Positions 1-13,488 of a stretch of DNA of 13,488 nucleotides are shown piece by piece. Origin of the DNA: Octopus sinensis. Its lineage: Eukaryota. Numbering within the stretch: position 1 is the stretch's first letter; each line of letters opens with the position of its first letter. The stretch is from NCBI RefSeq assembly GCF_006345805.1, contig NW_021826130.1, positions 1 to 13,488 on the forward strand. Direction: 5' to 3'. Position numbers and translations under genes: made by a program. The notes below the pieces were generated by a model. The model searched no databases and was not told where the DNA came from. It worked only from the letters and a program-made list of their open reading frames with translations.

Positions 1-76
1 GTATGTATGTATGTATGCATGCATGCATGTATGTATGTATGTATGTGTGCATGTATATATACACACACAAACACAT
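1..76. repeat. (GTAT)n/(GCAT)n/(CA)n compound microsatellite
   Basis: Directly visible. Confidence 0.95.
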
Positions 77-183
77 GCACATTACATAATAATTCTAGAC
101 TAACGATGAAAAAACTAATCTGAAATATTGGAAGAGATTTATCAAAAATAATTCAATTCCAAGTACGTCCCAATTAAACTTAC

Positions 184-362
184 CTGGTCAATGAAGGACC
201 ATTCTCTACTCAAATGACGGCAGAGAAGTATATAGACAAAGTGAGTGGAATTCCTGTGACCTGTCTTGGAATGAGGAACCATCCAGCTAATATTAATACT
301 TTCTGGAAGCAGCTGTATTCTGGGTTTTTCTATGAATTTTTTCCAGTTTTTCTTCTTTTTAT
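184..362 (-). CDS. Internal coding exon 4 of 4 ((D)KKKKNWKKFIEKPRIQLLPESINISWMVPHSKTGHRNSTHFVYILLCRHLSREWSFIDQ), phase 1-0; first half of an FN3-like domain
   Basis: Acceptor tctttgaattcttcacag|AT and consensus donor CAG|gtaagt. 179 nt within track ORF 142..480(-). Shows the P..SINISW..P...YIL..R...EW pattern of FN3 N-terminal strands, with N-glycosylation sequons NIS and NST. Confidence 0.82.
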
Positions 363-384
363 CTGTGAAGAATTCAAAGATAAG

Positions 385-430
385 TTTCTTTATTAGCCAC
401 AGAGGGCCGAACGCAGAGGGGACAAAATAC
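385..430 (-). mobile_element. Degenerate 3' tail fragment of SINE family A
   Basis: tttctttattagccacagagggccgaacgcagaggggacaaa resembles the tail tttctttactacccacaaggggctaaacacagaggg at 8401 and 11782. Confidence 0.65.
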
Positions 431-656
431 AATGTAGGGCTTTTCGTTTTGAAAATAGACCAAAAAAGAGGAGAAAGCAAAAATCAAAGTGAGCTCATTA
501 TATAGCTGTTACCATTCACTCTGATTCACCACCAGTTGAAGACAAAGTGACATCTGCCTCCCGTGACAACTGCGCCACACCATGTTCTAAACACCCTTAC
601 TGAGCCAGGAGAGTAATGGGAGGGAGCAAAAGAAACAAGTTTCCAACAACGAATTA

Positions 657-876
657 TGAGGTGTCACTGAAAAGTTCCTGGCTTTGGGTAAAAGAAAATA
701 CAGAAGGATCAGTTAATTATGATATTATCCATCATATTCCCCTCTCAGACTCACATACTTATTGCAGAGGTCCTTCAGTTATTCTAAGTCCTGTAAAAGT
801 ACTCGGAAGCTTAAGCCTCCAAAACTAGGCCTTTCACAATATCCTTAAAATCAGGAACTTTTCAGGCCACCTCTCA
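657..876. mobile_element. Mariner-derived MITE, copy 1
   Basis: Imperfect TIRs (tgaggtgtcactgaaaagttcctgg ... caggaacttttcaggccacctctca) flanked by TA at 655-656 and 877-878. Body matches the reverse complement of the mariner end at about 4700-4857. Confidence 0.85.
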
Positions 877-935
877 TATATATATATACACACACACACA
901 ACACACACACACATACATACATACATACATACATA
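877..935. repeat. (TA)n(CA)n(CATA)n microsatellite between the two MITEs
   Basis: Directly visible. Confidence 0.95.
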
Positions 936-1125
936 CAAGAGGGTGTCGAAAAGTTCCTGGCTTTGGCTAAGAGAAAATACAGGAGGATCAGTTAATTATG
1001 ATTTTATTCAACATATTTCCCTCTCAGATCCACACATTTATTGCAGCAGTCCTTCAGTTTTTCTAAACACTGTAAAAGAACTCGGAAGGTCGGGCCTCCA
1101 GCCAGGAACTTTTCAGAGCCCCTTG
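936..1125. mobile_element. Mariner-derived MITE, copy 2, with an internal deletion relative to copy 1
   Basis: TIRs caagagggtgtcgaaaagttcctggc ... gccaggaacttttcagagccccttg, with TA at 934-935 and 1126-1127. Confidence 0.85.
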
Positions 1126-1197
1126 TACAAGCACTTAAAGAATTTTGGTGTAACAAAGCACCTGATATGACTAATGCAGGTTTAAATGGTTAACAGA

Positions 1198-1545
1198 GTT
1201 AAGTTAAGTTAATTTTTTGGCTCAAAAAGCAAAAAGCAAGGCCATGTAGGGGGACATGGAGTTATGTACAGGGTGGTGCTCATGCAAAGAGTTCAGGCCA
1301 TTTCTGGTCAAGAGAGACTTTGAATCGAGCGGTCGTCGGCATCTTCACTATCTCGTCCGGCAGCTTATTCCACGGATCCGCAACCCGGATGGAGAAAGCC
1401 CCTCTCCTTCGATTGAGATGAAATCGTCGCAGATAGAGCTTTTCGGTGTGACCCCGCAGCCGATGCTCTGGAGCAGGAGTGAAGAACAGCTCTTTCGAGA
1501 GGTTACACTTTCCGCTTATGATGTTGTGAGCAAGAATGAGATTAC
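1198..1545 (-). mobile_element. CR1-clade LINE 3' end (ORF2 C-terminus, 3'UTR, (TTAAC)n tail), 5'-truncated
   Basis: RGHTEKL...RRGAFSIRVADPWNKLPDEIV...FKVSLD fits the CR1 ORF2 C-terminal RGH-x2-KL...FSxRV...WNxLP...FK..LD pattern. Short repeat tail at 1198-1212. Confidence 0.85.
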
Positions 1546-1697
1546 TTAATAAATACCAGGCCTTCTTAAGGAGCGTAGCAAGACCGTTACCAATGAACGT
1601 TGCATCGTTGAGGCCTAAATAGTCGGACATCGGCTCATCCTGCATGCTCCTAATGATTGGTCACTTAACCCAGTCATGTGATGGTGTAATACTTACT

Positions 1698-1773
1698 ATT
1701 TTACTCTTTTATTCTTTTACTTGTTTCAGTCATTTGACTGTGGTCATGCTGGAGCACCGCCTTTAGTCAAGCA
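1698..1773 (-). mobile_element. 3' end of SINE family B
   Basis: Reverse complement matches 2798-2868, including the gagtaaaa tail repeats. Confidence 0.85.
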
Positions 1774-1846
1774 TATGGAATCTTTCTGATTTGTGAGAGA
1801 AGCTATTTAAGCTTTCTGCTAACAATAATAAAAGAATTTTATTTAC

Positions 1847-1898
1847 CTTGCCGTGGTTTGCTTCTGTAGAAACTACATGATTCCTGACAGCCATTCAT
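1847..1898 (-). CDS. Internal coding exon 3 of 4 (MNGCQESCSFYRSKPRQ+G), phase 0-1
   Basis: Acceptor ttttttttttatttctttctag|ATG and donor CAAG|gtaaat. 52 nt. Completes a GCxxxCxF motif and its phase matches both neighbours. Confidence 0.85.
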
Positions 1899-2004
1899 CT
1901 AGAAAGAAATAAAAAAAAAATACAATTAATGAGTGATTAGAAATGATAAAACATTTAATTGTAATTAGTAGAGCACAGGTTCCCAACTAGTGTGCTGCAG
2001 CACC

Positions 2005-2260
2005 CTGAGGTGCTGCAAGATCAACTGGGGGCTACCGTGAGCTCAACCAAGGGGTGCCACAAGATCAACTGAAGGGTGCTGTGAGATCAACCGAGGGGTG
2101 GCACAAGATCAACCGAGGGGTGCCACAAGATCAATTGAGGGGTGCTGTGAGATCAACCGAGGGGTGCCACATATCGACTGAGGAGTGCTGTGAGATCAAC
2201 AAAGGGGTGCCACAAGATCAGCTGAGGGGTGCCGTGAGATCAACTGAGGGGTACCCCACA
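2005..2260. repeat. ~22-bp minisatellite (gaggggtgcYRYRagatcaacY), about 11-12 units
   Basis: Directly visible; it produces the repetitive track ORF 2054..2278. Confidence 0.9.
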
Positions 2261-2468
2261 ATATACGTACATATGTAGTATCATGATTGATCATTTAGAG
2301 TCAGAAATACATTTTGATACTTATTTTATCGATAAATATTATTGTCATCTTATATTTTGTATTCCTGTCTATCACATTTTTGTATTGTCATCTATTTTAT
2401 GCTTATTATATCAACATTAGTGAAATAAACAAAATTTTTTATTATTAATTCCAGGGACATAGTTTTCT

Positions 2469-2868
2469 GGCGTAGAAGTGGCTGTGTGGTAAGTAGCTTG
2501 CTTAGAGCCACATGGTTCCAGGTTCAGTCCCACTGCGTAGCACCTTGGGCAAGTGTCTTCTACTATAGCATTGGGCCGACCAAAGTATTGTGAGTGGATT
2601 TGGTAGACGGAAACTGAAAGAAGCTCGTCATATATATGTATATATATATATATATGTGTGTGTATATATGTTTTTCCCCCCAACATTGTTTGACAACCGA
2701 TGCTGGTGTGTTTACGTCCCCGTAACTTAGCGGTTCAGCAAAAGAGACTGATAGAATAAGTACTAGGCTTACAAAGAATAAGTCCTGAGGTCGATTTGCC
2801 CGACTAAAGGTGATGCTCCAGCATGGCCACAGTCAAATGACTGAAACAAGTAAAAGAGTAAAAGAGTA
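2469..2868 (+). mobile_element. Full-length tRNA-derived CORE-like SINE (family B) with an internal TA/TG microsatellite
   Basis: A-box-like gtggctgtgtggtaag, B-box-like ggttcagtccc, CORE-like accttgggcaagt and gagtaaaa tail. Flanking duplication tccagggaca(t/a)agtttt at 2450-2466 and 2876-2892. Confidence 0.85.
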
Positions 2869-3099
2869 GATGTTATCCAGGGACAAAGTTTTATTATAAT
2901 GATGGTGAATCAAAAAGCAACTGTTATATTAGATTTTCTAATAGGGGTGCCGTGGATTTCTGAAATGCTCAACAAGGGTGCTTTGAGGCAGAAAAGTTTG
3001 GGGTACTGTATAGTAGAGTATGCTATTGTTGTTGTTAGTGTTGTCATTGTATTTAGTTGTGAGTGGATATGAACATTGTTGTTAATATTGTTGTTGTTG

Positions 3100-3252
3100 T
3101 CCATCTGTCTTAATGTTCTGAGTTCAAATTCCACTAAGGTCGAGTTCGTCCTTTCGGGATCGTTAAATTAAGTACCAGTTGCGTACTTCGGTTGATCTAA
3201 TCGACTGACCCCCCACTCCAAAATTTTTGGGGAGGGAGCCAGAAAAGAATAT
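3100..3252 (+). mobile_element. Degenerate 5'-truncated SINE family A copy within (GTT)n sequence
   Basis: gttctgagttcaaattcc...ggtcga...cctttcgggatcg...aagtaccagttg matches the family A body. Confidence 0.8.
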
Positions 3253-3294
3253 TGTTGTTGTTGTTAACATGGAAAGGTGGCAGAATTGTCAGCA

Positions 3295-3385
3295 TGGCGG
3301 CGGCAGCGGTGGTTGTGGTGTTAGTGGTGGTGGTGATGGTGATGGTGATGGTGATGGTGAAGATGGCGGTGAAGGTGATGATGAT
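3295..3385. repeat. (GGC/GGT/GATGGT)n low-complexity repeat just downstream of the exon 2 donor
   Basis: Directly visible. Confidence 0.9.
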
Positions 3386-3402
3386 TTAAAAACAATACTA
3401 AC

Positions 3403-3477
3403 ACATATTTCTTCCAAGTGGCAGATGTTTTCCCAAAGTGCAAAATCTGAATAAAGCAAACTGCATGTTCTCCAACA
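3403..3477 (-). CDS. Internal coding exon 2 of 4 (CWRTCSLLYSDFALWENICHLEEIC), phase 0-0
   Basis: Strong acceptor ttttttttttcatttctgtgtttcag|TGT and donor TGT|gttagt. 75 nt of Cys/Trp-rich unique sequence between repeats. Confidence 0.85.
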
Positions 3478-3720
3478 CTGAAACACAGAAATGAAAAAAA
3501 AAATACTTAGAAACTGATTCTTGCATGTGCACGTGCATTGTCTGCGCGACTAAAAAAAATATGAACAGAAAGTCGAAACATACATAGCGTTGTTCCCCTA
3601 TTTTCTCCCTACATGCATGTTCTTAGATTAGTTGTTACGCAATGAGCTGGCCAAAAGTCCAAGAGACATGTTCTATAGCATCTTTCACAAATGAAACACA
3701 ACTAACTCACCAGTAATTTA

Positions 3721-3721
<1 letters not shown>

Positions 3722-3777
<56 letters not shown>

Positions 3778-3800
3778 TGTGTGTGTATATATATATATAC
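3722..3800. repeat. (TG)n then (TA)n microsatellite
   Basis: Directly visible. Confidence 0.95.
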
Positions 3801-3822
3801 ATGCCTGTATACCTGTATATAT

Positions 3823-4132
3823 GTGGAGGCGCAATGGCCCAGTGGTTAGGGTAGCAGACTCGCGGTTGTAGGATCATGGTTTCGATTCCCAGACTGGGTG
3901 TTGTGAGTGTTTATTGAACGAAAACACCTAAAGCTCCACGAGGCTCTGGCAGGGGGTGGTGGCAATCCCTGCTGTACTCTTTCGCCACAACTTTCTCTCA
4001 CTCTTTCTTCTGTTGGCCTGCTCGCTTAGCCAGCGGGGTGGCGTCATTTGGAGGCTAAAACAATGCGAAGCGCATTGTGACCAGCGATGTGTAGCAACAT
4101 CTGATATCCTGGTCAGTCACGGTCACGGTCAC
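3823..4132 (+). mobile_element. tRNA-SINE family C, tail type 1 ending in GTCACG repeats
   Basis: A box tggcccagtggttagg and B box ggtttcgattccc. TSD atacctgtatatat at 3809-3822 and 4133-4146. Confidence 0.85.
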
Positions 4133-4146
4133 ATACCTGTATATAT

Positions 4147-4407
4147 GTGGAGGCACATGGCCTAGTGGTTAGAGCAGCGGTCGAGGGATCGCGGGTTCAA
4201 ATCTCAGACCGGGCGATGTGTGTGTTTATGAGCGAAACACCTAAGCTCCGCTGACTCTTTCGCCACGACTTTCTCTCATTCTTTCTTCCTGCATCTTGCA
4301 GCTCACCTGTGATGGACCGGCGTCCTGTCCAGGTGAGGAACCTATAAGCCAAGGATACCGGGAAACCGGCTCTTATGAGCTAGGTGTGGCTTGAGGAGGA
4401 ACAAACA
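4147..4407 (+). mobile_element. tRNA-SINE family C variant, tail type 2
   Basis: A box tggcctagtggttag, B box gggttcaaatctc and tail cctgtgatggaccggcgtcctgtccagg...gaaaccgg. TSD atacctgtatatat at 4133-4146 and 4408-4421. Confidence 0.85.
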
Positions 4408-4432
4408 ATACCTGTATATATATTCCTATATA

Positions 4433-4857
4433 TTGAAGCAGAAACGCCATGGAAAGTTGAGCTGTGGAGTCCTGCTTTTGCAGGACAATGCTCCAGCACA
4501 CACAGCACATGAAACTCTAGAAAATACACGAATTTGGCTTTGAATTGGTAGACCACCCACCCATCTTGCTCTCCTGACTTGGCCCCCTCCGAGTATCACC
4601 TCGGAGAAACATCACAACTGAAGAAACATCTCGAGAGAACGAAATTTCTCTCCGATTTGCAAGGGGTTTGCTGCTACAGAGGCCTGTCTGGAGCCCCCAC
4701 TTTCCGAGTTCTCTTTATAAGGCTTAGAAAAAGTGAAGGGCTGCTGCAATAATAAGTATGTGAATTTGCGAGGCAAAGATGCTGAATAAAATTGTAAGTA
4801 ACTGATTCTCCTGTATTTTCTTTTACCGAAAGCCAGAAACTTTTCAACGCCTCCTTG
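4433..4857 (+). mobile_element. Mariner transposon 3' remnant: frameshifted transposase C-terminus plus right TIR
   Basis: Translates LKQKRHGKLSCGVLLLQDNAPAH, then after frameshifts FELVDHPP and SPDLAPSEYHL, matching the mariner HDNARPH and HPPYSPDLAPSDYHLF motifs. Ends in aagccagaaacttttcaacgcctccttg. Confidence 0.9.
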
Positions 4858-4897
4858 AGTGTGTATGTGTGTGCGTGTGTGTGTGTGTGTGTGTGTA

Positions 4898-4929
<32 letters not shown>

Positions 4930-4940
4930 GTGTGTGTTTG

Positions 4941-4974
<34 letters not shown>

Positions 4975-5057
4975 TTTGTTGTGTGTGTGTGTTTGTGTGT
5001 GTGTTTGTGTGTGTTGTGTGTGTGTGTGTTTGTGTGTGTTTTGTGTGTGTGTGTTGA

Positions 5058-5101
<44 letters not shown>

Positions 5102-5112
5102 TTGTGTGTTTG

Positions 5113-5143
<31 letters not shown>

Positions 5144-5166
5144 TTGTGTGTGTGTTTGTTTGTGTG

Positions 5167-5208
<42 letters not shown>

Positions 5209-5230
5209 TTTGTGTTTGTGTTTGTGTGCG
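4858..5230. repeat. ~370-bp imperfect (GT)n microsatellite
   Basis: Directly visible; source of the HT- and CV-repeat track ORFs. Confidence 0.97.
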
Positions 5231-5362
5231 TGCATGATGCCTGAAGCATCTGATATTTATCCCTTGCTAATGTACTGAACTGATAATGCCACTTATTATG
5301 TCAGCGACACCGTTCTGTCACTGATAACATTCACCAGATGATAATGTTTGTATCTGCCCCCC

Positions 5363-6278
5363 TCCTCTCTACTATAGGCACAAGGCCTGAAATTTAGGTG
5401 GAGGATTCTTGTCGATTACATCAACCTCAGTGTTTCACTGGTACTAAATTTATTGATCCCTAAAGGATGAAAACCAAAGTTGACCTCGGCGGAATTTGAA
5501 CTCAGAACGTAGCGGCAGCAAAAAACCTATTTCTTTACTGCCCACAAGGGTCTAAACACAGGGGACAAACAAGGACAGACAAACGGATTAAGTCGATTAT
5601 ATTGACCCCAGTGCGTAACTGGTACTTATTTAATCTACCCCAAAAGGATGAAAGGCAAAGTTGACCTTGGCGGAATTTGAACTCAGAACGTAGCAGCAGA
5701 CAAAATACCTATTTCTTTACTGCCCACAAAGGGCTACACACAGAGAAGACAAACAAGGACAGGCAAACGGATTAAGTTGATCATATCGACCCCAGTGCGT
5801 AACTGGTACTTATTTAATCGACCCCGAAAGGATGAAAGGCATAGTTAACCTCGGCGGAATTTGAACTCAGAACGTAGCGGCAGCAAAAAACCTATTTCTT
5901 TACTACCCACAAGGGGCTAAACATAGAGGGGACAAACAGATTAAGTCGATTATATCGATCCCAGTATGTAACTGGTACTTATTTAATCGATCCCGAAAGG
6001 ATGAAAGGCAAAGTCGACTTCGGCGGAATTTGAACTCAGAACGTAACGGCAGACGAAATACCTTTTTCTTTATTACCCACAAGGGGCTAAACACAGGGGA
6101 CAAACAAGGACAGACATAGGTATTAAGTCGATTACATCGACCCCAGTGCGTAACTGGTACTTATTTAATCGACCCCAAAAGGATGAAAGGCAAAGTCGAC
6201 TTCGGCAGAATTTGAACTCAGAACGTAACGGCAGACGAAATACCGTTGAGCATTTCGCCCGGCGTGCTAACGATCCTG
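5363..6278 (-). mobile_element. Tandem array of SINE family A: one partial head plus five bodies, the last with a different tail
   Basis: Unit junctions at 5527/5528, 5709/5710, 5892/5893 and 6062/6063 (spacing 182, 183, 170). The tRNA-like head occurs only at about 6244-6278. Confidence 0.92.
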
Positions 6279-6514
6279 TGAATGTTCTAAAGTGATGCTG
6301 TTGGAAGTAGATCCTCGTCGTTCATCGATAAGCGTGGGTTCAATTCTTTGATTAGGTGACTTACTAAGGTGACTGGTTGAGTATACCAGAGACACGTTTA
6401 TCCTTAACGCAATTCTCCAATGAAAAGGTGGCCAGTCAAAAATAAACTAAAACTTAAGAGAAATGAGTGAATATACATAAGTAAAGGGAAGAAACACTAA
6501 TATAACATACTCAC

Positions 6515-6568
6515 GTTATTGCATCTACCCGAGCATTCATTTTCAGTGTCAGCATTCATTGGTTGGAA
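6515..6568 (-). CDS. Internal coding exon 1 of 4 in window (FQPMNADTENECSGRCNN), phase 0-0, of a Cys-rich + FN3-like protein
   Basis: Minus strand reads ttattttattttccatccttag|TTC...AAC|gtgagt. 54 nt, no stop. Joins the next exon in frame to give CSGRCNN-CWRTC. Confidence 0.82.
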
Positions 6569-6595
6569 CTAAGGATGGAAAATAAAATAATAAAC

Positions 6596-6596
<1 letters not shown>

Positions 6597-6660
<64 letters not shown>
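6597..6660. repeat. (AAT)n microsatellite, about 21 units
   Basis: Directly visible. Confidence 0.97.
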
Positions 6661-6662
<2 letters not shown>

Positions 6663-6917
6663 GCAACCATACTCTGGGATATGCCAATACACACAGATAG
6701 AGAAATTAAGGCCAACAGGCCAGATATAGTTGTCAGAGATCATGAAGAAAAAAATTGCTTTCTAATTGATGTATCAATACCAGCAGATGACAACGTGTCT
6801 CTAAAAGAAATGGAGAAACTTTCAAAATACAAAGACCTGGAAATAGAGGTAACTAGAATGTGGAATCTAAAAACAGAAACAATTCCTATCATAGTAGGTG
6901 CATTAGGCATGATGAAA
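6660..6917 (+). mobile_element. R4/Dong-like non-LTR retrotransposon fragment: restriction-like endonuclease (RLE) domain
   Basis: KATILWDMPIHTDREIKANRPDIVVRDHEEKNCFLIDVSIP...EKLSKYKDL...IPIIVGALG has the RPD...ID..P...K..KY RLE signature. Frame is open and starts directly at an (AAT)n tract. Confidence 0.88.
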
Positions 6918-6949
6918 CTTGGGTTGGCCATCACAACTTGACAGATATC

Positions 6950-7650
6950 ATGAGGGCTGCTGATATCTGTCTCGTCTTTCGAGTCTGGATCTCTGCAGTT
7001 TATAGAGACGTACTCAGCGATCAGAGTAAATGACGTGTCGGAAAGTCCAGTATGCGATCTGTCCGTCAGGAGTGATCCCCCTGTCTACCTCTGTGCATAC
7101 TGACTCTAAAAGTTTCAAGGTACATCCCGCGAGAACTAGGGTATGGAAAATCCGTGTTTGCATATGTGAACGACGTCGCCGTAATATTGTCAGACACTAA
7201 ACAAATGGTGATTGGCACTTCTGAAGGAATATAAGGCGGTCATAGGAGCAACAATTAACCAGGGGAAGTCCTTGTGTTCGCAGCTCAGTATTTGGAAATG
7301 TAGGCCCATACCGTCTAACAACAGGTTCATACCGTCGTTGCGTGCTGGACAGACGGTCCGGTTAAAGAGCTCGGGCTTTGGTTTGGTTTGGTCCAGATCT
7401 CCAGGTGGACAAAAGAAAATGGGCCAAACTATCCCAGAAGGGTCGAGCAGTAGTGGCGAACGCCTACATCATATCTATCATCTACTACCCCTTGACTATC
7501 GCACAGTGCCCCGCTTCATGTCTAATCAGAATGGAACGCCCTGCTCTTCCACTTTTTGTGGAGCGGACGCGTCCCGTAAGTCAGATGGTCTATTTGCTGT
7601 GAGCATCTGTGAGTGGAGGGTTGGGTATGCCATGATTAATGATGCGCACC
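6950..7650 (+). mobile_element. Decayed Tx1/L1-group LINE reverse transcriptase fragment
   Basis: Remnant motifs in the expected order across frameshifts: SVRQ, FAYVNDV (AYADD-like), LKEYKAVIGATINQGKS, VWFGPD, LSQKGRAVVANAYIISIIYY, GGLGMP. Confidence 0.8.
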
Positions 7651-7782
7651 CTTAACTATTTCTTTTTCCCAGGCTAAGTCCCTCGAGTCCGTATGGGAAC
7701 GAACACGAGACTTGTCGTTGGCTACATCAAGGCCAAAATCTCGTAATTCACTGGATAGGCACCAAAGTAACACAGTCACTAC

Positions 7783-7939
7783 CAGGGCGGGCTGAGAGTA
7801 TTAAGGGACCTCGGGCATAACTGTTTACCGGTTCCCTTTGAATGTGTGTTTTAGTAGAGTTAACATGTAGAGTGCGGGCCTCTCAGAGCACCGGGTCCTA
7901 GGGCTGTGCCCGATTGACCGACGGCTCAATCCACCCCTG
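7783..7939. mobile_element. Short hAT-like MITE inserted in the Penelope fragment
   Basis: Imperfect TIRs cagggcgggctgag ... ctcaatccacccctg. Left 8-bp TSD gtcactac at 7775-7782; the right copy is split (gtc 7940-7942, actac 8281-8285) by a SINE. Confidence 0.65.
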
Positions 7940-7943
7940 GTCT

Positions 7944-8282
7944 GAGACCCCCTTCGGTCACGACACTGGCCATGGGATTGCACCTAGAAAGTTACCCTCC
8001 CAGGCACAAGTCCGGGCAAGTTGTTTAAGGAAGATCAGCAGTCGCCCATGCATACCGACCTCCCCTCTCCACGCCACCAGTGTTATCCAAGGGAAAGGCA
8101 AAGGGGCCGATACAGCTTAGCACCTGTGACGTTGCAAATCATTTCTACAACTGAGTGAACTGGAGCAACATGAAATAAAGTGTGTTGCTCAAGAACAAAA
8201 CACGCAGCTCGGTCCGGGATTCGAGCTCACAACCTCACGATCGTATGCTCGATGCTCTAACCACTGAGCCATGCGCCTTCAC
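7944..8282 (-). mobile_element. Full-length tRNA-derived CORE-like SINE (family D)
   Basis: Minus strand gtgaaggcgcatggctcagtggttagagc (A box) ... gagctcgaatccc (B box) ... cttgagcaacacacttt...ccagttcactcagttgtagaaatg (CORE-like). Confidence 0.85.
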
Positions 8283-8400
8283 TACATAGATAACAGTATC
8301 GGCGTCGCCTCATTCTCCAGAGACCAACTGAATACTTTCAGCAACTTCTTCCACCCTTCCCTCTATCATCTTGGCATCCTCCATTAACTTTCTACATACC

Positions 8401-8631
8401 TATTTCTTTACTACCCACAAGGGGCTAAACACAGAAGGGACAAACAAGGACAGACAAACGATTAAGTCGATTATATCGACCCCAGTGCGTAACTGGTACT
8501 TAATTTATCGACCCCTGAAAGGATGAAAGGCAAAGTCGACATCGGCAGAATTTGAACTCAGAACGTAACGGCAGACGAAATACGGCTACGCATTTGGTCC
8601 GACGTGCTAACGTTTCTGCCAGCTCGCCGCC
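8401..8631 (-). mobile_element. Full-length monomeric SINE family A
   Basis: Head ggcggcgagctggcagaaacgttagc to tail gtaaagaaata. TSD tttctacatacc at 8389-8400 and 8633-8644. Confidence 0.92.
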
Positions 8632-8997
8632 TTTTCTACATACCTTTCTACATAACTTTCTACATACCGTTATCTCTACCAACCACCGCGATCACAGTCC
8701 CATTGCATATTTTAAATCCACTGACTTTCACTTCAGTCTTGAATTTGTCTCCTCTTAATTTCTTCTAATAAACGAACCTTCTCCTAATCCTATAATATTT
8801 CCATTTCCGCTCTTTATGCAACCGCGACAAAAAGCAGGTTTTGCCACTCTATTTGAAGACACCCTAAGAGATGAAAAGCAAAATTAATCATGGCAGGATT
8901 TACAGTTTCCAGAAAACCATCTATCCAACCAACACTTGGACTTCTGCACCAATTCACTGTACACACACACACACGCACCCCCCCCCACACACATACA

Positions 8998-9102
8998 TTA
9001 CTTGTTTCAGTCAGTAGACTGTGGCCACGCTGGAGCACTGTCTTGAAGACTTTTTAGTCAAATGAATCGACTCCAGTACTCTTTTTTGAAGCCTGGTACT
9101 TT
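8998..9102 (-). mobile_element. 3' fragment of SINE family B
   Basis: ttacttgtttcagtc...gtggccacgctggagcac is the reverse complement of the family B tail. Confidence 0.8.
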
Positions 9103-9115
9103 TTTTCCGGTGTCT

Positions 9116-9117
9116 TA

Positions 9118-9185
<68 letters not shown>

Positions 9186-9193
9186 AATATATA

Positions 9194-9226
<33 letters not shown>

Positions 9227-9262
9227 ATGTATGTATACACACACACACACGCACACACACAC
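9116..9262. repeat. (TA)n/(TG)n/(TATG)n/(CA)n compound microsatellite
   Basis: Directly visible. Confidence 0.95.
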
Positions 9263-9265
9263 GAG

Positions 9266-9354
9266 GAGTCTTCTGTAACTTCAGACCGACCAAAGCTTTA
9301 TGAGTGGATTTGGTTGAGGAAACACATACATACATACATATGTGTGTGTGTATG

Positions 9355-9387
<33 letters not shown>

Positions 9388-9628
9388 GTGTGTGTGTGTG
9401 TGTGTTTAAGTTTGTCTACGTCCCCGTAACATAGCAGTTCGGCAAAAAAAAACCGATAGAATAAGTACCAGACTTCTGAAAAAAAAATAAAAAGAAAGAA
9501 AAAGAAAGAAAAAGAAAAAGAAAATAATAAGTACTGGGATCGATTTGTTCAAGTAAAAGTTCTTCAAGGTAAGTGCCCCCCCCCCCCAGCATGGCCGCAG
9601 TCCAATGACTGAAACAAGTAAAAGATTA
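9266..9628 (+). mobile_element. 5'-truncated SINE family B with internal (TG)n and A-rich expansions
   Basis: ccgaccaaag...gagtggatttgg...acgtccccgtaac...cagcatggccgcagtccaatgactgaaacaagtaaaaga matches 2570-2860. Confidence 0.85.
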
Positions 9629-9917
9629 AAGGAAGGAAGGAAGGAACGAACGAAGGAAGAAAAAACAAACAAACAAACAAACAAGAAAAGTAGGGAAGGG
9701 AAGAAGGAAGTGTAGAAACGGGATGTAAAGGAAATGGGTGCAAAGTGAAAGTCGACTGACTCCGGTCGTTGACGGATCAGTTGTTGTGTCAGAGATGCAA
9801 TGATAAGACAAGTGCAGATGTGGTGCAGACTCGATAATGCAGCTGGGGTCATGGCAACAGTGGATACAAGCGATGTGGGTTGGCAGCCTTCGACATTTTT
9901 TTTCTATTCAAGGAGTT

Positions 9918-11347
9918 TTATTTTTAACCCCCCCCCCCCAATCGAAATTGCGGAAGGCGGCGAGCTGGCAGAACCGTTAGCACGCCGGGCGAAATGCGTA
10001 GACGTGTTTTCGTCTGCCGTTATGTTCTGAGTTCAAATTCCGCCGAGGTCGACTTTGCCTTTCATCCTTTCGGGGGTCGATAAATTTAAGTACCAGTTAC
10101 GCACTGGGGTCGATGTAATCGACTTAATCCGTTTGTCTGTCCTGTTTATTTTTACACCCCCCCCCCAATCGAAATGCGGAAGGCGGCGAGCTGGCAGAAC
10201 CGTTAGCACGCCGGGCGAAATGCGTAGACGTATTTCGTCTGCCGTTATGTTCTGAGTTCAAATTCCGCCGAGGTCGACTTTTGCTTTCATCTTTCGGGGG
10301 TCGATAAATTAAGTACCAGTTACGCACTGGGGGTCGATTAATCGACTTAATCCTTTGTCTGTCCTGTTTATTTTTACCACCCCCCCCCCCATCGAAATGC
10401 GGAAGGCGGCGAGCTGGCAGACCGTTAGCACGCCGGGCGAAATGCGTAGACGTGTTTTCGTCTGCCGTTATGTTCTGAGTTCAAATTCCGCCGAGGTCGA
10501 CTTTGCCTTTCATCCTTTCGGGGGTCGATAAATTAAGTACCAGTTACGCACTGGGGTCGATGTAATCGACTTAATCCGTTTGTCTGTCCTGTTTATTTTT
10601 ACCCCCCCCCCCCCCCCAATCGAAATGCGGAAGACGGCGAGCTGGCAGAAACGTTAGCACGCCGGGCGAAATGCGTAGACGTATTTCGTCTGCCGTTATG
10701 TTCTGAGTTCAAATTCCGCAGAGGTCGACTTTACCTTTCATCCTTTCGGGGGTCGATAAATTTAAGTACCAGTTACGCACTGGGGGTCCATGTAATCGAC
10801 TTAATCCGTTTGTCTGTTCTTGTTTGTCCCCTCTATGTTTAGCCCCTCGTGGGTAGTAAAGAAATAGGTATTTCGTCTGCCGCTACGTTCTGAGTTCAAA
10901 TTCCGCCGAGGTCGACTTTGCCTTTCATCCTTCCTGGGTCGATAAATTTAAGTACCAGTTACGCACTGGGGTCGATGTAATCGACTTAATCCGTTTGTCT
11001 GTCCTGTTTATTTTTAACCCCCCCCCCAATCGAAATGCGGAAGGCGGCGAGCTGGCAGAACCGTTAGCACGCCGGGCGAAATGCGTAGCTGTATTTTCGT
11101 CTGCCGTTATGTTCTGAGTTCAAATTCCGCCGAGGTCGACTTTGCCTTTCATCCTTTCGGGGGTCGATAAATTAAGTACCAGTTACGCACTGGGGGTCGA
11201 TATAATCGACTTAATCAGTTTATCTGTCCTTGTTTGTCCCCCTCTATGTTTAGCCCATTGTGGGTAGTAAAGAAATAGGTATTTCGTCTGCCGCTACGTT
11301 CTGAGTTCAAATTCCGCCGAGGTCGACTTTGCCTTTCATCCTTTCGG
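9918..11347 (+). repeat. Tandem array of SINE family A copies, each with the same ~35-38-bp poly(C)-containing 5' flank
   Basis: SINE starts at 9956, 10182, 10405, 10633 and 11043, each preceded by atttttaC(n)aatcgaaatgcggaa. Units 4 and 5 also carry a tail plus a second headless body. Confidence 0.93.
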
Positions 11348-11602
11348 AAAAGACTGATAAATATAAGCAACATCCCTGCTATTGAATAATAACATACAGA
11401 TCAAAGTAAGGAATATTAGTTGAACACTCCTACCGAAACGCCTACGAAGCGCAAGCATAACAGATTTGACATAGTTATTTGAGACAGAAAACAAAAGTTT
11501 TGTACACTCATAGAGGTTAGCTGCCTTGAAGATGAGAACATCTCTTCCAAAATTAGTGAGAAAGAGAATGTCTTACTTAGCCCGTCGGTAACGCTTTCAC
11601 GG

Positions 11603-11740
11603 GATTAGAGAAAAAAGAGAGAGAGAGAGAGAGAAGCGTCCGTGACATGTGGTAGAGGGAATGTAATTGTAACGCTTTCAAGAGATTAGTGGAAGGGAAA
11701 GGAGGGGAGAGAAAGAAAAAGGAGAGAGAAAAAGAGGGTA
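11603..11740 (-). repeat. Unclassified dispersed repeat, inverted copy of 13244-13376
   Basis: Reverse complement taccctctttttctc...ctaatctcttgaaagcgttacaattacattccc...ctctaatc matches the right end of the window. Confidence 0.8.
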
Positions 11741-11781
11741 GCTGTTTCGAAACCTGCAACTCCTCCTCTATCCTAATTATA

Positions 11782-12008
11782 TATTTCTTTACTACCCACA
11801 AGGGGCTAAACACAGAGGGGGCAAACAAGGACAGACAAAGGGATTAAGTCGATTATATCGACCCCAGTGCGAAACTGGTACTTTATTTATCGACCCCGAA
11901 AGGATGAAAGGCAAAGTCGACCTCGGCGGAATTTGAACCCAGAACGTAACGGCAGACGAAATACGGCTACGCATTTCGCCCGGCGTGCTAACGTTTCTGC
12001 CAGCTCGC
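11782..12008 (-). mobile_element. Near full-length monomeric SINE family A
   Basis: TSD ctatcctaattata at 11768-11781 and 12009-12022. Confidence 0.92.
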
Positions 12009-12244
12009 CTATCCTAATTATAAATTCTCTTGCGGGACCCGTGAATATTTCACGAAATCAATGGTAAACCTATTGGGTTATACGTGAAAACTTTACCCCC
12101 CAAAAAAACCTGAAAGCATAACCTCTGTTGTGCCTGTATCAAAAGATAGCCGCTCATCAGCTATTCATTGAAAAGAGAAGGAAATTGGAATACGATGATT
12201 ACTTTATGCACTTTATATACTTTATGCAAAATTTTATAGACTTA

Positions 12245-12684
12245 CTAGCAGCATAGCCCGGTATTGCCCGGGTATGTAAGAGCCCCTTGTAGGCAACGAC
12301 TAATCCCAATCTAGTCCTTTCCCTCTTGGGAACGAAGGCGCATGTGCAGGTTGCAATATCTCCTCTTCACTCGAATACTTCTGTGTATACGATGTTCCTA
12401 GCTGTCCCTTTGGGCGATAAAAAGGTCGAGTTGTGTCCCCTAGACAGAAAATGTGTTGCATATAAAAAGCTTAGATTCTCGACCCCATATCGAATTTATC
12501 GATCTTTTTCAGAACTGGGGGAACTTTTCAAAGTTTTCGCTGCGTTAGTTTTGAATTATGACATTTGACTATGTGTGTGTCAAGTTTCATCAGAATCGGT
12601 TGAAAGCCGTGGTCAGGGTGAGGGTACAACCTGACAGACACACAAACACACAGACAGACAAACTGCCGTTTAAATATAGAGAGA
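12245..12684 (-). mobile_element. Complete 440-bp non-autonomous Helitron
   Basis: Minus strand begins A|TCTCTCTATATTTAAA, has GTCT-type repeats and ccgattctgatgaaacttg, and ends with hairpin cccgg-gcaata-ccggg, 8 nt, then CTAG|T. Inserted between A and T with no TSD. Confidence 0.88.
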
Positions 12685-12731
12685 TTTTTCCATTTTCCCC
12701 ATAAAAATAAATATTCCGTACATATGTTACA

Positions 12732-13026
12732 GTGGAGGCGCAATGGCCCAGTGGTTAGGGCAGCGGACTCCGCTGTCGGAGGATCGAAGTTTCGATTCCC
12801 AGACCGGGTGTTGTGTGTGTTTATGGAGCGAAAACACCTAAAGCTCCACGAGGCCCCTGTTGTATTCTTTCGCCCCAACTTTCTCTTGCTGTTTCTTGAG
12901 TAACGCTGCGATGGACTAGCGTCCCGTCCAGATGGTGGTGGGGGGACACATACGGCATAGAAACTGGGAAACCGGGCCCATGAGCCTGGCTAGGCTTGAA
13001 AAGGGGCGCATAAAAAAATTAAAAAA
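12732..13026 (+). mobile_element. tRNA-SINE family C with a head like the 3823 copy and tail type 2
   Basis: gtggaggcgcaatggcccagtggttagg...gtttcgattcccagac...ctgcgatggactagcgtcccgtccag and A-rich end. TSD catatg(t/a)taca at 12721-12731 and 13028-13038. Confidence 0.85.
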
Positions 13027-13243
13027 ACATATGATACAACCTTTAGTTAAAATGCAACATAGATATTTCACGGAATTGCACTTATGCGCATGCATTAAGT
13101 GATGGGTGATATATAAAAAAAAACTTAGTATCCTTTCCACTATCCACGCACTACCGCTACCTCCACCACCACCACCATCTTCACCTACCACGCGTCTTGG
13201 ACGCTCTTTTTCTCTCTCCCTCTTTCTGCCTCACTCTTCGCCT

Positions 13244-13376
13244 TACCCTCTTTTTCTCTCTCTCCTTTTTCTTTCTCCCTCCCTTTCCCTTCAACTAATC
13301 ACTTGAAAGCGTTACAATTACATTCCCCCTACCTCATGTCATCGGCGCTTCTCTCACTCTGTCTTTTTCTCTAATC
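13244..13376 (+). repeat. Unclassified CT-rich dispersed repeat, partner of 11603-11740; probably extends on both sides
   Basis: Direct inverted match to 11603-11740. Confidence 0.75.
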
Positions 13377-13488
13377 ATGTTGGTAATGTCTTTTCCTTCT
13401 TTGGACTTTTTCCTTTCTCCTCTCCGACGAAGAGCTATGCTCGAAACATCAACCTCTCTCCTTTCACCGATCGTCAAAGCTATTTCAT

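What the first reader, a model, noticed from the sequence alone, without database searches (positions are those of the whole stretch)
184..6568. Four-exon gene segment: anosmin-like Cys-rich module joined directly to FN3, with no WAP domain
Seen: four small minus-strand exons with canonical sites and matching phases splice to 360 nt with no stop: FQPMNADTENECSGRCNNCWRTCSLLYSDFALWENICHLEEICMNGCQESCSFYRSKPRQDKKKKNWKKFIEKPRIQLLPESINISWMVPHSKTGHRNSTHFVYILLCRHLSREWSFIDQ. Cys spacing is C-x3-C-x2-C-x3-C-x13-C-x5-C-x3-C-x3-C-x-F. Known: anosmin-1/KAL1 has an N-terminal CxxCxxxC...CxxxCEF Cys-rich region, then a WAP domain, then FN3 repeats. Inference: here a very basic linker (RSKPRQDKKKKNWKK, possibly heparan-sulfate binding) stands where WAP would be. 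That suggests a poorly characterised fend-like or ROS1/Sevenless-like extracellular protein. Exons 1 and 3 do not appear in frame in the ORF track.
Basis: partly seen in the sequence, partly recalled or inferred. Interest (0 to 1): 0.7.

Follow-up and report, generated by a model that had tools for sequence, protein, structure and literature searches.

The report
Octopus NORK receptor kinase, split gene
These four exons are real and encode the outer tip of an octopus cell-surface receptor tyrosine kinase of the mollusc NORK family, whose gene was likely broken in two by a gap in the genome assembly; it likely helps regulate nerve-fibre growth, and its ligand is unknown.

Summary
The four exons have AG/GT ends and splice to 120 codons without a stop. 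One transcript-type contig runs through all four and leaves no room for a WAP exon.

The protein is not a secreted anosmin variant. The peptide matches residues 42-161 of an 871-residue Octopus vulgaris protein (119 of 120). That protein continues through 12 exons on contig C25, just below an assembly gap. Its layout is: signal peptide, ten-cysteine helical cap, three FN3 domains, one membrane helix, intact tyrosine kinase.

Its relatives are a mollusc-wide family that includes Aplysia NORK (neurite outgrowth regulated kinase; kinase 70% identical). The cap joins FN3 directly in every relative that has this region, so no WAP is the family norm, not an octopus loss. The very basic linker appears only in the octopus gene and its two closest relatives. 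Octopus has a second paralogue.

Verdict: a new member of a known, little-studied family, mislabelled FGFR3/Ret in databases. The open idea is that NORK is the molluscan Torso-type receptor for Trunk/PTTH-like peptides, one of which is encoded in this genome. My tests of that were inconclusive.

The parts
6515..6568 (-). Coding exon (54 nt, phase 0/0): loop and two cysteines of the Cys-rich cap; residues 42-59 of P0003
   Evidence: covered with both ends loose in an X3 contig
3403..3477 (-). Coding exon (75 nt, phase 0/0): helices 2-3 of the cap, three cysteines; residues 60-84
   Evidence: its first 30 nt are the loose end after exon 1
1847..1898 (-). Coding exon (52 nt, phase 0/1): last cap helix with two cysteines and start of the basic linker; residues 85-102
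   Evidence: joint to 362 in runs X1 and X3
184..362 (-). Coding exon (179 nt, phase 1/0): basic linker and first strands of FN3 domain 1; residues 102-161. The next exon is outside the window, at G000:C25:8399329 downward (phase 0)

Best explanation
The four exons encode most of the cysteine-rich cap and the start of the first FN3 domain of an octopus receptor tyrosine kinase of the molluscan NORK family, whose kinase-coding half lies on contig C25 and was likely cut off by an assembly gap; the receptor likely binds a secreted protein ligand, likely dimerises and phosphorylates itself, and likely regulates nerve-fibre growth.

Shown: the exons and splicing; the match to a full-length database protein; the domain order; intact catalytic motifs; family membership by kinase identity and tree.

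Predicted: a four-helix cap and three FN3 folds.

Inferred from general RTK knowledge (recalled): ligand-driven dimerisation; phosphorylation of the single activation-loop tyrosine Y747; docking at Y537, Y548, Y674 and Y857. Y857 sits in a YLDL motif just after the kinase, like the PLC-gamma site of FGFRs (recalled), so output through PLC-gamma and Ras/ERK is likely.

Inferred from the Aplysia orthologue: a role in restraining neurite growth.
For: Window peptide equals P0003 residues 42-161 at 119 of 120; the C25 model P0002 equals P0003 residues 167-871 at 699 of 705. Twelve exons on C25 (8399332 to 8379457, minus) code residues 161-871 and begin 1.8 kb below the only N gap in the 200 kb fetched. 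Splice phase matches across the break. Two O. bimaculoides models (P0001, P0005) also join window exons 3-4 to the C25 exons.

Kinase domain 566-844, E 2e-91. Gly-loop, VAIK, HRDLAARN and DFG are present; hydrophobic stretches at the N-terminus and 493-517.

36 hits among 3893 candidates, every named one a mollusc, including Aplysia NORK. Kinase 69.8% and ectodomain 20% (E 8e-18) identical to Aplysia NORK. The NORK kinase matches the C25 exons at 48-81%, against 33-56% for seven other octopus kinase loci. The tree groups gastropod and bivalve members by class. Y537, Y548, Y747 and Y857 are kept in 26 of 26 rows and Y674 in 25 of 26. Models. Fold search returns FN3 domains.
Against: No read or contig was shown letter by letter to join exon 4 to the C25 exon; the link rests on orthologous proteins, phase and gap position. 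The signal-peptide exon was not found in G000; it is known only from P0003 and a 30-nt contig end. The tree is a quick, midpoint-rooted one without outgroup, and P0003 sits on a long branch that meets another long branch. The kinase part of the P0003 model is low-confidence (mean pLDDT 61.7, pTM 0.32). The neurite role comes from a paper I could not read (title only) and from another mollusc class. This paralogue ends 14 residues after Y857, while seven relatives printed have long tails, so its signalling may differ.
Confidence: 0.86

Rival explanations
1. Same gene, sharper identity: NORK, and so this gene, would be the molluscan counterpart of insect Torso and would be activated by the Trunk/PTTH-like cystine-knot peptide encoded at G000:C23.
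For: A Trunk/PTTH-like gene is in this genome. Its C-terminal domain equals, by eye, the octopus fragment in the supplement of PMC6660194, and its best PDB match is PTTH (5aoq_L, E 0.12, weak). The published mollusc 'torso' rows that I saw were kinase-domain fragments of another group (LPYKW-type loop); five NORK motifs gave 0 hits in that file and it holds no octopus or Aplysia receptor. By eye, Drosophila Torso shares with NORK a one-tyrosine activation loop ending GKLPIKW and a short strand 2-3 loop. A Cys-rich tip plus three FN3 domains in Torso is recalled, not from a call, apart from the Pfam name FN3_Tor_3rd.
Against: PF23008 (FN3_Tor_3rd) matched none of 12 family members at E up to 10. 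PMC5176290 (section 17) finds Nork only in molluscs and annelids and equally close to FGFR and RET. PMC6660194 assigns another mollusc group to torso. Tribolium Torso has a longer strand 2-3 loop than the fly, so that resemblance is weak, and the activation loop is similar in FGFR-type kinases too.
Confidence: 0.3
2. The window is a short secreted anosmin- or fend-like protein (or a soluble decoy) that ends just after exon 4, as the partial model P0004 reads.
For: P0004 (123 aa, marked partial) reads six residues into the intron. Predicted-structure neighbours of residues 25-200 are anosmins, fend and an unnamed arthropod FN3 protein.
Against: Exon 4 ends mid-FN3, before its last strands. Contigs of X1 and X3 stop matching at 184 and carry 240 and 557 more letters, with no depth in the intron bin 100-163. 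Three database proteins continue into the C25 exons.
Confidence: 0.04
3. The window belongs to a different paralogue or stray haplotype and not to the C25 gene.
For: The window is a whole unplaced contig and shares no unique overlap with the gap flanks. A paralogue exists.
Against: The paralogue is only 28% identical in the ectodomain and maps to C10, C10328 and C5816. Exon 4 has a single full-length DNA match in G000. Both halves match the same protein at 99%.
Confidence: 0.03

Closest known systems
Aplysia NORK (neurite outgrowth regulated kinase; NP_001191646.1, P0039/P0046; Hislop et al. 2004, title only seen)
   Same: Same domain order, same ten-plus-four cysteine pattern, same juxtamembrane motif; kinase 69.8% identical; ectodomain alignable at E 8e-18.
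   Different: Octopus has two paralogues. This one is on a long branch, has a much more basic cap-FN3 linker and lacks the long C-terminal tail.
Anosmin-1/KAL1
   Same: Predicted structure of residues 25-200 overlays anosmin models at TM 0.72-0.75 by query. The Ig_ANOS1 family PF28407 is precomputed on 3 of 36 relatives.
   Different: No WAP; three FN3 domains; membrane helix and kinase present. Pfam Cys_box did not match 12 of 12 members scanned.
ROS1/Sevenless CATCH domain (PMC11743138, PMC13044245; passages read)
   Same: An N-terminal cysteine-rich four-helix unit directly before an FN3 domain in an RTK; the model here has four helices at 28-97.
   Different: ROS1 has beta-propellers and an ectodomain of about 1,840 residues; this one is about 470 with none. 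The cap was not superposed on CATCH, because FN3 hits filled the fold-search lists.
Drosophila-type fend (forked end) and an unnamed 401-aa arthropod FN3 cluster
   Same: Top predicted-structure neighbours of the cap plus FN3-1 (TM 0.80 for the unnamed cluster, 0.51 for fend). Fend also appears for the third FN3.
   Different: About 400 residues, too short to hold this ectodomain plus a kinase.
Insect Torso (PTTH/Trunk receptor)
   Same: Ret/FGFR-like kinase with similar loops by eye; FN3-based ectodomain (recalled; Pfam name FN3_Tor_3rd).
   Different: No Torso-specific profile match; orthology not tested with a tree; ligand untested.
Database labels 'FGFR3-like', 'Ret', 'ephrin receptor'
   Same: The kinase profile is nearest FGFR and RET chains in the PDB.
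   Different: No Ig, cadherin or ephrin-binding domain found. PMC5176290 places Nork outside the FGFR family.

Membership tests
NORK (lophotrochozoan RTK) | Kinase domain closest to Aplysia NORK among the genome's kinases | tested here: met
   69.8% overall; C25 exons 48-81% against 33-56% for seven other loci. The C10 paralogue is a co-orthologue and was not in that comparison.
NORK (lophotrochozoan RTK) | Ectodomain homologous to NORK's, with the same cysteine pattern | tested here: met
   E 8e-18. Cap cysteines are kept in 18-23 of the 18-23 rows that cover each; C274, C283, C339 and C349 in 26 of 26.
NORK (lophotrochozoan RTK) | Single membrane helix, conserved juxtamembrane motif, catalytically complete kinase | tested here: met
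NORK (lophotrochozoan RTK) | Falls in one clade with NORK against outgroups | tested here: inconclusive
   Quick tree of 28 family rows, no outgroup, long branch for P0003
NORK (lophotrochozoan RTK) | Kinase-dependent inhibition of neurite outgrowth | not testable with these tools
   Title of Hislop 2004 seen in a reference list; details recalled
Anosmin-1/KAL1 | WAP domain between Cys box and FN3 | tested here: not met
   No room in the transcript contig; a short linker in all relatives that cover it; no PF00095 in 12 of 12
Anosmin-1/KAL1 | Secreted, without membrane helix or kinase (recalled) | tested here: not met
Anosmin-1/KAL1 | Cys_box domain (PF17869) | tested here: inconclusive
   No HMM match, but predicted-structure overlay with anosmin models
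ROS1/Sevenless | YWTD propellers in a very long ectodomain | tested here: not met
   Ectodomain about 470 residues, three beta-sandwiches only
ROS1/Sevenless | CATCH: two disulfide-stapled helical hairpins | tested here: inconclusive
   Four helices with ten cysteines predicted; cap not searched alone
fend | Membrane protein without a kinase (recalled; 406-aa cluster) | tested here: not met
   Kinase present
Torso | Torso-specific FN3 profile or fold match | tested here: inconclusive
   No PF23008 match; 5aoq receptor chain not among listed hits; these lists are capped or low in sensitivity
Torso | Clade with insect Torso in a kinase tree | not tested
   No Torso sequence was available as a tool-held protein
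Torso | Activation by Trunk/PTTH | not testable with these tools
   Needs a binding or cell assay; a candidate ligand gene exists
FGFR / RET (database labels) | Ig or cadherin-like ectodomain (recalled) | tested here: not met
   fold search gives FN3

The most novel reading that the evidence does not exclude
NORK is the real molluscan Torso: an orphan neuronal receptor that is switched on by Trunk/PTTH-like peptides, duplicated in cephalopods, and built from the same cysteine-cap-plus-FN3 tip as anosmin, fend and ROS1. The published mollusc 'torso' set would then be a different receptor group.
Probability: 0.3. Interest if true: 0.68.

Novelty: new member of a known kind. Interest (0 to 1): 0.33.

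Why it matters
As it stands this is an annotation repair. One receptor gene is split into an 'uncharacterized' fragment and an 'FGFR3-like' fragment, and the family carries wrong labels (FGFR, Ret, ephrin receptor). It also gives NORK a readable ectodomain: a predicted cysteine-rich helical cap and three FN3 domains. I found no paper describing that in the held library (searches; most subscription journals are not held). Octopus regenerates arms and nerves (general knowledge), so two paralogues of a receptor reported to inhibit neurite regeneration are worth testing. If NORK proves to be the Trunk receptor, an orphan receptor and an orphan peptide family in molluscs would be paired.

Tried and rejected
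- Pfam scans of single exons, P0001 and P0004: no family.
- Single-sequence PDB searches of the ectodomain: nothing significant. Ectodomain profiles gave titin, phosphatase and cytokine-receptor FN3 domains; the Torso chain was not listed.
- Fold searches used the Dreissena ectodomain model (P0045), not the octopus one. They returned generic FN3 hits (best Z 11.2, many ties; anosmin-1 1zlg rank 3 and ROS1 rank 32 in Foldseek, not separated from the rest). The cap was not tested alone.
- PF23008 in G000: nothing rang, controls included, so uninformative. PF17869 in G000: 10 matches, none over the cut-off; the three read were not convincing, so the octopus anosmin gene was not located.
- Complex prediction of the ectodomain with two copies of the Trunk-like domain: no answer (0.16 and 0.15 against a mark of 0.34; my alignment was not used).
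- Signal-peptide exon: not found by tblastn in 200 kb of C25 plus the window, nor by three patterns in G000 (0, 136 uninformative, and 0 matches). It probably lies in the gap.
- Exact pattern for the published mollusc 'torso' loop in G000: 0 matches.
- No holder was on record as RNA. X4 had no cover on the exons, X10 covered exon 4 only, and X2, X5 and X16 laid nothing on exon 1.
- Two of the 7 hits (P0007, P0008) are repeat-like translations and were dropped. P0039 was mis-anchored in the linker count and P0004 duplicates P0003; both were left out of the 22.
- The first 45 residues of P0001 match more than 100 scattered loci and were rejected as a repeat-derived false start.
- Hislop 2004 and the Torso-PTTH structure paper are not held.
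- Earlier findings: nothing relevant.
Full report
Observation. The window is a whole unplaced contig, G000:C2601. Contigs of two runs from two studies (2 of 4 laid) skip the 1846-363 intron at CT..AC. One contig (1 of 4 runs laid on exon 1) joins exon 1 to the first 30 nt of exon 2. Its positions leave exactly 127 nt, exons 2 plus 3, between exons 1 and 4. So no WAP exon is present in that transcript. The runs are only guessed to be RNA. The upstream loose end of the same contig codes two more cysteines, matching P0003 residues 32-41.

What the gene is. Exon 4 found an O. bimaculoides protein, P0001, whose later part maps to C25. That led to P0002, a 705-residue 'FGFR3-like' kinase. Its cluster holds P0003 (O. 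vulgaris, 871 aa, labelled Ret) and P0004, a partial model on a 13,488-base contig. The window peptide equals P0003 residues 42-161 at 119 of 120, and P0002 equals residues 167-871 at 699 of 705. Twelve exons on C25 (8399332-8379457, minus) code residues 161-871, starting 1.8 kb below a 100-N gap, the only one in 200 kb. The phase fits. The simplest reading is one gene whose 5' part fell into the gap. No read was shown to span the break, and the signal-peptide exon was not found in G000.

Anatomy. Hydrophobic N-terminus; cysteine cap (residues 34-92, ten cysteines, four predicted helices); FN3-type sandwiches at about 116-197, 229-335 and 365-460; a C339-C349 pair in the hinge; membrane helix about 493-517; kinase 566-844 with all catalytic motifs. 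The P0003 model is modest (mean pLDDT 61.7). Fold searches with it return FN3 domains and did not test the cap. In the Atlas, residues 25-200 overlay an unnamed arthropod FN3 cluster (TM 0.80), anosmins (0.72-0.75) and fend (0.51); these are predicted models on both sides.

Family. Residues 25-600 of P0003 found 36 proteins among 3893 candidates. All named ones are molluscs, under mixed labels, and they include Aplysia NORK. The cap joins FN3-1 through a short linker in every relative that covers the region. Neither WAP, Cys_box nor FN3_Tor_3rd matched any of 12 members scanned to E 10. In one search only 25 of 32 families were shown, none of them these. The kinase is 69.8% identical to Aplysia NORK and the ectodomain 20%. 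Seven other octopus kinase loci score 33-56% against NORK, the C25 exons 48-81%. A quick, unrooted tree of 28 rows groups gastropods and bivalves by class and leaves two cephalopod-type lineages; P0003 is on a long branch. The second octopus paralogue lies on C10, C10328 and C5816. The basic linker has 9 K/R in 18 residues here, 8 and 6 in two unnamed close relatives (taken as cephalopod from the tree and from likeness to the octopus paralogue), and 0-5 in 22 others. It is a lineage trait, not a family replacement for WAP.

How it likely works. By general RTK knowledge (recalled), a ligand brings two receptors together and the kinases phosphorylate Y747, then docking tyrosines. Y537, Y548, Y747 and Y857 are invariant in 26 rows and Y674 is kept in 25. 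The YLDL motif at Y857 resembles the FGFR PLC-gamma site (recalled). The Aplysia gene was reported to inhibit neurite regeneration (title of Hislop 2004 in a reference list; the paper itself was not held). PMC5176290 (passages and section 17 read) calls Nork lophotrochozoan-only and neither FGFR nor RET. In ROS1 the CATCH cap packs against the receptor's own later domains (PMC11743138, PMC13044245; passages).

The Torso question. PMC6660194 (passages; supplement 1, parts 1, 61, 62, 102 and 104 of 104, plus two searches) reports torso in lophotrochozoans. The 12 mollusc receptor rows I saw were kinase fragments of another group; most that show the activation loop have an LPYKW-type one. One mollusc row was in a part I did not read. 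Five NORK motifs gave no hit, and octopus and Aplysia appear only among the ligands. This genome has a Trunk/PTTH-like gene at C23, and oyster has four such precursors, two expressed only in visceral ganglia (PMC8398477, passages). Against the idea: no Torso profile match, and the published assignments point elsewhere. I could not build a tree with Torso, so orthology stays open at about 0.3. PMC6303783, PMC9071555 and PMC11121662 (passages) gave background on Torso ligands but no ectodomain description. Unread supplement parts and subscription papers may already link NORK to Torso or describe its ectodomain.

Verdict. This is a new member of a known but little-studied receptor family, split by the assembly and mislabelled. 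Interest 0.33; about 0.68 if it proves to be the Trunk receptor.

Noticed in passing
G000:C25:8379457-8399332 and 8401107-8401206: The rest of the gene (12 exons) lies just below a 100-N gap; the window contig likely belongs in that gap.
   Followed up: yes
G000:C10:40843375-40855445, C10328, C5816: Second NORK paralogue, also split over three contigs; it keeps the long C-terminal tail.
   Followed up: partly
G000:C25:8379457: This paralogue stops 14 residues after the YLDL tyrosine, in both P0002 and P0003, while relatives have long tails; its branch is also long.
   Followed up: partly
L034:1254-2567 minus (G000:C23, about 14906.5-14907.9 kb): Trunk/PTTH-like precursor in one long open frame, with acidic and basic low-complexity prodomain; no second copy found with its C-terminal domain.
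   Followed up: partly
L032:1498-2253 and L033:1498-2250: Two intronless Noggin-family genes (C2650 and C5), both over the Pfam cut-off.
   Followed up: no
L049:920-1135 (G000:C14:57096413-57096637): Kinase exon with an LPYKW-type loop, a possible member of the group published as mollusc 'torso'.
   Followed up: no
L045, L047, L046 (G000:C26, C8, C19): RTK kinase domains without introns; by recalled motifs Ror-like, MuSK/Nrk-like and FGFR-like. The C19 one has stops inside and may be a processed pseudogene.
   Followed up: no
P0001 residues 1-45: The start of the O. bimaculoides model matches more than 100 scattered loci, so it is likely a repeat spliced in by the gene predictor.
   Followed up: yes
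window 5400-6290 and 9900-11350: Head-to-tail arrays of a short interspersed repeat that also occurs many times on C25.
   Followed up: no
window 1200-1570 and about 7000-7500: Retroelement-like fragments by eye (1200-1570 is very deep in all four runs; 7000-7500 shows a worn reverse-transcriptase-like motif on the plus strand).
   Followed up: no
window 2020-2250, 4880-5230, 6597-6660: A roughly 25-base minisatellite, a long CA repeat and a TTA repeat directly before the exon 1 acceptor.
   Followed up: no
window 244: A>C difference in contigs of X1 and X3; third position of a threonine codon, so silent.
   Followed up: partly

Follow-up and report, generated by a model that had tools for sequence, protein, structure and literature searches.

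Tandem SINE arrays of Octopus sinensis probably grow by nested insertion at a single position of the SINE head

Introduction

In crocodilians, the LINE Tx1-Mar and the SINE SINEU insert into Mariner-N4_AMi, and, according to the account in PMC4494074, they share preferred sites in this abundant repeat and give tandems by sequential insertion. In that account the target is a DNA transposon and the tandems keep a target duplication (TSD) between full copies, whereas in the octopus the target is the SINE's own head, the heads are mostly lost at the 5′ joint and a LINE sits in the SINE. The same paper summarises further APE-type LINEs with strict targets, namely Tx1L of Xenopus in Tx1D and Kibi and Koshi in microsatellites, and the targets given in that summary include no SINE head. 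Similarly, a CTAT-type octopus LINE family, related to the site-specific LINE described below, ends in TATC repeats; a kinship of the octopus LINEs with Tx1 is presumed from their architecture.

Precedents for flank annealing are the 3′ read-through of R2Ol (PMC6530143), the 5′ co-transcript of R1 (PMC2718515) and SART1 (PMC7265360, which cites work on R1Bm). In these accounts target sequence borne by the RNA anneals to cut DNA, 3′ read-through raises efficiency and a 5′ flank gives precise joints. The elements they describe are autonomous with a fixed target in a host gene or telomere, whereas in the octopus a SINE that is dispersed and multiplies itself serves as target, and different lineages may carry different flanks.

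SINE arrays are described from Scapharca broughtonii, where TSD1-(SINE)n-TSD1 structures make up about 3% of SINEs, inner units are tail-truncated and unequal recombination was suggested (PMC11481361). As in the octopus, a full-head first unit precedes units with one fixed head truncation, and one TSD surrounds the array; in the octopus, however, a joint is formed by about four in ten exact tails, and nested insertion is favoured here over unequal recombination. The SINE-derived satellites of squamates, ascribed in PMC10702118 (which also cites Dip/B1 multimers) to duplication and concerted evolution, are subtelomeric and reach 1000 units. They likewise consist of tandem part-SINE units with a longer terminal unit, long loci being homogeneous and short loci varied, whereas the octopus arrays are dispersed, mostly of 2-3 units (115 of 128) and apparently seeded by insertion.

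Results

The window analysed here is a 13,488-nucleotide stretch of O. sinensis DNA (contig NW_021826130.1, positions 1 to 13,488). Its SINE is about 231 nt long, has 107,769 exact tail matches genome-wide and presumably resembles the CORE-SINE and octopus OR-OK families. A TSD was found for 45 of the 60 monomers and had a median length of 15 nt. The consensus unit contains no T4 run, and an A-box-like TGGCAGAAACG and a B-box-like GTTCAAATTCC were spotted by eye against the usual consensus. The head is predicted to fold into a hairpin with a 12-bp stem and a 4-nt loop at positions 41-44 (z −2.05), located at 11953..11982 on the minus strand in one monomer, with the insertion site at the boundary of loop and 3′ arm (position 44/45). 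The initial annotation had placed the break in an anticodon loop. A break at the loop of a predicted hairpin stands, but the anticodon label found no support: ARAGORN found no tRNA, Rfam listed no tRNA match, and an anticodon arm, with its 5-bp stem and 7-nt loop, was rejected on the predicted stem and loop lengths. The joint is itself an inverted repeat, which folds weakly (centroid unfolded, z +1.03); a role for this repeat found no support.

All six tail-to-body joints described earlier were recovered, at 5527, 5709, 5892 and 6062 on the minus strand and at 10866 and 11277 on the plus strand. Joint 6062 reads AAGAAAAA followed by GGTATTTCGTCTG, joints 5892 and 5527 both read AAGAAATA followed by GGTTTTTTGCTG, joint 5709 reads AAGAAATA followed by GGTATTTTGTCTG, and the two plus-strand joints equal the exact joint sequence. 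They had been counted as six occurrences, but 10866 and 11277 are one joint inside a 411-bp tandem repeat, which includes a copy of the upstream flank, and the window therefore holds two independent loci only. The GG of the joint is the SINE's own head position 45-46 and no new sequence; the commoner head reads TTAGC directly followed by GGTATTTCG, and the GTAGCC head variant is in the window carried by the two monomers only. Both monomers, on the minus strand, end in AAGAAATA as annotated. The one at 8401..8631 has a T-type tail A, a G40/C45 head and a 12-bp TSD (8389-8400 and 8633-8644) starting GGTAT in SINE sense, and the one at 11782..12009, used as first reference, has a 13-bp TSD (11769-11781 and 12010-12022).

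The arrays read as a head followed by n headless units. In the minus array, unit 1 (6063..6280) has a head of the T16, TTAGC-type lineage with the first 11 nt or so missing or diverged, a body and tail A. Unit 2 (5893..6062) is headless from position 45, with a 14-nt deletion and tail A, and units 3 (5710..5892) and 4 (5528..5709), 3.2% apart, are headless with tail A. Unit 5 (5363..5527), headless and with an older body, bears a different tail (tail B), which the initial annotation did not mention. It diverges by 10.6-13.8% from units 1-4 and is probably what is left of the copy that first served as host. Units 3 and 5 have four private changes in common in their first 17 nt or so, like a TSD copy, and differ by 11.7% over positions 46-163.

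The plus array begins with three 223-bp repeats (9915..10632), each of upstream flank (poly-C spacer), head and a body cut at about position 188, which are a local tandem amplification. A full SINE with tail A and a G40-type head follows (10633..10866), then a headless unit of positions 45-188 (10867..11009) with a flank copy behind it, a full SINE with tail A as the second copy within the 411-bp duplication (11043..11277), and a headless unit cut at about position 115 (11278..11347). This plus-strand dimer is young with close units (1.8-3.1%) and could be a copy of a whole dimer; in most arrays the bodies lie 3-7% from the consensus. Outside the arrays, the 3′ end of a related CTAT-type LINE, with tail A in common, was found at 383..460 on the minus strand.

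The exact 24-mer joint occurred 24,240 times genome-wide (12,107 + 12,133) and its reversed control not once, a frequency far beyond chance. In the first 100 exact tails listed, counted by eye, the tail was followed by position 45 in 38 cases, by position 12 in 4 and by no other body position. In this sample of the count against other breakpoints proposed in the initial annotation, the breaks were concentrated at position 45, and the argument made in that annotation that random unequal crossover cannot give one reused breakpoint was borne out. In samples made up of the first matches on a few contigs, selected by exact patterns, a headless body never followed tail B (0/100), and headless monomers starting at position 45 were rare (1/100 in one sample, 3/409 in another). 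Of 128 joint-bearing arrays, 99 had one full head and 4 had doubled heads, and many ended in tail B.

The GGTAT at the start of the 8401 target, earlier taken as a weak hint of site preference, reflects a real preference linked to subfamily. Of 73 T-type tails, 41 preceded a 3′ flank starting with GG, against a single one among 41 C-type tails (p=9e-10). Where such a flank had a TSD, the target copy also carried GG in 25 of 28 cases. Targets carried T (55/67) and A (56/67) at positions 3-4 and C or T before GG (21/25); TSD mismatches numbered 10 and 6 of 67 at positions 1-2 and 0-3 at positions 3-9. C45 was found at 2 of 74 SINE joints in one sample and at 4 of 226 in another, the latter biased. 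The subfamily T122/A125 was enriched before the joint (89/180 vs 30/135, p=7e-7).

A young 5.35-kb APE-RT LINE with 167 exact tails genome-wide, which by its architecture we take to be Tx1-like, uses the same site: SINE position 45 follows at least 97 of its first 100 listed tails, counted by eye. ORF1 holds a zf-CCHC domain and ORF2 an APE (Exo_endo_phos), an RT (RVT_1) and, just under the cut-off, a zf-RVT domain; the best PDB hits were L1 endonucleases. Among 21 copies examined, all 20 full-length ones had positions 45-60 on both sides as a constant 16-nt repeat. These flank copies differed at 19/288 sites (non-CpG 10/198) and the LINE bodies by 0.5%, an approximately tenfold excess (p=1e-7). 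Even in three copies of zero branch length the flanks showed two differences each. Since flanks differ more than bodies, one flank copy would often have come with the RNA, which suggests RNA-carried flanks. Hosts carried C45 in 15 and G45 in 6 of the 21 hand-picked copies. In its tail the LINE is similar to C-type SINEs, whose tail variant avoids GG sites, and its burst, at 0.5%, postdates most arrays. The last 42 nt of the SINE match both LINE families and are no closer to the site-specific one (32/41) than to the CTAT-type (35/42), and so do not establish the former as the SINE's partner.

The doubled-head pattern was detected genome-wide 148 times at the position-45 site vs 45 times at a control site downstream of the B box. 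The host resumed at position 45 in 18 of 24 distinct doubled-head loci, with a private change common to both copies in 8, and at the control site in none of 14 distinct control loci; some loci retain both the doubled head and the target duplication. Where a single-head array ended in tail B, its head was more diverged at non-CpG sites than the heads of tail-A monomers (62/1018 vs 65/1805, p=0.003), with equal divergence of the bodies (68/2005 vs 121/3514). G40 was carried by 5 of 35 such heads, against 27 of 61 among tail-A monomers and none of 38 among tail-B monomers. Decay of the outer TSDs of the same arrays was on a par with that in tail-B monomers having the same tail variant (p=0.73) and stronger than in tail-A monomers (p=0.03). 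Array head divergence followed that of the last unit (rho 0.36, p=0.002, n=71) and, less closely, that of the first body (rho 0.23, p=0.05). On these comparisons, head and outer TSD of single-head arrays appear older than the first body. Among the mechanisms offered in the initial annotation, the doubled heads and the older heads and TSDs best support insertion into the hairpin of existing copies with the 5′ end resolved by homology.

Among 2,628 array pairs, none had two or more rare alleles common to both first and last unit, and Mantel r was 0.01-0.05. A true dimeric SINE of the Alu-like kind was rejected, with no position-specific alleles or linked ancestry of left and right units. Neighbouring units in arrays of 2-4 units differed by 0.089-0.094, vs 0.094 between arrays; in one 7-unit array neighbours were 1.3% apart (0.013), and the homogeneity typical of long SINE-derived satellite loci was seen in this array but not in those of 2-4 units. 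Local duplication of DNA lengthened long arrays and the plus array of the window, as the 7-unit array and the plus array show.

At positions 58/60 the first unit was host-type in just 3 of the 16 tail-B arrays that were informative, and first and last unit had rare alleles at 46-65 in common in only 2 of 29 cases (first sample), so retention of host positions 45-60 on the 5′ side is not the rule. First units switch from host-like to new sequence before about position 58, among 163 shared bases, and in tail-B last units the 5′ part was less diverged than the 3′ part (0.044-0.050 vs 0.077-0.083). Allele sharing within arrays was raised in four of six windows along the unit, beyond 46-65, and local duplication or conversion therefore also acts. 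Because doubled heads occurred in just 4 of 128 arrays and 99 had one full head, the homology step is for the majority a reading of these statistics and not seen locus by locus.

Discussion

The arrays were likely built for the most part in place by nested insertion at position 45, and a probable course is target-primed retrotransposition of new SINE copies into that head position by LINE enzymes in trans, with pairing of a read-through RNA end. Pol III would read through tail A into the sequence beyond, since the consensus unit lacks a T4 run; T-type tails precede GGTA(TTT), and their RNA would thus end in GGUAUUU and match position 45 onward in all resident copies. A nick at 44/45 and reverse transcription from the last base of the tail would give the fixed joint. 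The 5′ side may be joined after a 6-20-nt target duplication, as in the rare doubled heads, or the cDNA may anneal to the homologous head of the host, leaving, as the older heads suggest, a head and headless unit(s) with no second head. Repeated insertion at the surviving site would stack units. Whether target choice is heritable and RNA-guided is an even question: the read-through flank of each copy would pair with nicked DNA and make a lineage that had landed in a SINE head home to such heads from then on, while sister lineages would keep position 12 and TATC repeats.

The same nested insertion could take place with the site chosen by the LINE endonuclease alone, from sequence or hairpin, and the RNA flanks irrelevant, which competes with the pairing step and is possible but doubtful. 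The LINE tails at position 45 with their constant flank repeat and the shared target bases (TA at positions 3-4, C or T before GG) agree with it, as does PMC4494074, in whose account target choice is mainly that of the endonuclease. However, the SINE tail variant predicts the flank in a direction opposite to its likeness with the LINE tail, the LINE takes C45 and G45 hosts while SINE joints rarely have C, young LINE flank copies differ too much for one DNA duplication, and mismatches in the TSD are commoner at positions 1-2 than further in. An unlikely source is multimeric elements copied whole, the joint having arisen a few times and been inherited. Whole arrays do lie between TSD copies, a T4 terminator is absent from the unit, T122/A125 is over-represented ahead of the joint and the plus-strand dimer has close units; yet 73 arrays gave no sibling clusters or tree congruence, subfamily combinations were varied, outer TSDs are as old as the last unit, and the joint forms anew at doubled-head loci. 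The multimeric master considered in the initial annotation fits poorly if masters are few. A minor share may still come from multimer sources, since with thousands of sources a set of 73 arrays would not reveal siblings.

Gene conversion or unequal exchange at the DNA level, copying the joint into monomers or duplicating units locally, agrees with the 7-unit array, the repeated flank of the plus array, allele sharing along much of the unit and the less diverged 5′ part of tail-B last units. As origin of the joint it is excluded, while as a lengthening process it is supported: the switch to new sequence falls before position 58 or so instead of anywhere along the shared bases, a retrotransposition step is required for target duplications starting at 45 and for the LINE insertions there, and neighbours in short arrays are about as different as units of different arrays. 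As the whole explanation it is quite improbable. Still less can be said for reverse transcriptase stalling at the hairpin or a cleaved loop and jumping to another RNA 3′ end. Partial 5′ head duplications, (1-60)n and (1-100)n, do resemble template jumping at RNA 5′ ends, and units of short arrays are unrelated, but headless monomers are rare, tail B never precedes a headless body, the joint is exact with no added bases, and heads and TSDs predate the first body. Rolling-circle copying of a circular RNA of about 184 nt is the least credible; it would explain the fixed unit length and joint, and joints appeared in 111 RNA reads, though genomic arrays inside mRNAs can yield these. Units identical at birth would be expected, whereas those of short arrays differ, a full head starts 99 of 128 arrays and tail B closes many of them.

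Nested insertion at position 45 supplies natural data, in very large number, on two steps of non-LTR retrotransposition that are still open, namely the parts of RNA-DNA pairing and endonuclease in site choice, and the resolution of the 5′ end. As the young LINE family has long open frames and one target base in a dispersed repeat, the question is testable in vitro, and flank-guided APE-type integration, if true, would be of interest for RNA-templated insertion tools. Annotation and dating of SINEs are confounded by such arrays, since one 'copy' may combine a head and a body of different age. The arrays also suggest how a SINE can turn straight into a tandem repeat, by insertion instead of recombination. 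If homing holds, which we consider an open bet, the SINE would act as passenger and target at once, and perhaps also as promoter of its own parasite, in a runaway loop that seeds satellites.

Joints of the SINE in the window

Positions in the SINE, a repeat of about 231 nt with a head, a body and a tail, are numbered from the GGCGAG that opens the copy at 11782; this copy and that at 8401 are monomers. The six joints, in which tail A is fused directly to a headless body starting at head position 45, were all found where the initial annotation had placed them (5527, 5709, 5892 and 6062 on the minus strand; 10866 and 11277 on the plus strand). The minus array consists of a head, body and tail A, followed by three headless tail-A units and finally by a headless unit ending in the other kind of tail, tail B. 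In the plus array, a 40-nt piece of the upstream flank recurs with every unit, and its two joints are copies within one 411-bp duplication. Since these were duplicated together, the window represents two independent joint loci. In the commoner head, TTAGC joined to GGTATTTCG, the GG that follows the tail is already present as positions 45-46 of the SINE, an origin masked because the window monomers have the GTAGCC variant. Units 3 and 5 of the minus array have four private changes in common within their first 17 nt, yet are 11.7% apart overall; judged from sequence, this is the same footprint as that of target-duplicating insertions.

The head hairpin of the initial annotation was predicted, with a 4-nt loop, but its description as an anticodon loop found no counterpart in the tRNA and Rfam scans of the window, in which no tRNA was called. 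The Rfam matches were under the gathering score and mostly at microsatellites. The inverted repeat at the joint was rejected as a functional hairpin, its predicted fold being weak.

The joint in the genome

The exact joint occurred 24,240 times in the genome versus 0 for the reversed control, and the exact tail A 107,769 times. Genomic samples were the first matches on a few contigs, chosen by exact patterns, and several counts were made by eye from listings. The reuse of one breakpoint suspected from the window was borne out among the first 100 tails, where, counted by eye, position 45 came next in 38, position 12 in 4 and any other body position in 0; non-SINE DNA beginning with GG followed 14, also by eye. 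The first 100 well-kept bodies were preceded by a tail (74), a head (25) or unrelated DNA (1), and a headless body after tail B was found in 0/100. Among 128 joint-bearing arrays from loci not selected for a doubled head, 89 had two units and 26 three; one full head stood at the start in 99, and a doubled head was present in 4.

Four runs whose labels name other organisms also had contigs with joints to positions 45 and 12. In three mRNA runs under the name of the same species, 111 reads had position-45 joints and 2,132 had position-12 joints; no start or end peaks were detected in these runs, which are unstranded and unable to reveal Pol III ends.

Nested insertion at position 45

The SINE inserts into its own head, and new joints arise by this insertion. 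In a doubled head, the host head is interrupted by a full new SINE copy and resumes after the new tail. A second head within 30 nt of the GTATT after the head was found 148 times; the same pattern at a control site, downstream of the B box, occurred 45 times. Among 30 fetched loci, 24 were distinct; the host resumed at position 45 in 18 of these, and at the control site in 0 of 14 distinct control loci. A private change common to both duplicated stretches marked a target duplication in eight (L111, L115, L116, L128, L134, L136, L138 and L140). In the remaining 6, the head was duplicated only in its 5′ part, or the structure was unclear. A full copy can also be preceded, within one TSD, by a tandem series of truncated heads that keep the 5′ part, (1-60)n or (1-97)n (L118-L126, L135, L155-L160), and the pieces near 100 terminate at CTTT runs. 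Such series may stem from template jumps onto short products of Pol III, or from duplication in place.

Construction of single-head arrays

Heads and bodies of arrays are of mixed age. First heads diverged by 0.061 in 35 clean arrays whose last unit has tail B versus 0.036 in 61 tail-A monomers (p=0.003), with first bodies equal at 0.034 in both. G40, the head base at position 40, occurred in 27/61 tail-A monomers, 5/35 tail-B-ending arrays and 0/38 tail-B monomers. Across 71 arrays, head divergence correlated with that of the last unit at rho 0.36 and with that of the first body at rho 0.23. Outer TSDs were detected in 17/33 tail-B arrays, on a par with tail-B monomers sharing that tail variant (8/16) and poorer than in tail-A monomers (45/60). 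In arrays of 2-4 units, neighbours diverged by 0.089-0.094 versus 0.094 for units from different arrays. No sibling arrays were found among 2,628 array pairs, and Mantel tests on arrays were null. Taken together, these comparisons suggest that single-head arrays were for the most part assembled at their present sites, and the octopus arrays are not of the kind of a true dimeric SINE.

Two findings count against this simple picture. In the first unit, positions 58/60 were of host type in just 3/16 informative cases, which implies a switch to the new sequence mostly before position 58. Allele sharing within arrays was elevated in four of six windows along the unit, so that local duplication or conversion acts too. 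Arrays are also lengthened locally, and in one array of 7 units neighbours diverged by only 0.013. A locus-by-locus test of homologous resolution by private alleles at 46-65 was negative in the first sample (2/29); sharing was positive in a larger sample, yet not specific to 46-65.

Target preference of the tails

The choice of target is linked to the tail. GG directly followed the terminal tail in 41/73 copies with a T-type tail and 1/41 with a C-type tail. In 25/28 GG-flanked copies with a TSD, GG was also present in the 5′ TSD copy, and GG after T-type tails therefore reflects target choice. SINE targets have TA in common at positions 3-4. Before joints, the subfamily with T122/A125 was over-represented (89/180 versus 30/135).

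A second fixed joint, AAGAAATA fused to AGAAACGTTAGC at head position 12, was seen among the first 100 tails and at L007, L050, L207 and L209. It is tied to C-type tails, and C-type terminal copies are often at AGA... targets. A second hot spot of T-type copies is GGTAC(T), which begins with the same four bases and lies in the SINE body on its antisense strand (L098, L109, L146, L247). A young SINE subfamily has changed T40-G45 to G40-C45 (window 11970 and 11965), keeping the stem and losing GGTA. Such heads are rarely used by SINE joints, but are used by a young LINE; C45 as an escape mutation was accordingly rejected. The G40/C45 head was present in 10/100 B-type bodies, so that C45 joints in tail-B hosts may, but need not, reflect an RNA-templated base.

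A LINE at the site and a related family

A young APE-RT LINE family sits at the same SINE position 45. It has 167 exact tails; of the first 100, at least 97 run into SINE position 45. It encodes a zf-CCHC domain in ORF1 and APE, RT and zf-RVT domains in ORF2, and by this architecture we take it to be Tx1-like. Its ORF2 is 53% identical across 226 residues to that of the CTAT-type LINE, which has tail A and ends in TATC repeats. The last 42 nt of the SINE match both families about equally. The CTAT-type LINE was rejected as the source of the GG preference, GG following 0/100 of its tails. Which two bases precede its TATC differs between LINE subfamilies (L241-L270; window 383-460, minus strand), and this may be likened to the tail-linked flank of the SINE.

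For the flank counts, 21 copies were read together with their upstream DNA: L307 and 20 others picked by hand from the tail list. Full length, about 5.35 kb, with SINE positions 45-60 on either side, was found in 20 of the 21, and the base at 45 was identical on both sides in all 21 (15 C, 6 G). In 18 copies whose 5′ end was located by script, the paired flanks differed at 19/288 sites; 17 LINE bodies differed by a mean of 0.5%, and L348, L350 and L351, at zero branch length, still had two flank differences apiece. Host heads around the LINEs were more divergent at positions 1-30 (29/357) than at 31-60 (7/323; p=0.0005). The simplest reading is that stretches of SINE are often present at the ends of the LINE RNA and would replace host bases, as has precedent in reports on R1 (PMC2718515) and R2 (PMC6530143). 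L347, with a private change on both sides, is a true duplication. In the LINE tree, used to ask whether the base at 45 stems from the host or from the RNA, a 15-copy burst has no branching order and mixes both states. The young LINE burst is later than most SINE arrays.

Other repeats in the window

Another tRNA-like SINE family, with head GGAGGCGCAATGGCCCAGTGG, lies at 3825-4130, 4149-4410 and 12733-13010, two copies being adjacent with a repeated flank. A further common repeat (2478-2870 and 9270-9630) encloses a microsatellite, and its copies have the 3′ part GCATGGCC.CAGTC.AATGACTGAAACAAG in common. At 3104-3260 lies an old SINE fragment that lacks the head and ends in a tail resembling tail B. 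A 22-bp minisatellite (2009-2252) has about 11 copies and a higher-order period of 66 bp, and two diverged copies of a repeat of about 170 bp, with a microsatellite between them, occupy 660-850 and 940-1125. Two LINE-like protein fragments gave no match in a Pfam search; that at 1280-1660 (minus) is presumably a C-terminal RT-side piece and that at 6660-6940 (plus) a restriction-like endonuclease-type piece.

Known systems and a possible mechanism

The SINEU/Tx1-Mar system (PMC4494074) and flank-guided R1/R2 elements work like the octopus SINE and LINE, and the SINE arrays of the blood clam (PMC11481361) and SINE satellites of reptiles (PMC10702118) look similar to the octopus arrays; further background is found in PMC4758252 and PMC3649969. 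The accessible part of an octopus repeat annotation (PMC13282606) reports active L1-Tx1 families without mention of head homing, and its repeat library could include the present families. A literature search, with most subscription journals and supplements outside its scope, brought up no report of a SINE that homes into its own head, nor of a LINE that homes into its SINE.

The main rival explanation is that the site is picked by the endonuclease alone, in place of a step of RNA pairing. In the mechanism that we propose, read-through SINE RNA would pair with the target, the 5′ end would be resolved by homology, and the SINE would be moved by the enzymes of this LINE clan.
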